Shown here: piece after piece, positions 1 through 64,000 of the stretch
Layout of the letters: each line of letters begins with the position of its first letter
How positions within the stretch are numbered: position 1 is the stretch's first letter
Virus record (IMG/VR): IMGVR_UViG_3300028591_000011
Span: 1-64,000 of that record
Reading direction: 5' to 3' (one strand)
Source: a virus
Lineage: Duplodnaviria > Caudoviricetes
Length of the DNA: 64,000 nucleotides
Notes under the pieces: model-generated
Databases searched by the model: none
The model's input: only the letters and a program-made list of their open reading frames with translations
Told to the model about the DNA's origin: nothing
Program-made: the position numbers and the translations under genes

Positions 1-1
1 A

Positions 2-1024
2 TTAGGTATAGATGGAAATGAATCGTATAATACCACAAAAGTGTTTTATGGAAGAAACGGTCATTACATAGATCCATGGGATTAGCCTTACGAGCAATAG
101 TCTGTTTATGACGAATTTGGTGTACCATTTACTAGATTTTAGCCTTTGTACAGCAATACTCCTGTAATAACTCAGTGGACTACAACTAGTTATGCAGAAG
201 AATATCCTTATGATGAAGTTACAAATTATCATCTGAAATGTGAACGTTATATGACAATTACGACTTTTGGATTTTTTACAGCATTAGCACAAAGATGTTT
301 TGAATATCCAGTATATAATGTCGATGGAGTTCTTACAGGACATACTAAAAACCCAAATCACATAAACCGGTTTAAAGATAGATCAGACTCTGTATATTGG
401 TCGTACTGGGGTACTTCTGATAGGGACCTCTTAAATACTGAACCTATAGATATATCTACAACTGCAGATAGAGCTTTTGTCGATGTTTCGTGGAAAGAGA
501 TATTCTCAGTACCGGATGAAGACACTACAAAATACCCAGATGGCAGAAAATGGTTAATAGACGATGGAGAAAATATAGAATTCTGGTGTACGGATCACAT
601 AATAATTGGTCCATATAAAAGCGATACTGCAGGTAGTAACGACAACGCCATTCTTCTTAGTGAAACTTATAATACTTCAGAACAACGTCAATCTGCTATA
701 AATCAATTTATTTTAAGTTCAACGCGAGAGAGATCTTCTGATAAGGCAGGGGCAGATGCACGGTATAATAATGGATATCAGGAGAGATTTGTTCCCTTCT
801 ATGGTTCCGGTCATATAAAATTTAAACAAAATCCGTACGATTTTTATGAAAATGCCCCAGCCCCTGTTATACCAAATCCTGGAACAGAAGAATGGAATAC
901 GTTGATGGCATATAGGAATCAAGAGTTGTCAGATGCTTAGAGATATGACAATGATGAAGCAATTGCATATAAAGTATGGTCGTTGACTGTAAATGAAAGT
1001 AGATTTGGATGGGAAACTTGGTAA
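2..1024 (+). CDS. Hypothetical protein, 5'-truncated by the window edge (probably tail-associated)
   Basis: Frame is open from position 2 through in-frame TAGs (e.g. 938-940) to TAA 1022-1024. Includes track ORF 146..940. Confidence 0.7.
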
Positions 1025-1038
1025 TAATATAATATGAT

Positions 1039-4000
1039 ATGAATACAATAGATAGAAAATATTTATTATTTTAGACGCAAACTGCGTTTGAGGAGGCTTT
1101 GCGTATGAATAATGTACGTAACGATGCTATAGTCTTTATCAAGGATCCTAAGCAAATCTATACTCATGGTACATATTGGGATTGTTAGGATTCTGGTAAG
1201 TAGGATAGCGATTTCTAGGCGTGGTTTAACAAATAGGATGTACCTACAAAGAAATGGGTGCAGGATTATGTCAAAGGATAGCTCGACAAAATTACTCCTA
1301 AGGCAGATGGTACTATAACATATACCGCTGGAGAAGGCATTGATATCACCGGCACTACGATTAAGTTGGCTAAAGCTACCGATTCGTCTAGAGGAGGATT
1401 TAAGACAGGGTACGTCAGAAATGGCAATAGTCTTCCAGTAAGCTTAAATGGACAAGAGAGAGCTTATGTATATATACCGGACGATTTGATTTCTGGAGGC
1501 GGTGGAGGTGGAAATAAGACTAGTAAATATTATGAAATAATATTTAAGACCACTAATACAGATACTCCTCCAGATCTCCCTACGTCCGATAATATGGACG
1601 GATGGAAACAGTATGCCGAAAATAGTGACGGAAGCAAAGTTGTATGGATGGCAATGGGTCTTGTATCAAACGGCACAGTATCTTCGTGGGAAGGTCCTTG
1701 GAGAATAAGTGGTCCAAATGGAGAAAATGGTGTAGATGGAGATAGAATAGAGTATATATACAAACTTACCAGAGAAGAAACAAGACCAGATACTCCAGGT
1801 GGTAACATTGCTGTACAAACAGACGATTACGTACCAAGCGGATGGAAAGATAATCCTTAGGGAATAAACGACAAATAGAAATACGAATGGATGTCGATGC
1901 GCTTTAAGACATTCTCTAAAGAAAATCCTAATGGAGAATGGAGCACGTTTATTTCGCCTGTATTGTGGTCTGCTTATGGCAGAAATGGTACTGATGGAGA
2001 CGGCGTTGAATATATATACTATACATCAAATAACATACCTGTATGGGATAGTACATCGGGTAATGATCCGTCTACTTGGTATAATGATGATTATTATTAG
2101 ACGAGACCTGAATATATAAGAACTGGTTAGGGTTCCTTAACTCCTTAGTTAAATAAGTGGTTAGATGATCCATACGGATTTGAAAACTCGGACGTAAGAC
2201 CTGGAGCTAGAATCTATGTAGCTATTCGTAAAAAGAAGATGGATTCTAGTACCAATACGATGAGGTGGCAAGCGTATAGTAAACCGAAACAGTGGTCATA
2301 TTATGCATTAAATGGAGATGCTGGTATTGGAGTTGTTGCAGATCTTGATAACGATACGATGTGTGTGTCGCTAAAAGAAGATGGAAACAATAATGCATTT
2401 ACTCAATCTTCTAAGGTTTACTTATATAATGGATAGAATACTATAAGTTGTTCTGCTCGTATAATAAGTGCTACATTTAGTGATGGAAGTGTGGCAGAAG
2501 GATGGTCGCAACTTATAAAAGTAGATCAAAATGTAGCAAATAAAATAAACGTAGCGATACCTGCAAACGCTTATAATTTTAAAAACAGGGGCACAATGTC
2601 TGTTGTTATTGAAGTTAAAGGCGTTATAAGCGGCGCAGAAGTTACTAGAGAGGCTGTATTAAATATACTTGGAGTAAACTTTGGTGTAGATGGGGTTTCT
2701 TATTCACTTGTAACTGGAGCAAAAGTTATACGAAAGAATAAAGCTGGTGTATTAGCCCCTAGTAGTATATCCGTACAGTGTACTGAAGTGGACGGTGCAA
2801 TGAATATGAAAACTTGGAATCCTGCCAATTCGCCGGAAGGGTTTAGTTTTTGGTATTTTTTAAACGACGACTATTCAGACGAACGTGAACTTTTTTCGAA
2901 TACTATCGAAACGTCTTGGGGAATAACTGACAGTGTAACAGTACGGCTGAAATATTATAAAGATGGCAATCTGTATACTGTTGATCAAGAAACCATATTT
3001 GTTGTTTCAGATGGTATAGATGGAGGTTGGATTCCAGCAGTATACTATGATATATAGGTACAGTCTACAACACTATCTAAAGTATATACTGGAGATTCTG
3101 CTAAACTATAGGGAAAACTTACGTGGAAAGTATTTAAAGTAGAAGGGAATACTAGAACTGAAATAACATCTGCAAACAAAACAGAAATGGGTGCAGATAT
3201 ATATATGAAATATGGTAATAATTCTACGCCTGCACAGTGGAGCAATTCTGAAAGTTACTGGTATACACAACTAAAAGCAACATGGAATGATAGTTATTCG
3301 TATTCACAAATCATATTGAAAATCGATGATGTTCCTACAGCATCTATAGTAGTACCTACTATAATGAACGGTAAGGACGGTAAAGATGCGGAGAATCTTC
3401 AAACTTTGAGTGGTGCTGTGATGCGTCTTACAGAATGGTAGGCAAATCCTGCGAATTCTTATAATGATGGAACTACTGCAGAAAAGGGAATATATTATCT
3501 TGACGTTGTACAATATGGCAACGAACTATTTAAATGTATAGAATCACATAAACCGCAAACAGCAAATGATCATCCGTTAAGTGAAGGGTTCAGTGGTAAA
3601 TGGTCTAAAATAAACGCCATGAGTGATGCTGCCTTTCATACATTACTTGCAAAAGACTCTTATATAGAAAACCTTACTGCTAAATAGATAGTAATAACTA
3701 AGAAATAGCAAACAATAGGAGGTGAAACTATAGACGTTCCTGTAGCCGGAATGGTTAATAGTGATTATGTCACACAAAAGCGTGTGGATGGTACTGATAA
3801 TATAAGCAGTGATTGTGGTGTGCGTATATTTGCTGGTACTATTCCCGCAACTGGCAATTTGGCTAGTACAGCATTTAATGTAGATGAAATGGGTAACGTT
3901 AAAGCTGGAGCAGGTTCTATTGTATTAAACGCCAACGGTAGTGGTTATGTCGCAGGTGGCAAGATCTCGTGGGATCAAAACGGTAATATTACTGCATTTG

Positions 4001-4488
4001 GAGTTAATCCGTTTATAGGAGGAAGTACACAGTTAGTAAATTAGGCATATAAGAATATGCTCTATATAACTAAAATTTTATTTACGATGTCTGAATCGCA
4101 ATAGAAATGGACAGTTTGCGGATTTATTATATCGAATGGATGGATAGTGGCCCCGTTTAATGTTACTTGTTCAAATAAATATCCTATAACTGTTTCTAAT
4201 TTAGAAAATTATACACTTAGCGCGCAATAGTTGTTTAATTCTTTATGTAGTGAAAATAGTCCATTCTATGATTGCGTTAGGAAGAGCGGATTAATATCTG
4301 TGAATGAGTCAGAATATATCTACGAAAATGGAGACAACATTTGGATAGAAATTCCTGATGGATGTTTCTACTTTAAACAACGGCATGCTGTCGAAGATCT
4401 TATTACCGGTAAACAATCCTATTATTATATGACTCACGAATGGAAGTCTGCTTCGTCTGGATTTGTACAGTGGCAAAATCCATCTTAA
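1039..4488 (+). CDS. Putative tail fibre protein (~1149 aa) with three tandem W-rich modules joined by GxxGxDG linkers
   Basis: Track ORFs 1366, 1891, 2239, 2491, 3187, 3751 and 4231 share one frame and are separated by TAG. Repeats: 'WEGPWRISGPNGENGVDGDRIEYIY', 'FISPVLWSAYGRNGTDGDGVEYIY', 'YSKPKQWSYYALNGDAG'. Ends TAA. Confidence 0.7.
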
Positions 4489-4499
4489 TCTTATAAACT

Positions 4500-6323
4500 A
4501 TGATAAATCGTAAATTTCTGTACTTTAAAACCTTAGCCGGTTTTGAAGCAGCCCTTATAGACAGGGGTGATGATCGTACAGGTATTCGTCAAGATTCTAT
4601 CGTATTTATCGGGCAAGAAAAACTTATCTGGAATCGTGGAGTATTCTACGGAAAAGATGAACATAAAGACGAAAGGAGCAAAGGTCTCTTTTAGTCAGAA
4701 GATCAATTATTACAAACCGTCCCTCTCCCCGTTAAAGGGGATTGGGCGTTTGTAAAAGTTGGAGAGAGGTATTATATATATCTTTGTGAAATAAACGGTG
4801 TATGGGTCAATTCTGGCGACTAGTATCACATGGGAATATCCGAAGAAGAATTAAGACGGATGTTCACATGGTATACTGAAGATTTTGATGATATCATTGA
4901 AGGCGTACAAAAAAGTATAGCTGACGTAGATACAAAATATGGAGATGAGATTGAAGATATTAGAAATATTCTAAAAGGCATCGGAAATTCACCAGAATTA
5001 CCATCAGGTATAATAACCGAAGAAAATATATCACAATACATCCCTCAGAATATAATTACCGAAGGCAATCTTTGGAATTATATAACAATTGATACTGAAT
5101 TGTCCGGAGATTCTGCAAATCCTGTATAGAATTCAGCTATATGGTGGGAACTGTAGAAAAAAGTAGATGCTCCAGAAGAAGGTAGTTTTGCTACGCAAAG
5201 TCAGTTCGAAGAATTATCTGAAGCCGTAGCAGGAAAAGCATTATTGTCCGATTTTCAAGATTTATAGTAGGACGTAACAGACTTATCTGGCGCCGTTAGT
5301 TTAAAGTACAATACAACTGACGCACAAGAAACGTATAGAGACATTCTTGATAGAATATCTAAAAAAGTAGATACTACTACATATCAAGCGCATTGCCAAT
5401 ATGCAGAAACTACATATGCTAAAAATGCAAACATAGAAGGTATGGTATAGCAGTATGTATCAAATATGGCATATCTTCTTGAAAGATCTAAAGGTTATTT
5501 TGATAGCGAATTAGAATTATCAGAAACTGTACCTTATCCTATTGTAGGCGATTGGGCAATTGTAAATATAAATGGCGAGTGGATAATATATAGATGTGCA
5601 GTAGAAGGAGAATGGCAATCTACAGGACAAATATATAGACCTATAGTAGACTTACGTAACTATGTAAAACAAGAAGCTTTAAGCGCATACTCTACAAAAG
5701 AAGATCTTAGACGACATGAAAATGATGCAAGAGGTACCTATCTTACACAAGACGACTTAGCTGACTATGCGTTAAAGACTGATATACCTAAAAATACTGG
5801 TATAGACGAAACAGTATTAAGAAATTATGTAACTAGAACAGATCATAATACACATGTTGCGTACGCAGAAGATACTTATGCAAAGAAATCTCAAGTAAAC
5901 GGATTTGTATCAAAAACCTACGTTGATGAAAAAGATGATACCATAATGGACGTCATAACAAAATTGTAGGCTAGTGTACGATACATATACAATACTTATG
6001 TAAAATGGTCTGAAGCTAATGGTTAGGATCCGCATCAAGACGATCCATACAATCCTATAGGCTATAATAGGATGGTTACATTGAGGGAAGAAGAATATCA
6101 AGGGTTAGTTGCTGCAAATGCGGTTGATGCTAATACCTATTATTTCACATACGAAGAGGACGTACCTGAAAATACTTCTTGGCACTTTGGAGATAAATTC
6201 CCCATCATACTTACAGATAATACAACCAATAATACAGATACATGGAAGTTCGGAGACGAATTCCCTATAACATTTTTAAACGATTGGGAATTTGGAAAAA
6301 CGTTCCCCATTAAATTGACATAA
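4500..6323 (+). CDS. Putative tail fibre/spike protein (~607 aa)
   Basis: ORFs 4500, 4830, 5466 and 6072 join through TAG. N-terminus is paralogous to the 1039 gene. Contains a duplicated 'RSKG.F.SE..L..TVP.P..GDWA.V' domain, the 'IDTELSGDSANPVQNSAI' fibre motif and C-terminal W.FG..FPI repeats. Confidence 0.7.
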
Positions 6324-6327
6324 TATC

Positions 6328-7362
6328 ATGAATTTAAATCACGCAACAAATAAAGCGAATGGCAGCACGCTTAGCGCACAAGAGTGGAATAACCTTGCTG
6401 CCGATGTAAACGAACTCGGCGCAGGCGGAGGAAATAATGGCGACAGTGTAGTTTCTACAGAAATAGATCCTACAGACGCCAATAAGACTTTTGTAAAGGT
6501 TGGAAGTGTTCTTGTTGCAGAACTTACTGCAAAGGGCGATAAAGGAACTAACGTAGGTCTTTCTGGTGATAATAATATAAATATAGAACCGCGTCCTGCA
6601 GCTGGTACCGGAGAAGGAAAAAATACTCCCGGTTTGGCTGATCGTAAGGGTGGAAATATCGCCCTTAAGCCCGGAGATGACATTGAGTTCTGGGGTCATA
6701 AGCGTGGAACTAGTAAGAACGATGAAGTATCACTGAAGATAATGACTGAAGTCCCGAAGGCTTCTGATCCTACTAAGACGGATGAAGTTGCTGCAAAACT
6801 TCAGCTGAATGCTGGCGATATAGTACTCACATCTAAAGATAAGCAGGAAGAGTCAGACGTGATGAATATTACTGTAAACAAAGCAGCTGATACTCGTGGT
6901 TATCTTAAGGTTCGTGCTCAGGCTATTGATCTTCGTTGTGAAGATCATGGTGGTATTGCTCTTCAGCCTAAGGGTGAAGATAGTGATCATCATCAGAATA
7001 AGATTAAGTTTGAACATGGTGGTGGCGACGGACTTGAGTTTGGTACGTTTAATACAGAGAAGAGTTCGCTGTTTACGAAAGAGTATCGTTTTAATAAGGA
7101 CGGTAAAGTACTTTTGGCTACTCGTACAACTCAGGTATCAGATAAAGCTGATGCAAATGATCCTACTACTGCATATAAATATGTTAAGCAGTCTGATGAT
7201 TTCTATGATGTAATTTACGAGGGTGAGTCTGGTAGCGAATTTTATACATACGATCCTACAGATACAGCTGATACTTCTGTAACATGGGGAGATATTGTAG
7301 AATTTATTGCTTGGGCCAAGACTAACCACGAAGGTCCGTTTACTGCACAATCAAATCCTTAA
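6328..7362 (+). CDS. Putative fibre/structural protein (344 aa)
   Basis: Intact ORF with no TAG. N-terminal 'NKANGSTLSAQEWNNLAADVNEL' fibre-anchor-like motif, followed by a beta-rich body. Confidence 0.65.
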   Translation: MNLNHATNKANGSTLSAQEWNNLAADVNELGAGGGNNGDSVVSTEIDPTDANKTFVKVGSVLVAELTAKGDKGTNVGLSGDNNINIEPRPAAGTGEGKNTPGLADRKGGNIALKPGDDIEFWGHKRGTSKNDEVSLKIMTEVPKASDPTKTDEVAAKLQLNAGDIVLTSKDKQEESDVMNITVNKAADTRGYLKVRAQAIDLRCEDHGGIALQPKGEDSDHHQNKIKFEHGGGDGLEFGTFNTEKSSLFTKEYRFNKDGKVLLATRTTQVSDKADANDPTTAYKYVKQSDDFYDVIYEGESGSEFYTYDPTDTADTSVTWGDIVEFIAWAKTNHEGPFTAQSNP

Positions 7363-7368
7363 TAATTT

Positions 7369-7563
7369 ATGATACACATAAACAATCATGACATAACTGG
7401 TGTTTATAGTGGGCATAAAGATATTATAAAAGTATACAGCGGATTATACTTAGTTTGGAGTAAAGAAATAACAACAGATACCGTATTATCGTGTTATTAT
7501 AACGGATATTGGATTGATGAATATCCTTGGACAGATAATACACCTTGGAGAAAAACAGAATAA
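7369..7563 (+). CDS. Small hypothetical tail-associated protein (64 aa)
   Basis: Tightly packed ORF between its neighbours, with a W/Y-rich C-terminus. Confidence 0.6.
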   Translation: MIHINNHDITGVYSGHKDIIKVYSGLYLVWSKEITTDTVLSCYYNGYWIDEYPWTDNTPWRKTE

Positions 7564-7565
7564 TT

Positions 7566-10500
7566 ATGCCATTATACGAAGGATATATAAACGAATTTGT
7601 AGATTGGGTTGATGGACACGATACATCGGCGGATGAGATATCGCAAGTGTACAGAGCATCTTCTACAGGTGGATTACCTGTTTCTGGTAAGTACATACGA
7701 GAACTATTACAGACAAGATTGAAAAAACCTTTCGTATCATATGAAGATACAATAGCTGGTTTATACAGATTGTTTAGTAGTGAAGACATAAAGAACAAAT
7801 GGATCAGAATGAATACAGAAGGTAGTCCTGAATATGATCCAGAAAGTTCTAAGTCACTTGAATTGTTTAACTTTGTAAGACCAAGTGATGTTACGCTTAC
7901 ATTTAGCGGACTTGATCCAAATCCAAAATACATAATAAACGGTGATGAAAACTCAAGAAACGCATTACTTGAGTTTAATGTGTATTTGTCAAAAGAATCT
8001 GGCGGCGGAGTCGTATACGAAAGCGACTCCTTCACCGTCACCTATGAAGTTACAGATTCTAACGGTATAAAACATACACAGTCTGAAGAAAAAGATTCAA
8101 CTTTTTTAAATTCTACGAAAAAGGTAACTAAGAATATATATTCTATGTTATCAATAGGACAGAATATTGTAACTGTAACTATGAAAGCTAAAAATTCTAG
8201 CGCACAAAATTCAGTTACATTTGCAATGTTTTTAGTAGTATTTGAAATAGAAAGTTTATTCGACTATGCTGCTCACTGGGATCCGGAACGACCAATAGAT
8301 ATACCTATAAGTATACGCCGCAGTGATACTTCTCTTAGAATCAGAGTAGATATAACTGTAGACGGGTAGCCTGCTAAATTAGCTGTAGATTATAAAACTC
8401 CAGCTACATGGGAAATAGGCGCTGGAGAATCAAACCCTACTAGAACTATATCTATCGCGAATACATATAGTGCCAATGTTACATCTCAAGATAGAGAACA
8501 GCATGTTCTACAGATAGAAGCGCACATGTATGATCTAGATATGGGTGTTTCTTATCCTAGCAATGTATTATTATTTGACTTTATTGTGGCATCTAGTACT
8601 ATAGGTATTACAAATAAGTTTATAAATACTAAATGTTCGCTTCCTTATAGTAAAGTTTCTACAGATATAGACTCTACTGGACGAATATTCTTTTAGGCTG
8701 TTTAGTATCAGACATTTACGTTGCCTTGGGCTTATTATACAGACAGAGAAACAACATAGCAAACCATAAATGTAGAGTGGGCAACTAGGGTAGAGAATAA
8801 CGGTGTATATACGTACAATACTATAGCGACATTAGAAGGTCGTAATAAAATGCAAAGCGAACCGTTGCGTTTTATTCCAGATTTTTATACTACTGGAAAT
8901 GAGATTTGCCTTGTAGCGTTATATCAAGGAGAAGAAATAGAAGCTTTCCCTCTACAAGTAGAACAAAGTAATCTTTCTATAGTAGAAACTGGAGGTTATG
9001 ATCTTAAATTAACAGCCTTTGGTAAATCTAACCAATCCCCAAATAAAAACGAATGGGCTGACATATATAATAATGTAACTACAACATTTTCTGGAATTAT
9101 ATTTGATGATAATTCTGGATGGAACAAGAACAGTTTTGTTACTAGAGGAATTGACCAACATGCGATTATAAATTATAATCCTATTCCTGCAGATTACGAT
9201 ATTGGAGAATATGGAAAAACTATAGAGATAGATTTTAAAACAGAAAATATCGTAAACGAAAACGATGTTCTTATTACAATAGGAGACCCACAAAAGGGGC
9301 ATATTGATATAAGCACAAATAAAGCTGGATTGTATAATGGACAAAATGAGATAATTCGTACAAATTATAAACCTAACGAGCGTATAAAATTAGCATTTGT
9401 ATTTAATCCAGTTAGATCGGGAGTAGATAATTCTAACTTGATATTCATAATAAATAATGGAATATTAGAACGTGCTACTTCTTACGGAACAGCTTTAAGT
9501 TATTCGTCTGCAAACGGGTTCATAAAAATAGGTGGATCTTATAGCGGAATAAGAGTATATAACATAAGAGGTTACAATAAAGCGTTAAGTTATAGCGAAG
9601 AACTTAACAATTATATATACGATAGTGAAAATAAAGCTGAGATTATTAATAGAAATGATATCTTTACTAGTAGTGTAATTGATTATACGAAAGTAAAAAA
9701 TAAAATTGATACTATATTACTTACGGGCAATTTAAATAAGATATTGTCACAAGGCACAAGTAAAGATGATTCGGAATCTACAATTAATTTCAAAAGAGAG
9801 TGTATAACAGATCCCACTAAGTCGTTTGAAGTTATAAACGGCATGATAAGAAAGCATGGACAATCGACGCTTAGCTATCCTATAACCTCAATGAAACTTT
9901 GGACAAATAAAGCCAAAGAATCTAATGTTGTTACTAATATAAATCTTTCATAGACGCAGAAGGCGGAAGGTCTTAACAAGAACCGATATATAATGAAGAC
10001 TGGAGCTATTCCAGCTAATAAGTTTGTTCTACAAGCAAACTATGCAGACTCTTCTGGTACTCATAATGGATCTCTGCTCAGACTTATCCAAAAAACTTGG
10101 TACGACGCTCAAATAGATGGACACCATATACTTAGAACAGCTCCACAATTGTTTACTTCCGGTGAAGTTCTAACGCATAACGATTCTGATTTGCATGAGG
10201 ACGGTACTTGGGTAGAAGGTTATGGAGTAGGTGCTGCTGCAAATAAAACATGGCCACAGACAACTGGTAAGAATTTCCCGTATACAATTCGTGTTGCACC
10301 AGATTCATTCCCTTGTGCGGTATTCTATCAAAATGGCCCTAACGACGGATATCATTTCTTAGGTCAATACGTTTTCATGGATGACAAGAAATCAGACTAT
10401 ACCTACGGCGAACGCAGTATATACCATTTTGGAACTGATAACGATCCGTTCGTCCTTAAGACGGAAAACACAAAGAACGGACCTTTAGGTAGACAAGATA

Positions 10501-13500
10501 CAGACGAAAATAAAGTTTGGGACAATAAAGACGTATTGAGAATAGAAGTTGTTCTTCCCGACACCACGTTGACTAGCTATATGGATTTCGATGTAACCGA
10601 CAAAGACGGGAATGTTGTACCATGTACTACAATCAAAACAGACGCTGCTGGAAATCCAGATAAATATTATTGGGAAGATTATTTCGAAATGATATTTCCA
10701 GATGAAGACGATGTAGCGGAAGATGATGCAAAAGACGGTATAAATAAATTTAATCCAAATTCTAAATTTGTAAAAAAAGTACAACCGTTTATAAACTTCC
10801 TAAAATGGATTACTGATTGCAAAAAGAATTATGCAAATGCTACATAGTGGTGGTCTGCTGGTACATATAGTTCTACACAACAAGCATTTGAAGCTACCGC
10901 TGCACAACATCTTGATTTATATAAAATAGCTGCATATTATATATTCTTCTTACGTTTTGGACTTGTAGACTCTGTAGAACGTAATGCTTAGTTAAAGACG
11001 TATGATGGTCAACACTGGCATTATGAACCTTGGGATATGGATATCGCATGTGGAGAAACTAACCAAGGTGCTCTGATATTAAATCCACCTTTAAATAGAG
11101 AAAGTGTAGAACCAGGTACTACTACATATGCATATTCTGGTAAAAAATTAAATAGTACCAGTAACACATTATTTGACTGTCTTGAAAATTGGGATTATTG
11201 GGCTAATACACTAGTTCCAAATGTAGCACAAGCTCTATATGATGCAGGTCTTGATTACGACTCTATAATGGAAATGTTCGATGGACAATATGCAGATGCG
11301 TGGTGTGAAGCGATGTATAATGAATCTGGAAATTTCAAATATATACAAAACGGAGGTGGAGATTGGTTAAAATGGTTACACGGATCTAGAACGTCTCATA
11401 GACATTGGTGGATTAGTACATCTATGAATTATTATGACGCCAAGTGGTCTTGTGGTGCATTTAATTCTCACCGAGTTAGAATATTTACGGATAAAAAACG
11501 CAATTCAGATTTAAACGATCCTGACATTATTACTATAAAGCCGACATCTGACACATTTATCAAAATAGCTAACCTTGAAGGTTAGGGTCTCGTCGACATG
11601 CACCAAGTTATAAAGAACGATTCTGAAAGTTGGAAGTTCGATGTATCGAATGCAGTATTTTCTACAAAGGACCCGGCTTATATATACGGCGGTACGTTTA
11701 TTGAGGAGATAGACTTGAGTTCTATATCAGAAAAACTAAAAGCGGCAGACTTTGCGTTGTGTTACGATAACATATTAGGTGCCCCCATAAAAAAAGTTAA
11801 CGTGGGCCTACCATATACAGAAATATCTTCTACACAATACCAAGGTAAAGTATCCGGTACTCAAATGAGATTAGAAGGATACGATCCTATAGCAAAAACA
11901 GACGCTTTTGAGAATCTGTAGATACTCGATATTACAGGACAAGCAAGTATTACGACCACTTCAGAATTACTTGGATCTACAGATAGAAGAAATGTTACGG
12001 ACGTATATGCAATAGGTAGCGGTATTACAGAATTTATAAGTTCTTAGTCTGGTAATAAATTTAATACAATTAAATTGCCAGCCGTAACAACAGTTACATA
12101 TACTGGTCAAAATCCTACTACAACCATATTTAACACATTGTCTATGACAAATAGTTCTTGGTAGAATATAGAATTTTGGAATACAAATAGATCTGGCGAT
12201 ATAGTATATATGAGAGACGAGAATGATGAACTTATTCTCGACGACGAAGATAAACCTATCGCAGAACCATCTGTTGCTACGTTTACAAAAACTGCAATAC
12301 CTTATCAGTTACATACTGTGCAATTTAAGGGAAGTACAGCATCGAATGAATGTGCTGGTCAATTTATATTAGATTGGATAGAATCTATAGATAATAGTTT
12401 GCCAGTAGGTCATACAGAAGAAGATTTGTATGAAGCACTTTCGTCCAAAAGTTTTTAGGCTGAGAATATAAATTGGGGGTTGAGCAATCAAAGTATACAG
12501 TTTACATATCAAGATGTTGCTAGGATTGCACACATGAATAATGGTAATAATTCTGGCGGATTAATTAAAGGTTATATAGTATTGTCTGATGACCATGACC
12601 TCACAGCTGAACAAGTCAACAATCTTGCATAGTGGTTTGGTCAATCTGTATTTACTAAGAGTTCTAAGAATAGTGGTCTTGTGATAGATCATATGCGGCC
12701 ATATGTATAGATTACTTCATATGGTACAAGTGTTGTAGATAACGAACTTATATTAAATGAAGGTAGTTCTACGTCTTTGATTGCTACTAGATTTACTTTA
12801 TCTGAAGATAGTTCTGATGAATTTAGTTGGTCTGTAACTACCGGACAAAACATTCAAAGTTCTGGTAAAAATAGAGAAAAATCTGTATATCTCTAGGCCG
12901 GAGATGATGGGATGATGTATTTAGTTGCAGAGGGTGATGGAACATATGGGGATTATTATGTTACAGTAACTGCTTCTAGTGGAAATGTCACATCAATGCT
13001 TACTATAAAGATAATAGGAGCTATACTTCCTGATCATATAGAAATCGCATTAAGAACAGTATCTGGAGATCCCGCAAGAAGATTTTCTTTATCGCAGCAA
13101 TTAATATCTGCTATGCCTACCGTATTTAATAATTACGCGTATGATGCTCATAATAATAATGCAATAAGGGATACTTATTTACTATTTTCTTCTGGACAAC
13201 AAGTAGAATTTTATGCTAGAGCTATAAACGGGCCAGTTCCTTCGACAATACCGATAAATTCCATACGATATTCTATATCTACAATATTACCTACTCTTAC
13301 AACTTATTAGTAGTTAACCGGATACGAAAATGTTGTTTCAAATAGAATAGGTGACGGAATTCTTCATTATGTAAAGTGCGCAGAAAATAGAGGTATTGTA
13401 GTTGGTGTTACGTCGGCGCCTTCGTCTTTATCTATATATGAATTAAAAGCATATGTTACTGTTGGAGCAATGGTGTATGCAAAGACGATAAACATAATAG

Positions 13501-14129
13501 CTTATGACGATAGCTCGGTAATCCATTAGGAAAGTACATCTCGACCTGTATAGAATGTGTTGAATTCTTTGTACTATTAGATATACGGAACTGATAAAGA
13601 TAAATATTATAAATCTGATTTGTTATAGTTAGTTGGTGGATTGGATTTTTCTCAAGAAACAAATATCGAATATCTTAACACAGAGACGAATGAAAATTTG
13701 TTGCAGTATTTACCTAATATTACATCTTTAAATTTTGAAGGTTGTACGCATCTTAGTATGAGTACTCTTGGAACATTTAATTAGACGCAAGACACGTTGT
13801 TGTTTACACAAATGGACAAGTTATAGAGTATAAATATGGATGGTGTCGCTACTGGCAATATAGTAATAGATTTATCTAACCTACAGTCGTTAACTTCCAT
13901 AAATTTAGAAAATACTAGAGCTGGTATAATATTACCTCCGCAATCTGCTGTATCTTCAATACAGTTAGGATCTCCGACTAAGGTATCTATTACCAATCCT
14001 ACTCAACTTGGAGACGATGGAACTACATTTACAATTTAGGATTCGTAGTATCTGGATGACATATCTTTAATTAACTGTAACACTACAACTGTTCATGGAT
14101 TTACAATGTTCAATACTTTATACGAATAA
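7566..14129 (+). CDS. Large multidomain tail-associated protein (~2187 aa): LamG/ConA-like domain, CotH-kinase-like domain, C-terminal LRRs
   Basis: Eight same-frame track ORFs joined through TAG. LamG-like 'KTIEIDFKT...IRVYNIRGYNKALS'. CotH-like 'HGQSTLSYPITSMKL', 'VLQANYADSS', 'DSVERN', 'PWDMDIACG'. LRR 'LPNITSLNFEGC', 'LSNLQSLTSINLENT'. Ends TAA 14127-14129. Confidence 0.75.
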
Positions 14130-14135
14130 TACACT

Positions 14136-15833
14136 ATGCATTTAGAAATTAAACAAAATATAAACAAAACGGAGATCGTAGATCCATCAGTAATAAGCAA
14201 ATTATACGAGTTGTCTTATGAGGATTAGTAGAACGGAACTGTTAGTTAGTTAGATTCTACAAGCGATGTACAAGGACGCATAGAGACTGTTGCTGCAGAT
14301 GAAGACGAAGTAAGATACCTCGCAGGCATAGATCCTGGTGATGTTAAACGGTTTTAGAATCTTTATATAACAGTTCCAAATAATAGCTATTATATAAATA
14401 TCGAAGATCCCGCCACGAAAGCTATTTGTGTTGCTTTGTGGGGTGGTGCTGATGGTGGTACTGCTGCCGCTAGCAGTCGTGTCAACAATACAAAGATACC
14501 AGGTGCTGCTGGGGAACTGACTTATGCACAGGCGGCAAGCATCAAGTATTTTCCTAGTAATGCTTTTACGAATAATACAAGCATTATAGACGCGAGCGTT
14601 TTTCAGTATTTTACTAATCTGACAAATTTTAGTGAAAACGCTTTTTTGAACTGCTCATCGTTGAAGAATCTCACAATTCCAGCTAATTTTACTGCGTTTT
14701 AGAATAATTCGTTTTATGGGTGTAGCTTACTGACCAGGGTTGATGCACTGAAGGATTTGGAAGGGTGGATGAGAATCACTACACAAAACATATACTCGAC
14801 ACCATTAACGAGACCAGTGTCTTTATATTTGAACGGTGTCGAACTAGCTGGTGAAGTTGTTATCCCTAATAGTATTACAGATATAAAAAGCTGTACTTTT
14901 TGGAACTTGCGTGCAATTACTAGTGTTGTATTTCATAACGGTATTACAAGTATTGGAGGTTATGCGTTTGCAGGAACCAGTATAGCAGGAAATCTAACTT
15001 TACCTCAGTAGCTTATTATTTTAGGTGAAAGATCTTTTTATGGTTGTACAAATATAACGAGAGTAACTATACAAAACGGGTTGAGTATTATAGGAAAGGA
15101 TGCGTTTCGTGATTGTACCTCGTTAACAAGAATAGACATACCGGCAAGTGTTATAACTATTGGCTCAGGAGCCTTCGCGAAGAACGGTGACAGTTATGAT
15201 ATATATTACAGTGGTACTTTATAGTAGTGGATGAATATTGATAAATAGTATCATATTGATGTGGGTGGTCCTTTTAATAACAACATCTTGTACATCCAAG
15301 ATGTTGTTATTACTGACGTGGTAGTACCTGCTGGTACAACTATTATAAAATAGTATGCTCTTACTAATAGTGTCAATATAACAAGTATAACGCTTCCAGA
15401 TAGTCTTCTGAGTATTGGACTAGGTGCTTTTCGTAATACAAGAATTACAAGCATTACAATACCAAACAGCGTTACGTCAATTGGTGCAGATGCGTTTCGT
15501 GATTGTATTAATCTTAGATCAATCGTTATGCCAGATTCATTAACAGAAATTTAGAGTTATGCGTTCGCAGGATGTATTACTTTGACTTCTGTGACCATAC
15601 CAAACTCGGTGACAAGCATTGGCAACTATGTTTTCTCGTAGTGCAGTAATCTTGAAACTGTAATTGTGGAAGCTGTTACACCTCCCACTTTAGGAAATAA
15701 TGTGTTTTATTACAATAAATCAAACAGAATCATATATGTTCCTGACGCAAGTGTAGATGTGTATAAATCAGCAAATGGGTGGAGTAGTTATAAAAATTAT
15801 ATAAAAGGTATTTCAGAATTGCCACAATCTTAA
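14136..15833 (+). CDS. BspA-type leucine-rich repeat (LRR_5) protein (~565 aa)
   Basis: Repeats such as 'ITIPNSVTSIGADAFRDC' and 'VTIPNSVTSIGNYVFSQC', with a C-cap 'TPPTLG...IYVPDASVDVYKSANGW'. Read through TAG. Confidence 0.85.
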
Positions 15834-15873
15834 ATATGTAATAACAGAACCCTAACTGTCTAAAATAGGGATT

Positions 15874-15960
15874 GCGTGGATAGCTCATTGGTAGAGCGGG
15901 AGACAGGCGCATAAAGCGTTTCGGAAGCACTTGAAGATGGTTCGATTCCATCTCCACGCG
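15874..15960 (+). ncRNA. tRNA-like element with intact acceptor, D and T arms but no canonical anticodon arm
   Basis: Acceptor stem GCGTGGA/TCCACGC, D arm GCTC-ATTGGTA-GAGC, T arm GATGG-TTCGATT-CCATC. The 37-nt middle has no standard 5-bp stem/7-nt loop. No encoded CCA. Confidence 0.7.
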
Positions 15961-15966
15961 CGTGTG

Positions 15967-16017
15967 ACTACAGACGTGTAGTAAGTCATATAAAAGTCCC
16001 CGACACTTTTATATGGC
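15967..16017 (+). other. Two adjacent hairpins downstream of the tRNA-like element
   Basis: ACTACA-GACG-TGTAGT (15967-15982) and GTCATATAAAAGT-CCCCGAC-ACTTTTATATGGC (15985-16017). Confidence 0.65.
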
Positions 16018-16091
16018 GCAATTAAGCAGACCTTACTGCACAATAAAGGATTATTAACATTTATTAACTTATTTTATTAACATTAATTATT

Positions 16092-17021
16092 ATGGAAAGT
16101 TCTAAAATTATGATGTTCCCTGAGATGGGGAATAATAGCATTGATCCAAACCTGCTGATGGCTCTTAACAACAACGGTGGTTTTGGTGGTAATAACTGGA
16201 TGTGGATTCTGTTTCTCTGGCTTATCTGGGGATACGGAGGCTGGGGAGGTAACGGCTTCGGTGGAAACGGAGGCAATGGATTCCTCTCTAATCAGATTGC
16301 AAACGATTCTGGTCGTGAGCTGCTGATGAACGCTATCCAGGGTAATCGTGATTCTATTAACAGTCTTGCAAACCTCTTAAACACTGAGGTCAATACTGTA
16401 CAGAATGGTATATTCACACTGAACAATGCTATTACTTCTGTAGGTACTCAGGTAGGCATGAGCGGATTGCAAATTTAGAACGCCATACAGAGTGGTAATG
16501 CATCTATCGCCAGCCAGATATGTCAGTGCTGCTGCGAGAATAGACTTGCTATTGCTAATCAGACTAATACACTGCAGTCTCAGATGGCAGCTAATCACGC
16601 TGCTGCTACACTGCAATCAGCACAGGAGCAGGCTGCTGATCAGCTTGCTGTATGTCAGCAGACCAATACGCTGGCTAATCAGGCTGAGCGCAATACTCGT
16701 GATATTGTTGATGCTATATCTGCTCAGAGTGTTATGATCAACGATAAGTTCTGTGACCTTGAGAAGAGGGAGCTGCAGAATAAGATTGATACTCTGGTAG
16801 CTGATAATGCTCTGTTACGTTCAAATGCAAATAACGCTGCTCAAACTGCATTCATTAACGAGAAATTTAATACTGTTGCTACTGAGCTCGCTGCTATTAA
16901 AGCTTCACAGCCCAATACAATCCCTGTTCAGTGGCCCAATGTTACAGCTGTAAATACTACTCCGTTTGCTGGTGGGTTTTACGCTATGAATAACTGTGGT
17001 TCTAATAGCTTCTGGAATTGA
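16092..17021 (+). CDS. Module gene A: Gly-rich/Trp-rich membrane segment + long Q/N/A coiled coil with CQCCC motif (309 aa)
   Basis: ORFs 16092 and 16584 are joined by a single TAG (16476-16478). Ends TGA. Confidence 0.85.
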
Positions 17022-17024
17022 TTT

Positions 17025-17035
17025 AGAAAGGAGGT
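17025..17035 (+). promoter_or_regulatory. Strong Shine-Dalgarno-like sequence AGAAAGGAGGT
   Basis: Lies directly upstream of ATG 17040. Confidence 0.55.
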
Positions 17036-17039
17036 AATT

Positions 17040-17396
17040 ATGTTTGGTTCTACTAATTATCCATTCAACTTCTCCAACAGAAGGGGAATACCTCTGATCG
17101 AAACTAGTTCTATAAGTGTTACGGCAGATAATGTAGTGATAAACATACCTAATAGATCGTTCAGGTGGTTGAATGATAAGGGTATTATACTACTTAGACT
17201 TAACCAGGCTATTCCCGATGGAACTACAGGTACACTGCCTGTACTGTTCTCATCAAACGATTTTACACAACCGCTTACGAATGTTGGTGGTACAGCTATC
17301 ACAGCAGCTTAGATTCTTGGTGCTGGTGTATATCTTATATACTATGACAAGAATGCTAATCTGATGCAGATGCTTACTACTTAGATTCCAGCTTAA
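17040..17396 (+). CDS. Module gene B: beta-rich hypothetical protein (118 aa)
   Basis: ORF 17040 extends through two TAGs to TAA 17394-17396. Confidence 0.8.
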
Positions 17397-17422
17397 TATT
17401 AACATTAAAACTTTATTAAATT

Positions 17423-17773
17423 ATGGTAGTTATTGAAATGCGGGATGCTGCTTACGATACAGCATTCGACCTTCTTGATGAAGCTAAACATAGCGCAAAG
17501 AAAACAAAGCTTACTCTTTGTGAGCTTGAAGACGCTATGTACGATTGCTATGAAGCATCGAAAGAGAACGAAGACGAGTGGGATAACGAAGACTCTGATA
17601 TGGAGTATCGTAATAGATATTCAACTCGTAATTATCGTCATGACGAATATGACCCAGAAGAATATGAGGATGACGAAGATACGCGTAAGCACGCTTCTAT
17701 GAGAAGAATGTCTCGTAGAGGAATGCGTGGAGGTATGCGTATGCGTCGTAATCGCATGGGACGCTTTGTTTAA
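17423..17773 (+). CDS. Module gene C: acidic protein with an Arg/Met-rich C-terminus (116 aa)
   Basis: Intact ORF ending 'SMRRMSRRGMRGGMRMRRNRMGRFV'. Confidence 0.8.
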   Translation: MVVIEMRDAAYDTAFDLLDEAKHSAKKTKLTLCELEDAMYDCYEASKENEDEWDNEDSDMEYRNRYSTRNYRHDEYDPEEYEDDEDTRKHASMRRMSRRGMRGGMRMRRNRMGRFV

Positions 17774-17780
17774 TGAGCGA

Positions 17781-17796
17781 GGGGGCTACGGCCCCC
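17781..17796 (+). terminator. GC hairpin GGGGGC-TACG-GCCCCC (terminator or stabiliser; no U-tract)
   Basis: Perfect 6-bp stem with a C(UACG)G tetraloop in intergenic DNA. Confidence 0.55.
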
Positions 17797-17817
17797 AACC
17801 TCTTAATACTTACTATT

Positions 17818-18318
17818 ATGTTTTCTACATTGAGAAAAGGAGCTTCTATCTATATACTTGATAGAAGTGCCAGACCAGAAGTAAAAGTAGGTAGCATTGA
17901 TAATGTTACAATGCCTCGTCCCATGTATCCCACATACAATCCTGCTGTTAGTGTAGGTACTAATATGCAAACTGTAGTGGATATTACGGTACGAGTAGGT
18001 GATGAAAAGAAAGAGTTTAGTGTACCTAGCAACTTATCTATACATACTTATGGAGATTATACTTTAAGTGAGAATAAAGAAGCTATGATATCAGAAGTAG
18101 ATTCTCTATTATAGCAAAGTAAGGATGTAATAGATAGTGTTGATAAACACAAAGCTGCTATAACTGCTTACGAAGATATACTTAAGACTTTAAATCCTGT
18201 ATACGCAAGAGAACAGGAACGAGAGTCTAGAATAGATAGCTTATCGTAGTAGGTAGGTGATATGCAGTCAACTCTTAAAAGGTTAGAATCAATATTATTA
18301 AGAAATGAGAACAACTAA
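17818..18318 (+). CDS. Module gene D: beta-rich N-terminus + C-terminal coiled coil (166 aa)
   Basis: Starts 'MFSTLRKGASIYILD' after the hairpin and reads through three TAGs to TAA 18316-18318. Confidence 0.75.
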
Positions 18319-18685
18319 ACACTACAGAAAGTACCAGAGATTATACGGTCCTCACTTTACAAAAGAGTTATGTGACTTTGCAGTATCTTTAATGGAAGAT
18401 GACAAAGGTCCTATAACTCCTATAACTAAACAACAATTAGAAGAAAAGTTAAAAGTGCAGAATATTACCTTAGAGTATAACAAGCTTTATGATGCTGTAT
18501 ATGTAGCAAATATGTGTAAAGCTGATTACTTAGGTAATGCTGTACCTAATAACGATTACAATCTCTGTATGTATGTAAAGAAAACTATAGATGACCCAGA
18601 TGGATATGATGGGCAACCATTCAACCGCTGGATGTCAGATATAGAGGGTATGCATATTCCAGTTGATTGGTCTGAGTTTGTATGA
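18305..18685 (+). CDS. Module gene E: helical hypothetical protein (126 aa)
   Basis: Intact ORF 'YGPHFTKELCDFAVSLM...YVANMCKADY...DDPDGYDG', overlapping both neighbours. Confidence 0.8.
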   Translation: MRTTKHYRKYQRLYGPHFTKELCDFAVSLMEDDKGPITPITKQQLEEKLKVQNITLEYNKLYDAVYVANMCKADYLGNAVPNNDYNLCMYVKKTIDDPDGYDGQPFNRWMSDIEGMHIPVDWSEFV

Positions 18686-19086
18686 CATCTTAGTATATAC
18701 AACTCGGGGACCGTGGTTGGAATGTTCTTATATATTATAATGTAGACGAATACGATTTTGTAGAGATAGTAGATTCTTTAGAGCAAATAGATTGCCCGAA
18801 AAAGGATATGAAGAAAGCACTGAGTGTACTAAAAAGAAAGAACACAGGCTTTACTTTTACAAATACTAACTACAAAATGAGCATCGTGTGTATAGGGAAA
18901 GCTAAGAATATAGGTTAGTTTGTTAATACATGTATACATGAAGCTAAACACGTATAGTCACACATATGTCAATATTATGGTATAAAAGAAGATTCCGAGG
19001 AAGCTGCGTATCTAATAGGGCATTTGGTACATAGAATGTATAAGATGCTTGAAAAGATACTGAGAATGTATGTTAACATTATATAA
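18682..19086 (+). CDS. Module gene F: small zincin-like metallopeptidase (134 aa)
   Basis: ATGA overlap with gene E. HEAKH at 18937-18951 with downstream 'EEAAY'. Three in-frame TAGs, so it is absent from the ORF track. Confidence 0.7.
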
Positions 19087-19087
19087 C

Positions 19088-19606
19088 ATGTTTGACATTA
19101 AAGGTGATAAAATATCTCTCAATACCGAAGACTTAGCTATACCACCGTTTAGAGATCATTACAACAGTGCAAAGGATAAGTCTTCGGCGTTGAAGGAGAT
19201 TGAATACGTAGTATGGCTACATAAATGGAATACTCCATACGAAGCATACCCATTAGAAACAAGGGCTGCTACTGTAGCTAAAGACGTATTTGGAGATAGT
19301 AAATATGTACCTACTGCAGAGGTTAAAGAGTTAGAAAAGCGTTTTATAGAGTTTTAGGAAACGCCTGGAACTAGATTACTTTCAGCTTCATAGACTGCAG
19401 CAGAGGGGCTTATAGCTGCCCTAAACGACTACTCTTAGGGTAACATGGATATAGATACAGCTATAAAGGTTACAAGAATATTAAAAGATGTTGGAAATAT
19501 TGTAAAGTCTCTAGACATTGCTATGAAACAGGCAAGAGCTGAGTAGTTGGAGACGGGTAAAGTAAAAGGTGGCGGTATAATAGGCCGCTACGAAATTCCA
19601 AGGTAA
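19088..19606 (+). CDS. Conserved protein upstream of TerL, putative terminase small subunit (172 aa)
   Basis: Read through TAG to TAA 19604-19606. Helical and immediately before terL; function inferred from position only. Confidence 0.55.
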
Positions 19607-19615
19607 TAAATATTT

Positions 19616-21664
19616 ATGGTAGACTTTAATAAAAAAATATACAATTCTTCAAAATTTTGTAAGCCTGCTGAGTTCTTCAAAGAACATGGATGCTATACTT
19701 TAGCACCCAGAGGCACTACAGATTATAATAACTATTGGGATAGAGAGACAGATAGATGTCTTAACGGATATGTTGCAGAAGATGGAGATGCTATTACTGG
19801 CTACCATTATTTCTATTTAAACTATTGTCCTATCATGAAATTGGTAGAAGAAGAATATACGGATAGATATGGGCAAAAACGCCTAAAGAGAAATCGTGTA
19901 TTTGAATTCCCTAATTTCTGGGACGGTGACTATTACTATTTCAATGCGATAGAAGAGGCTGAGAATGAAGGTAAACATATGGCAGTCCTTAAGTGTAGAC
20001 AAAGAGGTTACTCTTTTAAGGGGGCTAGTATGTTAGTTAGAAACTACGAACTCATCCCAGGGTCTAAGAACTTTGCGGTAGCTTCAGAACAGAAATTCCT
20101 AGTTGGTGACGGAATTCTTACAAAAGCTTGGCAAATAATGGACTTCGTTGACAAGAATACAGACTGGTCAAAACAACGACTTACTGCTACTCGTATGGAG
20201 CGTGTATCTGGATTCAAAGTTAAAGATGAGTTTGGTAAAGAAACTGAACAAGGCTATTTATCTTCCATCACAGGTATTACACTGAAGAATGACCCAGAAC
20301 GCCTTCGTGGTACTCGTGGTAAGCTTGTACTATTTGAGGAAGGTGGTAAGTTCCCGGGTCTTGAAACAGCGTGGCAAATCGAACGTCCTGCTGTAGAAAC
20401 TGACGACGGTGTAGCTTTTGGTTTACTTATAGCATTTGGTACAGGTGGTACTGAAGGTGCGGCGTTCGATGGACTAAAAAATATGTTCTATCACCCGGAC
20501 GCATTTAATGTACTTGGATTCCCTAACATATGGGATGACAATGCAAGTAATACTAAATGTGGATTCTTCTCTCCATCTTACTGGAATCTAGAGAGTAAAG
20601 ACGGATCTTGTATAGATCCAGATGGTAATAGTAAGAAAGATGTCGCTATTGAAAGATTAATAGCTGAAAGAAACAAAGTACGTGACGGCGGAGCTTCGTA
20701 GGAAGCTATAGATAGATTCATATCAGAACGTCCCATGAAGCCTGCAGAAGCGTGCTTGGAATTAGGAAAAAATATATTTCCTAAAAAGCTTTTGATGGAC
20801 CAACTAACTAGAATAAGAACAAACGAAAAGCTTAAAAACATGAAGCATGTGGTTGACTTATTTTGGGATGGAAATGGTATGGTAAAAGCTACAGAAAAGA
20901 AATCTGGCGATATAACAGAATATAAACCTGATAAACGAGATGACAAACCAAGAGGATCAGTAGTTATCTGGGAATACCCAATCCCAGATGCCCCATTCGG
21001 ATTATACATTGGCGGTTGCGACCCATATGATCATGACGAGTCGTTCACTAACTCGTTAGGATCGACGTTTATTTTTAAAAGAGTTAGAGCAGGAGAAGCT
21101 TGGAACGACGTAATCGTAGCCGAATATACGGGAAGACCAGACACAGCCGAAGAGTATTATGAGAATGTACGTAAACTGTTAACATTCTATAATGCTAGGC
21201 TGCTGTTTGAGAATGAACGTAAAGGTATATATCCGTACTTTACAAACAAACACTGTGACTACTTGCTTGCGGATCAGCCAGATAAGATAATTACAGAGAT
21301 ATTTAAAGATAGTCGTGTACAGCGTAGAAAAGGCTGCCATATGACAAAACAAATAAGAGCCTACGGAGAGGGTCTGATATTAGAATGGCTAATGGAAGAA
21401 TATGAGCCTGGGCACTTAAATATAGAAAGGATATACAGTGAACCGTTGCTTGAAGAACTTATAGAAACAGATGGTGTAAAAAACGTAGACCGTGTGATAG
21501 CTCTATGTATGGTAATGATATATAGAGAAGAGTTATATCAAGTAAAGGTGTCAGCTGCAAAAGAAGAAAATAAACAGGTTGAACTCTTCGAGCTACCTTT
21601 GTTCAGTAGACAATGGTTTGCTGATACGTAGCCACAAGACGACATACCGTTATTTAGTTTTTAA
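19616..21664 (+). CDS. terL: Terminase large subunit (682 aa)
   Basis: Walker A-like 'LKCRQRGYS', Walker B 'VLFEEGG', nuclease 'GCDPYD' and 'DRVIAL'. ORFs 19616 and 20735 join at TAG 20699-20701. Confidence 0.92.
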
Positions 21665-21670
21665 CGATAT

Positions 21671-21907
21671 ATGAAAAACATCTGGAAATGGATTAAAGAT
21701 AGTCATAGGTTATAGCATCTACTTGGAGGTATTGCAATAGGTGCGTTATCTTCTGACTGGTATTGTGCAGGCTTAGCAGGAATTAGTACTGCAGGCGCTA
21801 TGGAATTTAAAGATTATTAGTGGGGAGGAAAGCCTGACATTATTGATTTTATAATCACATTGACTGGAGTATTTATTGGATTTGGATTTAAATTTTGGAT
21901 ATTATGA
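21671..21907 (+). CDS. Small membrane protein (78 aa)
   Basis: 'HLLGGIAIGAL...AMEFKDYQWGGKPDIIDFIITLTGVFIG'. Two TAGs; ends TGA. Confidence 0.7.
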
Positions 21908-22155
21908 TAAAGAAGATTTATGACTCTTGGTTTACCAATGCATTATTTGCAACAGGTGCCGTACTTATGGGGTTGTATGGGGATTTCGCTCTTATACCTT
22001 CAGATATTTGTTATGGTGTATTCTTAGGAGCTGCCGGTTCATTTCTTGGTGAGGTAATAAAGAAGTTGACTCTTAAGAGAGATTGGACATCTAAGGGTAT
22101 GATTATAGGAGCCCCAATCGGAGCTATAGCAGGTATGGGTGTGTGTCTTGTGTAA
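21904..22155 (+). CDS. Small membrane protein (83 aa, about 3 Gly-rich TM segments)
   Basis: ATGA overlap with the upstream gene; hydrophobic Gly-rich helices. Confidence 0.7.
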   Translation: MIKKIYDSWFTNALFATGAVLMGLYGDFALIPSDICYGVFLGAAGSFLGEVIKKLTLKRDWTSKGMIIGAPIGAIAGMGVCLV

Positions 22156-22205
22156 ATATAAATAAACATCGCGGTTTGTGTGCGTTTGTTTTAAAATAAA
22201 TCAAA

Positions 22206-24689
22206 ATGGTTAAAATAGAAGATAATTTATATAATTCGAACTTCCCGCAACAGAAGCTGCCGCTTAAAAAGAAGACAGAGCAGTGGCAACATGATTGTGT
22301 GGATTATATCATAGGAGAAGGAAATGTAGTATCCGGTGGTATGAGTAAGACTAGGTTCGGAGAGATACAAACCTATTATAACCTTTATAATTCAATATTC
22401 GATGAGAAAGATTTTAAACGTATCACAAACCCGTTTAAAGTCGAAGATGGATTTCCAGCAACACCTCAAGATTTCAATATAATAAGGCCTAAGGTAGACC
22501 TCCTTATAGGTGAAGAGACAAAGAGGCCGATGAACTTCAGAGTAGTTAGGACATCCTAGGAAGCTGCTTCAGAACTCATGGATAAAGAAAAAGAGATGCT
22601 TATGTAGTACATGATGGCTGCAGTAACATCTAAAATGGGAGAAGAAGAAGCTGCTCAATTTTAGCAATAGTTGTAGTCTGGGGAGATAATGCCTCCAGAA
22701 GGTATTGCTAAATACATGCAGAAGGATTATAAAGACGTTATAGAGAATACAGCATATCATACACTTACATATCTTAGAGAAAAGTTAAACTTAGATAATG
22801 AGTTTATTAAAGGTTGGAAAGACGCTCTTATATCTGGTACAGAGATATATTATGTGGGTGTACTCAACGACGAACCTTATTTGGAGAGAGTAAATCCAGT
22901 CTTCTTTTCTTACGATCAATCTCCAGATTTAGAGTTTATAGAAGATGCTTCATGGTGCTGTAGAAGAATGAGGTTACCGGTAGCAGAAGTATACGATAGG
23001 TATTACAACAAGCTCAGTGAAAAAGATTTAAACAAGCTTCAAGAAATGCTAACTGGTAGACCTTCTAACGATATGGGTGACAAAGATAAGACGGATAACT
23101 TTGGTATACAAATGCATATTTATGACAACCCCATATTCGATCAGAAGACTCGTCATAATATAAATGTATGGCATTGCTGCTGGAAATCATTTAAAAAGAT
23201 ATACTACGTTACGTATTTGGATGAATCCGGTACTCCTCAAATAGATATAGTAGACGAATCTTATAAAAAGAATGGTACAGAGGTAGACGTCACTCCTGAC
23301 TGGATTGTAGAAGTATGGGAAGGCTATAGAGCGGGTTCTGACTTATACTTCGGCATACAGCCTATTGAGTATCAGCATGTTTCAATTGATAATCCCAATT
23401 CTCAAAAGCTTCCATATACAGGAGCAATTTATAGCAACACTAATAGCAAACCAAGATCCCTTGTTAGTATACTCAAACCTCTTCAATATATGTATATTGT
23501 GCTTTGGTATAGGCTTGAACTCGCTATTGCGAGAGATAAGGGAAAGGTAGTGAACATGGATATTACTTAGATACCTAAGTCCATGAATATAACTCCAGAT
23601 CGTTGGATGCATTATTTGTCTAGTGTTGGTGTAAACTTTATTAATCCGTATGAAGAAGGTTGGAATGTTCCTGGACGAGAGGGAGGCAAACCTGCTACAT
23701 TCAATTAGATTACGTCGTTAGATTTGACTATGTCTAATGTAATCGCTGAATATATTCAGTTGATGGACAAGATAGAACAGCTCGCAGGAACTATATCTGG
23801 TATTACAGAACAGCGTGAAGGTGCTATTAGTTCTAACGAACTTGTAGGAAACGTAGAGAGGTCAGTAGTACAGTCTTCACATATCACAGAACCTTTGTTC
23901 TGGGTGCATAATCAATGTAAGCGCCACGCCCTTAATATGCTGCTAGATACAGCCAAAGGTGCATGGTCTTAGACAGGCAAAAAGAAGTTAAGTTATGTCT
24001 TCGATAATGGAGAACGTGCATATCTCGATATTGCAGATAAATTCTATTACGAGGATATGGACGTGTTTGTGAGCGACACTTCTAAAGACATGGAGAATAT
24101 ACAAAAACTACAACAGCTTATTCAACCAGCTATGTAGAATGGAGCCAGCCTCTTAGAAGCAGCTGAAGTACTTACAAACGATAACTTCAATATTATTAAG
24201 CAGAAGCTTCAAGAGATGTAGCAACGTCAGGAAGATCAGATACGTCAGCAACAGCAGGCAGAACAAGAGCAGGCTGTGCAACTGCAACAGATGCAGAATG
24301 AACAGCGACAGCAAGAGCTCATGCTTGAAGAAGCCAAGATGGAGCTTGAACGTTATAAGATTGATGCTGATAACCAGACCAAGATTGCAGTAGCTGAAAT
24401 TAGTGCATATCGTGGTACAGAAGAGAAAGATGCTAATAACAACGGCATACCCGATCCTATGGAGATAGCTAAGGATGCTACACAATAGCGTAAGATTGCA
24501 TCTGACGAGTATACTAAGCGTTATGAAGCACGTCAAAAGAGAGAGATAGAAGATCAGAAGATTCAGCTTGAAGAGAAGCGTATGAAGCACGAGATGGAGC
24601 TACAAAAGCAGAAGGATAAAGCTGCTGAAGAAAGAGAACGCATCAAGGCTAGAGCTGCTATCAGGAATAAAGTAAGCGGGGAGAAGTAA
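22206..24689 (+). CDS. Portal protein (827 aa)
   Basis: crAss-type N-terminus 'FPQQKLPLKKKTEQW', 'NIIRPKVDLLIGEE', 'EVWEGYR', Q-rich C-terminal coiled coil. Follows terL. About 11 in-frame TAGs. Confidence 0.88.
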
Positions 24690-24691
24690 TT

Positions 24692-24901
24692 ATGAATAAG
24701 ATTAAATACTATTATAATGTTGCTTTCGTTTCTTCTTTTAAATGGCTTTATAATCATTGCAATTTGTTCAAACGGTTTGTTTAGAAACGAGCAAAGAAAC
24801 AAGGCGAGATAAATCTTCTTATCTTAGAGTTGCTTATGGCTAAAGAACCAATCGACGTTGATTATTGGTGTGATCGTTTATCTAAAATCAAGAAGTCATG
24901 A
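24692..24901 (+). CDS. Hypothetical protein (69 aa)
   Basis: Fills the gap after the portal gene. One TAG; ATGA coupling to the next gene. Confidence 0.5.
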
Positions 24902-25062
24902 CATACTCTGAAGAACAAGAGCTTCTATAGCTTACTAGAGAGAACAATCAACTATTAAAACTTATACTGAGATACGTTTAGCATGATGAAGGTAACGATT
25001 TTATTACCAACATCATCGCTAACGTGATCGGTAATAGAATAGATCCTTAGAATAAGATATGA
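24898..25062 (+). CDS. Hypothetical protein (54 aa)
   Basis: 'MTYSEEQELLQLTRENNQLLKLILRYV'. ATGA overlaps at both ends. Confidence 0.55.
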
Positions 25063-27380
25063 AGTTTACAAAAGAACAATAGAAGATAATAGACTACATG
25101 TACAAGTCTTTGAAGGCTTCTTGTTACGACGATGTCTCTATATCTGGTATTATTGGCAATGCTCTTACAGAATCTTCTCTTAATCCAGATAGTGTGTCTG
25201 AATCGAAAACATATCACGGTCTATTCTAGAATGATAAGAATATTAGATAGGCCGTAATAAACAAATACGGAGACTATAGCGCTAAGAGTTAGATGAAATA
25301 TGCCCATGATTGGGTTACTGGCGCAGATTGGGTAAAATAGAATAAATACACTGTTACTAACGCCGGTAAATTCAAACGTACTGGATATAAAGACGCACAC
25401 GAAGCTTCTGACGCATGGATGCGCCTATATGAAAGACCTGTCATAGTAGATAAAGCTGGCAATATAATAGGGTACCAAGGGTAGGATTAGAGACGTGCTA
25501 ATGCAACAGCAATGTACGATTATATTAATACTAATTATAATAATATACATACCACGACTACAGATAAAGGTAAGAAGATCACTATACCGATTACCGCATA
25601 TCAAGATCCGCCACAATACGAATCTACATACCAGCTTCCAAAACAGACTAACACCATCTATCCTTTGAATCCAAATGATCGTACTGTACCTTCTTTAGAT
25701 GCTTGGAATGGTGTCGGTAGTCCTTCTGCTGGTCCTAATATGCCAAGCTTGCAGAAATCTATGGACGAACGTAAACGTATGTTTGATCTGTTTAGCGATA
25801 ATGCTATAGCCTTAGGTAAAAAAAAGACATTACCTAACTTGCGTAATGTCTTAGACAGAAAGATGGAAGATTATATAGCTGGTATAATGGGTGTACCTGA
25901 TGTTTATGAAGAACCTGGATATACATATACTCCCATGATGTATTCTCCTATGCCAGTATTTGCAGATGGTAAACTTCCAAAATATAGAGGCGGTAAAGGA
26001 GATGGGCAAAGGTATATCAAAAATGATGACACAGGTGGTTGGGATAGAATAACCAACGATGATGAATCCAATCTGATGGCAGATCTTGTAGTAACTCCAT
26101 ATGGAGTACGTAACAAGTTTGATTATGAATCTAATCCTAATTACGTAGCACCGATATAGAAAAACGAAGTCGTAAGACCTGACGATACTCTGTGGACTAG
26201 ACAGCAAGTTGAAAAAGCCAATAATACCAAAACGTGGAGATCTGATGCTGCTGATGCGTTACACACTATAGGAGAAGGTGCTGTGATTGCGTCTACATTT
26301 GCTGCACCAGAAGTAGAACCGTTAGTATATCCTGCGTATTAGGCTGTAAAAAATGCTACGTTATCTGCGCTAACATCTAATATACCTGCCATGCAGTATA
26401 TAAGATATCCGTTAGGTAAAGTTATATACGGAATGGATGCATAGTTCCCAACATTGTACAGAAAAATAAAATCAATGCCTACAGAACCTATAAACGGAAC
26501 TGTACAAATATCGAATCCGGGAAATAGATTTGTGTTCTCTAATACTAAAAAAGAATCTCCAATAATAACAAATTTCACTTATGATGCTCCTGTAAGAAAA
26601 CACGCTAGTGGAAATTGGGATTCTGGTTTTACTTTGGCGATGCCAGGAAGAAAAACACTTCTTGGAAAAAATGTAATATCGACAGAACCTTCTGATTTAT
26701 TTACTTATGGCGACGACATTAAAATCCCACTTAGTGACGTCACATTAATATCTGGCGATTAGGATGAAATTGCTTTAGCGAATCAGTATGGGTATAAAGT
26801 AGCAACATCTCCAAAATTATAGCAACTATATTAGGAAGGGGATTCTCCAGTGGTATCGTTCACGTCCAATGGAGGACGAAAGATCAGTTTGCTAAAACAA
26901 GATTTATCAGATTACGCAAAAGAAATTGAGAATACAACGAGATAGCTTTTTAAATCTCCTACTAAAAATGACGTAAATTTTATGAATTTCGTCTTATAGC
27001 CAAAAATAAAAGGAGACGTATACGATCCTAGTATGCTTGACTATTTGATAAAAAACGGTATTGGGACATTTGGAGATAGGATAGGTAACGCAGAACTTAG
27101 ATCATATTTATTAGATCCAGATAGATGGAGGAATATATTATATGATCCAGCAACACACGCAGAATATTAGTTTAGAAAATAGATGGGTATCGAGTTGAGA
27201 AACGGATATAAAGATGGTAAATCTCCAATACACATCAAGCCTGCTAATCGTGGTAAACTTACTAGATTAAAGAAACGTACTGGTAAGTCTGAATCTGAAT
27301 TGTACAATGATGGAAATCCTGCACACAAGAAGATGGTTGTATTTGCACGGAATGCTCGTAAATGGTCTCATAAAAGATGA
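25059..27380 (+). CDS. Virion cargo protein (~773 aa) with an N-terminal phage-tail-lysozyme-like domain
   Basis: 'SGIIGNALTESSLNP...GLFQ...YERP' lysozyme-like motifs. Basic C-terminus 'IHIKPANRGK...FARNARKW'. ORFs 25512, 26454 and 27183 are in frame via TAG. Confidence 0.7.
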
Positions 27381-27434
27381 AAAACAATAATATAACAGAA
27401 TAAACTGTAACAAATTATTAACATATAATATTAT

Positions 27435-28580
27435 ATGAAGAAAAAGAATACAATTCCGAGTGGATTTGATGACATACTTGGTAACATCTATTCAAACGCC
27501 GAAGAAGGTGGTGGTGTTACCAATATTGATGAACTGATGGAACCAAACGTACCACTTGTTGAAGAATAGATTGATGAAGAGCCGCCAGTGAAAGATCCTG
27601 AGGACGGCAAAACAGCGGATCAAGATGACGATCCTAAAGTGCATGAGGATGATACAGAACCCCCCGTGCAAGTTACTAATCCAGAACCCCCTGCAGAACC
27701 GGTTGTTGAAAACGATGAACCTACAGATGCTGATATACTTGAAGCACAGAATGTAAGTTTGTTGTTTGATGCAATAGGTAATTCTCTTGGGTGGAATATG
27801 GATGAGATTGATGAGAAAGATAGACCTATTAATACTGATCAACTTGCTTAGTATTTTGCAGATGTAGTCAAAGAGAATTCTGTTCCTGAATACGCAGATG
27901 AGCGTATACAGGCGCTCGATGAGTATGTAAAGAACGGAGGTAAGTTTGAAGACTTCTACAAAAGACAGCAAGAGGTACTTACTCTTGATAACATTGATCT
28001 CGAAGATGAAAACAATCAAAAAGCAGTTGTACGCGAATTTATGCAACGCGCTGGCTATACAGACGAACAGATAAATAAAAAAATAAGTAGATATGAAGAT
28101 AGCGACGTGTTGTATGATGAAGCTGAGGATGCTCTTGATAGATTAAAGGATATTAGGAGACGTGAGGCTGAAGAATCTGCGAGACAACAGGAAGAGCTTG
28201 CTAGGTAGCAACAGGAGCAATCAAAAGCTTTCTATGATACCGTAACGAAAGATATAAATCAATTAACAAATATTCGTGGCATAGCGATACCTAAAGAAGA
28301 TCGTAGAGCATTATTCGATTATATTTTCAAAGTAGACCAGAATGGACAGTCTCAATATACTAAAGATTTTAATAAAAATTTATCAAAGAATCTTATAGAA
28401 TCTGCATACTTTACTATGAAGGCCGATGCACTTATATCGACCGCTAAGAAAGATGGGGAGTCATCCGCTGCTGAAAAACTTAGGAATATTTTGCGGCGTA
28501 GTACTGGTAAAAATCATAGTACTTACAACGCGGACGAAAAACAGAAGTCAGTTACAGATCTCGTTAACGGGTTGTTTTAA
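27435..28580 (+). CDS. Acidic protein upstream of the MCP, putative scaffold/assembly protein (381 aa)
   Basis: Acidic disordered N-terminus and a coiled coil; syntenic position before the capsid gene. Ends TAA 28578-28580. Confidence 0.65.
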
Positions 28581-28610
28581 ACTGACGTGTTAATAAAGAT
28601 TTAAACATAT

Positions 28611-30137
28611 ATGAATAATACTTTACTTAATAATCTCCAGCTGTATCGCGGACGTCGTTTCAGCGACCTGGTAGATGAGAACATGATTTCTAATGCGCTG
28701 CTGACCAAGCCCCATGAGGTATCTGGTCTGCTTTCACTGGTATTTGGTACAAAAGATGATGGTATTTCTACCACGATCGACCTGCTTACTGGTGGTCTTG
28801 GCAAGACGATGATTATTGAAAATAGGGAATTTGAATGGGCTGTACAGATTGATAGTGATCATGCTATCAACATTCGTTGGGCTAAGTGGAATGGTCAGGA
28901 AGTAAATGCCACTACTATTGCTGCCGGTATTACTCCTGGTCTGAACAACACTCCCATTTATCTCGCTCTTGAAGAGCGCTGGTTTGGTCCTGGTGCTGTT
29001 CTTTCTTTTGATGACTATAAATTCCAGGTTCGTGTAACTGGTCTGCCCTATCAGGATGGTAGCGCTTGGGTTTATGAGTGCTATGTCGTTGATGGTTCTC
29101 AGGCTGCTTATATTCCTGGTGAGTTGCTGATGCCTGGCCGTCAGGTTAGCCGTATCGGTTCTGCTTACGAGGAGTACAGCGATGAGGCTGATATCATCAA
29201 CTATCAGACTCCGTTTAAGATGCGCAACCACCTCCAGAATCTGCGTCTGAGCTACGATATCACGGGTGATGCTTACAGCACCGTTCTTGCTATCGCTCTG
29301 AAGGATCCTGAGACTGGTAAGTCATCTTATCTGTGGGCTGATTATCAGTATTGGAAGGCTCTTCGTGAGTGGAAGAAGAGAGAGGAGACCGCTCTCCTGT
29401 TCTCTAAGAGCAATCGCCTTGCTGATGGTACGTATATCAATAAGGGTACAAACGGACGTCCTGTTCCCACGATGAGCGGTCTGCTTGAGCAGATTTCTCC
29501 TGCAAACATCCGTTACTACACAACTCTTACAGCTGAGTTGTTCGAGGATTATCTGTTTGATCTGTGCTACAATATTCTGGGTACCAACGAGCGCAAGTTT
29601 GTTGCTCTGACTGGTGAGATGGGTATTCGTGAGTTTGATCGTATCCTGAAGGAGAAGGTTGCTAGCTTCCATCTTTGTGATAACGTATTCGTTACCGGTA
29701 GCGGTCAGAACCTGACTCTCGGTGGTCAGTTCACTACTTATAAGATGACCAACGGTATCGAGCTGTCTCTGAAGCGTTGTCCGATGTTTGATAATATGGA
29801 GCTGTTCCGTCAGCTGCATCCGCTGACCGGTAAACCCCTTATGTCTTACACGTTCCTGTTTGTTGATATTTCGAACAGTGATGGTCAGTCTAATATCGTA
29901 AAGGTTTGCCGTAAGGGACGTGAGTTCGTTCAGTGGTATACTGGTGGTTCTGTTGCTCCTAACGGATATGCTAACAGCATCAATACACTGCGTTCTAACA
30001 GCCGTGATGGTTACCAGGTACACTTCCTCGGTGAGGTTGGTATTATGGTTCGTAACCCGCTGTCTTGTGGTATCCTGTACTGTGATGCTGAGGACTCAGA
30101 GCTGTCTAACAACGGTTTCCTGTCAGTAGGCGCCTAA
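28611..30137 (+). CDS. Major capsid protein (508 aa)
   Basis: Size, position and strongly biased codons. crAss-type motifs 'EFEWAV', 'FVALTGEMGIREF', 'DGYQVHFLGEVGIMVRNP'. No TAG. Confidence 0.88.
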   Translation: MNNTLLNNLQLYRGRRFSDLVDENMISNALLTKPHEVSGLLSLVFGTKDDGISTTIDLLTGGLGKTMIIENREFEWAVQIDSDHAINIRWAKWNGQEVNATTIAAGITPGLNNTPIYLALEERWFGPGAVLSFDDYKFQVRVTGLPYQDGSAWVYECYVVDGSQAAYIPGELLMPGRQVSRIGSAYEEYSDEADIINYQTPFKMRNHLQNLRLSYDITGDAYSTVLAIALKDPETGKSSYLWADYQYWKALREWKKREETALLFSKSNRLADGTYINKGTNGRPVPTMSGLLEQISPANIRYYTTLTAELFEDYLFDLCYNILGTNERKFVALTGEMGIREFDRILKEKVASFHLCDNVFVTGSGQNLTLGGQFTTYKMTNGIELSLKRCPMFDNMELFRQLHPLTGKPLMSYTFLFVDISNSDGQSNIVKVCRKGREFVQWYTGGSVAPNGYANSINTLRSNSRDGYQVHFLGEVGIMVRNPLSCGILYCDAEDSELSNNGFLSVGA

Positions 30138-30151
30138 TAAAGAATAAATAT

Positions 30152-30192
30152 ATACGATCTCTTGGGGGCTTCTGCCCCCACATGGGTCGTTA
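30152..30192 (+). terminator. GC-rich hairpin after the MCP gene (TGGGGGC-TTCT-GCCCCCA with extended outer stem)
   Basis: Inverted repeat immediately downstream of the MCP stop codon. Confidence 0.65.
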
Positions 30193-30212
30193 TTACAACT
30201 CTAATGTAAATT

Positions 30213-30965
30213 ATGGTAGTTGAATTAAAATTAAAGAAGAAGAATCCCTGGGGTAATTTTATGAAGTATAAGAATTGCTTTGATTATATAGCTCCTTATT
30301 TTACACGCTCCGGGTCGATATATACGGGTCTCACCCCAGAAGATGAGAGATATTTTGAAAAGGCTTTAGGTTATGAAGAAGGCCACCTTGCAAAGACATC
30401 TGAATTTTGGACCACTTTCTGTGTAAAGATTGGTTCTAGAACATTGCTGTTAGACGATTCTATTCCTCGTCAGGCTATGATTATTAAGTTCCTTAGTGGA
30501 CATAAGAGAGTAGCAACCTCACTTGATAAACTTGATGCAGGTAAAGACTACTTGCTTATTAATAGAGAAGCGGAGGCTATAGAGCAGAATAAACAGAATA
30601 AGTTGCGTAGAGATGCTATTAAAGAGTTTGATAACCTTTCGTTGGAGCAAATGCGCAAATGTCTTAGACTGTTTGGTATGTCTGCGGACAGAATGTCAAA
30701 CGAACTTGTAGAGTCTACGTTGTTCAATTTTGTAGACAAGTAGCCTAAAAAGTTCTTTGATAAGTGGATAAACAACAAGTCAAAAGAAACAGAGTTCTTG
30801 CTCGAAGAAGCTATAGCAAAAGGGGTTATTCGTAAAGATAAGACACATTACTTCTACGGATCTGATATGTTTGCAGACTCTCTTGACGATGCAATAGCTT
30901 ACCTGGATAGTAAGAAGAACCAAGACCTAAGGCTGTCAATTATAAACGAAACTAAGAATAAGTGA
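30213..30965 (+). CDS. Conserved crAss-like protein downstream of the MCP (250 aa)
   Basis: ORF 30213 extends through one TAG to TGA 30963-30965. Confidence 0.75.
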
Positions 30966-30989
30966 TCTAACGATCTATAACAATGAGAT

Positions 30990-32420
30990 ATGACGCATAA
31001 CGACATATATACTAAATTTCTGATAGAATATGACAAGGCAAATGTTACTTCGTCATATCCAGCATTGACAAAATATGAAGCCGCTACTCTGTTAGACAGA
31101 GCGTATTTGGCATTGATAGCTAGAAAAGTTACTGGGAATAATCCTAGGAGAGCTTCGTTAGAATATGACATAAAAGCTATAGAAGACTTAAGGCCTCTTT
31201 TGGTTACTAAAGCACTATCTCCTACAACAGCTGTAGGTACAGCAGATAATGAGTTTGTATATAAACTTCCTAAGAAGACAGAGATGCTTTATTTTATCGA
31301 CGGACTTGTGGATTATAGTAATGCTGCAAATGCTGCAGATGGAATGAAACACAAAACGGAAGTTGCTAATGTAGCTGATCATAGAACTGCGTAGAAGTTC
31401 ATGGCTACAAATAGCAATATACCTTGGATAAAGCAACCGATTGCATTCTTGGAAGGAGACGATTTACATCTTCTAATAGATACTTACAAACATAAAAAAG
31501 ATTCTTTATCGTTTTATGCGACGTATATAAAATAGTTTGCCAAGTTTGCTACAGGTTCTGCACAACAGCAGACGACACCTACACAAGAAGAGCCGACTCC
31601 AACTCCTACACCAAGTACTCCTACTGTAGATCCGGATCCTATTGTAGATCCTGAACCTACGCAAGAAGAACCTACTGTAGAGCCAACTCCTACTCCAGTA
31701 ATACCAGAACCTGTTGACGAAGAACCGATACAAGAAGTACAAAAAGATAAATATTCTGGAGACAATACAAATCAGAAATTAGCAGAAAGTTTTATTGTAA
31801 TGTATACGCTTGTAGGAAATTCTTATGACATAACATGGTTTAGTCAATTACATAATCCTACAAAATGGCCTACTGATACTAAATTGTATCTACATATAAT
31901 AAACAGCGACGGCACTCATGATTATATAAGTATTGGTAGCAATATAAAAAGTGGAACATATCATACTAATTTTGAAAAATATCCGAATTGGAAATCGTTT
32001 AATATAATTGCTGTGTCTAATGGCAAAAAGTTATGTACCACAAACACATGTCATAAAGGTAAGACTACTTCTTATAAAATAGTTATAGAAGGCGCTCCTT
32101 CAGATGTAAATTACGTTTTAGGAGAAGAACTTGTAATAAAAACAGAAAGCGGAATATATGTCCATATGCCCTATTCTCCAGCATTTAAACTGTAGAGTGG
32201 ACAGACTAGAACTATATCTTTATACATGTCATCTGATGAAGAAGTGTTGTCTGTAAAACATATACTCGATAAGTATCCAAATGCTAAACTGAAATGGGAT
32301 AATGGAAGTTCTTCTACATCAAAAACTATAAAACCTTCTGACTTCCTAAATACATATACATTAACTGTTAATGTAGGAACTGGCATTAAAGAAGAAGCCA
32401 GTCTACCTACTGGAAAATAA
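30990..32420 (+). CDS. Ring/neck protein N-terminal part + Pro/Glu/Thr linker + extra domain (476 aa)
   Basis: N-terminus 'FLIEYDK...EAATLLDRA...EDLRPLL' resembles the neighbouring ring proteins. Linker at ~31560-31740. Ends TAA. Confidence 0.7.
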
Positions 32421-32428
32421 TTCATATT

Positions 32429-32575
32429 ATGAACTACGATTTTGGAAATACAGAATTTGAACTGTCTGACACAATGGCAGAAGAGCTTATACAACTAGCA
32501 GTAGCAATGGCTTTAGAAAACGTGGAATCATCTAGATTGCAGTCTAAATTATCAACCTTACCCATTGAATCATGA
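32429..32575 (+). CDS. Short ORF resembling a ring-protein C-terminus (48 aa)
   Basis: 'MNYDFGNTEFELSDTMAEELIQLAVAMALENVESSRLQSKL' parallels 'CELPMEVFEDIVSGAV' and 'WLEIIKIAAQMYLENQSDQRY' at the ends of the two downstream paralogues. Confidence 0.65.
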   Translation: MNYDFGNTEFELSDTMAEELIQLAVAMALENVESSRLQSKLSTLPIES

Positions 32576-33291
32576 CATTAGATGAGACAAGACAGCTTGG
32601 TATAGAGTTTGAACGTAGGATACAGACTATGATACCTGAGACAGAAACTATCTCAAAGCTGGACACAGAAACTATATATTCGTACTTAAACTAGTATCAA
32701 GATAAGTTTATACATGATATATATAGAGCTGTAGATAAGGTTCCTACATCAAATAGTTAGGTATATTTAGAAAATATATTACAACCTTTTATGTAGTCTA
32801 CTGATTTGTAGATGTCAAAGGCATAGAATAAAGGCGGTCAATATATTATACCTTTACCTACTTAGTTTGGACTGTACATTGATAGTTATTCTAATGTCGC
32901 CAGTTCATATAGGTTTAAAGGAGCTAATGGATACGGTAACGTACCTAATACCTGGAGTACAGCAAATGACGCAAATAAGGCCATTTAGAAGCCCTATGAC
33001 AGCATGAAAATACTTAGGAGTCCTATTGTATGGCTGACAGAAAATAACTCGTTAGGAGCGATTTATGACACTCATACAAAGCCTAATTATATACATATTA
33101 ATTACTACAGATTGCCTAAGTATATGAACCTTATGGAGTCTATACCATGCGAGCTTCCTATGGAGGTATTTGAAGATATTGTATCCGGTGCTGTAGATCT
33201 ATACGTACAATATGTAGCTGGCGCAGAAGCTAGAAAGAAGCAGCTTGCACAATAGGCTAAACAAAATAAAAAGAAGGAGGATGAAGAATGA
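32572..33291 (+). CDS. Ring/neck protein (239 aa)
   Basis: ATGA coupling. 'IEFERR...IYSYLNQYQ' and 'INYYRLP...CELP'. Read through TAG. Confidence 0.7.
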
Positions 33292-33974
33292 GAGGAATAG
33301 ATATAATCGGAGGATTTGAACTAGAGATAAATAAGCTCGATGATTCATTACAAAAGCCTTCTACTGATGATTCTTTGTACTGGGTTAACTAGGCTATTGT
33401 GAAGTTTGCTAAAGATAGGTTTAATGGCAATCCTATAAAGAGAACATCTTACGAACAGAATGAGAAGCGTACTAGAGACTTAATCAATTTGCTTAGAGAA
33501 GACAAAACTTCAGAGTTTACAGTATCTTCACATGTTGATTATGATCAATACGAGTATCATTACCCTTCAGATATGATGTTTGTACTTAACGAAGATGTTG
33601 TTATATCCAATATGGAAGATCAGTATCCAATGGACACGTGTGTCTTTGAGTGTACTGCAGATAGTTTCATGTACAGGATTAATAATAAACTTACAGATTT
33701 CCATTATAGATTCCATAGAGCTCGCCCTTTAAGGATTAGAACTAAAAACGGTTTCAGACTTCTTACAGACAAGAAGTATAAAATAAACAGCTATACGTTG
33801 GGGTACCTTAAAGTCCCCGATGAAATAACATCAGAAGATCCGTATAAAGAATATACGGACTTTGAAGACTATATTTGGTTAGAGATAATAAAAATCGCTG
33901 CGTAGATGTACCTTGAAAATCAATCAGACCAGCGATATAAAACTTTAACACAAGAGGTTTTAACTCAAGAATAA
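33288..33974 (+). CDS. Ring/neck protein (228 aa)
   Basis: 'YEQNEKRTRDLINLL', 'YTLGYLKVP'. Ends TAA 33972-33974. Confidence 0.72.
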
Positions 33975-34048
33975 TTTTAACGCGGAAACCCCAGCTAGTT
34001 AGGTCTAGACATAGAAATATAGGGGGAGTAGAAAAAATTAATTAATTT

Positions 34049-35128
34049 ATGGTAAATTATGTAAACACTGTACTGGTTAGTAATTTGTCAACCGGTGCTA
34101 TTATCAACGCCGCTCCTAGCAACACAGGAGCAATGAACACGGCTTCTACTGATGCTGGTAAGTTCATTATTATGAATTGTGATCCTGATGTAGCTTCTAC
34201 GAAGCTGTATGATGTTACTGATGCTAATGCAGGTGACATCAAGACTATTAAGGTTGGTATTGTTACAAAGAAGAATTGTGTTCTGCGTAAGCCGGATGGT
34301 TCTGCCGAGTATCGTCCTATCATTAAATGGTCAAATGAGATTAAGGCTGCTGACATCAAGAGCTTCAGCAAGCTCACTTATACCGCAGACACTGAGGATA
34401 CCGCTGTCATTGATTTGACTAGCATGACCGATGTCGTTGGTGGAAGCAATAGCGCAGAAGCTGGCAAGCGTATTATTGTACGTATTACGTATAAAGATAT
34501 GCCTCATCGTATGCGTAAGTGGACTGAGAGTTATGAGTATGTCACTAAGGCTGGTGATACGAAGGCTCTTATTGCTACCGGTATTGTCAATATGATTAAT
34601 AGAGAGTATAAGCGTGCGCGTGTGGTTGCTTCGGTTGTCGATAGCACTAAAATTCAGCTTGTTGCTCTTCCTTATGATGATGACGATAGCGCTGATTCGC
34701 TGAGCTGGGCTAATAAAGTTCGCTTCAACGTCAATATTTATTGGACTGATCCTTCTGCCGACGGTTGGGAATCTAAGAATAAGTACTTCCCTAAAGGTGC
34801 TACAATCACGAAGACTCCTGGTAAACAGTATCCTGCTTCAGCTAAGCTTGTTCGCGATCGCGAGAGCTGGGCTATGGGTTATCAGGGTATTCTGAACCGT
34901 GGTGAAGGTACTTGGCCGATCATTAAGCCTGACATGGAGACTCAGCTTGATAAGCACTATGACGCTATTACTCTCGAGTTTGAGAACATGTATCGTGCTG
35001 CCGATGATATTCAGCGTAAGACGAAGCAGACTCTTGAAGTTTATGGAGTCACTGGTTAGTTGTCTGATCTTGCCGATATTCTCGAAGCATTTGTCACTGG
35101 CGTAAATGCAGAGCCTACCGAAGGCTAA
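34049..35128 (+). CDS. Abundant structural protein, probable auxiliary capsid (decoration) protein (359 aa)
   Basis: MCP-like codon bias with only one TAG, near the 3' end. Size and position match the crAss auxiliary capsid protein. Confidence 0.6.
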
Positions 35129-35147
35129 TTTTAATTGATATAAGCAT

Positions 35148-36227
35148 ATGATGAAAATAAGAATAGGAAACGACATTAATCTTACAGTAAACCTGCTCGG
35201 CAGTAAAAATATAGATGCTGTAAATCTGCAGTCTGTAAATGCATATCTCATAAATAAAACCAAATATGAAGATTTGCTTGACCAGCAGCATAGAGAACAG
35301 GCTTTGATGCAAGATGAAATGGATATCCGCAAGGCTCGCGTAAAGTATGTGAGCAGGTTTCCAGTCGAGCCCTATCCTATTGAGTTTCGTCCTACTCCAT
35401 ATGATCTTTGTTGTGGCGGGGTTCCTTGCTATCACGCAAGGCCCCTTCACTACATTCCTGTTTATCACGGATTTGGGGTGTACCCACATACGTTTGAATC
35501 TGGAATTTGGCACAAAGATGATATGGAAGACCTGTATGTAAAAGCAGGTTTTAAATATATGGATATGCAGAAAGAATATGATAGATGTAGATTCTTAGCT
35601 CCAGTAGAAGCTACTGATACTAAGAACCGCATCAAGGTGTTCTTCCCTGCAGAAGCCCAGTTATATACAGGGGTATACAAGCTTGTGATAGTAGCAAAGC
35701 TTTACGAGCCGGGATACTCAAAAAATAATCTTCGTACAGTGACTATGGACTACGAGGATGTATTCGAATTAGTTAGTAAATCAGAAGATGGTATGGATAC
35801 AAGTGTTTATTTGACAATAGGCAATACCAAACAGGCTACTGGAGTTGTTGTTAGCGGAAGTACAATGCTGAAAAAGAATGCAGATGGACAGCTTACGGCT
35901 ACTGTTCTCCCGTATGACATAGACGATTCTTCTGTAACTTGGAGTATTGTTAGTGGAAATAGTATTCTGATTGCGTTTACCGAATCGTCCAAATGCCAAT
36001 TGCGTTCAGGAGAAACTACTGGAAGCACAGTTATACGCGCTACGTCTGTAAAAACTCCTGAGGTGTATACAGATGTTACTGTCCAGGTAGTTGAAGGAGA
36101 TGTACAGGATATTTACGTAGATAAGGCGTCCACTCTTAGATCTGGTAAGATTACTCTCGGTCGCACCGAAGGCGGTACCGTGGATCTTGACCTCAGTAAC
36201 GAAACTGAATGGTATATTGGGAATTGA
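35148..36227 (+). CDS. Protein with a C-terminal Ig-like (Big_2-type) domain (359 aa)
   Basis: 'QLTATVLPYDIDDSSVTWS...GSTVIRATS...DVTVQV'. No TAG. Confidence 0.7.
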   Translation: MMKIRIGNDINLTVNLLGSKNIDAVNLQSVNAYLINKTKYEDLLDQQHREQALMQDEMDIRKARVKYVSRFPVEPYPIEFRPTPYDLCCGGVPCYHARPLHYIPVYHGFGVYPHTFESGIWHKDDMEDLYVKAGFKYMDMQKEYDRCRFLAPVEATDTKNRIKVFFPAEAQLYTGVYKLVIVAKLYEPGYSKNNLRTVTMDYEDVFELVSKSEDGMDTSVYLTIGNTKQATGVVVSGSTMLKKNADGQLTATVLPYDIDDSSVTWSIVSGNSILIAFTESSKCQLRSGETTGSTVIRATSVKTPEVYTDVTVQVVEGDVQDIYVDKASTLRSGKITLGRTEGGTVDLDLSNETEWYIGN

Positions 36228-36228
36228 T

Positions 36229-36480
36229 ATGAAACAGTGGAAAGACGTAGTGCAGTATTCTACTGCAGTTGTATCACTTGTTAGTGGTATTGTGTTGACG
36301 TGCTTTCAGTACTTTGATTCAGGCGATATTACAAATGGAATGCTCGGCTATGTGGCTCAGACGTTAATCTATGCGGCTAGCATCTTCGGAGTCACGATGT
36401 ATTGGAACGGGAAATATAGCGAATTAAAACAATTAGTACAGAATAATGAAAAAAATGCTAACGTGGTTAGCAATTCATAA
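36229..36480 (+). CDS. Putative holin (83 aa, two TM helices)
   Basis: Two hydrophobic helices and a polar C-tail; overlaps a spanin-like gene. Confidence 0.6.
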   Translation: MKQWKDVVQYSTAVVSLVSGIVLTCFQYFDSGDITNGMLGYVAQTLIYAASIFGVTMYWNGKYSELKQLVQNNEKNANVVSNS

Positions 36481-37102
36481 AAATAAGCTCGTAAAGGCCA
36501 TTTGCGGCCTCTCTGTTGGGCTTTTATTGGCTTGGGGTATAAATACAAGCATACAGAATAAAAAGCTGTCAGAAAGCCTAGAAATGGCTTAGAATAACAT
36601 TGAGGCCTATTAGGGTTCCTTAAAGGAATCTTAGTAGGCCAATAATGTTTTAAGGGTGTCATTAGATGAATTGCAAGACCAAAATGATATACTCTTATAT
36701 AGAGTAGATAGTGTTATGAAATAGCATAACATTAAACCAAAACACGTGTATTCTGCTGCAACTCAAACGCAGATGATAGACGTTAGTAATGGTAAGGGGG
36801 TAGGGGGTGATTTAACAGAAATCTTAAAAGACACTGTATACAGTGATACTCTAAAGTATAATGATCTTACCACAATATATTATACTATAGGTAGAGATAC
36901 AGTAAGTATGGATTTAGATATAAAAAACACTCAATACTTGTACCTTTATACAGATAGACAATATAAAAATAAAAAGAGTTTTATAAAAAGACTCTTTACG
37001 TTAGATTTTAAAAAGATCAATAAATATAAATATATATTAGTAAATACTAATGATCTTTTAAAGACTGACGATGTAAGAATAATAGAGATAATAAAGAAGT
37101 AA
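36446..37102 (+). CDS. Putative spanin-like membrane-anchored coiled-coil protein (218 aa)
   Basis: N-terminal TM 'AICGLSVGLLLAWGI', then a coiled coil and a beta-rich C-terminus. Five TAGs. Confidence 0.55.
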
Positions 37103-37103
37103 T

Positions 37104-37835
37104 ATGGCAAAGATTTCTTTAAAAACACTTACCGATGATATACTTCTTCTTGTCAGGAATAATAATATAAGCGAAAGCGAAGACTTCTCTAGAGCATAGA
37201 TACACAGCTGGATAAAGACGTACAAAAATCTTATATGGAAAGAAGAGCGTGATAAAAGAAAGCTCCTAGCTAAGTAGTACGGATTTGATGTTGAAAACAT
37301 TGGCGACGATGAATTCTTAAAGAAGGTAGAGATAGGGCCATTGGAACTAGAGAAAGTAGAATCAAAGACAGATAGACCTACATTTACCAAACGTACGATA
37401 GAGGAGATTCCAGATGTGATGGATAATGACGGTAGCAGTATTCTTTCTATCCACGATCAAGAAGGTGAGAATATACAGTATATGGATCATATGAGGCGTC
37501 ATTACAATTACTGGAGAAAGTATACATTTGGAGAAATGACAGGGTTCTACTCTGATGATAGGCATATATACATACAAGGTACAGCTGATGCAGATTAGCT
37601 TAAGTATATATATGTTTTATACCTGAAAGAAGTTAAAGATGATACTGATGATGGTGAGTCGGATGATAGTAAGGATGAAGACGATATAAAAATACCGGCA
37701 TGGTTAGTACCTTCTATAAAAGAAAGAATAATGAAAAACGAACTTGCTTTCATGCTGAATAGACCGTCAGACGATAGTAATAATGCCACGTTGGCCAGCG
37801 TAAAACCACACGGGCCGCAAGATGATGAGGAATAA
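37104..37835 (+). CDS. Tail/ring structural protein (243 aa)
   Basis: 'DDILLLVRNNNISESEDFSRAQIHSWI...PSDDSNN'. Read through TAG to TAA 37833-37835. Confidence 0.65.
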
Positions 37836-38268
37836 GCAATCCGTAACATTCAGGGATATGTATCGTACAATGCCCGTAGAGGTCGATTACAGGCTCTACA
37901 AGCGCGTTTTAGATGAAATGTGTAAAATTATACTAGATCACGTTTTAATGCGCTCAGAGGGCTTTAAAATGCCTTACGGGCTAGGTTTTATATAGATAGG
38001 TAAATATAGACCAAAGAATTTAAACGACCAGTCTTTATCTGTAGATTATAAAAGCAGTAAAGAATATAACAAACGAATATTTCACTTGAACGAACACTCT
38101 GATGGTTATAAATACAGGCTGTACTGGTCAAAAATACCTCGCACATTCCCAGACAGATACAAGTATTAGTTGCAGCTAGTGAGACAAAACAAACGTAAGC
38201 TAGCGCAACTAATTTTTAATAAACAAGATTATATAGATATAAATGATATACAATTATACAAAGTGTGA
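37822..38268 (+). CDS. IHF/HU-like protein of crAss-like phages (148 aa)
   Basis: Basic protein 'FKMPYGLGFIQIGK...FHLNEHSDGYKYRLYWSK', syntenic before the tail tube gene. Missing from the ORF track because of TAG. Confidence 0.65.
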
Positions 38269-39121
38269 ATCAGTCATAGCAAAGATCATGGCTGATTTAG
38301 ATTCCTCTGAAGTAAAGTAGCGCATAAGCGACATCAGAGAATGGATTTTTGAAGCCGTTGACAAGATTGGTGCTCCTATGTAGTATATCAGTAAAGAATC
38401 CGGCGTAGAAGGCAATCCGATACTTTAGATATAGGACCGTCAAGTTCCAATGCCTTCAGACCTAGTAGTTTTGGACGGTGTTGCTTTTTCATTGACACCA
38501 GAAGGTCCGTGGGTACCTATGAGCACTACTACTGGAATATTCCACGATACAAAAAGACATCATAATCACCCGCACCACCACCCAGAAGCTCCGATGATGT
38601 ATAAATGGCCTACTACACAATCGTAGTTTTATACAATAAATAATATAAAATACATCAACAGGATGTTCGGAAACGGTAAACTTGAAAAACCAGAATATTT
38701 TATAAAACCTGGGTGGATTGTAACAAATCAAAAGAAAGGTTTTATAAAGCTTGCATATAAAGCAATTGCTGTAGATGAAAGAGGATACCCGTTGATACCA
38801 GACCTTACATCATACTAGGAAGCTATATACTGGTATGTAGTAATGAAGCTTACATTCCCTAAGTTCATGTCTGGAAAACTGGGTGGCAATTCTAAATTTT
38901 CACAGAAGTATGCAGCTCAGTCTTACTTCTATACACAACAGCAATGGAATTTTTACAGGAATCAAGCATACGCAGAAGCCATGATGCCTACTGCAGATGA
39001 TATGCAAAATATAAAGAATGATTGGAATAAGCTTATCCCAGACTGGGATGGAGACGATACGTTCTTTAAGAATATAGGAAAAGAAGAAATAACGTATAAC
39101 GATTATAGATATGGGTACTAA
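38243..39121 (+). CDS. Tail tubular protein (P22 gp4-like ring protein, 292 aa)
   Basis: 'EWIFEAVDKIG', 'GFIKLAYKAIAVDERGYPLIPD', 'WNFYRNQAYAEAMMP'. Confidence 0.72.
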
Positions 39122-42100
39122 TGAAAACTTATAGCAGGTAAACACATTCATCAAAGGCATGAACACTGATGTATCTGACATGATGTTGGATTCACAGGCG
39201 TATCGTTATGCGGAAAATTTAAGACTTGTTACAGATTCTAATAGTAACAGTGGAGAGCTTCGAATGATAGAAGGTTTGAAGAATATCCATACTTTTGCCG
39301 ATGGTTATACTCCTGCTTACTTAGATTTTGTTAGAGGTTATCATGTAGCAATATTATACAAAGGGGGTTCGTGGAGAATACAAAGATCTACAGATCAAAC
39401 AAACTGGAAGACTATCTTTGGAGATTGTACAGAAAAGATATGGAATGGAAACAATACACCTCATATATCTGCTGTACTGAATTACGAATCTGATAGCAAT
39501 ATAAAACTTTACTTTGTAGACGATACCGGTAAACATGGTATAATGTCTATAAATATAACCAAAGAGAATCAAGGAAACAATATAAAAACTCTTATCGGGA
39601 ATATAGGAAGAGTACCAGAACCTGCTACTATAAAAGTGTCTACTAAGAATGGGTCCTTAGATTCTCCAAGAGTATAGTATGCATATAGATTATACAACGA
39701 ATTTGGGTCTGCTAGTAATGTATCAATACTAAGCAAATTATTGTCTGTGTTTAAGACTGGCGGAGAAGGTTTTGGTAAGATTAGATCTACTAACAGAGCT
39801 GTAGATATATCTATAAATCATACTATGTCATTCTACAATAAGATAGAGATATATCGCATAGCGTATTATGATTCTGGACAGAAGCCTAGAATATTCTTAA
39901 TAAGAGATATAGACTTTACCGGTAACATTACAATAACAGATATAGGCGAGAACATACACGAAATATCTGTAGAAGAGTTTCTAGCGTTAGACAACACTGA
40001 GATAAACCCTAAGATAATAGAAAACAAGAACAATTATTTGTTTGCTGCAAACCTGTCATATGCTAGAGATCTAGTAGATGAAAAATTCAAAGATTGGGAT
40101 GCTACATCTTGGACTTCTGGATAGACTGTGAAAAAAGATGTATATAATCATAAACAATTTACAGACGGGTATACAGAATACAATGTGAATTGGTGGCGTC
40201 CAAGCGCAGGTAGTAATAAGATCGGTGGTACTGGAAAATACATAGATTGGGAGCTCGTAAAAATAGACAATAAGATATCTAGAATAAAAGATGAAGCGAA
40301 CAAAGATACGTATCATGGATTTAAGCATGATGAGACTTATAGGTTTGGTATAATTCTATATGATGAAGATAAAAGAGCTTCTTCTGTAAAATGGATTGCA
40401 GATATACGTATACCACCAGTTGATCCCGTAGAAGATATAGTTATAGCTAATCATAATACGTGTACATATAAAACGTATGCAGTAAAATTTAATATAAAGA
40501 AGTTACCTGAAGGATGTTCTGGATATGAAATAGTAAGATGCGAAAGAAAAATCGCTGATAAACATACTGTGTTTTAGGGTATTGTTGGTTGTGCAATGGA
40601 TTAGTATACTACAGATGTAACCAACCCGCTTCCTTACTCATTGTTGCATATATTTGGTTTAACTAGTACTACTCAAGCAATAAAAGAGTAGTTTATATAT
40701 CCGTCCGGATTATTTACATTACAGTCAATATTTGCTACGCAAAAAAGTTCTAACGAGGGTAATTATACTAATGAAAAATGGACTACAGCTAATTCTTCTA
40801 ATAAGTATTTATAGTTTGCATGTCCTGAATATTGTTATTTACCTGACGCATCTAAAGATGTGCTAGATACATATAAGTATAATGTAAGATTAGAGTTGTC
40901 ACATACGTTCGATACTTATTAGGAGCCGTATCCTGGTACTGGGTATTGGTACGAAGGTGAAGAGTTGCGTATGTTTACGCACGATAGATCTAAACCTCTG
41001 CCGTATACATGGAATGTTACAGATCACGATACATATAGTGGTACACATGAAGGTATGTATATATACGTAGATCCAGAATTAATGTATAGTAATATACATA
41101 CAAAAGGATATATACAACCTGACTTAGATCAAACCGGTATTAAACCTAATGGTGGGTCTAACGTATATTGTAATTATGGCGTACCTAAACAAATAACAAA
41201 CAACCCACAAAAGCCGTATTATCCTTTTACGAAAAAGGTATCGTTTACTGATATAACAGATATAGCATATTGTACGTCACCAAGATGGGATGAGTTTGCT
41301 AAAGAACGAAAGTATACATATAGGGACACTCCTACTGTAGTAGGTGGAAAATAGTTTATAAACTGGAGTACTCCTCTCATAAACGACAAAGATCTTGATG
41401 GTATGACCAAAGGCTTTGTAGGTTATAACGATGATGGTAATTCTCTAAATTGGGGTGTTCCAACTAATGCTGACCCAAACAGAATGTATTATCCTATAGG
41501 GGCTGGAGGTAGTTGTATACTGTTCGAAATGAAAGATAGAGAACAATATCAATATACTACAGATAAGAACTTAGCACCTATATCTATAGCAAACTTAGTT
41601 AAAGATTGTGTACCGTATGGAGGTCATACTAAAGATGCTATCGAAGCAAGTGTATACTATTCTTATGGGGACTATAAAAACACTATCGGAACAATAGAAG
41701 TTAAATCTGGAGACTGTTATCCTGGTATATTCGTATATAATGCTGCGCACCTATGGAACGATGCTTTATTTATATGTGCATGTAAGATGTCTACAATATA
41801 TGCAGTACCTATAGAAGCTGATATAGATTTAAACGCTTAGAGTGGATATCAATACCATTCTGATAGAGATCTTGACTTCTGTATACAAGATGAGGCTGCA
41901 TCTGTATCTGGATTTAACTATGTACAGGAGCTTGGTTCATACATATATAACAACGTATATCATGTACAGCCTACTGTGAAATCATTCACATACGAAAAGC
42001 TGGTAGATAGTAACTACGATACTAGAGTGCATAACTCAGACGTAAAGAGTAAGAATGAGACTATAGACAACTGGCTTAGGTATCAACCTATAAATTATAT

Positions 42101-43019
42101 AGATTGTGATTCTAAATACGGTTAGATAACCCAAATAGATAACTACAAAGATACACTTTTATTCTGGCAGGATAAGGCTACTGGTATAATAAGTTCTAAT
42201 GAGCGTAATATTATACAAAATACAGACGGTGTAAACCTTATACTTGGCAACGGCGATGTGCTGCAAAGATACGATTATATCACTACTATATACGGAATGA
42301 AGTATGGGTAGTTTGCTAATGCCCAATCTGATAATTCAGAATACTGGTGGGATAGTGTAAACAAGGAGATTTTACAGTATACTAAAGGTAGTTTTCCAAC
42401 TCCAATATCTACTACAAAGGGGGTTAAAACTTACGTGCAATACAATAATGAGAGTTAGAAACCTCATGTGATGTACGACAATAAATATAAAGAAGTTGTA
42501 TTTAACGTTGTTAACGATAATAGTATATCGTACACAGAACAACTTCAGGCTTTCCAGTCTGTATATACATATCCAGTAAACTTTAGTACTCATACGGACA
42601 ATAATGATTTAGTCGTTATAGATAAATAGCTGTTCATAAATGATACTAATGCTGAAGTCGGAAAAGCGGTAGGAATAACACAGCTGTTACCAAAACTCAA
42701 GTATGTAGTAAACAAGAGTACTACAATGAATAAAGTATTCGATATACAAACGTTTGGTGGCAGGTTGTATGGAGGTGATAATTTGAAGAGTTTGATATTG
42801 AAATATGATACGCCACTCAAACAACACGGAGAGACTAAAGGAAGCAATATAACAAATATCGAATACGATTTTAGAGTTGCTGTACCCAGACATAACAACT
42901 CTGAGTATGGAGACAGGCTTAGAGGTAAAACAATGCAATGTGAATTGAGTTCTACAAATAACTCCACTGATTTCTCATTGCAGTATATAATTACAAAATA
43001 TAGAATATCATGGAGTTAA
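39111..43019 (+). CDS. Tail stabilisation/muzzle protein (P22 gp10-like, ~1302 aa)
   Basis: 'NTFIKGMNTD...YRYAENLR', 'ETYRFGIILYD', C-terminal 'RLRGK'. Six same-frame track ORFs joined via TAG. Confidence 0.78.
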
Positions 43020-44668
43020 GAGATAGAAAGTTTATATAGAACAACAAAAAGGAGCTCGCAGAATTTGTAAACGGAACACCTCCTTATATGCAATGGAGAC
43101 GTTCTGAACAGTTTACACCGAACGGTGTTGTTGGAGATATTATAAAAGATAACGACACTTATTTGGATTTGCAACCACTAGACGGAATTTCCGTAAGCGG
43201 ATCGTCTGCAGATGGACCTAATATTCCAGACACTTTACCAGATATTAGAACCGAAGAGAAAGATAAAAAGTCTATTGGAAAGAAAGAAAAGTCTGATATT
43301 TCTCCAAATATAGGTTCTGCTATTGCTGGTGGTATTGGCGCTATAGGTAATATTTATAATAACTATGCTTCTAGTCTAAGAAGTATAGATGACTATCTAA
43401 AAGGTGGATATAAAAATGGAAAGCTGCCTAGATATGCTAATGGCGTATATGGACCAGATATGTCAAAAGTAAACAAAGAAATAGAAGGTAACACGTTAAA
43501 TTCTACACTTAGCGGAGTTGCCAGTGGAGCTAGTGCTGGAGCAGTATTAGGACCTTGGGGTGCAGCTATAGGTGGTGTAGTAGGTGGAATAGGTGGAGCC
43601 GTATCTGGTATAATAAGTGGAAATAAGAACAAACAAGCAGCCCTTGATGCTAGAGCTATGGCTGGTAGCATAAATAACTACGACAGAAACGTTGACTTAT
43701 CTAACTATTTGAACGAATAGTATTTACTTGAAAATGGTAATACCAAGTCGCAGAGTTTTGCACATGGAAAGCCGGTGTATAACGGCTGGGGTATGACAAA
43801 TATGTTACCTGCTACTGGATAGGTATCTAGTGGAGAAACGTTAGTAGAACCAGACGGATCTTCTTATGTTATTCCAGGCAAACCCGACTTTAAAGATGGA
43901 AAACGTGCATATGTCGGACGTGAAACAGCGGTATTGTCTAATCATGGAGCATCGTAGTATTATCAGTTAACAGGAGATTTAGACGGGGCATTAGATCTCG
44001 ACAAACAGCATAGGTATTCTAAAGGTTTGAATTATAAAAACGGAAAATTACCTAGATTTAAAGAAGGATGGTGGAGAGCATTTGTTCCAAATGCTTTAAG
44101 TGGTATAGCAAGCATAGGGCAAATGATATAGGCAGGCAGCCAAACTCCTTACAGAACTAATACGTACGAGCCAAATAGGTTGGCTAATCGCGCATTAAGT
44201 ACGCTTGCAGGTCTTAGAGTCAATCCTTATAATATTTATCCGACTATATGGGATGCATACGGACGTGCTACATCATCTATAGATAGATCTGGAGGACTTA
44301 GCTCTGGATAGAGAGCCGCTGCTAAAATAGCCGCAATGTCTCAGACTCAAGGTAATATTGCTAATATGCTTACACAACATCAAGTTCAGAATAACGCATA
44401 TAAAGCAAATTGGGCGCAGCAAGCATTGTCTGCAGGGGCACACGATGCACAGAATAGAATGGCTGCTAACCAATTTGATGAGAATTATTTCGCTAAATCT
44501 CATGCATCTAGACAGCAAGGCTTACAAATGGGTCTTTACAATCTTATTAATTCTGTACAGAACTATTATGCTAACGACTTTAAACGTAGACAGTTTAATG
44601 ATACTATGGATTTGTATAGAAGTCAAAACTAGTTGGATTGGAATAAATATTATAAATCGTTAGGTTGA
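43010..44668 (+). CDS. Ejected cargo protein with a glycine-zipper TM region (552 aa)
   Basis: 'GVASGASAGAVLGPWGAAIGGVVGGIGG' and repeated YKNGKLP motifs. Ends TGA 44666-44668. Confidence 0.68.
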
Positions 44669-44670
44669 TT

Positions 44671-46617
44671 ATGGTATACGCAAATGATCAATGGGTATAG
44701 CTCCCAGTGAGGGATCTATATGACTCGCAGATTATGGCTATGGCTATAAACGCTGCGAAGGATATGTATGAAAAAGGACTTCAGGAAATGAAGGACTTTA
44801 ATAAGGAGTATGGAGATTTTATGACGCCTATAGCTGCAGATTAGGATTGGTATAATAAGAACGTTACAGGTAGAGTAAGGAATGTTGTAAATGCCATATA
44901 TGCAGCTGGTGGAGATCCACTTAGAGATCCATAGGCAAGAGCAATGATTAGTAGAGAGTTAGCAGGACTACCATACGGAGATATAGCTATGATTAAAACT
45001 AGCGCAGAAAATGCTAGAGAGTATTTGAAAGCAAGACGATAGCTAGAAATGGCAGGGTTGTATAATCCACTTTACGCTAAATATGATGGTCCAGATTTAT
45101 CTACCTATGCGACTGTTGGGGAAAACGGACAAGGTATATGGGATAAAATGAGTCCTACTCCGTTTAACAACATATCTGCGTTTTCTAAAGATTATTTTGA
45201 AGGTTTAAAACCAAATATACGTACAGAATCTAGGAACGGAATAACTTATCAAGTTAAAGAAATCTCGGAAAACGATTTACGTAAAATTGCAGAAGATAAG
45301 TTTAATGAACTTAAGAATACACCTTAGGGATCTTTAATGTATGCTAGATATTTGGATATCACGGGTGATGAAGATGCTGCAAGACAGATGTTTAACGATG
45401 CCATAGTTAATGCAAATTTGCGTAGGACATATCGTGAAGATAACTATGATGACAACTATCTGGAAATGGAGAAGCTTAAAATGTAGCAAGATATGAATCA
45501 ATGGAAGAAACAAGTAGATTCTGCTACACTTGAATTGCAACGTCAAGCTTTACAATTAAAAGCTCTTACAGGAACAGGTAGTGGTAAAAAAGGTACTGGT
45601 ACATCTGGATTAGGGTATGATTATGAAGATTATTTTAACGAAGATGAATGGTAGCTTGCGAATAATTTAGGTGCAGCGATGGCTTCTACGGATGTTGGTA
45701 AAAGTAACGGAATATTAGATTATACGGATTTCGACCCGTTGAGTCAAGGGGCCCTGTGGCCGCAAGCATATGAAGAAATTATAGATAGAAATTACGGAAA
45801 TATTCTATCTAAGAATACTACAATTAATCGTAGTGAAAATTCTGATTATATAGCACCCTCTGATAATAAGTTAGGTTTGTCTACAGATCGTATAAATATT
45901 GGCATTACACCTGGATACGGATATAGCGATATCTCCGAAGGAATTACAGGAAAGTTCTCTTTACCGTACTCTTTTGACAAGAAGATATTTGGCGGAAAAC
46001 GTCTCAGTAAAAGTTAGCTTAGCGAAATTAGAGTTGCAAATTAGAACTTTATCAATGATATATCGTAGTCATACGATCCTGCCAAGTTTGCAAAATGGTG
46101 CAATCGTAGTACAGTATCGGGAGATGATACAATGATGAATGTTTGTAACGATGACGACTTTATAAATAGAACGCACCATACTGATGAAACAACCGCGAAT
46201 AGTTATGGTATAGGATACAGTCAGGATTAGATAGATCAAATGAAAGAATATACCGATTCGAGGAGAAAAATACTTAATAAAAATAGAGAAAATTTATACG
46301 CGAAAGGCGTAGGAAAAATATATTCTATATTAGGAGTAGACGGTGTAACTCATCTGTACGTACCAGTAAAATTTTATAAAAAGACTGGAAGAGGATCTAA
46401 TGTAAGATACGAAGAACTTCCTGGTGGAATAAGTGCCTTTGATATGGGAATTTCTACTAGAGAAAATCCTAACTTTGGAATCAATGGACAAGCGGTGTCT
46501 AATTTATATATGAATCCAAATTCTGACTCAGACGTACGTCTTGGAGGAAACATACACGCCGGAAAGTATTTGGGGTTATAGAACCCTAGTATAAAGATGA
46601 ATACAGCAATACCATAA
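44671..46617 (+). CDS. Putative cargo protein (648 aa)
   Basis: ORFs 45049, 45679 and 46240 are in one frame via TAG. Lies between the cargo gene and the RNAP gene. Confidence 0.65.
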
Positions 46618-46628
46618 AATAAAACAAT

Positions 46629-49600
46629 ATGAGAAAGTTAAAAAATCCAAGTGCAGGTTCATTAACGCCCAATGATATAAATGTTGGGCGTTATATGTAT
46701 CAAAAAGATTTAGAAAGATACAATGACGTAAATGGACCTACGTAGACATATTTACAAGAACATCCAGATTTCCAACAAGTAAAAAGCACCCTTGGAACGT
46801 CTGATATGTTCAACACCTACGAGAACGCCCCCACATTGGATGACGACAGTGGTATTTTAGATTATACTCTAAACGCCCTAGATTACGTAACAGGTATGTC
46901 GTCTAAAGCCAAATTATTGAAAAACGGACTTAATTATTTTGGTAAAAGGTGGGTTGATGATTCATACAATGCAGATCTTGCCGATTTATACGACATAAAT
47001 ACAGATTAGAAAGATCTAGAATTCGTTTAGGATTATTTAAAACTAAAATAGGAATTATATCAAATACAATCCGAATTAAGAGATAATAAAAACGCAGATG
47101 CCGATCGTTTGTCAGATAGGTACGAAGAAATAGTTTCTAAAATAAAAGAATACGATGACTATTTTATGGGAGAGGGCAGAAGCCATAAAGTCGTTTAGGA
47201 ACTTATGTACGACGCTGATAATATGAATGCAGCAGATGTTGTTGGATCGTGGAACAAAAGTACTAGAAGAGCTTCAAAACAAATTTAGGATTTTATAGAT
47301 TCTACTGGATACAATGGTCCGATACTGAATAAAGCTGCAAAAACTATCGGTACCGGTGTTGCGTCTATTGTAGGACACTTAACTGATTTAGTAGACCACG
47401 CCACTGCGTTTGGACATGCTTTGTCTGAAGGAGATTGGCTTCATGGTGACAGTGGGATATCTCAATATACAGAGTATATAAAAAACAAATACGTAGAATC
47501 TCTAGATAAGAGTAATCCTGCTGATTTAGATGCAATAAGAAGATTGTACAAAGGTATACAAGAAACAGACGCATATAAATCACCGATAGACTCTGAAAAA
47601 ATAAAAAACTGGAAGAGTTATAATGAAGACCTGATACGCGAAAAAGTAATAGATATAGATGACGATATTAACGATATGATCAATGGTACAATATGGGGGA
47701 TAAAAGGTGTGTTTGACCCAAATATATCAAAAGATTATATCGCAGAGCAAGAAGAATGGATGGCAAAACCTCTATGGAGGTAGGCGTTGAGCCCAATAAA
47801 CACGTTCCTATATTCTATACCAGAAATCGCATCTACTGTAGGTTTATTTAAATATTAGCTCGGAGCTATAGGGTATGACGTAGCTGTAACAAAAGGTCTT
47901 GGTCTGTTAGCTAGAAGACATCCTTGGTTGGCAACTGCACAAGCAGTAGCGTAGATTCCAAACTATGTACTTCCTGTTGCAGCAGCGGAGTTATCCAGAG
48001 AAGAAGAGACTGCTCTAGAAAAAATAGAAGGTGTGACCAACAGGGTGATTCAAAATTCACTAGAAGGAAACAGAAATCTGCCAGATATTTTAAATATATT
48101 AAAAAGTAAATTAAAGAGTATTGGGTATAATGTAGACGCTCTGGATGAACAGCAACTTCTTAAATTGGGTATAGCACATGACATCCAAACCGGAGATCCT
48201 GCGTTTGAAAAAGAAAAACGAGAAGCTAGAAAAGGTATAAATACTCTTATAGGAGCAAATAACGCACTGGCTGCGCACGATTATCTTCAATCTCTGGCTT
48301 TCATGTCTTACGGTGGTAGTGCGTTAAATAAATTTGTAAAACATGCTGGAGAATAGATAGCAGATACAAAACTTGGAACTCTTTTGTCTGCAGTAAAAAG
48401 AAACACTGTTGGAAAAGTCGCAAGCAAGTTCTTTAATGATGATTTACCTAAAGGATTTTTGCATAAAAAACATTTGGGAGATTGGCTGATAAAAAGATAG
48501 GCTTTGCTGCTTGGAGAAGGTATAACAGAAGGTGGTGAGGAAGTTGTACAGGAAATACTTTAGAGTAGGTATCAAAGAGGTCTGTACGACGATGTTAATT
48601 CAGACAAATCTATGATACCTGTAGATGGTATTTTTAGAGCCGTAAAACTTGCTGGAGAAGCTATTCCAGACTATCTTGGTCTTCATTCTTGGGATCCAGA
48701 ATTGTCGACAGATAATATCTAGCGTGCGTTTAATGTTGGATTCTTATCGTCAATGTATTTCTCCGGTGCTCTTCGTGGAGCATCTAACATATGGACTGCA
48801 GACAACGAAAACTTGCGTGGAGTTGTGTCGCAAATGAAGAGCGATAATGTCATATCTAGACTTGTAGGTGAATACTATAATCAAGTACAGGATCAATAGC
48901 ATATGAGTCTTTTTTACGACGCAATGCAAAAGTTTGGTGTAAATTATCAAAGACTTTCGCAAGCATTACGCGATCTTAAAGGCAAGTAGTTTTCTTAGAA
49001 TAAAGATATAACTGACGAAGCTATAGATAACGACCTGTTGATGTTGCGAAATATGAATTTCGCGATGACTTCTGATACGTTTAATGAGAATTTTAAAGAA
49101 GAGGGCATCAATAGAAAAGATCCTAGATATAAGTAGTACGTAATAGACGCTGCAAAAAAATTGACAGATTTGGATAAATCTGAAGAAACTGTTTCTGAAA
49201 GACGTCTTAGATTGGGTTAGATGGAGGAGTCTAGGAATAATATAGCTAGACAGATATACGATCTAATAGAGGCTAGACAAAAGGAAGAATAGGACGGTAT
49301 AGCTGGAACTGTAGCATCAGAAACATAGGAATATGAAAATCTAAAGAAACAGTTTCCAAAACTTTTTGAAATGGTTCAGTATTTTTCTAGAAAATTTGAT
49401 GTTAGAGGAGAATCATCAATAAAAGGTTCTAGAAAACAAAGGTTAGATAAAGCAATTTCGTTCTTTACTGAAATATCAAAAGATGAAGATAAAACTATAT
49501 TAGTAGATGCTATTGCGGATGAACTTGGATATACCCCCGAAATTACAGAAGTGATGGAGCTTCGTAAGAACAATGATCCAATTATAAAAAGGGCCATTCG

Positions 49601-52600
49601 TAAAGCTGCTGAGCAAAAGGTAAAACAAGATTGGAAGTCTTCCATATTAGGAAAGCGCGAGTTTATGTCTAGCGCGTTTACTAGACAAGCTGCTATTAAT
49701 TCTGGTGCAAGTAACGTAGAAGCTTTTTTATCTAGCGCATACGACAATGAAAGCATGCGTGACGATCTTTTAAATAAAGCTTACGATCTTTCTTAGGATA
49801 GAGACGCAGTAAAGAGATCTTATGTGTTAAATCACATTGCTTTGTTTGTAGAAGCATCTCAAGCCGCTAGGGTAAAATATATACAAAATGTAACTCGTAA
49901 TCAAGAAGAGCTTCTTGATATGTTCAAACGTATTACTGGGTTGGATCTGGACGTACGCAGATTGAAAGGTATAAGATCTAGATTGGACGATCAATTGAAG
50001 CAGTTATAGCAAAGAGAGAAATAGAATCTTAATCCCGACAATACTCCAGGATATGCAGATACGTATGAAAAATATTTCGAAAAAGATCCTGTTTCTTTCG
50101 ATGACCAAGAAGAATACGACAGATTGTTTGGAGAATATTCTCTCATGCACGCCATAAAAGATGTGCAACAGGTTCTTGCGGCTGCGTATAAGTTTGGAGC
50201 GGTAAACCCAGAATCTCTTGAGAAAGCTTTTTATAATGTAAGTGAAAACAATCCAATATCTGCTATAAGTAAAGAATATAGCAAAAGAAAGGCAGAACAG
50301 TCTGTCGAAATGGACGAAGAAGTTACGCAACGTTTTGATCCATTAAAGCAACATGATTTGTACGAACTGAGTAAAAAAGCAGCTTGGGCGTACATAAAAG
50401 ACTAGTTGCATGAGACAGAAGAACGTAGAAAAATAGCAAATCGCAGATGGGAAGAAGAGACTCCAATGACTTCTTCTAAAAAAGACGTACAAGAAGCTTA
50501 GGAAGAATCTGAAAATGAGTCTAGCGAAAAACAGACACCTGAAGAATCTGTAGAAAGTGGCCAGCAGCAACAGGAAGAACAGAATGGCAATCAAGCATCT
50601 AATATACCAGGTGCACAAATGAGTGATTCTGAGAAGAACTTAAGATAGAAATATAATAATGAGAAATAGCTAAGTGAAAAGAAGGCAGAAGAGATTGCTT
50701 AGAAACTGATAGAATCTGAGAGAAAACGTGCTGAAAAAGAAAAAACAGGAGAAGAAGAACCTGAACCTACTGAACAGCCTGAAGTTGCTCCTTAGCCAGC
50801 TGCAGAAGAACAGCAACCGGAGCCTGAACCTGAGCCAGAACCGGAACCTGAACCCGCTGAAGAAGTTCCAGAAGCGGAGCAAGCCAATCGACAAGCTGTA
50901 GACGATACACCGCCTGCGCCACCTGCTGTTGATTCCCCTTCCGACGATGACAGAGATAAAGATGAAGATCAAGCACCTCATTTGGATCCTTCTGTAGATT
51001 TACCAGAAAATTCTTCTGACGTATTAGAGCCAGACGTATAGCAACCAGAACCTATACTTGAACCACCAGTTGATACATACGATCCGTCTAACGATCCGTT
51101 GGATGTATACGATTAGGATTCTCCAGAAATAGAACCTCCGTTTGAAGGATTTTCTGATGAAGTAGATCCTCTTTCTGTTGTTTATAAAGACGGATAGGCG
51201 TTTATTGTAGAAGAAGATGGAAAACAGTGGACACCGTTAGATTATTTATTTTCAGATGCTCTTCTAGACGAAGCTAAACTGCAATTAGAATCAGAAGGTG
51301 CTACTGTATCTTTAGATGAAGTTCCAAATGGCAACATGTCTTAGGAAGAAAAAGTTTCTGTTTTGGATCATGACGATGTGTCATCTATAGTTTCTAGTAC
51401 ATTCTTTTATAACCCATTTAAGGTATTAAATAAGAAGAATGGAAAGAAAGAAGAATAGACTGTCTAGATGGTTGTAGGTGAAGAATAGTTGAAATTTAGA
51501 AAACCTATAGCATCTGGTGTAAAACTTGCAAAGAAATTAATACAACCTGGATGGCTTGCTTCTACAAATAAATTCTATGTTGTTTCTGATCCTATAAAAC
51601 GCCACGATAAGAAATTACAATATACAGATGATAGGGACATGCTTACTGTCGCTATCGCTTTAGAAGACGACGAAAATACATATTTGGTGTTCTTACGTCC
51701 TCTATATAAAACAATCTCCATAAAGGATCAAAATTCGTATATAGATAATACAGAAAATGACGTTCTTGACTATGTTCTATCTTATGGTGCGAATTGGAGA
51801 GCCGTAGCTGAAACTTTGGGGTTGGATGAAACCGCGTTGCTTGGAGAAAACACAACTACTGAAGATAGAATATCTGCGTATAAAAGAGCTGTGGCAAAAC
51901 TTGTTACAGAAAACTTGACCGAAAGCTGGGAAAAAGCTAGAAAGACAAATAAAACGTTAGATAAGGCACAATATATAAGAAAGTATTGGGAGTCCGAAGA
52001 GGATCGTGTAAGACAATCTCTTGCGCACAAAAATAGAAAAATTTATTCTAGAAGTAGAGCAAAGTAGGAAGTTGAAAAGCTACGTAATTTCAGAAATCAA
52101 ATCATAGATAAATACGCTACCGTAAATAATGACGGAACAGTAAATGTACCAAAAGAGGTACGATACGACGTAATACCAGTTTCTGTTAGACAATCTAATG
52201 GTAAATTCGATAACTAGACTAATGATACTACCGGTTTACCCGAATATAGACCTGTTACCGGTAAAGACTCGTTAGAAGAGATACAGACTAAACTTGAAAA
52301 CGGAACTCTACAAATAGGTTTTGGTAGGGGTTTATTTGCTTCTAAAAACAACAGATATAAAATAAATGATGTTTTACACCCAAGTAAAACTACATTTGGA
52401 GGAAAGGGGTTATCTGGTAAGTTATATTGGATGGTTCGCTCATTGTTTGATCCTTCTGTAAAAGTTCCTGTAATGCTAGCAGAAGAAAAATTCAACTCTC
52501 AGGTTAGATTGGTGAACGGAAAATCGGAGGTCTCTTTTATAGGAACTGGTATAAAAAATCCTGTAATTTGCTTGGAATAGGATATAGAAGGTAATTGGGT

Positions 52601-55600
52601 AAATACCAATAAAAAAGGATATCTTCCGAGCGCAGCTGAGATATTATTCTTATTGCTTACGAGGTAGATAAATCTTGGAACTACTGATGATTCTATACAT
52701 CAAGAAATAATAGAACTGTTTATACACAGTGGGCAAAATACTCTTGCAAAAAATCAACCTAAGTTACAAGAAACACCTATTGCTTAGTTTTTGAGTAAAT
52801 AGTTGTGGTATGGTATATAGGAAGGTGAATCTGTACCAAAATTACACATTGCTATAACTAGAGGGGATAGTGTACAATATAAAAGTTATACACAGCAGCA
52901 GCTCCAAGATCCTCAGGTAAAAATGGAAGTCATTAATGCACTTGCTACGTAGTTCCATTGGAATACGGATATAGATTTTATGAGTAAAGCTATGTATATA
53001 AATACCGTAGACTCTAGTGCGCTTTCCACTTTGTTTTCGTATATGATTAGGCAGCATACTGGAAAACTCACAGCAGATTCTAAACTTTCTTTGTTTGGAT
53101 GTCCATAGTTCACGTTCAGATTGGGAGATTTTATGAACGTGGTTAACGGGTAGGCACAACCAAAAAAGGGAGTTTCGTACTTAGCGTGGATGCTTAAAAA
53201 TCAGAAAGTAAAAACTGACGTGTCTTCAAATGTATTTTTTGCACCTTATGTATTTGCGAACGGAGTTGCAGTAAAAGGCGCGCAAGACGCTGTAGATACT
53301 TCTACACATCCTGTAGATGGTAACGACGAAGTTAAAGAAATAACAAATCCGATTATATATAAAGATTTGAATGACGTTACTGTTCTTCCGGAAGGTGAAG
53401 AACTTCAAGAAGCTATGTAGGAGGCTTCACAAAGTATGATTTCTTAGCAAAACGGAGGCACATCTGCTATTTATGTGTTAAAAGGTGTAGATCCAGATAA
53501 GATTTAGTTGGACGGTCAAGAAGAGGTCGAAGATGCAGCAAAGCAAAAAATAAAAGAAGCTCTAGATATACATAACAAAAAACACGGCACGTCTTACGAC
53601 ATAAAAGACTTGTAGTTAAAGATGAACGTTAGAAAAATGATGCTTCCTCAATATTGGGCTACAGGTTAGGCATTTATTAGGCTTGAATTGTTTAATAATG
53701 GCAAGTTTAACGTTACTGTACGTAAAAATGAGGATGTTGACAACGCCGGAATGATTGTTACTGGTGCGTTTAGTAAGACTGGTGGTTTGGCTACAATAGA
53801 TGCTGAGCGAGAACGTGATTGGATCTGTGAGACACTTGGCATAGATAAATCCAATGTTGTTGTTACTAACGCAGTAATGAAAAGTATGTCTGGCGAAGAC
53901 GTTTTTGGTGTTACAAATGTTGTGACGAATGTTATTACTGGAACCTTAATGGGTGTGATAAAGTTATCTTCTAGGGGAAATAAAGGCATGGGTTATCATG
54001 AGGCGTGGCACTATGTTAATCTGTTGATACACGATACAAAAACACGCAGAAGGATATACGAAGCTTATGCAAAAGCTAACGGGCTGTATAAACCAGGTGT
54101 CAAGCTTAGAGATATAGAAGAACATATGGCAGATGCATTCGCTAAAGATGTAATGTTAAATCAAGATACTACGTTATTAGGTTCTACTAGACGTTTGTGG
54201 AGAAATATTCTCGATTTCATACTTGTTACTGGAAACAGAAAACTTTATCGTTCTGTATTTAATGCCGTATAGACTGGAAAATATAAGAAATATTCCAAGT
54301 TAGATGACAGTTCTGTTTAGGAGTTTAGGAAAGCTTACGATTCTGGCGTATTTGCTACAAGTTATGTTCCTGGATATCCAAAAGAAGTAACCGATAATCT
54401 TAAACATATAGATCACTATTACCAACTTCTCGACGGAATGGATGCTGTTGTAAGAAGGATATTTGCAAATATACCTTTCGCAACCCAAAAAGAATTGGAA
54501 ATGTGGGCCAGCGAAGAGGGTTTGGAGATAATAATTGGGTTTGTAGATGAAATGATCGAAGAGCAATCTGACGAGAAAAAAGCTGATAGATTGAGAGATA
54601 TTAAAAACAATAAAGACTATCTATTCGAAAACGTAATTGCCGAGTTTAATAAATATGGATATAGAGTAAAAAGAAGGAAACCTGATAAACAACCTGAAGA
54701 TGTATCAAAAGATCCTGCTGCAGAAGAAAACGAAGATCCTATAAAAAAAGAGGAAAAGCCGGAAAATACTTGGGACAAGTTTGCGTTAGAGTATAGTAGG
54801 TCTGAAAATGTTTCTAATCACGTGAAATTCTTTTTATCCAGAATGCCGCAATACAAAAAAGTATGGATGCCGAATGGAAAGAGCAAATATATAGTTGAAA
54901 TTGACGATTATAATACACCTCTTTTCTTTGATTTGGATAAAACAATAAGAAAACTACATAAAGATCTTTGGTGGATAACTTCGTTTGGTGAATTAGAAAC
55001 CAATCCGGATTCCGGATACATATATAAACGTACATCTTTAATGGGTGCTATAGAACGTAGAAAAAATTCATAGGATTTTTATTATTCTATGTATGAATAC
55101 TTAAGTAAATACGCGCTCAAAAATACATCTGGTTCAGCAATGCTTAGAAGCGAACTGTTTAATGCTATAAACAGTAGCAAACAAAATATAGATTTATTGA
55201 CTATCTCTAATCCAAAACAACGAAACTTTAGCGGTCTTGCTTCGGATGAAGTTTTAGCTACTGCTGCAGCAAATATAGCTGAAGAAGATAGTCCGGTTAT
55301 TATAGCAAATACAGATAAAGCTGTTGCTGATAGACACAGAATATGGTCATTCTAGATAGACGAATTCTTGACTGCTGCTAGAAATACATTGAAATTGTGG
55401 TCGAAAAATCTCGCTGCGTCCAGTTTTCTTTCTTTTAATGAAGAAAAACAAGACGTATCTGTTGATCCAGAATTTACAAAAATAGTAGCAGATAAGTATA
55501 ATAGTCTTCATCAATCTTTAAATTCAAAAGATGCAATAAACAACCTTCGTAGTTTGAGATCTTCTTTTATAGATCTCATGAATACTGTAGGAATTGATTG

Positions 55601-58600
55601 TGATTTGTCATCATTAGGTATATTTTTAAATATATTACGAAACGATAAATCAGAAAAAATTGCTGGTAAGCAAATGACCGATGCCGAATAGGTAGAACTT
55701 ATGAAATCTGCAATAGACTCTGGTGATGTTGGATCTATAGGTGATATTATACAAGGAATTGCTTAGATACGTAAGAATAAAAGCGGAAACAAAAAACGTA
55801 ATCAGATCGGTGGACGAGAATTGGATGAGATTTTTACAGGATACTCGGATGATTCACAAATTCATTTATTAGCTGTTGCATGGGATTCTGCGTATCCTTC
55901 TCCGCAAGATTTTAGTGTAAAAGATGCAAACGGAAATAGATTGTATCCAGTGAATCTAAATAGCCATTTTACAGATAGAATAAATTGGTTAAACACTCCA
56001 GAAACCGGTTATGCAGACCAATTGAAACAATCTGCGTATTCTTAGCATTCATTGTTAGCAACTGTATGTGCTGATCAAGTAGATGAAAATGATCCGTCTA
56101 CTAAAATAAAAGCTAGAGCTTTTGTTGGTATAAGGGATGATGATACATAGGAAGGTGGAGATTATTTCGGTATAACTCCTCAAGAAGATTACATAGCTAA
56201 AATGATGATAACAGAACGAAACTGTCTGTTGTCACCGACAATGGCAGATAAAAAGTCTTGGGATTCGATACAAAGTCCATTTTTAAAACTATCACATTCT
56301 AGGATGTGGACTAGTGGCGAAGTTGGAGTATTAGACGATACTATAATCGAAGAGTTTTCTAAAATTAATCCATACAATCCAAAAGATAAGAGGTATGGAG
56401 GTATTGAAAGTAGATGGTGGTCTGCAGCTTTTAAGTGGTATGACAATTTGGAGGAAGACGATCCTATTAAAATAAGAATAAAAAAGTCTCCAATTTTAGC
56501 ATTAAAACAAAAGTCTGTAAATAATGTTGGTTATACTGTAGATGTGAATACAGGTACTGTAATGCCTAAGTTTGACTTCAGTACACTTAATATATTTGCA
56601 GGGTATGTTCTTGATGAAATAAATGCTCTTATAGGATACTATAGTGCGGAACACATTAAAGAAATGATGTCCGATAATAGCATGCGTTTGGATAATTTTT
56701 CAGGAACTGTCGATTCTAAAACAGGATTGCTTAATTGTGACGGAAACGGAGGATTCTTTAGATATTTTTACGACATATTGGATGGTATACCGGAAACATA
56801 TCATACACTTCAGATAAACGGAAATGACGATTTAAATCTCAATCATCATATACAAGCGTTATTTGAGTTATAGAAAAAAATCAGGTCCGGTGAAGTCGAT
56901 AACGTTTTAGCAGGAAAATCTAGATATAATAAGGTTACTGAATCATCAATATCTAAAGATGGTTAGGATTATGACGGATTTGAACTTATTAGACAATTTC
57001 TAGATGATTTGAAGAATTCTTTGTTTGGCGAAAATGAACAGGCTAACGATTATCTTTTGAATTAGATAAATAAAAAGCTTGTTAATATGGCGTACGAAGA
57101 ACTTGAAGAATTGTCTACCGAAAGTTCTCCGTTAAAAATGGCCAAATATGATGAAGATTCTGGATTGTATATACCTACTGGCGTACCTGAATAGCTATTG
57201 CGTCCTTACATAGAGGACTATATAAAATCAGGAATGATAGACAGTATGGATACTGGAGATCTGTATAAAAATGCACATAGAGACAAGTAGAAATATGCAT
57301 TAGGAAATGCGTTCTTTTCTCTTATTGCAAATCATGTAGCCAATACTGCTATTTCTATAATCGAGGTAGAAAAAGTTATTACCGGAGATCCTGCTTATTT
57401 TAAAAGAAAGCTTAATCCTGACGACAAGAAATCCGAGGTGCAAATGTCTATTCAGCTCGATAAAAATACAAAAGCCGAAAACGTAACTCTTTCTGTAAAT
57501 AACATTTATGATACATTCAGTGATAAAATAAAGCGTTTGGGAGGAACAATGTCTCCTGGTAGTGAAATACGACCAGACTATTCAGAATGGGAGATAGCAT
57601 AGGATCCCACTTTAAAAAACACTAAGTATACAAATCTTGTTGTAGAAGACCTTATTGTACCATCTGCTATATTAAAGACTATTTCTAATACATTTGAAAC
57701 TCAACTTATCGTAGATGTAATACGAACTTCAAACAACAATTATATAGATAAAATACGAAAACATATAGTTAGTATCGCTAACGATAAATCTATAAAACTT
57801 TCTGATGAAGATGTTATAAATGCGATATATAGAAACAAGAGGGTTCGTAAATTTGCATATGATTCTTTAAAAGATTACGAAAAGTCTTATATAAAAAATA
57901 CACTTAACGATCAAGTTGGTCCTTATACAGGTATTACAGTATCTGATGCACAGGTGTTTATCAGGCCTGCATTATATCGTAAAATACGTATAGGACTTGG
58001 TTTGTGGTAGTGGGAAAAGGATGCTGACGGTTATAGTGATGAGATAGCGTACAATTTAATATAGAATGGCAATGGCACAGAATGGATGTCCGATCCTAAG
58101 GCTAGAGAAATTGTTAGTAAGTTTGAATTATACGCGTTAAAGATGTCGTATTATCAAAACGATATTGTAAAAGTCAGCGACGATTTCTCTTATATGAAAC
58201 CTATTTATGATAAAATGGCCATATTCCCCATGTTTAAATATATGTAGTCAACTGATGTAGGAGAAGCTATATATAATAGAATGAACAAAAAGGATAACGA
58301 ATTGGATATGATTTCATTTAAGAGTGCTGTGAAAGTAGGTGCTCCCGCACAAGCTGCACAATTAATGGAAACTACTAAATCGAAGGCTATAAAAAAACTT
58401 AAAGAGGCTCATTAGAATGAAGAATCCTATTCTCCAACAGATCAAGAGATTGCTGATGCTATGGAATCCGAAACCATATTAAGTAAACTTAGCAAACAGT
58501 TCTAGAATAACAGTAATAAATATATTGATCAAGAAACTGGCGATATAAACGATCGTACAGGTGATGATTTACTTACTGTGGAAATTCAAGATCTTAAAAA

Positions 58601-61600
58601 TTTAAGAATGCAGCTTAATACAGAAGCACATGAAGCAGACGAACGTGCAATAGGTACATAGATGTTTAAGATTGCTTTCTCAAATATAATAGACGATACA
58701 CAATATGGGCTTGGAAAATCAAATCATAAGATAAGACTTGGTTCTGAAATAAAAAAATCTATCATGCGTAATATAAGCGCTCTAACTTAGTGTGGAGTGC
58801 TTCGTGAGGATTCTGATTTCTACGAAAATGGCAAATTAAGTTATAAAAAAGTAAAGAATTTCTTATTGCGAATCGTAGATAACAATAACTTGGGAGATAT
58901 CGCAAAAGCTATAATTAATGACGGCGGTGTTGTTAGTTCTCTTGTCAAAAGAGAAGTTTTTGAAATGTCTACTTCGTCTCATGTAAATAAAGATATAGTA
59001 GAGATACATACTAACGGTGGTACTGCAATTCAGCAGTCTATGTTTGGTTTTGCTGGATATGGTTCTGCTAATGTCGGTATACAGTATAATGGAGGTAGAG
59101 AGTTAAAATGGAACGCAAAAGAAGGTTCTATGGAAGTCATACTTTCTATGAATCTTTTACGAAGTGTCCTTCCTTCTGAATTGAAAGATAAATCGTTTAC
59201 AGAATAGAGGCAGTGGCTGATAGATAACGATATTATACTTGGTAATAAATTAGATGGATCTCAATCTGATCCGAAACCTTTTGGTATTGGTTATCGTATT
59301 CCTACACAGGGTATGTCGTCAATGTTCTCATTCATTGTAGCAGATGTAATACCTGAGCAATCTGGAGACCTTATTATAGTACCTAGAGAATTTACTGCTT
59401 AGACAGGTTCTGACTTCGACGTTGACAAACTGTATTTATCTACATTTGCATACAGTGATGGAGAAAGGTTATCTGCTTCTGATGAAGAATTATCTACTGT
59501 TCTTGGTGAAGATCCAAGCGGAATTGATATATCGGAAATGTAGAAGAAAATAGCAAACAACTTACTGCAGGACTATATTGATTTGGTATCGGATGAAAAG
59601 AATTTCGCAAACGCAAGAGCTTCGATTGATGCTATAACTAATGTAGTAAAAGACAACTTTTTAAAGAGGATTCGTCCAAAGAAATAGGGATATATAACTG
59701 GCATGACTGAGTTAATGCCTTCGTTCCAGTCTAGAAAGAAAATGGAGTTCAAAGTCGGTAAAGATGGAATTTCTCCGTTCGCATTGAGTATTCCGCATCT
59801 TGCAATGACATAGTTTACGCATTTGACAATAAATTTTGGTTCCGCAGGAAAGGCTTATGATTTAAATCCTCTCGATAGGATATATGGAAACGATAAATAG
59901 CGTATATCTGACTGGCTTTCTGCTATGGTTAATGCACATGTTGACGTAGCAAAGGATTCATATGTATTTGATCTTAATTTAAATAACAATACGTATAATC
60001 ATGCTGTATTGTTATTGCGTGCAGGTAAAGGTTTGTCCACGTTCTCATTTTTAGCACAGCCGCTGTTGAAAGAATTTTCTGACGCAGTAAATAATGCCGG
60101 CGGTGTATATGGGCGAAACATGGACGGGCTTATTGTAGAAGATGATAGTGGTACGTATCGCAAGAATATCATACGTCAGAAATTAATGTAGAGGTATGTA
60201 AAAATATTGAAAGATATTGCTACCGAACATGATTTATACGGCAAATGGAAGGATCATATAGAATATCTTGAGTATTAGTCAAAAGATAAAGATTCAAAAA
60301 CGAAATCTAAAAAACAATCTAAAGAAAAAGGCGATACTGATTATAAACTTCCAGAAGGTTTTGAAAAGAAACTTGTATTTGATATCGAAGAAGGAATTCG
60401 TTCAATTAATAATTTTGTGTACGACTTAAACAAAGTAAACAGCAAAAATGCAGAAGATTTTGTAGAAAGTTTAATATTTAATTTACATTGTCTAATTGCA
60501 TATCAAGATTTGAACAAATACGCAAGAACATTAAACGAACTTGTTTAGAATTCGCAAATTGATACCAAAAAGTTTGGCAAAACGTTTTATGAAAAAATAA
60601 ACTTTGAGAATAGACTTTATACGTTTATAAATAATTCTCAGTTATTTACTGTAACTGATCAAAAACTTCTTGGAAAACTTACTAAAGATTTAAAGAAGTC
60701 TGACAATGACGAATATGATCCGAAAGATGTATCCAGAGAAGTGCTGATGTATTACTACAACAGTACGTTCTTAATGAGAAAGCTTAGAAATGCTAATAAA
60801 TATTGTAGAGAAATTTTAGCAGGGCAGGTGTTTATGGCTAATCCGTTGTTTGAAGATGTATTTAAGACTATGATGATGTCTATATCTGGGGATGCCGAAA
60901 TTTTAGGTAAACACGGCGAACGTCTTAAGTTATATTCTCCTATATATAATCAAAATTCTTTAAAGAGTATATCCCACGCTGCTGAAAATGTAGCAAGATT
61001 TAATTCTTTAATGTCGTTTGGTCCTGGAATATATAAGAGAAATAAAAAAGAAGATCCTGATTCAGATATGCTCGACTTTACTGAAAATGGTGATCGGGTA
61101 GCCGTATCAGAAAGATTTAAGAAGCTATTGTTTGGTAACGATAAAGAATAGTCAATTTTTGTTCGTGCAAGAAGCCTTATCCGTAAAATAAAAGAAACTT
61201 CAGATACTAAACAATATGTGGGTCTTGTATCAAACGGTAGAATATTAAACGACCTTCTTGTCTATATAAGCCCTCTTACTCCTACTAAGAATTATCCAAT
61301 AGGTAGAATGATCTTAAGATCGTCTTAGACTGATAATAGAAACAAAGACGAAGTAAGATTGTCTGCGGCGTTTGCTTAGCTTTTATAGCATCCGAATGAA
61401 GAAGTTAGAAAGTTTGCTGAAGATCTTGCGTTTTACGCATATTATTCTGCATATGACTAGAATACGAGTAACTCGTTCTTCCATTTAGTCCCTCCTGCAT
61501 ACAGAAAATAGTATGACGCTTCTATATCAAAAGCTCTAGGATATTTAAATTCTACTGAATATGAAAAAAATAAAATAGGTCTTAGGGCTATTGGAGGAAT

Positions 61601-63203
61601 TGCCCCAGGAGGTAGATTTACTAGAGCTCAGTTGGTAAACACGATAGCTGAAAATTATATTTAGACTATAGGAAGGAATTATAGTTACGATTCAAATATA
61701 GTTCCTGTTTGGAAGATGCCTAAACGAATTAGTACAAGAAAATTCCAAGCATATCTTACGCCTAGTGATCGTGAAAAAGGAATGCGAGAAGTTGTTCTAG
61801 GCAAGACGGCAATGGTAAAAGGATTGAAAACTCCAATCAGAACTTTTATAGCATTCACTGAAACTACTTCCGGCGGAGGATACTTTTTTAAACTTCCGTC
61901 TGGTATACTGTATAGAAAGATTGGTGAAGTCAGAAGAAAATATAGAGGTAAAGATGGAAAAGACCACAACCTCGCTCCGTATTTTGTATATGCTGTTGCA
62001 CAACGTGCTGGGTATAAGAATAAGAAGTTACAGTTGTTTGAATTATTTTCTGGATACGATAAACCTTCTATATTTGCTGAAAATAAATATATCAGCAGTA
62101 CTTCTGAAGATGCTGTAAGAGAAGAAGTTTTGAACGTTGTAAAAAATAATACTGGAAATGTTGAGTTAAGTGTTGTATGGAATTCTAGCGAAATTCCAGA
62201 TATGTATAGATCTACCAATGCTGATATGTTTATGTAGCCTGATCAATTTATGGCACAGAAGAACGTTGGACAACAGTGGCAATTTGGTAAAGCTGTTTCT
62301 GCTTCTACTGTATACGGTGCTGAGTATAAATCGTTCTTAGATGCTGATGTTATACTTAATATAACACCATCTGAAATGGAACATAACGATTCTACGTTAA
62401 ATAATATTCCAGAAAAGTTTAGACCTAAAGTTGTTAATGTTGCATTAAATGGAAAGGGCTTAGCCAATGCAATAAAAGCTATAAAGAAGATATCGGAAGG
62501 CAATCGTATTTCAATTACTATAACGTCTCCTATTAAGACTGATTATTAGTGGTATAAATCATATATAACAGACAATGATGTTGACGATTATATCAATGGC
62601 AGAAGAAGTGAGCTTGAGGAATTATTTAGAGATTCTGCTGATGCAGAAAGTCAAATAAAGACAATACTCGACAATACTCGCGACGATTCTCAACATAGAA
62701 ATACTATGACTAATAAAAAAGTAGCAAGTGATTTTAATGATATTTTTAATAGGATATTATTAAGTCAAATAGAAGTATCTAAAGTTTCATCTACTATGGA
62801 CAAAGATAGACACGTTTTTGCTGCTATTGTCGATAAAATTTATCTTGAACATGGAAATAGTCTAGATTTTTAGTCCGGAGAGTTATATATCCCGTCTTAG
62901 TATAATCTTAACAAATTCGCAAGAGACATTATGCAATTGACCACGGTACCATTAATACAAATTACTGAAACACAAAAATCTGTTTAGGGTTCAGAATAGG
63001 TAGAAAAGATTATAGAAAAAGTCCAAAATGAAGATAAACCTGAAGAAAAAACAAAACCTGTTTCTAAAATAGTATAGGATGTAGAAACTTCAGATAGTAA
63101 AAAACATGAAGATTGTGGAGAAGGCACTACCGTAATGAAACCAACTGGTAAGAAGATGAATAATAGAGGTAGAGCCGGAAGAACCACTGAAATAATTGAT
63201 TAA
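46629..63203 (+). CDS. Giant virion-packaged RNA polymerase polyprotein (~5524 aa) with a zincin domain
   Basis: About 19 track ORFs share one frame. Double-psi-barrel motifs 'GIGYRIPTQG' and 'QTGSDFDVDKL' (DFDVD 59412-59426). HEAWH at 53997-54011. Ends TAA 63201-63203. Confidence 0.85.
50755..50880 (+). repeat. Low-complexity (EP)n coding repeat within the giant protein
   Basis: 'ccggagcctgaacctgagccagaaccggaacctgaaccc' encodes PEPEPEPEPEPEP. Confidence 0.7.
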
Positions 63204-63207
63204 TATT

Positions 63208-64000
63208 ATGTTTTGTCCTTATTATAAAAATAGAGAAGTTTTTGATGGCTTCAACGAAATTGTATAGGCATTTGGTGGTGACCCTTTGACAGAGGAAGAA
63301 TTTAGGTCCAGTGAGCTGAGAAATCAGCGAACTGGTCCTAATTATTCTGCTATGGAAGCCGCATATATAGTATACGATAGGAACAACGGAAATATGTTGG
63401 ATTTTACTCCTGATGGTCAACCTTCTATACTCTTTCAAAAGTTGTTAGATTATTATGGAGATAGAAATTCTGCAATAATCGCTAAAAGTAACGCTTATTC
63501 TGATGAATTTCTTGATAAGAAGAACTGGCTTGCCCAATATGATGATGCGCCAGACGGTGTTACAAAAACAGTTCAACAAACTGAACCAGATATATCAGAC
63601 GTTGTAGATGGTTATATAAACCCTTAGGAAACAGATGTTGCCATAAACAATAAAAACATAGAAGGCTCTATAAGACGCGCATCTGTAGAGTCTATAGGCG
63701 TAGACAATTATACCAAGTTGGCGAACGGAGAAACTGTTTCTTCAAAGAATATAATACAGAGCTTAAAAAAAGCGTTTGCATTTTCTATTCAAAATAGCAT
63801 GTTGGCGGATATATTCGAAATACATGATATACCTGTGACATTTTATTCTGATTTGGATAACGTTACGTTAATGACTAGCGAGTTATTATCCGATGGAACT
63901 TCTGTTATAAGAATCAATAGGAACTTGATAGGAAAAGTTACGCAAGATTATATTTCTGAAGCGTTTTTGCACGAGATTGTACATTCATTAACAATGTCCG
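63208..64000 (+). CDS. Large cargo protein, 3'-truncated by the window edge, with a zincin motif
   Basis: Starts 'MFCPYYKN' and is open via TAG to the window end. HEIVH at 63970-63984. Confidence 0.7.

Follow-up and report, generated by a model that had tools for sequence, protein, structure and literature searches.

In the gut of humans and animals, no phages are more abundant than the Crassvirales, whose means of host recognition are poorly understood. In a 64,000-nucleotide stretch of one phage genome (IMG/VR record IMGVR_UViG_3300028591_000011, positions 1 to 64,000; hereafter the window), a first-pass annotation made from the sequence had placed a CotH-type atypical protein kinase domain inside a giant tail-associated protein, adding that no role is known for a kinase displayed on a virion, which remains a fair statement. 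The locus raises the questions of whether the domain truly adopts the CotH fold, whether its active site is preserved and what such a domain might do in a phage.

Gene, recoding and domain layout

The complete genome of this phage is 105.7 kb long and TAG-recoded, and its closest classified phage is Buhlduvirus cr272_1 (Suoliviridae). Two adjacent genes are central to the analysis:

7566..14129, + strand: giant gene, starting at ATG 7566 and encoding 2,188 aa with TAG read as Gln
14136..15833, + strand: downstream gene, encoding a 565-aa BspA-type LRR protein (Pfam LRR_5, E = 1.9e-94)

The frame of the giant gene is open from TTG 7545, and the homologue consensus start METYxGxINEFVDW agrees with MPLYEGYINEFVDW at position 7566. 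It contains 25 in-frame TAG codons and forms a single ORF once these are read as Gln. The alternative that the TAG codons are true stops delimiting several small genes was rejected on the basis of a suppressor tRNA, the continuous homologues and a confident predicted fold that spans TAG sites. The gene belongs to a run of large genes on the same strand that precedes the genes for the large terminase, portal and major capsid protein, and it lies outside the portal-to-tail-barrel block. The downstream product is probably a partner fibre or adhesin component, and an equivalent gene likewise follows the orthologue in cr272_1. Megablast of the giant gene against phage records returned no match, an NCBIfam search of its product was also negative, and the PHROG families matching the protein are all without known function. 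The four genes immediately upstream have no Pfam match.

The protein divides into the following regions:

7566..8939, + strand: N-terminal region of unassigned fold, with no Pfam or NCBIfam match
8952..9665, + strand: LamG or concanavalin-A-like lectin domain, aa 470-707, by transitive homology
9732..11444, + strand: CotH-type atypical protein-kinase-like domain, aa 730-1300, by Pfam, AlphaFold and Foldseek
11739..12350, + strand: first LRR region, internalin-like, aa about 1399-1602, by profile against the PDB
13413..14123, + strand: C-terminal BspA-type LRR region, aa about 1957-2193, by profile against the PDB

Among catalogued phage records, the first ~300 aa have relatives only in Buhlduvirus cr272_1 and cr273_1 (tblastn); a comparison with the tail-fibre proteins of ΦcrAss001 showed no homology, and no characterised protein is related to the N-terminus. 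From aa 299 onwards, the protein is collinear with a Hankyphage protein (BLASTP). The LamG-like domain and the LRRs that the first-pass annotation had placed on either side of the kinase-like domain were both recovered. Residues 470-707 share 31% identity (E = 3e-20) with the segment of a Bacteroides sp. KFT8 relative that contains a Pfam Laminin_G_3 match (E = 2e-7) and align to the Hankyphage protein as well; the phage region itself has no direct Pfam match. For the LRRs, the family profile matched PDB LRR proteins at E values of 3e-4 to 3e-3 for the best match to each region: 4fmz (E = 0.0029) and 4r58 (E = 0.0048) for the first region, and 4gt6 (E = 2.8e-4), 4fdw (E = 8.3e-4) and 4fs7 (E = 1.1e-3) for the C-terminal region, both regions being placed on this protein by hmmalign. 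Conservation is highest in the CotH domain, with a mean of 0.70 versus 0.35-0.50 in the flanks, and lowest in the C-terminal LRR region (0.35-0.47).

The CotH-type domain and its active-site residues

Residues 730-1300 have a CotH-type kinase fold, which confirms the central claim of the first-pass annotation. The excised domain scored 31 bits against Pfam CotH (PF08757; cut-off 23.8, E = 2.5e-7) in a partial match covering HMM positions 156-221 of 322, and a six-frame search of the genome scored 26 bits; when the protein was scanned at full length (2,194 aa), Pfam gave no match, only the excised domain scoring. AlphaFold modelled the domain with a pLDDT of 92.6 (an earlier run with 25 close homologues gave a poor model, pLDDT 55, and was discarded). 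Foldseek matched the model to the CotH structures 5JDA and 5JD9 (E = 3.5e-8), and the weaker matches were all other atypical kinases, the nearest other folds including the lipid and small-molecule kinases PI4K, PI3K, HipA and CtkA. Searches of PDB sequences with phmmer and with three profiles did not reach CotH. Even a canonical CotH from Firmicutes found 5JD9 only at E = 0.22, a match used only for motif context, and when the family was compared with one canonical CotH by hhalign, the N-lobe motif was the only part to align.

All five motifs quoted in the first-pass annotation are present when TAG is read as Gln. The residues relevant to catalysis are:

9849..9902, + strand: N-lobe motif RKHGQSTLSYPITSMKLW, counterpart of CotH R-G-x-S-(S/T)...KK-x-Y-x-I/V
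10386..10388, + strand: Lys948 (domain K219), invariant in 66/66, 44/44 and 18/18 sequences
10545-10547: invariant Glu1001, paired with Lys948
10968..10985, + strand: catalytic loop D1142-S-V-E-R-N1147 (domain D413..N418), counterpart of CotH D228-x4-N233
11031..11042, + strand: metal-binding motif W-D1164-M-D1166 (domain D435, D437), counterpart of CotH PWD251YD253

The first-pass annotation had correctly identified the catalytic D..N loop as well as the metal-binding PWDxD motif, and both are invariant across the family. D1142-SVER-N1147 is retained in 66/66 and 18/18 relatives; domain residues D413, N418, D435 and D437 do not vary among 66 diverse phage relatives or among 17 relatives on bacterial contigs; and the D+4 position (domain 417) is always Arg or Lys among the relatives examined. 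The loop falls inside the Pfam-matched segment and corresponds to NFDGFVHN in 5JD9. In the model, it comes after a helix (396-409) and ahead of two short strands, the arrangement seen in protein kinases. The equivalence of D1142 and N1147 to the CotH residues is one of motif, spacing, Pfam segment and secondary-structure position rather than of residue-level superposition. PWD1164-M-D1166, the counterpart of the DFG Asp of protein kinases, lies 22 residues past the catalytic Asp, versus 23 in 5JD9. In CotH, the D228Q and D251A substitutions are each catalytically dead (PMC7821199).

The N-lobe nucleotide-binding elements appear less canonical. In the N-lobe motif, column counts show Gly772 to be invariant and Ser774 to be present in 65/66 sequences, with Thr in one. 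The Lys of SMKLW, proposed in the first-pass annotation as the ATP-binding residue, is not the conserved one: its position holds Lys, Arg or His in 44, 15 and 7 of 66 sequences, while a canonical CotH has Arg there and the solved one (5JD9) has His. The KK dyad of canonical CotH is Ile-Thr here (hhalign, 5JD9 context) and variable across the crassvirus clade. Because the dyad is replaced and the proposed Lys is not conserved, nucleotide binding may differ or be lost. On the evidence of residue conservation, Lys948, which is family-specific (the aligned CotH position is Val), and Glu1001 together form a candidate replacement nucleotide or phosphate contact.

Possible roles of the kinase-like domain

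The reading that we favour, with a probability of roughly 0.55, is that the gene encodes a giant fibre- or adhesin-type protein with a working phosphotransferase domain, which is carried as a virion tail appendage and acts in assembly. This multidomain protein of a crassvirus close to Buhlduvirus (Suoliviridae) comprises, in order, an N-terminus of unassigned fold, a LamG-like lectin domain, the CotH-type kinase-like domain, LRRs, an Ig-like middle region and BspA-type LRRs. Its CotH domain would be an Mg/Mn-dependent phosphotransferase and not a mere scaffold. The tail association and virion display that had been asserted for the protein are suggested by gene position, domain types and Hankyphage homology; the protein would be incorporated into the particle as an appendage of the tail, its variable LRR end serving host binding. 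As ATP is plentiful only inside the cell, the kinase would most likely act during assembly, and action on the host surface after release appears less likely. Its substrates may be its own protein or partner fibre proteins. Bacillus CotH, which phosphorylates spore-coat proteins and patterns the coat, offers a model for such fibre phosphorylation. A search for Ser-rich, CotB- or CotG-like substrates among the proteins of the window revealed nothing striking. Nor was a phosphatase partner found: no part of the complete genome matched metallophosphoesterase PF00149 at E <= 1, a search that a very remote homologue could escape, and the six neighbouring products contain no calcineurin-type motif, suggesting that a kinase at this locus does not depend on such a partner.

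The loss of the canonical KK dyad and the variability of the proposed Lys would also fit a pseudo-enzyme, in which the CotH fold serves as a rigid ligand-binding or spacer module of an adhesin and transfers no phosphate. The ~210 residues of insertions, the scarcity of ATP for a virion outside the cell and the flanking LamG and LRR binding modules all fit this explanation. A parallel exists in fungal CotH invasins, which bind host GRP78. The CotH proteins of Mucorales act as receptors (PMC9973265), and count on the same side. However, the Asp/Asn/Asp triad and the basic D+4 residue are strictly invariant across lineages only about 22-30% identical, which is difficult to account for unless the domain performs catalysis or, at the least, binds metal or phosphate, and no region of the protein is more conserved than the CotH domain. 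We regard such a non-catalytic role as unlikely, although it is the strongest of the alternatives.

The same phosphotransferase could instead modify the host envelope (capsule, an LPS sugar, a lipid or a surface protein, for example), either in the periplasm or as the phage adsorbs, acting as a virion enzyme analogous to depolymerases. Such a role is in keeping with the fusion of a kinase to LRRs and to LamG modules of carbohydrate-binding type within a protein of receptor-binding type, and with the presence of lipid and small-molecule kinases among the nearest other folds. The secretory-pathway kinases of the related Fam20 family also include a sugar kinase. With no evident ATP source outside the cell and nothing in the data pointing to a glycan substrate, however, we consider this action improbable. 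Least probable is that the product is an intracellular or secreted effector kinase merely encoded beside structural genes: the gene does lie upstream of terminase and outside the portal-to-tail-barrel block, and the N-terminus has no known fibre anchor, but the size of 2,188 aa with LamG, LRR and Ig-type modules, the position conserved among large same-strand genes of relatives and the Hankyphage homologue, which is encoded after a minor tail protein and serves as a DGR target, as receptor-binding proteins typically do (PMC5758913; bioRxiv 10.1101/2024.11.15.621889), argue against it.

The family comprises 623 clusters at 50% identity, most of them of 2,000-2,700 aa, and the domain keeps its place along the protein. 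A strictly conserved kinase-type active site sits centrally in a giant fibre-type protein of hundreds of phage lineages and of the globally common Hankyphage, and this recurrence suggests an unrecognised role for phosphorylation in phage particle assembly or host recognition. The broader proposal that crassviruses and many other gut phages carry an active tail-fibre kinase, which phosphorylates fibre components or the host surface in the course of assembly or adsorption and in this clade has a re-wired nucleotide pocket where Lys948 and Glu1001 stand in for KK, is tentative, and we consider it possible but somewhat doubtful. If true, it would define a virion-borne enzyme class distinct from depolymerases and lysins. 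Related genes in Chryseobacterium are apparently ordinary chromosomal genes, so that a place in the virion is not inherent to the fold.

Comparison with known systems

Bacillus CotH (PF08757; 5JD9/5JDA) shares only 10-13% identity with the phage domain. It is a free 42-kDa spore protein, whereas the phage domain is embedded in a 2,188-aa LamG/LRR protein; at about 570 aa versus about 360 aa, the phage domain carries ~210 extra residues in three large insertions. It lacks the KK dyad and has the family-specific invariant Lys948/Glu1001 pair. Among crAss-like phages, cr124_1 and cr52_1 encode proteins annotated as 'spore coat protein-like' and 'internalin-like' that share the fold (Foldseek E = 5e-7 and 9e-16), but these are distant, with 12-15% identity. 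The orthologue is gp54 of Buhlduvirus porcinus cr272_1 (Crassvirales, Suoliviridae, Oafivirinae), a protein of 2,178 aa annotated only as hypothetical. It is 62% identical to the phage protein over the domain and 42% over the N-terminus, and the two genes agree in their neighbours and in their placement upstream of terminase; cr273_1 is related.

The most informative comparison outside Crassvirales is with the DGR variable protein of Hankyphage p00 (BK010646.1, 31489-38226; 2,245 aa). The two proteins are of similar size, share the domain order LamG, CotH, LRR and retain intact catalytic motifs; they are collinear over aa 299-948 and 1088-1406 (BLASTP E = 1e-24 and 3e-20) at about 24% identity, and both phages infect gut Bacteroidota. 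Its 2,188 aa, its CotH and Laminin_G-type domains, its LRRs and this collinearity place the phage protein among the giant LamG-CotH-LRR proteins, which are of about 2,000 aa or more. This protein type is not itself new, having already been described (PMC5758913; PMC8008677; bioRxiv 10.1101/2024.11.15.621889): the Hankyphage-type protein is category f1 among the DGR targets of Wu et al. 2018 (PMC5758913) and 'domain group 3' elsewhere (bioRxiv 10.1101/2024.11.15.621889). The Hankyphage gene comes after a minor tail protein gene and carries the DGR variable repeat, a C-type-lectin repeat at its end, beyond which lie a template repeat and a reverse transcriptase. By contrast, the phage protein ends in BspA-type LRRs, and the complete 105.7-kb genome contains no RVT_1 match at E <= 1, so that it lacks the reverse transcriptase found in Hankyphage. 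Hankyphage is, moreover, a temperate Bacteroides phage of ~43 kb, in contrast to the 105.7-kb TAG-recoded crassvirus studied here. The protein encoded by 7566-14129 is therefore a non-diversified relative of the Hankyphage protein and not a DGR target, and the locus adds a clean non-DGR crassvirus example to the LamG-CotH-LRR proteins.

A recoded gene among the structural genes of a crAss-like phage

The window covers the first 64 kb of a virus record that is complete, 105,735 bp long and bounded by direct terminal repeats. With TAG translated as an amino acid, it contains long genes on one strand, and their arrangement is a crAss-like layout.

7566-14129 (+), CotH protein, 2,188 aa
19616-21664, large terminase
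22206-24689, portal
28611-30137, major capsid protein
in the window, virion structural protein, 1,302 aa
in the window, giant protein, 5,524 aa

The closest classified phages, from pig faeces, are cr272_1 (Buhlduvirus porcinus) and cr273_1 (Crassvirales; Suoliviridae; Oafivirinae). TAG read-through is supported by a suppressor-type tRNA with anticodon CTA at genome positions 102812-102886 (labelled tRNA-Pyl by ARAGORN). Two bases after it lies a second tRNA, called as Tyr with the odd anticodon ATA (the pair spans genome positions 102812-102975, L092:18812-18975 in our locus numbering).

Under table 11 the region of the CotH gene falls into fragments; under table 15 it forms a single frame (7545-14129) in which TAG occurs 25 times, and homologue consensus indicates ATG 7566 as the actual start. 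All five motifs quoted by the first-pass annotation are present (nt 9849-11054). Its order of LamG, CotH and leucine-rich repeat (LRR) domains is also correct: residues 470-707 share 31% identity (E 3e-20) with the stretch spanning the Pfam Laminin_G_3 match of a Bacteroides sp. KFT8 relative, and a family profile matches internalin-type LRR structures at residues about 1399-1602 and BspA-type LRR structures at about 1957-2193. The CotH domain is the best-conserved part of the protein, with a mean conservation of 0.70 compared with 0.35-0.50 in its flanks.

The gene directly downstream (14136-15833) is nearly all BspA-type LRR (Pfam LRR_5, E 1.9e-94) and has a counterpart at the same position in cr272_1. 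The genes upstream have no Pfam match, Metallophos has no match across the whole genome and a calcineurin-type motif is absent from the neighbours of the CotH gene; judged by sequence, the idea of a phosphatase-type tail gene adjoining it does not hold for this genome. Two adjacent large genes, 1039-4488 (1,149 aa) and 4500-6323 (607 aa), have products that match nothing in Pfam or PHROG and have a common N-terminal motif (RKYLLFQT..FEEAL...IVFI... and RKFLYFKT..FEAAL...IVFI...), which suggests that they are paralogous fibre proteins anchored through a shared N terminus. The CotH protein does not carry this motif.

A CotH fold with a conserved Asp/Asn/Asp centre

A Pfam scan of the whole CotH protein returned no match. 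The excised domain (residues 730-1300, nt 9732-11444) matched Pfam CotH (PF08757) at E 2.5e-7 and 31 bits, for a cut-off of 23.8 bits, over HMM positions 156-221, and a six-frame search of the genome recovered the same match. A first AlphaFold model, with 25 close homologues as input, was poor (pLDDT 55); a second, built on a more diverse set of 44 relatives, had pLDDT 92.6 and pTM 0.93. Foldseek of this model against the PDB ranked Bacillus cereus CotH first (5JDA, E 3.5e-8; 5JD9, E 6.5e-8) and found nothing besides CotH at E < 0.1, the weak tail consisting mostly of further atypical kinases (HipA, PI3K, CtkA and Fam20 among them). Together, the Pfam match, the model and the Foldseek ranking confirm the CotH-type kinase fold first proposed from motifs. 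Insertions, which show up in comparison with the shorter relatives on bacterial contigs, make the phage domain about 210 residues longer than CotH.

In 5JD9, the motifs NFDGFVHN and PWDYD place the key residues at SEQRES positions 224/229 and 247/249, which a constant offset of four converts to D228, N233, D251 and D253 of CotH; the D228Q and D251A mutants lack catalysis (PMC7821199). The phage protein carries LVD1142-SVER-N1147 and PWD1164-M-D1166, with the same Asp-to-Asn spacing and an Asp-to-Asp distance of 22 residues rather than 23. In the model, a long helix comes before the first motif and two short strands separate it from the second, a predicted placement that agrees with protein kinases (αE / catalytic loop / β7-β8 / DFG). 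D1142, N1147, D1164 and D1166 do not vary among 66 diverse family members or in a separate set of 17 bacterial-contig relatives, and the residue at Asp+4 is Arg or Lys in every sequence of both sets. The catalytic D..N and PWDxD motifs were thus rightly named.

The choice of the SMKLW lysine as the ATP-binding residue is not supported: the position is Lys, Arg or His in 44, 15 and 7 of the 66 family sequences, and aligns to Arg in a canonical Firmicute CotH and to His in 5JD9. The canonical KK dyad is replaced by Ile-Thr, and Lys948 and Glu1001, invariant in all relatives compared, are specific to the phage protein's family. This changed N-lobe casts real doubt on nucleotide binding by the phage domain and is a point for a pseudo-enzyme that only binds, a reading that we rank below an active kinase.

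Phage and cellular relatives

The domain family is large, with 336 clusters at 90% and 623 at 50% identity. Most members are 2,000-2,700 aa long, carry the domain around residues 700-1300 and come from contigs of roughly 100 kb; the short hits are fragments from standard-code calling of recoded genes. Among catalogued phages, tblastn found the two Buhlduvirus genomes, whose orthologue gp54 is annotated as a hypothetical protein, together with 28 Hankyphage-like Bacteroides phages and unclassified contigs of gut phages. The fold also occurs in predicted viral structures that bear the names "Spore coat protein H kinase fold" and "CotH kinase protein" and, in crAss-like phages, "Spore coat protein-like protein" (cr124_1) and "Internalin-like protein" (cr52_1), as well as in Bacillus phage G gp353. 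One family fragment (P0340) comes from a contig of 102,805 bp in the bin 'MAG: Prevotella sp.', and the bins of many relatives are Bacteroidales, Muribaculaceae or Prevotella-group; this hints weakly at which hosts the phage group infects.

The Hankyphage gene (BK010646, 31489-38226) follows the minor tail protein gene, and its product aligns collinearly with the CotH protein, beginning ahead of the LamG-like domain and extending into the first LRRs (E 1e-24 and 3e-20). At its 3′ end the gene carries the variable repeat of a diversity-generating retroelement (DGR), whose template repeat and reverse transcriptase adjoin it. The present genome has no reverse transcriptase, so its protein is a non-diversified relative. 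Wu et al. 2018 described category f1 DGR targets, proteins of ~2,000 aa bearing CotH and Laminin_G_3 motifs, as probably phage-borne (PMC5758913), and Benler et al. 2021 noted that phages occasionally have CotH-family kinase domains fused to a hypervariable C-type lectin, which they called "currently unstudied" (PMC8008677). A bioRxiv preprint (10.1101/2024.11.15.621889) is the third paper to describe this protein type.

At least 12 Chryseobacterium genomes encode a 1,607-aa CotH and BspA-LRR protein in which the expanded domain and the catalytic motifs recur.

L094:12370-17193, Chryseobacterium sp. KCF3-3 chromosome, CotH + BspA-LRR locus
L024, L036-L040, L043-L046, L049 and L051, further Chryseobacterium CotH + BspA-LRR loci

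In the one genome KCF3-3, the genes upstream are housekeeping genes (isocitrate lyase, malate synthase and EngA GTPase), and none of them is a phage gene. The protein type thus seems to have a cellular clade outside phages. On the Segatella copri HDE04 chromosome (L095:8060-11224), opposite-strand reverse transcriptase, SLATT_5 and TIR-domain genes lie beside a 2,279-aa CotH/LRR gene; this neighbourhood looks like a defence island, not a DGR cassette.

A possible role in virion assembly

The phage thus encodes, among its structural genes, a LamG/LRR giant with a CotH fold and an intact, strictly conserved Asp/Asn/Asp centre. The locus is a cleanly resolved new crassvirus example of a phage protein type already known and widespread, and does not by itself make the role of a conserved kinase in a phage fibre newly testable. 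We infer that the protein is a putative fibre or adhesin of the virion, in which the variable LRR end would bind the host, and that its putative kinase centre may be competent for catalysis. A kinase with host envelope components as substrate ranks lower, as does an effector that is no part of the virion. Abundant ATP is confined to the cytoplasm, and we therefore favour action during assembly, in which the kinase would phosphorylate itself or partner fibre proteins. Such a step would parallel the action of CotH, whose phosphorylation of CotB and CotG patterns the spore coat (PMC7821199).

Follow-up and report, generated by a model that had tools for sequence, protein, structure and literature searches.

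A portable six-gene cassette of gut phages that may encode a membrane-anchored coiled-coil assembly

The cassette and its expression signals

The DNA that we analysed, hereafter the window, is a 64-kb stretch (64,000 nucleotides) of the genome of a crAss-like phage, in which an earlier note made from the sequence had singled out six closely spaced genes. ORF analysis of the window confirmed all six, here called A to F, as genes with reading frames under a code in which TAG is read as Gln. The genes, together with the features that surround them, are listed below.

15874..15961, + strand: tRNA-like gene with a non-canonical anticodon arm (Rfam, ARAGORN)
16092..17021, + strand: gene A, 309 aa; phrog_16490
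17028..17034, + strand: Shine-Dalgarno-like AAGGAGG, 5 nt 5' of the B start, read in the sequence
17040..17396, + strand: gene B, 118 aa; phrog_31654
17423..17773, + strand: gene C, 116 aa
17781..17796, + strand: hairpin rich in GC, with a stem of 6 bp and a loop of 4 nt, between the C stop and D
17818..18318, + strand: gene D, 166 aa (start corrected); phrog_28898
18305..18685, + strand: gene E, 126 aa; Pfam DUF7841; phrog_38431
18682..19086, + strand: gene F, 134 aa, minimal zincin-like; phrog_1365
19070-19606: gene G, a seventh gene, between F and TerL

In-frame TAG codons occur once in A, twice in B and three times each in D and F, with none in C or E, and TAG suppression is thus required by four of the six cassette genes in this phage. 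D overlaps E by 14 nt and E overlaps F by 4 nt, as the earlier note had indicated, and F overlaps G by 17 nt. A start for D at position 17773 was dropped: every homologue of D starts at the Met of 17818. C thus ends before D begins, and the hairpin that had been reported within the block lies in the gap between them. The Shine-Dalgarno-like site that had been reported lies upstream of B. Gene G is part of the packaging genes and falls outside the cassette. G was also considered as an endolysin and rejected, since in cr273_1, the closest named relative, the annotated 'endolysin' is a separate GH108 gene located between the G homologue and TerL.

The hairpin after C has no T-run and was not called by the terminator scan; scans of the window for sigma-70 promoters and for terminators returned background levels only. 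The motif ATTAACATT occurs in three copies, all of them intergenic within the cassette, at a frequency not above chance for the window. Measured against the MCP set, the CAI is 0.70 for A and 0.65 for C, as compared with 0.77 for the MCP and 0.46-0.56 for neighbouring genes, which agrees with the capsid-like codon bias previously ascribed to A. The dependence of four of the six genes on TAG suppression, and the optimisation of A codons in the manner of late structural genes, together indicate late, lytic expression.

The element upstream of A had been described as a tRNA-like leader of the cassette. It does resemble a tRNA: it scores 45 bits against Rfam RF00005 (cut-off 29), and the acceptor, D and T arms are perfect in the Rfam alignment. 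The anticodon arm is aberrant, with 31 nt where the Rfam model expects 15, a CAUAAAG loop and an A at position 33; ARAGORN calls the element Leu(taa) at position 39. Two relatives (L012 and L021) keep the element, and its anticodon stem there shows a compensatory G-C to A-T change. Only a few close relatives retain it, however, and in others it is decayed or absent, and because it is missing from most relatives we do not regard it as part of the cassette.

Proteins encoded by the cassette

The N-terminal tail of A carries a conserved DPNLL motif and ends in Gly-Gly immediately before a hydrophobic segment. This segment, which is kept in every A examined, has a short Trp-rich core of about 11-16 residues (approximately residues 35-47) between Gly/Asn-rich stretches; its flanks are nearly uncharged, making the positive-inside rule uninformative for topology. 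An AF2 model of A places a single unbroken helix at residues 137-271, at low confidence (mean pLDDT 57), and the roughly 135 residues of this predicted helix would extend about 20 nm. A three-copy complex prediction gave a score of 0.25 (mark 0.42). Of the CQCCC motif, the residues C146-C148 are invariant in both A alignments, whereas Cys144 is not; the earlier note had described A as a protein with a membrane segment, a coiled coil and a CQCCC motif. A ends in a disordered tail of Pro and aromatic residues; its sole hydrophobic segment is N-terminal, and it has no C-terminal membrane anchor of the class I viral fusion type. A PDB search returned a faint, non-significant resemblance of A to HA2 (E 0.75). 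In public data, sequences of the A family fall into over 7,300 clusters when grouped at 90% identity and into 1,202 at 50% identity (E<=1e-3), and in the ESM Atlas A matches unnamed viral clusters only.

Genes B, C and D behave as fast-evolving, freely recombining alleles among close relatives. The alleles of C and D are linked, from which contact between the two proteins would be predicted. B falls into two strongly diverged allele classes, with less than 45% identity in 21 of 40 close relatives in which A is 68-85% identical. A Pfam search found no match to B, and neither the B profile nor that of its Gram-positive-type counterpart, B', matched any Pfam or PDB family by sequence methods, including the BclA C-terminal domain and BxpB-ExsFA exosporium families; an hhalign comparison of B with B' gave a probability of 0.3%. 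Longer fused forms of B or of E were not found, which is weak evidence. By inspection, C consists of an N-terminal helix, an acidic Tyr/Asp/Glu-rich middle and an Arg/Met-rich tail, the composition to which the earlier note had drawn attention. Its counterpart elsewhere is a 'c' gene of 65-100 aa, located after D in most other phages, and once c-type queries were added the C family was present in 73 loci.

The AF2 model of D (pLDDT 79) comprises an SH3/Tudor/KOW-like small barrel (residues 1-85) followed by two long helices, in line with the beta plus coiled-coil protein anticipated from the sequence. Its best VIA match, to EF-P domain I, has a Z of 7.6, within that tool's 'common' range; a Foldseek search of the PDB found no match, and in BFVD the model matches uncharacterised phage proteins only. 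E matches Pfam DUF7841 (PF25223) at 95.3 bits (cut-off 25.2) over profile positions 7-113 of 114, with no usable match in the ESM Atlas. E is dispensable, being missing from 23 of 40 close relatives.

F carries an HExxH motif and a Glu 16 residues past the second His, the family-wide pattern of a gluzincin with a downstream Glu ligand. H86, E87, H90 and E106 are invariant both in 11 and in 27 sequences, W13 and G113 being likewise invariant in the set of 27, and F is accordingly predicted to be the peptidase that the earlier note proposed. Faint Pfam matches to MPTase-PolyVal (E 0.023), DUF6782 and Tox-MPTase5 were each obtained for one of 11 family members; none of the 11 reached the MPTase-PolyVal (PF18818) threshold and the F of the window had no match. 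F is missing in two of 40 close relatives and in cr273_1. The cassette variant of Gram-positive-type hosts has no HExxH gene but does encode a small protein in which a Cys, a His and an Asp, in this order, are invariant (n = 3), an arrangement consistent with a putative protease as an integral part of the cassette.

Searches of the cassette against Pfam, NCBIfam and PADLOC yielded DUF7841 alone, the only hits in PADLOC-DB 2.0 being two chance-level matches on the D coiled coil (E about 0.01). PDB sequence and profile searches with A, D, F and G, and with the F, B and B' profiles, returned nothing significant. Judged by sequence, therefore, the cassette proteins match no characterised family apart from the HExxH...E motif of F and the assignment of E to DUF7841. 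Nor did we find the cassette in the literature on DUF7841, on the Bacteroides phage C3_41T2LP, on crAss lysis and spanins or on Ceridwen proteomics.

The cassette is a portable accessory unit

The order A-B-(C)-D-E-F is collinear in 79 IMG/VR loci, with A identity down to 37%; of 80 loci from bacterial genomes or MAGs, about 50 show it as well. The co-occurrence and order proposed for this gene set are thus upheld, and conservation of that order across unrelated phages bears out the idea of a dedicated, self-contained module. Carriers include three families of Crassvirales (among them Suoliviridae and Steigviridae), non-crAss Bacteroides phages such as C3_41T2LP, and Bacteroidales prophages; the cassette is also found, in probable prophages, in the isolate genomes of Parabacteroides segnis BX2 and P. 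leei GYB001. Phages of Gram-positive-type hosts, the cultured Butyrivibrio virus Ceridwen among them, have A-like genes in the company of other partners. Many cassettes add an HTH regulator gene and a gene for a 4-TM protein, and in one prophage (L103) the cassette lies at the prophage end, adjoining the integrase.

Two phages of one subfamily differ in this respect. In crAss001, which does not have the cassette, the lysis genes gp27-30 directly adjoin gp31 and the MCP gene. At precisely this junction of lysis and head genes, cr116_1 has an insert made up of a 4-TM gene, an HTH gene and A-B-D-c-F. These findings indicate that the cassette is an accessory unit that belongs neither to the core virion nor to the core lysis machinery. 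The earlier view that its genes do not resemble core head or tail genes is supported.

Lysis genes are frequent neighbours of the cassette

In the lineage of this phage the cassette sits amid structural and packaging genes, and in this genome no lysis gene adjoins it. The position between tail-fibre genes and terminase had been reported for the window, but the cassette is not specific to that junction: elsewhere the cassette usually lies beside lysis genes. In unrelated backbones, Pfam-confirmed lysis genes were located approximately 0.5-3.5 kb from it, as follows.

L130 and cr4_1: Peptidase_M15_3 near the cassette (Pfam)
L051: Amidase_3 near the cassette (Pfam)
L065: Amidase_2+PG_binding near the cassette (Pfam)
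cr273_1: GH108 endolysin near the cassette (Pfam)
cr116_1 and L103: DUF5675 near the cassette (Pfam)
L149: r1t holin and CHAP-LysM near an A-like gene (Pfam)

For Ceridwen, the annotation of the record itself gives a glucosaminidase with a peptidoglycan-binding domain. A lysis-type gene lay within 6.5 kb in at least 19 of 58 A clusters, and within about 3 kb in 18 of these, counts that are a lower bound given the small, incomplete BLAST reference set used; with the same reference set, adjacency is only about three-fold over a rough estimate of chance. In cr116_1 and L058 a lipoprotein plus TM pair stands beside the holin, outside the cassette.

A possible envelope-acting assembly

The cassette is a portable, self-contained late accessory unit of the tailed phages of gut anaerobes, and is neither part of the core virion nor a canonical holin, endolysin and spanin set. 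Our favoured reading, which we hold with somewhat less than even confidence, is that its products form an abundant membrane-anchored coiled-coil assembly of A, B and C that is matured by D, E and the protease F and acts on the envelope around lysis. In late infection an amber-suppressor tRNA of the phage would let TAG be read; A would then be made in quantity, use its short Trp-rich segment to lodge in the cytoplasmic membrane and oligomerize into a stalk through the long helix with its invariant CCC. B and C, whose genes share with A the highly expressed 5' portion of the operon, would be partners of A, whereas D, E and F, which lie behind the hairpin, overlap and are less codon-adapted, would be assembly or maturation factors of lower abundance. 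F may be a zinc protease that processes one of the cassette proteins, a candidate substrate being the N-terminal tail of A with its terminal Gly-Gly. Once finished, the assembly would target the envelope of the cell as the infection cycle closes; it might tune lysis or release, or might protect the cell undergoing lysis, and the progeny, against phage competitors.

The data fit a hydrophobic-anchored coiled-coil product combined with a zincin-type protease. None of B to F carries a signal peptide, however, so that not all of them can be partners of A if its stalk is periplasmic. The location of the cassette in this genome, amid structural and packaging genes and with no lysis gene beside it, argues against the favoured reading, as do the short core and nearly uncharged flanks of the hydrophobic segment and the only three-fold excess of lysis adjacency. 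A surface appendage of the virion would equally fit the codon bias, which is like that of the capsid gene, and the recombination seen among alleles of B, C and D.

Such an appendage is an unlikely explanation. The cassette would then encode an accessory 'hair' or extra fibre with A as shaft, B as variable distal knob, C, D and E as helpers and F as maturation protease. The MCP-like codon usage of A, its predicted 20-nm helix, the replacement of B, C and D alleles in the manner of receptor-binding parts and the placement among structural genes here and in cr4_1 all speak for it, and accessory fibres of phages are dispensable. What weighs against it is the strongly hydrophobic Trp-rich segment in every A, the HTH regulator and 4-TM protein of many cassettes, the lack of longer fused forms of B and the lack of sequence matches to solved chains, among them the solved crAss001 virion proteins in the PDB set searched. 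Moreover, the occurrence of the cassette in unrelated lineages (crAss-like, non-crAss Bacteroides and Gram-positive-type phages) argues for a function that needs no virion-specific docking site, and no common docking site is expected on backbones that serve both Gram-negative and Gram-positive-type hosts.

We consider a little less probable still a module for competition between phages, in superinfection exclusion or in defence or anti-defence, with A as membrane effector or barrier, B conferring variable specificity and F acting as a protease switch. The cassette is moron-like in that it is portable, often has its own regulator and in L103 lies at a prophage end by the integrase; free recombination and the two deep B classes suggest an arms race, and a hydrophobic-anchored protein is combined with a putative protease. 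PADLOC, on the other hand, returned nothing above noise, there is no nuclease, NTPase or other usual defence domain, and late lytic expression would be poor timing for exclusion.

An assembly of the favoured kind might also represent a new class of envelope machine common to phages of Gram-negative and Gram-positive gut anaerobes, a proteolytically primed coiled coil akin to fusion proteins, although we regard this extension as speculative and doubtful. The cassette protease, which would be the zincin in Bacteroidales phages and the Cys-His-Asp protein in Firmicutes phages, would cut a propeptide from A at the Gly-Gly before its hydrophobic tip, and the freed membrane-inserting A stalk would, with B and C, remodel or perforate the envelope at release.

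Two further explanations are improbable. Helpers of head assembly, comprising a membrane-bound platform, a scaffold-like acidic/basic C and F as prohead protease, would suit the Steigviridae-type cassettes that lie just upstream of gp31-like and MCP genes, the composition of C, which resembles that of a scaffold or internal protein, and the predicted protease; yet crAss001 and many other Crassvirales build heads without the cassette, the cassette accompanies unrelated capsid lineages, and E and F are absent from the relatives given above. Least probable is a device resembling a spanin or a class I fusion protein, by which the outer membrane would be joined to the inner one, or both ruptured, during lysis. 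The N-terminal anchor, long coiled coil and conserved Cys of A, the lysis neighbours and the faint HA2 resemblance might suggest such a device, but no B to F product starts with a signal peptide and lipobox, cr116_1 and L058 already have a lipoprotein plus TM pair, crAss001 manages without the cassette, and A-like genes occur in Ceridwen and beside the lysis genes of L149, phages of hosts of a Gram-positive type that has no outer membrane.

In the human gut, crAss-like phages rank with the most abundant viruses, and the cassette, a very common add-on in unrelated gut phages, represents a sizeable unexplored part of phage biology. A unit of six to eight genes must confer a real advantage if it stays intact, moves across unrelated phages, is strongly expressed in the late phase and, in three of its parts, evolves fast. 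Solving its function may uncover a new step in how phages of anaerobes are released, exclude one another or decorate their particles, and would annotate thousands of 'hypothetical' genes together. Cultured carriers exist (C3_41T2LP and Ceridwen, with probable prophages in the BX2 and GYB001 isolates), which makes the cassette testable now.

Comparison with known systems

F resembles the minimal zincins (MPTase-PolyVal PF18818, DUF6782 and 'minigluzincin') in its size of about 130 aa, its HExxH motif and the Glu 16 residues downstream, and its homologue in C3_41T2LP was annotated by the depositors as 'PolyVal metallopeptidase'. It differs from them in that it reaches no Pfam cut-off (at best E 0.023, in one of 11) and has no PDB sequence match.

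Phi29 gp8.5, T4 fibritin and the head fibres of crAss001 combine a long coiled coil, high late expression, a non-essential role and variable distal parts. The cassette would share these properties with such dispensable head and collar fibres. Unlike the fibres, A has a conserved membrane-like hydrophobic segment and no PDB sequence match, and the cassette moves across unrelated backbones with its own regulator, membrane protein and putative protease.

Late expression, frequent proximity to holin and endolysin genes, a dispensable and sporadic distribution and, in A, a putative N-terminal hydrophobic anchor joined to a large, predicted Cys-bearing coiled coil recall accessories of lysis cassettes such as T4 holin T with the antiholins RI/RIII and the i-spanin Rz. 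The cassette differs from these in having no sequence or profile similarity to them, in comprising six or more genes that include a predicted zincin, and in that its carriers retain separate lysis genes of their own. Measured against spanins, A has a hydrophobic helix (35-46) and a long helix, the orientation being unreadable from flanking charges, and is about double the length of Rz; unlike spanins, the cassette has no lipoprotein partner and A-like genes also stand beside Gram-positive-type lysis genes.

Finally, like morons and lysogenic-conversion cassettes at the lysis/integrase junction, the cassette is autonomous, in many cases brings a regulator of its own, sits at boundaries between modules (in L103 at the prophage end, next to the integrase) and is present or absent between close relatives. 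In contrast to those prophage-expressed units, it is here a late, TAG-recoded, highly expressed operon of a lytic crAss-like phage.

Gene order and expression signals in the window

The viral record (105,735 bp with direct terminal repeats, of which the window covers bases 1-64000) has as its closest named relatives the pig-gut crAss-like phages cr273_1 and cr272_1 (Suoliviridae, Oafivirinae, Buhlduvirus). The open late ORFs of this phage require that TAG be read as Gln, and a tRNA with anticodon CTA is located at ~102.8 kb of the genome. In the window, two large tail-fibre genes are followed by the six ORFs of the cassette (A to F), then by gene G and TerL.

Features of the cassette and its neighbours
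15850-15961: tRNA-like gene with 5' hairpin motif
16092-17021: gene A
17040-17396: gene B
17423-17773: gene C
17773/17818-18318: gene D (start 17818 by homologues)
18305-18685: gene E
18682-19086: gene F
19070-19606: gene G
19616-21664: TerL

Several signals that the earlier note had described in this block were borne out. In particular, an SD site (AAGGAGG) is found 5' of B, and A has a capsid-like codon bias, its CAI to the major capsid protein (MCP) set being 0.70, as compared with 0.77 for MCP and 0.46-0.56 for neighbouring genes; CAG accounts for 20 of the 24 Gln codons in A. The overlaps described for D, E and F are real, as is one between F and G. Because the Met at 17818 is the start of D in all homologues, C ends before D begins, and the GC hairpin (17781-17796) falls in the gap between the two genes. 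The element taken for the cassette's own structured RNA leader is a tRNA-like gene by Rfam (45 bits) and ARAGORN (call Leu-TAA). Its acceptor, D and T arms are perfect, but 31 nt stand in place of the expected 15-nt anticodon arm; the region between the D and T arms is 38 nt long, and its 7-nt loop, CAUAAAG, lacks U33. A hairpin motif (CCCTAACTGT..TAGGG) lies directly 5' of it. Both elements are kept in two related phages, L012 and L021, with one compensatory stem change, and the remaining relatives have a decayed tRNA-like gene, some with T-arm remnants only, or lack it; the element adjoins the cassette and is no part of it.

The cassette recurs in unrelated backbones

With A as query, 79 IMG/VR loci were retrieved, nearly all of which have the same A-B-(C)-D-E-F order, down to 37% A identity, upholding the proposal that the genes form a self-contained set. 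The commoner arrangement elsewhere is 4-TM protein, HTH protein, A, B, D, c (a 65-100 aa counterpart of C), E, F; the window's genome has no homologue of the 4-TM or HTH protein. Its carriers belong to Suoliviridae (cr273_1, cr4_1) and Steigviridae (cr116_1), and the cultured non-crAss Bacteroides phage C3_41T2LP has it too, as do ~50 of 80 loci in bacterial genomes, among them the isolates Parabacteroides segnis BX2 and P. leei GYB001; in one prophage carrier an integrase adjoins F.

The A family comprises more than 7,300 clusters at 90% identity and 1,202 at 50% identity (E<=1e-3). Beside lysis genes for a holin (r1t type) and a CHAP-LysM lysin, A-like genes have other partners: a beta-type protein of 150-173 aa, an acidic protein rich in Tyr and Gly, a Q-rich coiled-coil protein and a small Cys/His/Asp-invariant protein. 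An A-like gene is also found in the cultured Butyrivibrio virus Ceridwen, where it likewise directly follows the endolysin. The small protein of the Gram-positive-type cassettes (118-132 aa; L149 9123-9479, L157 5519-5902, L165 5572-5970) has invariant Asp-Cys...His...Asp and no Pfam match, and may be a cysteine peptidase in place of F. In two viruses with Methanomassiliicoccales as recorded host, Caudoviricetes sp. vir215 (L088) and vir335 (L089), an A homologue (phrog_16490) adjoins a phrog_5302 tail protein, in vir215 also a reverse transcriptase; B-F are absent from both.

Among 40 close relatives of the window's phage, A, G and TerL are 68-93% identical, C 38-77% and D 49-81%. B falls into two classes (<45% identity in 21 of the 40) that combine in every way with the linked classes of C and D, and E is missing in 23.

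Genomic neighbours

Pfam-confirmed endolysins or holins are found ~0.5-3.5 kb from the cassette in many unrelated backbones, and by a BLAST-level count at least 19 of 58 A clusters have a lysis-type gene nearby. The GH108 endolysin of cr273_1 lies one gene 3' of the cassette. In the window's genome the cassette is flanked by fibre and packaging genes, and an amidase-like ORF, judged from its sequence start only, is distant, at 98.8 kb.

Conservation in the region is highest in G, whose product (178 aa, helical, with a Gly-rich basic C-terminus) has no Pfam or PHROG match. Several Crassvirales lineages (cr124_1, cr7_1, cr130_1, cr131_1, Bohxovirus) have G immediately 5' of TerL, and we regard it as a candidate for the small terminase subunit. 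The G-TerL slot holds 1-5 kb of extra DNA in many close relatives (L013, L017, L019, L021 and others), in cr273_1 a GH108+PG_binding_3 endolysin, but no insert in the window, and is thus variable. Between TerL and portal (21671-22155) are two small membrane-type ORFs of 78 and 83 aa, the first matching phrog_38535 (function unknown), which are possibly holin-type genes of this phage. Directly 5' of the tail-related genes, an ORF of 218 aa (36446-37102) has a membrane segment at its N-terminus and probably a coiled coil; it is a candidate for a spanin-like or lysis-regulator-like gene.

The cassette proteins

The N-terminal tail of A is conserved and carries a DPNLL motif, and Gly/Asn-rich stretches flank a short Trp-rich hydrophobic core. 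Many polar positions of A are conserved, its CCC is invariant and its C-terminal tail is of Pro/aromatic type; its AF2 monomer (low confidence, pLDDT 57) has a helix at 35-46 and a single unbroken helix at 137-271. D is modelled (pLDDT 79) as a small SH3/Tudor/KOW-like barrel with two long helices; its hits in structure searches were all generic barrels or uncharacterised phage proteins. C is acidic and Tyr/Asp-rich with an Arg-rich tail, resembling the c proteins of other cassettes, and E is Pfam DUF7841. F reaches no Pfam threshold, and the residues invariant in 27 sequences (W13, H86, E87, H90, E106, G113) are, judged from sequence, a minimal HExxH...E zincin signature. A, B, D and E match PHROGs of unknown function, F matches two PHROGs and C none; no cassette protein matched PADLOC, NCBIfam or solved chains. 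Sequence methods likewise gave no support for a relation to the exosporium proteins BxpB/BclA.

A host-cell membrane function is favoured

We favour a membrane-located function in the host cell over a part of the virion, because the cassette is portable across unrelated backbones and both cell-envelope types, has its own regulator and an extra membrane protein, and encodes a conserved hydrophobic segment in A. Weighing these points with the codon bias, the variability and the arguments against a spanin, we tentatively propose, at somewhat short of an even chance, a membrane-anchored late assembly whose target would be the envelope at about the time of lysis or release and whose putative maturation protease would be F. 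The codon bias and the fast evolution of B, C and D keep two other readings alive. One, that the cassette is an accessory fibre appended to the virion, is unlikely given the same portability, regulator, membrane protein and hydrophobic segment; the other, a module for competition between phages, we rate a little lower still. A helper set for head assembly is very improbable, and a spanin-like device is the least probable of all, as A-like genes also occur in phages whose hosts lack an outer membrane and such a device would be redundant with resident lipoprotein/TM pairs. The cassette is an accessory unit: the lysis genes of crAss001 (gp27-30) immediately adjoin gp31 and the MCP gene, and cr116_1, which belongs to the same subfamily, carries the cassette as an insertion at this junction.

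What the first reader, a model, noticed from the sequence alone, without database searches (positions are those of the whole stretch)
15850..16060. tRNA-like RNA lacking a normal anticodon arm, embedded in a hairpin cluster
Acceptor (7/7 bp), D (4/4) and T (5/5, TTCGATT loop) arms are perfect. The 37 nt between the D and T arms instead offer only bulged pairings (GAGAC/GTTTC, GGCGC/GCGTT), with no U33-type loop and no CCA. Flanking hairpins are CCCTA..TAGGG (15850-15870), a 6-bp stem and a 13-bp stem. Perfect elbow and acceptor arms with a rebuilt anticodon arm suggest selection for tRNA shape rather than decoding. Possible roles: RNase P/Z processing signal for the downstream module, decoy for anticodon nucleases or synthetases, or part of a larger ncRNA.
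Basis: partly seen in the sequence, partly recalled or inferred. Interest (0 to 1): 0.75.

Follow-up and report, generated by a model that had tools for sequence, protein, structure and literature searches.

The report
Anticodon-less tRNA mimic between pseudoknots
A gut crAss-like phage carries, just after a tail-fibre gene, an RNA that evolution keeps in the shape of a tRNA but that has no anticodon, flanked by two small conserved pseudoknots; it most likely tells the host's tRNA-trimming enzymes where to cut the phage message, though no cut has been shown.

Summary
Window 15874-15960 (+) folds as a tRNA with perfect acceptor, D and T arms (Rfam tRNA 45 bits), but 31 nt stand where the model expects 15 and there is no usable anticodon loop. 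ARAGORN's 'tRNA-Leu(taa)' is not credible: of 28 distinct relatives, 22 get no call and the rest get conflicting anticodons.

It is not a decaying pseudogene. All 7 acceptor pairs and 4 of 5 T-stem pairs show compensatory changes, and the tertiary 15-48 pair covaries. The anticodon-arm substitute has an invariant core (GGAGACA ... GRAGCACC) and a variable tip hairpin.

A second copy lies at 16026-16049. The motif occurs only at this locus.

In related phages the same slot holds 42-45-nt acceptor+T-arm 'top halves', other odd tRNA-like RNAs, arrays, or nothing.

Best reading (about 0.5): a processing module cut by host RNase P and RNase Z, with the pseudoknots capping the new RNA ends. This works like plant mitochondrial t-elements and MALAT1/mascRNA. 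A trans-acting role for the excised RNA is not excluded.

No RNA ends or expression could be obtained. This scan has already noted anticodon-less tRNA mimics on other phage DNA.

The parts
14136..15833 (+). Upstream gene: 565-aa BspA-type leucine-rich-repeat (tail-fibre-like) protein with 12 in-frame TAG codons. Its stop codon lies 10 nt before pseudoknot 1.
   Evidence: ORF opens only with TAG=Q; PHROG hits of unknown function.
15844..15870 (+). Pseudoknot 1 (H-type). S1 is ACAG 15844-47 / CTGT 15856-59. S2 is CCCTA 15850-54 / TAGGG 15866-70. Loop 3 is the A-rich CTAAAA. It ends 3 nt before the tRNA-like 5' end.
   Evidence: Alignment A2 of 27 distinct relatives: S1 3/4 and S2 4/5 pairs with changes on both sides, 93% of cells paired against 80% in shuffles, 0/500 shuffles as high.
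15874..15960 (+). The tRNA-shaped RNA (87 nt): acceptor 15874-80/15953-59, D arm 15883-97, T arm 15936-52, discriminator G15960, no CCA encoded.
   Evidence: Rfam RF00005 45 bits; family model R1 98 bits, the only copy in the window; covariation.
15899..15931 (+). Anticodon-arm substitute. The proximal irregular helix is GGAGA 15899-903 / GCACT 15927-31 (3 standard pairs plus A.A and A.G). It has invariant linkers: CA, and (T/A)CGRRA in the short form / AAGGAG in the long form. The tip hairpin is GGCGC 15906-10 / GCGTT 15916-20 with a 5-nt loop ATAAA.
   Evidence: Columns 26-34 and 67, 71-74 of A1 are invariant in 28 sequences. Pair 26-75 is GC 25, AU 2, GU 1. The tip hairpin covaries (AU/GC/UA). 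Loops are 4-6 nt, or a 17-nt branch in the 103-nt form. Columns 8-34 were part of the search pattern, so their invariance is partly by ascertainment.
15967..15982 (+). 6-bp hairpin ACTACA / TGTAGT, loop GACG.
   Evidence: Read from the sequence; not found in relatives, which go straight from the tRNA-like 3' end to pseudoknot 2 or to a small hairpin plus T-run.
15985..16017 (+). 13-bp hairpin (GTCATATAAAAGT / ACTTTTATATGGC), loop CCCCGAC, with no T-run after it.
   Evidence: Read from the sequence; the terminator scan finds no intrinsic terminator in 15000-16800.
16026..16049 (+). Pseudoknot 2, same design as pseudoknot 1: S1 GCAG/CTGC, S2 CCTT/AAGG, loop 3 ACAATA.
   Evidence: Pattern scan. 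Relatives have ACAG/CTGT with TCCA/TGGA, TCCGC/GCGGA or CCTGC/GCAGG at the same place, usually 3-4 nt after the tRNA-like 3' end.
16050..16091 (+). A/T-rich leader with three direct copies of TTATTAAC (16051, 16061, 16074), reaching the ATG at 16092.
   Evidence: Read from the sequence; similar TTAYTAAC repeats in relatives.
16092..17021 (+). Downstream gene: 309-aa Gly-rich membrane segment plus coiled-coil protein (CQCCC motif). It is the first of six small genes before the large terminase gene (19616-21664).
   Evidence: phrog_16490, unknown function; terminase phrog_6681.

Best explanation
Window 15874-15960 encodes a non-decoding RNA that selection keeps in the L-shape of a tRNA. It lies on the sense strand, right behind the stop codon of a late, TAG-recoded tail-fibre-like gene and about 130 nt before the next gene module.

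Proposed mechanism:
1. The element is transcribed as part of the late message.
2. Host RNase P cuts at 15873/15874.
3. Host RNase Z, or 3' trimming, cuts after G15960. No CCA is encoded.
4. The upstream mRNA then ends in pseudoknot 1, which sits 3 nt from the cut and blocks 3' exonucleases.
5. The downstream RNA begins with structured elements: two hairpins here, and pseudoknot 2 directly in most relatives.
6. An 87-nt tRNA mimic is released.

Shown:
- the tRNA fold and its maintenance by compensatory change;
- the absence of a conserved anticodon;
- both pseudoknot stems, by covariation;
- the fact that bare acceptor+T-arm minihelices replace the full-size form at this slot.

Inferred: transcription, both cleavages, and the protective role of the pseudoknots.

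The invariant internal loop (GGAGACA / GRAGCACC) suggests the excised RNA may also bind something, but nothing identifies a partner.
For: 1. tRNA fold: Rfam 45 bits. Across 28 distinct relatives, 86% of cells are paired against 71% in shuffles (0/500 as high). All 7 acceptor pairs and 4/5 T pairs change on both sides. RNAalifold independently predicts the acceptor, D and T stems only.
2. Tertiary 15-48 pair: A-U 14, G-C 7, U-A 2, exceptions 5.
3. No anticodon: 31 nt against 15 in the Rfam alignment. ARAGORN gives no call in 22 of 28 and conflicting calls otherwise. Tip loops are 4-6 nt or branched.
4. The same slot in relatives holds 42-45-nt acceptor+T-arm elements with a GG-containing linker, arrays, or other odd tRNA-like forms. 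Five complete relatives with a mini element have no full-size copy anywhere. The top half, which is what RNase P, RNase Z and the CCA-adding enzyme recognise (established knowledge), is therefore the common denominator.
5. Pseudoknot 1 covaries in both stems and ends 0-4 nt before the tRNA-like 5' end. Pseudoknot 2 usually starts 3-4 nt after the discriminator. The motif is confined to this locus in this genome and in five complete relatives, so it is not a general promoter or terminator.
6. Other full-size members in other contexts sit 23-37 nt before a start codon (L123, L133, L140).
7. The genome holds further sense-strand top-half mimics between genes.
8. The base at -1 is T here and in most relatives, which is the usual bacterial RNase P preference (sequence plus established knowledge).
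Against: - No transcript ends, no cleavage and no expression level could be obtained. The RNA libraries that hold the locus are kept only as assembled contigs.
- A structured pseudoknot 0-4 nt upstream could hinder bacterial RNase P, whose protein subunit binds a single-stranded leader (established knowledge).
- A pure cutting signal needs only the top half. The strict conservation of the D arm, the 15-48 pair and the internal loop is unexplained by processing alone.
- Several relatives have no element at this slot (L007, L026, L036, L038), so the module is accessory.
- In some relatives a small hairpin plus T-run follows the element. That fits an ordinary 'tRNA gene at the end of an operon' layout, in which the small RNA itself is the product.
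Confidence: 0.5

Rival explanations
1. The excised 87-nt RNA is the functional product. It would be a trans-acting tRNA mimic made late in infection that occupies a host or phage factor recognising tRNA shape. Candidates are a defence enzyme acting on tRNA acceptor ends, a modification enzyme, or a synthetase. It would bind through its elbow and acceptor end, with the invariant internal loop giving specificity. Processing would then be only its maturation.
For: - GGAGACA and GRAGCACC are invariant and the D arm/15-48 core is kept, while all acceptor pairs drift.
- The layout 'gene - tRNA-like - hairpin with T-run' in some relatives resembles a tRNA gene at an operon end.
- Phage T5 makes stable tRNA-like RNAs of unknown function (record NC_005859).
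Against: - Five complete relatives do without the full-size form and carry only a minihelix at the slot.
- The acceptor stem sequence is not conserved, so recognition cannot depend on acceptor identity.
- No partner gene (CCA-adding enzyme, Ro60, RtcB) is encoded by the phage.
- There is no anticodon loop for an anticodon nuclease to bind.
Confidence: 0.25
2. The element is a selfish or neutral cassette. tRNA-derived units bracketed by similar pseudoknot-forming repeats would move or recombine between phage genomes at this hot spot, without a function for the phage.
For: - The slot is highly variable: none, mini, full-size, tandem arrays, other odd forms.
- The two flanking motifs resemble each other.
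- One contig (L136) has a 5' acceptor strand of one type and a 3' strand of another, as recombination or mis-assembly would give.
Against: - Compensatory maintenance of three stems, a tertiary pair and both pseudoknot stems argues for selection on RNA structure, not just DNA mobility.
- No homing endonuclease, integrase or transposase lies beside it.
Confidence: 0.08
3. It is a real decoding tRNA, either with an unusual anticodon arm or with a short intron that is removed to give a normal anticodon loop.
For: It passes the Rfam tRNA threshold. ARAGORN calls Leu(taa), or Phe(aaa) with a 6-nt intron. The phage recodes TAG and needs special tRNAs.
Against: - There is no U33-type 7-nt loop, and calls among close relatives conflict.
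- The tip loop varies from 4 to 6 nt or is replaced by a branch.
- Removing the variable part leaves GGAGA/GCACC with no loop at all.
- A normal CTA suppressor exists elsewhere in the genome.
- No CUA is conserved in the insert.
Confidence: 0.03
4. It is a decaying tRNA pseudogene.
For: The anticodon arm is disrupted, and such hits are usually flagged 'pseudo' by tRNA finders.
Against: Decay would strike all arms. Here the stems are kept by double changes and the disrupted region itself has an invariant core.
Confidence: 0.03
5. It is a DNA-level site, for example an attP core derived from a host tRNA gene, or a replication or packaging signal.
For: Many temperate phages integrate into tRNA genes and carry a tRNA fragment.
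Against: - No integrase is present.
- No prokaryote genome in 185,579 species holds the 3' half or the family signature.
- The whole cloverleaf is kept, not only a 3' part.
- Covariation points to RNA pairing.
Confidence: 0.03

Closest known systems
t-elements of plant mitochondria and the mitochondrial tRNA-punctuation model (Forner et al. 2007, PMC1920247)
   Same: tRNA-like folds without decoding function lie on the sense strand next to protein genes. Per the paper's abstract, they are thought to direct RNase P/RNase Z cuts that make mRNA 5' and 3' ends.
   Different: This is a DNA phage of gut bacteria. Here the full-size form keeps a complete D arm and core and carries a conserved insert, and it is bracketed by pseudoknots. 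No ends have been mapped.
MALAT1 / MEN-beta 3'-end module (mascRNA tRNA-like RNA behind a triple-helical stability element); established knowledge, not re-read here
   Same: A compact protective structure is followed within a few nucleotides by a tRNA-like RNA. In MALAT1, cleavage by RNase P at that tRNA-like RNA creates the protected 3' end and releases a small tRNA mimic.
   Different: The protective element here is a 27-nt H-type pseudoknot, not a U-rich/A-rich triple helix. The system is bacterial and viral. Cleavage is not shown. A second pseudoknot follows the element.
Phage T5 RNA1 and RNA2 ('tRNA-like stable RNA with unknown functions', NC_005859)
   Same: Phage-encoded, stable, tRNA-like and non-decoding RNAs sitting among tRNA genes (annotation read).
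   Different: No detectable relationship: the family model R1 finds T5's ordinary tRNAs at about 30 bits but not RNA1 or RNA2. The genomic setting also differs, a tRNA cluster against a 3' UTR/leader.
tRNA-like domain of tmRNA (RF00023)
   Same: Acceptor stem stacked on a T arm with a reduced or absent anticodon arm. Mini elements elsewhere in this genome hit the tmRNA model weakly (14.5 bits).
   Different: There is no tag reading frame and no large pseudoknot ring. ARAGORN finds no tmRNA. The element under study keeps a full D arm.
3' tRNA-like structures of plant RNA viruses with upstream pseudoknot domains (TYMV, TMV); established knowledge
   Same: A pseudoknot lies directly upstream of a viral tRNA mimic.
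   Different: Those structures are at the very 3' end of an RNA genome, form the acceptor arm through a pseudoknot, end in CCA and are aminoacylated. This one has a normal acceptor stem, lies inside a DNA genome and encodes no CCA.

Membership tests
Canonical tRNA (Rfam RF00005) | 7-bp acceptor stem, D arm, and T arm with a TPsiC-type loop | tested here: met
   Sequence; Rfam 45 bits against gathering score 29; covariation in 28 relatives.
Canonical tRNA (Rfam RF00005) | 5-bp anticodon stem with a 7-nt loop, U33 and an anticodon conserved among orthologues | tested here: not met
   31 nt where the model has 15. Tip loop is 4-6 nt or branched. ARAGORN gives nothing in 22 of 28 and four different calls in the rest.
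Canonical tRNA (Rfam RF00005) | L-shape tertiary contacts: G18G19 in the D loop and the 15-48 Levitt pair | tested here: met
   GG is invariant in the D loop. Pair 15-48 is A-U 14, G-C 7, U-A 2, with 5 exceptions.
Mitochondrial-type t-element / tRNA punctuation | Non-decoding tRNA-like fold on the sense strand between or beside protein genes | tested here: met
   It lies between ORFs 14136-15833 and 16092-17021, same strand.
Mitochondrial-type t-element / tRNA punctuation | mRNA ends coincide with the borders of the element; cleavage by RNase P and RNase Z | not testable with these tools
   The runs that hold the locus are kept only as contigs and give no ends.
MALAT1/mascRNA-type 3'-end module | Protective structure immediately upstream of the tRNA-like RNase P site | tested here: met
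   A covarying pseudoknot ends 0-4 nt before position +1 in 27 relatives.
MALAT1/mascRNA-type 3'-end module | U-rich motifs clamping a genomically encoded A-tract into a triple helix | tested here: not met
   The element is a 4-bp plus 5-bp H-type pseudoknot with a 6-nt A-rich loop. There are no U-rich internal loops.
tmRNA (RF00023 / permuted RF04321) | tRNA-like domain plus a tag-peptide reading frame and pseudoknots | tested here: not met
   No Rfam tmRNA hit at the locus. ARAGORN -m finds no tmRNA in the genome.
YrlA / bacterial Y RNA | RNA ends pair in a Ro60-binding stem that takes the place of the anticodon stem, and the acceptor-like stem is closed | tested here: not met
   Here the ends are in the acceptor stem and the anticodon side is closed. 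No TROVE/Ro60 gene is in the phage.
Phage T5 RNA1/RNA2 | Sequence and structure similarity to the T5 RNAs | tested here: not met
   Model R1 gives no match at E<=1 on T5 30501-30644 or 32959-33083.
preQ1-I riboswitch (for the flanking pseudoknots) | Match to the Rfam model; a ligand pocket formed by a 4-6-nt loop 2 | tested here: not met
   No Rfam hit at E<=10 in 15700-16200. Loop 2 is only 0-2 nt.

The most novel reading that the evidence does not exclude
The unit pseudoknot - tRNA mimic - pseudoknot is a bacterial-virus counterpart of the MALAT1/mascRNA device. Host RNase P and RNase Z would excise the mimic. The upstream tail-fibre mRNA would be left with a pseudoknot-capped, exonuclease-resistant 3' end, and the downstream message with a capped 5' end. 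In addition, the released mimic would act in trans late in infection: its invariant internal loop (GGAGACA / GRAGCACC) would bind a host factor that inspects tRNAs.
Probability: 0.2. Interest if true: 0.8.

Novelty: new variant of a known kind. Interest (0 to 1): 0.62.

Why it matters
- **Mis-annotation.** tRNA finders label this element a leucine tRNA, or elsewhere a pseudo-tRNA. That inflates tRNA counts in crAss-like phages and hides a separate class of RNA.
- **Transcript processing.** If the processing model is right, abundant gut phages shape their late transcripts by borrowing the host's tRNA-maturation enzymes, as plant mitochondria and the human MALAT1 locus do. The small pseudoknots would then be portable RNA end-protectors of possible use in bacterial RNA engineering.
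- **Possible trans-acting role.** If the excised RNA also acts in trans, it would be a new kind of phage-host interaction centred on tRNA surveillance.
- **Testability.** The family is phage-only in the collections searched and has clear, testable cut sites.

Tried and rejected
- **RNA evidence.** The 24 runs listed hold at least part of the stretch (15 on record as RNA; sheep and bovine gut metatranscriptome libraries), but all are kept as Logan contigs. One contig stops at 15902 and another starts at 15983. This says nothing about RNA ends or level.
- **Known RNA families.** Only tRNA passes at the locus. The other hits (plastid UTRs, snoRNA, AMV CPB) are chance-level.
- **Intron reading.** ARAGORN intron mode gives Phe(aaa) with a 6-nt intron, which contradicts its own default call and the relatives. 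Its 'tRNA-Arg with a 501-nt intron' at 91875-92450 has no group I intron match.
- **attP / host origin.** No integrase. Neither the family signature nor the 3' 24-mer occurs in 185,579 prokaryote species genomes.
- **Phage-encoded partners.** No CCA-adding enzyme, Ro60/TROVE or RtcB.
- **Pseudoknot motif as a general promoter or terminator.** It occurs only at this locus in this genome and in five complete relatives. The one extra match lies inside a coding region.
- **Pairing between AGACAG in the insert and CTGTCT in pseudoknot 1.** Not kept in relatives, which have CTGTAT, CTTGAT or CTGTTT.
- **Alternative helix ACAGG/CCTGT inside the insert.** Present in many relatives but absent in several, and its columns are invariant, so it is undecided.
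- **K-turn reading of the internal loop.** The required GA/AG arrangement next to a 3-nt bulge does not fit (by inspection).
- **First exact-pattern search** with the window's own D and T arms found nothing in viral contigs.
- **Literature.** No paper in the held library describes tRNA-like, anticodon-less RNAs or these pseudoknots in crAss-like phages. One preprint merely lists low-scoring 'pseudo' tRNAs.

Full report
**Setting.** The window is the first 64 kb of a 105.7-kb phage record with direct terminal repeats. Its nearest named relatives are uncultured crAss-like phages cr273_1 and cr272_1 from pig faeces. The libraries that hold the locus come from sheep and bovine gut.

The late genes on the + strand are recoded. 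The 565-aa leucine-rich-repeat gene at 14136-15833 has 12 in-frame TAG codons, and long ORFs open only with TAG read as a residue. The genome has a normal tRNA-Met, a CTA suppressor tRNA and one more odd tRNA outside the window.

The element lies between that tail-fibre-like gene and a block of six small genes of unknown function. That block precedes the large terminase gene.

**The observation.** At 15874-15960 the sequence forms:
- a 7/7 acceptor stem;
- a 4-bp D stem with loop ATTGGTA;
- a 5-bp T stem with loop TTCGATT;
- discriminator G, with no CCA encoded.

Rfam's tRNA model scores 45 bits against a threshold of 29. Its alignment leaves out the anticodon arm, with 31 nt in place of 15.

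ARAGORN calls tRNA-Leu(taa) with the anticodon at the abnormal position 39. That implies A33 and a stem with two G.U pairs. In intron mode it calls Phe(aaa) instead.

The single-sequence fold is only modestly more stable than shuffles (z = -1.6). The case therefore rests on comparison with relatives.

**Relatives.** I used the downstream protein to fetch syntenic loci, then pattern searches of viral and metagenome contigs. This gave 28 distinct full-size members. They fall into a short form of 87-90 nt like the window's, a 103-nt form with an extra branch at the tip, and a 108-nt form with an extra variable-arm hairpin.

*Caveat:* the patterns required the D arm and GAGACA, so invariance of alignment columns 8-34 is partly by ascertainment. 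The members found by synteny alone share the same motifs. The 3' motif G...GCAC(C) was not in the pattern and is invariant.

**Evidence of selection on the fold** (alignment A1):
- All seven acceptor pairs and four of five T-stem pairs show changes on both sides.
- 86% of cells pair, against 71% in shuffles; 0 of 500 shuffles reach that value.
- Sliding the 3' partners drops pairing to 34-57%.
- RNAalifold on its own recovers exactly the acceptor, D and T stems.
- The tertiary 15-48 pair covaries: G15 always goes with C48 (7), U15 with A48 (2), A15 with U48 (14), with five exceptions.

This is what selection for the L-shape predicts. It is the opposite of a decaying pseudogene.

**The anticodon side.** ARAGORN finds nothing in 22 of the 28 and gives conflicting anticodons in the rest. 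The region consists of three parts:
- A proximal irregular helix GGAGA/GCAC(C/U), with two purine-purine oppositions. Its outer pair is G-C in 25 sequences, A-U in 2 and G.U in the window.
- Invariant linkers: CA, and WCGRRA or AAGGAG.
- A tip hairpin that covaries (A-U, G-C, U-A at one pair). Its loop is 4-6 nt, or is replaced by a 17-nt branch.

No 7-nt loop with U33 exists in any member. The RNA cannot decode.

**The flanks.** Stem 1 is ACAG 15844-47 / CTGT 15856-59.

In 27 distinct relatives both stems covary. Stem 1 appears as ACAC/GTGT, CAAG/CTTG and GCAG/CTGC. Stem 2 appears as CCCCG/CGGGG, GCTTA/TAAGC, CCTCA/TGAGG and others. 93% of cells pair against 80% in shuffles, with 0/500 as high. 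This pseudoknot ends 0-4 nt before the first base of the tRNA-like RNA.

A second copy of the same design lies at 16026-16049 (GCAG/CTGC, CCTT/AAGG). In most relatives it starts 3-4 nt after the discriminator, with stem 2 varying as TCCA/TGGA, TCCGC/GCGGA or CCTGC/GCAGG. In a few relatives a small hairpin with a T-run stands there instead.

The window has two extra hairpins of 6 and 13 bp between the element and pseudoknot 2. Neither is a canonical terminator.

The motif is confined to this locus, both in this genome and in five complete relatives. It is therefore not a general promoter or terminator.

**The slot in other phages.** The same intergenic position holds different things in different relatives:
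- 42-45-nt elements made only of an acceptor stem, a short GG-containing linker and a T arm;
- tandem arrays (mini plus full-size; an 84-nt form plus full-size);
- other odd tRNA-like forms of 75 and 82 nt;
- nothing at all.

Five complete relatives that carry a mini element there have no full-size copy anywhere in their genomes. What all occupants share is the tRNA 'top half'. From established knowledge, that is the part recognised by RNase P, RNase Z and the CCA-adding enzyme.

The window's own genome has further sense-strand top-half mimics between genes of the minus-strand block. One is a perfect 33-nt minihelix, and two hit the tmRNA tRNA-like domain weakly.

Full-size members found in other gene contexts sit 23-37 nt before a start codon.

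**Interpretation.** The most economical reading is a processing module. The late transcript is cut by host RNase P at 15873/15874 and by RNase Z after G15960. The pseudoknots become the terminal structures of the two mRNA products. A small tRNA mimic is released.

This works like plant mitochondrial t-elements (PMC1920247) and, in the pairing of a protective structure with a tRNA-like cut site, like MALAT1/mascRNA (established knowledge).

Membership in those systems cannot be claimed. The defining cleavages are untested, and the protective element has a different architecture.

Processing alone does not explain the conserved D arm, core and internal loop. I therefore keep a trans-acting role for the excised RNA as the main rival.

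**Rejected or weak readings:**
- *Decoding tRNA or intron-bearing tRNA:* no conserved anticodon, and removing the variable part leaves no loop.
- *Pseudogene:* contradicted by covariation.
- *attP or host-derived fragment:* no integrase and no host match.
- *YrlA-type Y RNA:* wrong topology, and no Ro60 gene.
- *tmRNA:* no tag frame, and no ARAGORN call.
- *Relative of T5 RNA1/RNA2:* the family model scores the window at 98 bits and ordinary tRNAs near 30, and misses both T5 RNAs.

**Limits.** Expression is not shown. The locus occurs in RNA-library assemblies, but these can contain DNA and carry no end information. The internal structure of the insert is only partly resolved. E-values of model R1 are rough, because calibration was shortened.

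**Prior notes.** Other agents of this scan have described anticodon-less tRNA mimics in other phages, including crAss-like ones, and top-half mimics elsewhere in this same genome. I treated these notes as leads. I verified the two citations that I reuse.

I found no paper in the held library that describes this RNA family or its pseudoknots.

Noticed in passing
genome 102889-102975 (+), outside the window (L002:1500-1586); also L042:463-544 and L040:2848-2929: A second odd tRNA: normal acceptor, D and T arms (Rfam 47 bits), but 17 nt where the model has 9 in the anticodon loop. The loop holds a conserved CACTTATAGACAG(T/C)CAA. ARAGORN calls it Tyr(ata) at position 38. A related form occupies the studied slot in L040.
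   Followed up: partly
genome minus strand about 72771-72739, 72996-72940, 78727-78640, 91948-91875; plus strand about 102760-102810: Further tRNA top-half mimics between genes. They include a perfect 33-nt acceptor+T-arm minihelix (GGACAGT TA ACGGG TTCGAAT CCCGT ACTGTCC). Two of them hit the tmRNA tRNA-like domain weakly (14.5 and 13.6 bits). Most are followed by ACA.
   Followed up: partly
window 16051-16081: Three direct copies of TTATTAAC in the A/T-rich leader between pseudoknot 2 and the ATG at 16092. Relatives have similar TTAYTAAC repeats. The layout of a pseudoknot followed by an unstructured A/U-rich leader recalls the T4 gene 32 translational operator.
   Followed up: no
window 7545-24689 and beyond: TAG is read through in the late genes: 25 in-frame TAG in the 2194-aa ORF 7545-14129, 12 in 14136-15833 and 11 in 22206-24689. 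A CTA suppressor tRNA sits at 102812-102886, with an unusual T arm (Rfam 31.7 bits, model positions 5-66 only).
   Followed up: partly
L014:2737-2820, L015:2738-2821, L118: An 84-nt tRNA-like element of yet another type (acceptor AGCTTA.../...TAAGCT, T loop TTCGACT). It stands between pseudoknot 1 and the full-size element in some relatives, forming an array.
   Followed up: no
L136:94-196: One metagenome contig joins a 5' acceptor strand of one subtype (GCGTGGT) to the T arm and 3' acceptor strand of another (CCATGTC). The result is an unpaired acceptor stem, through recombination between family members or an assembly chimera.
   Followed up: no
genome 91875-92450 (-): ARAGORN intron mode proposes a tRNA-Arg(tct) with a 501-nt intron. 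Rfam finds no group I intron there and only a 19-bit tRNA-like match at 91876-91949, so the call is probably spurious.
   Followed up: partly
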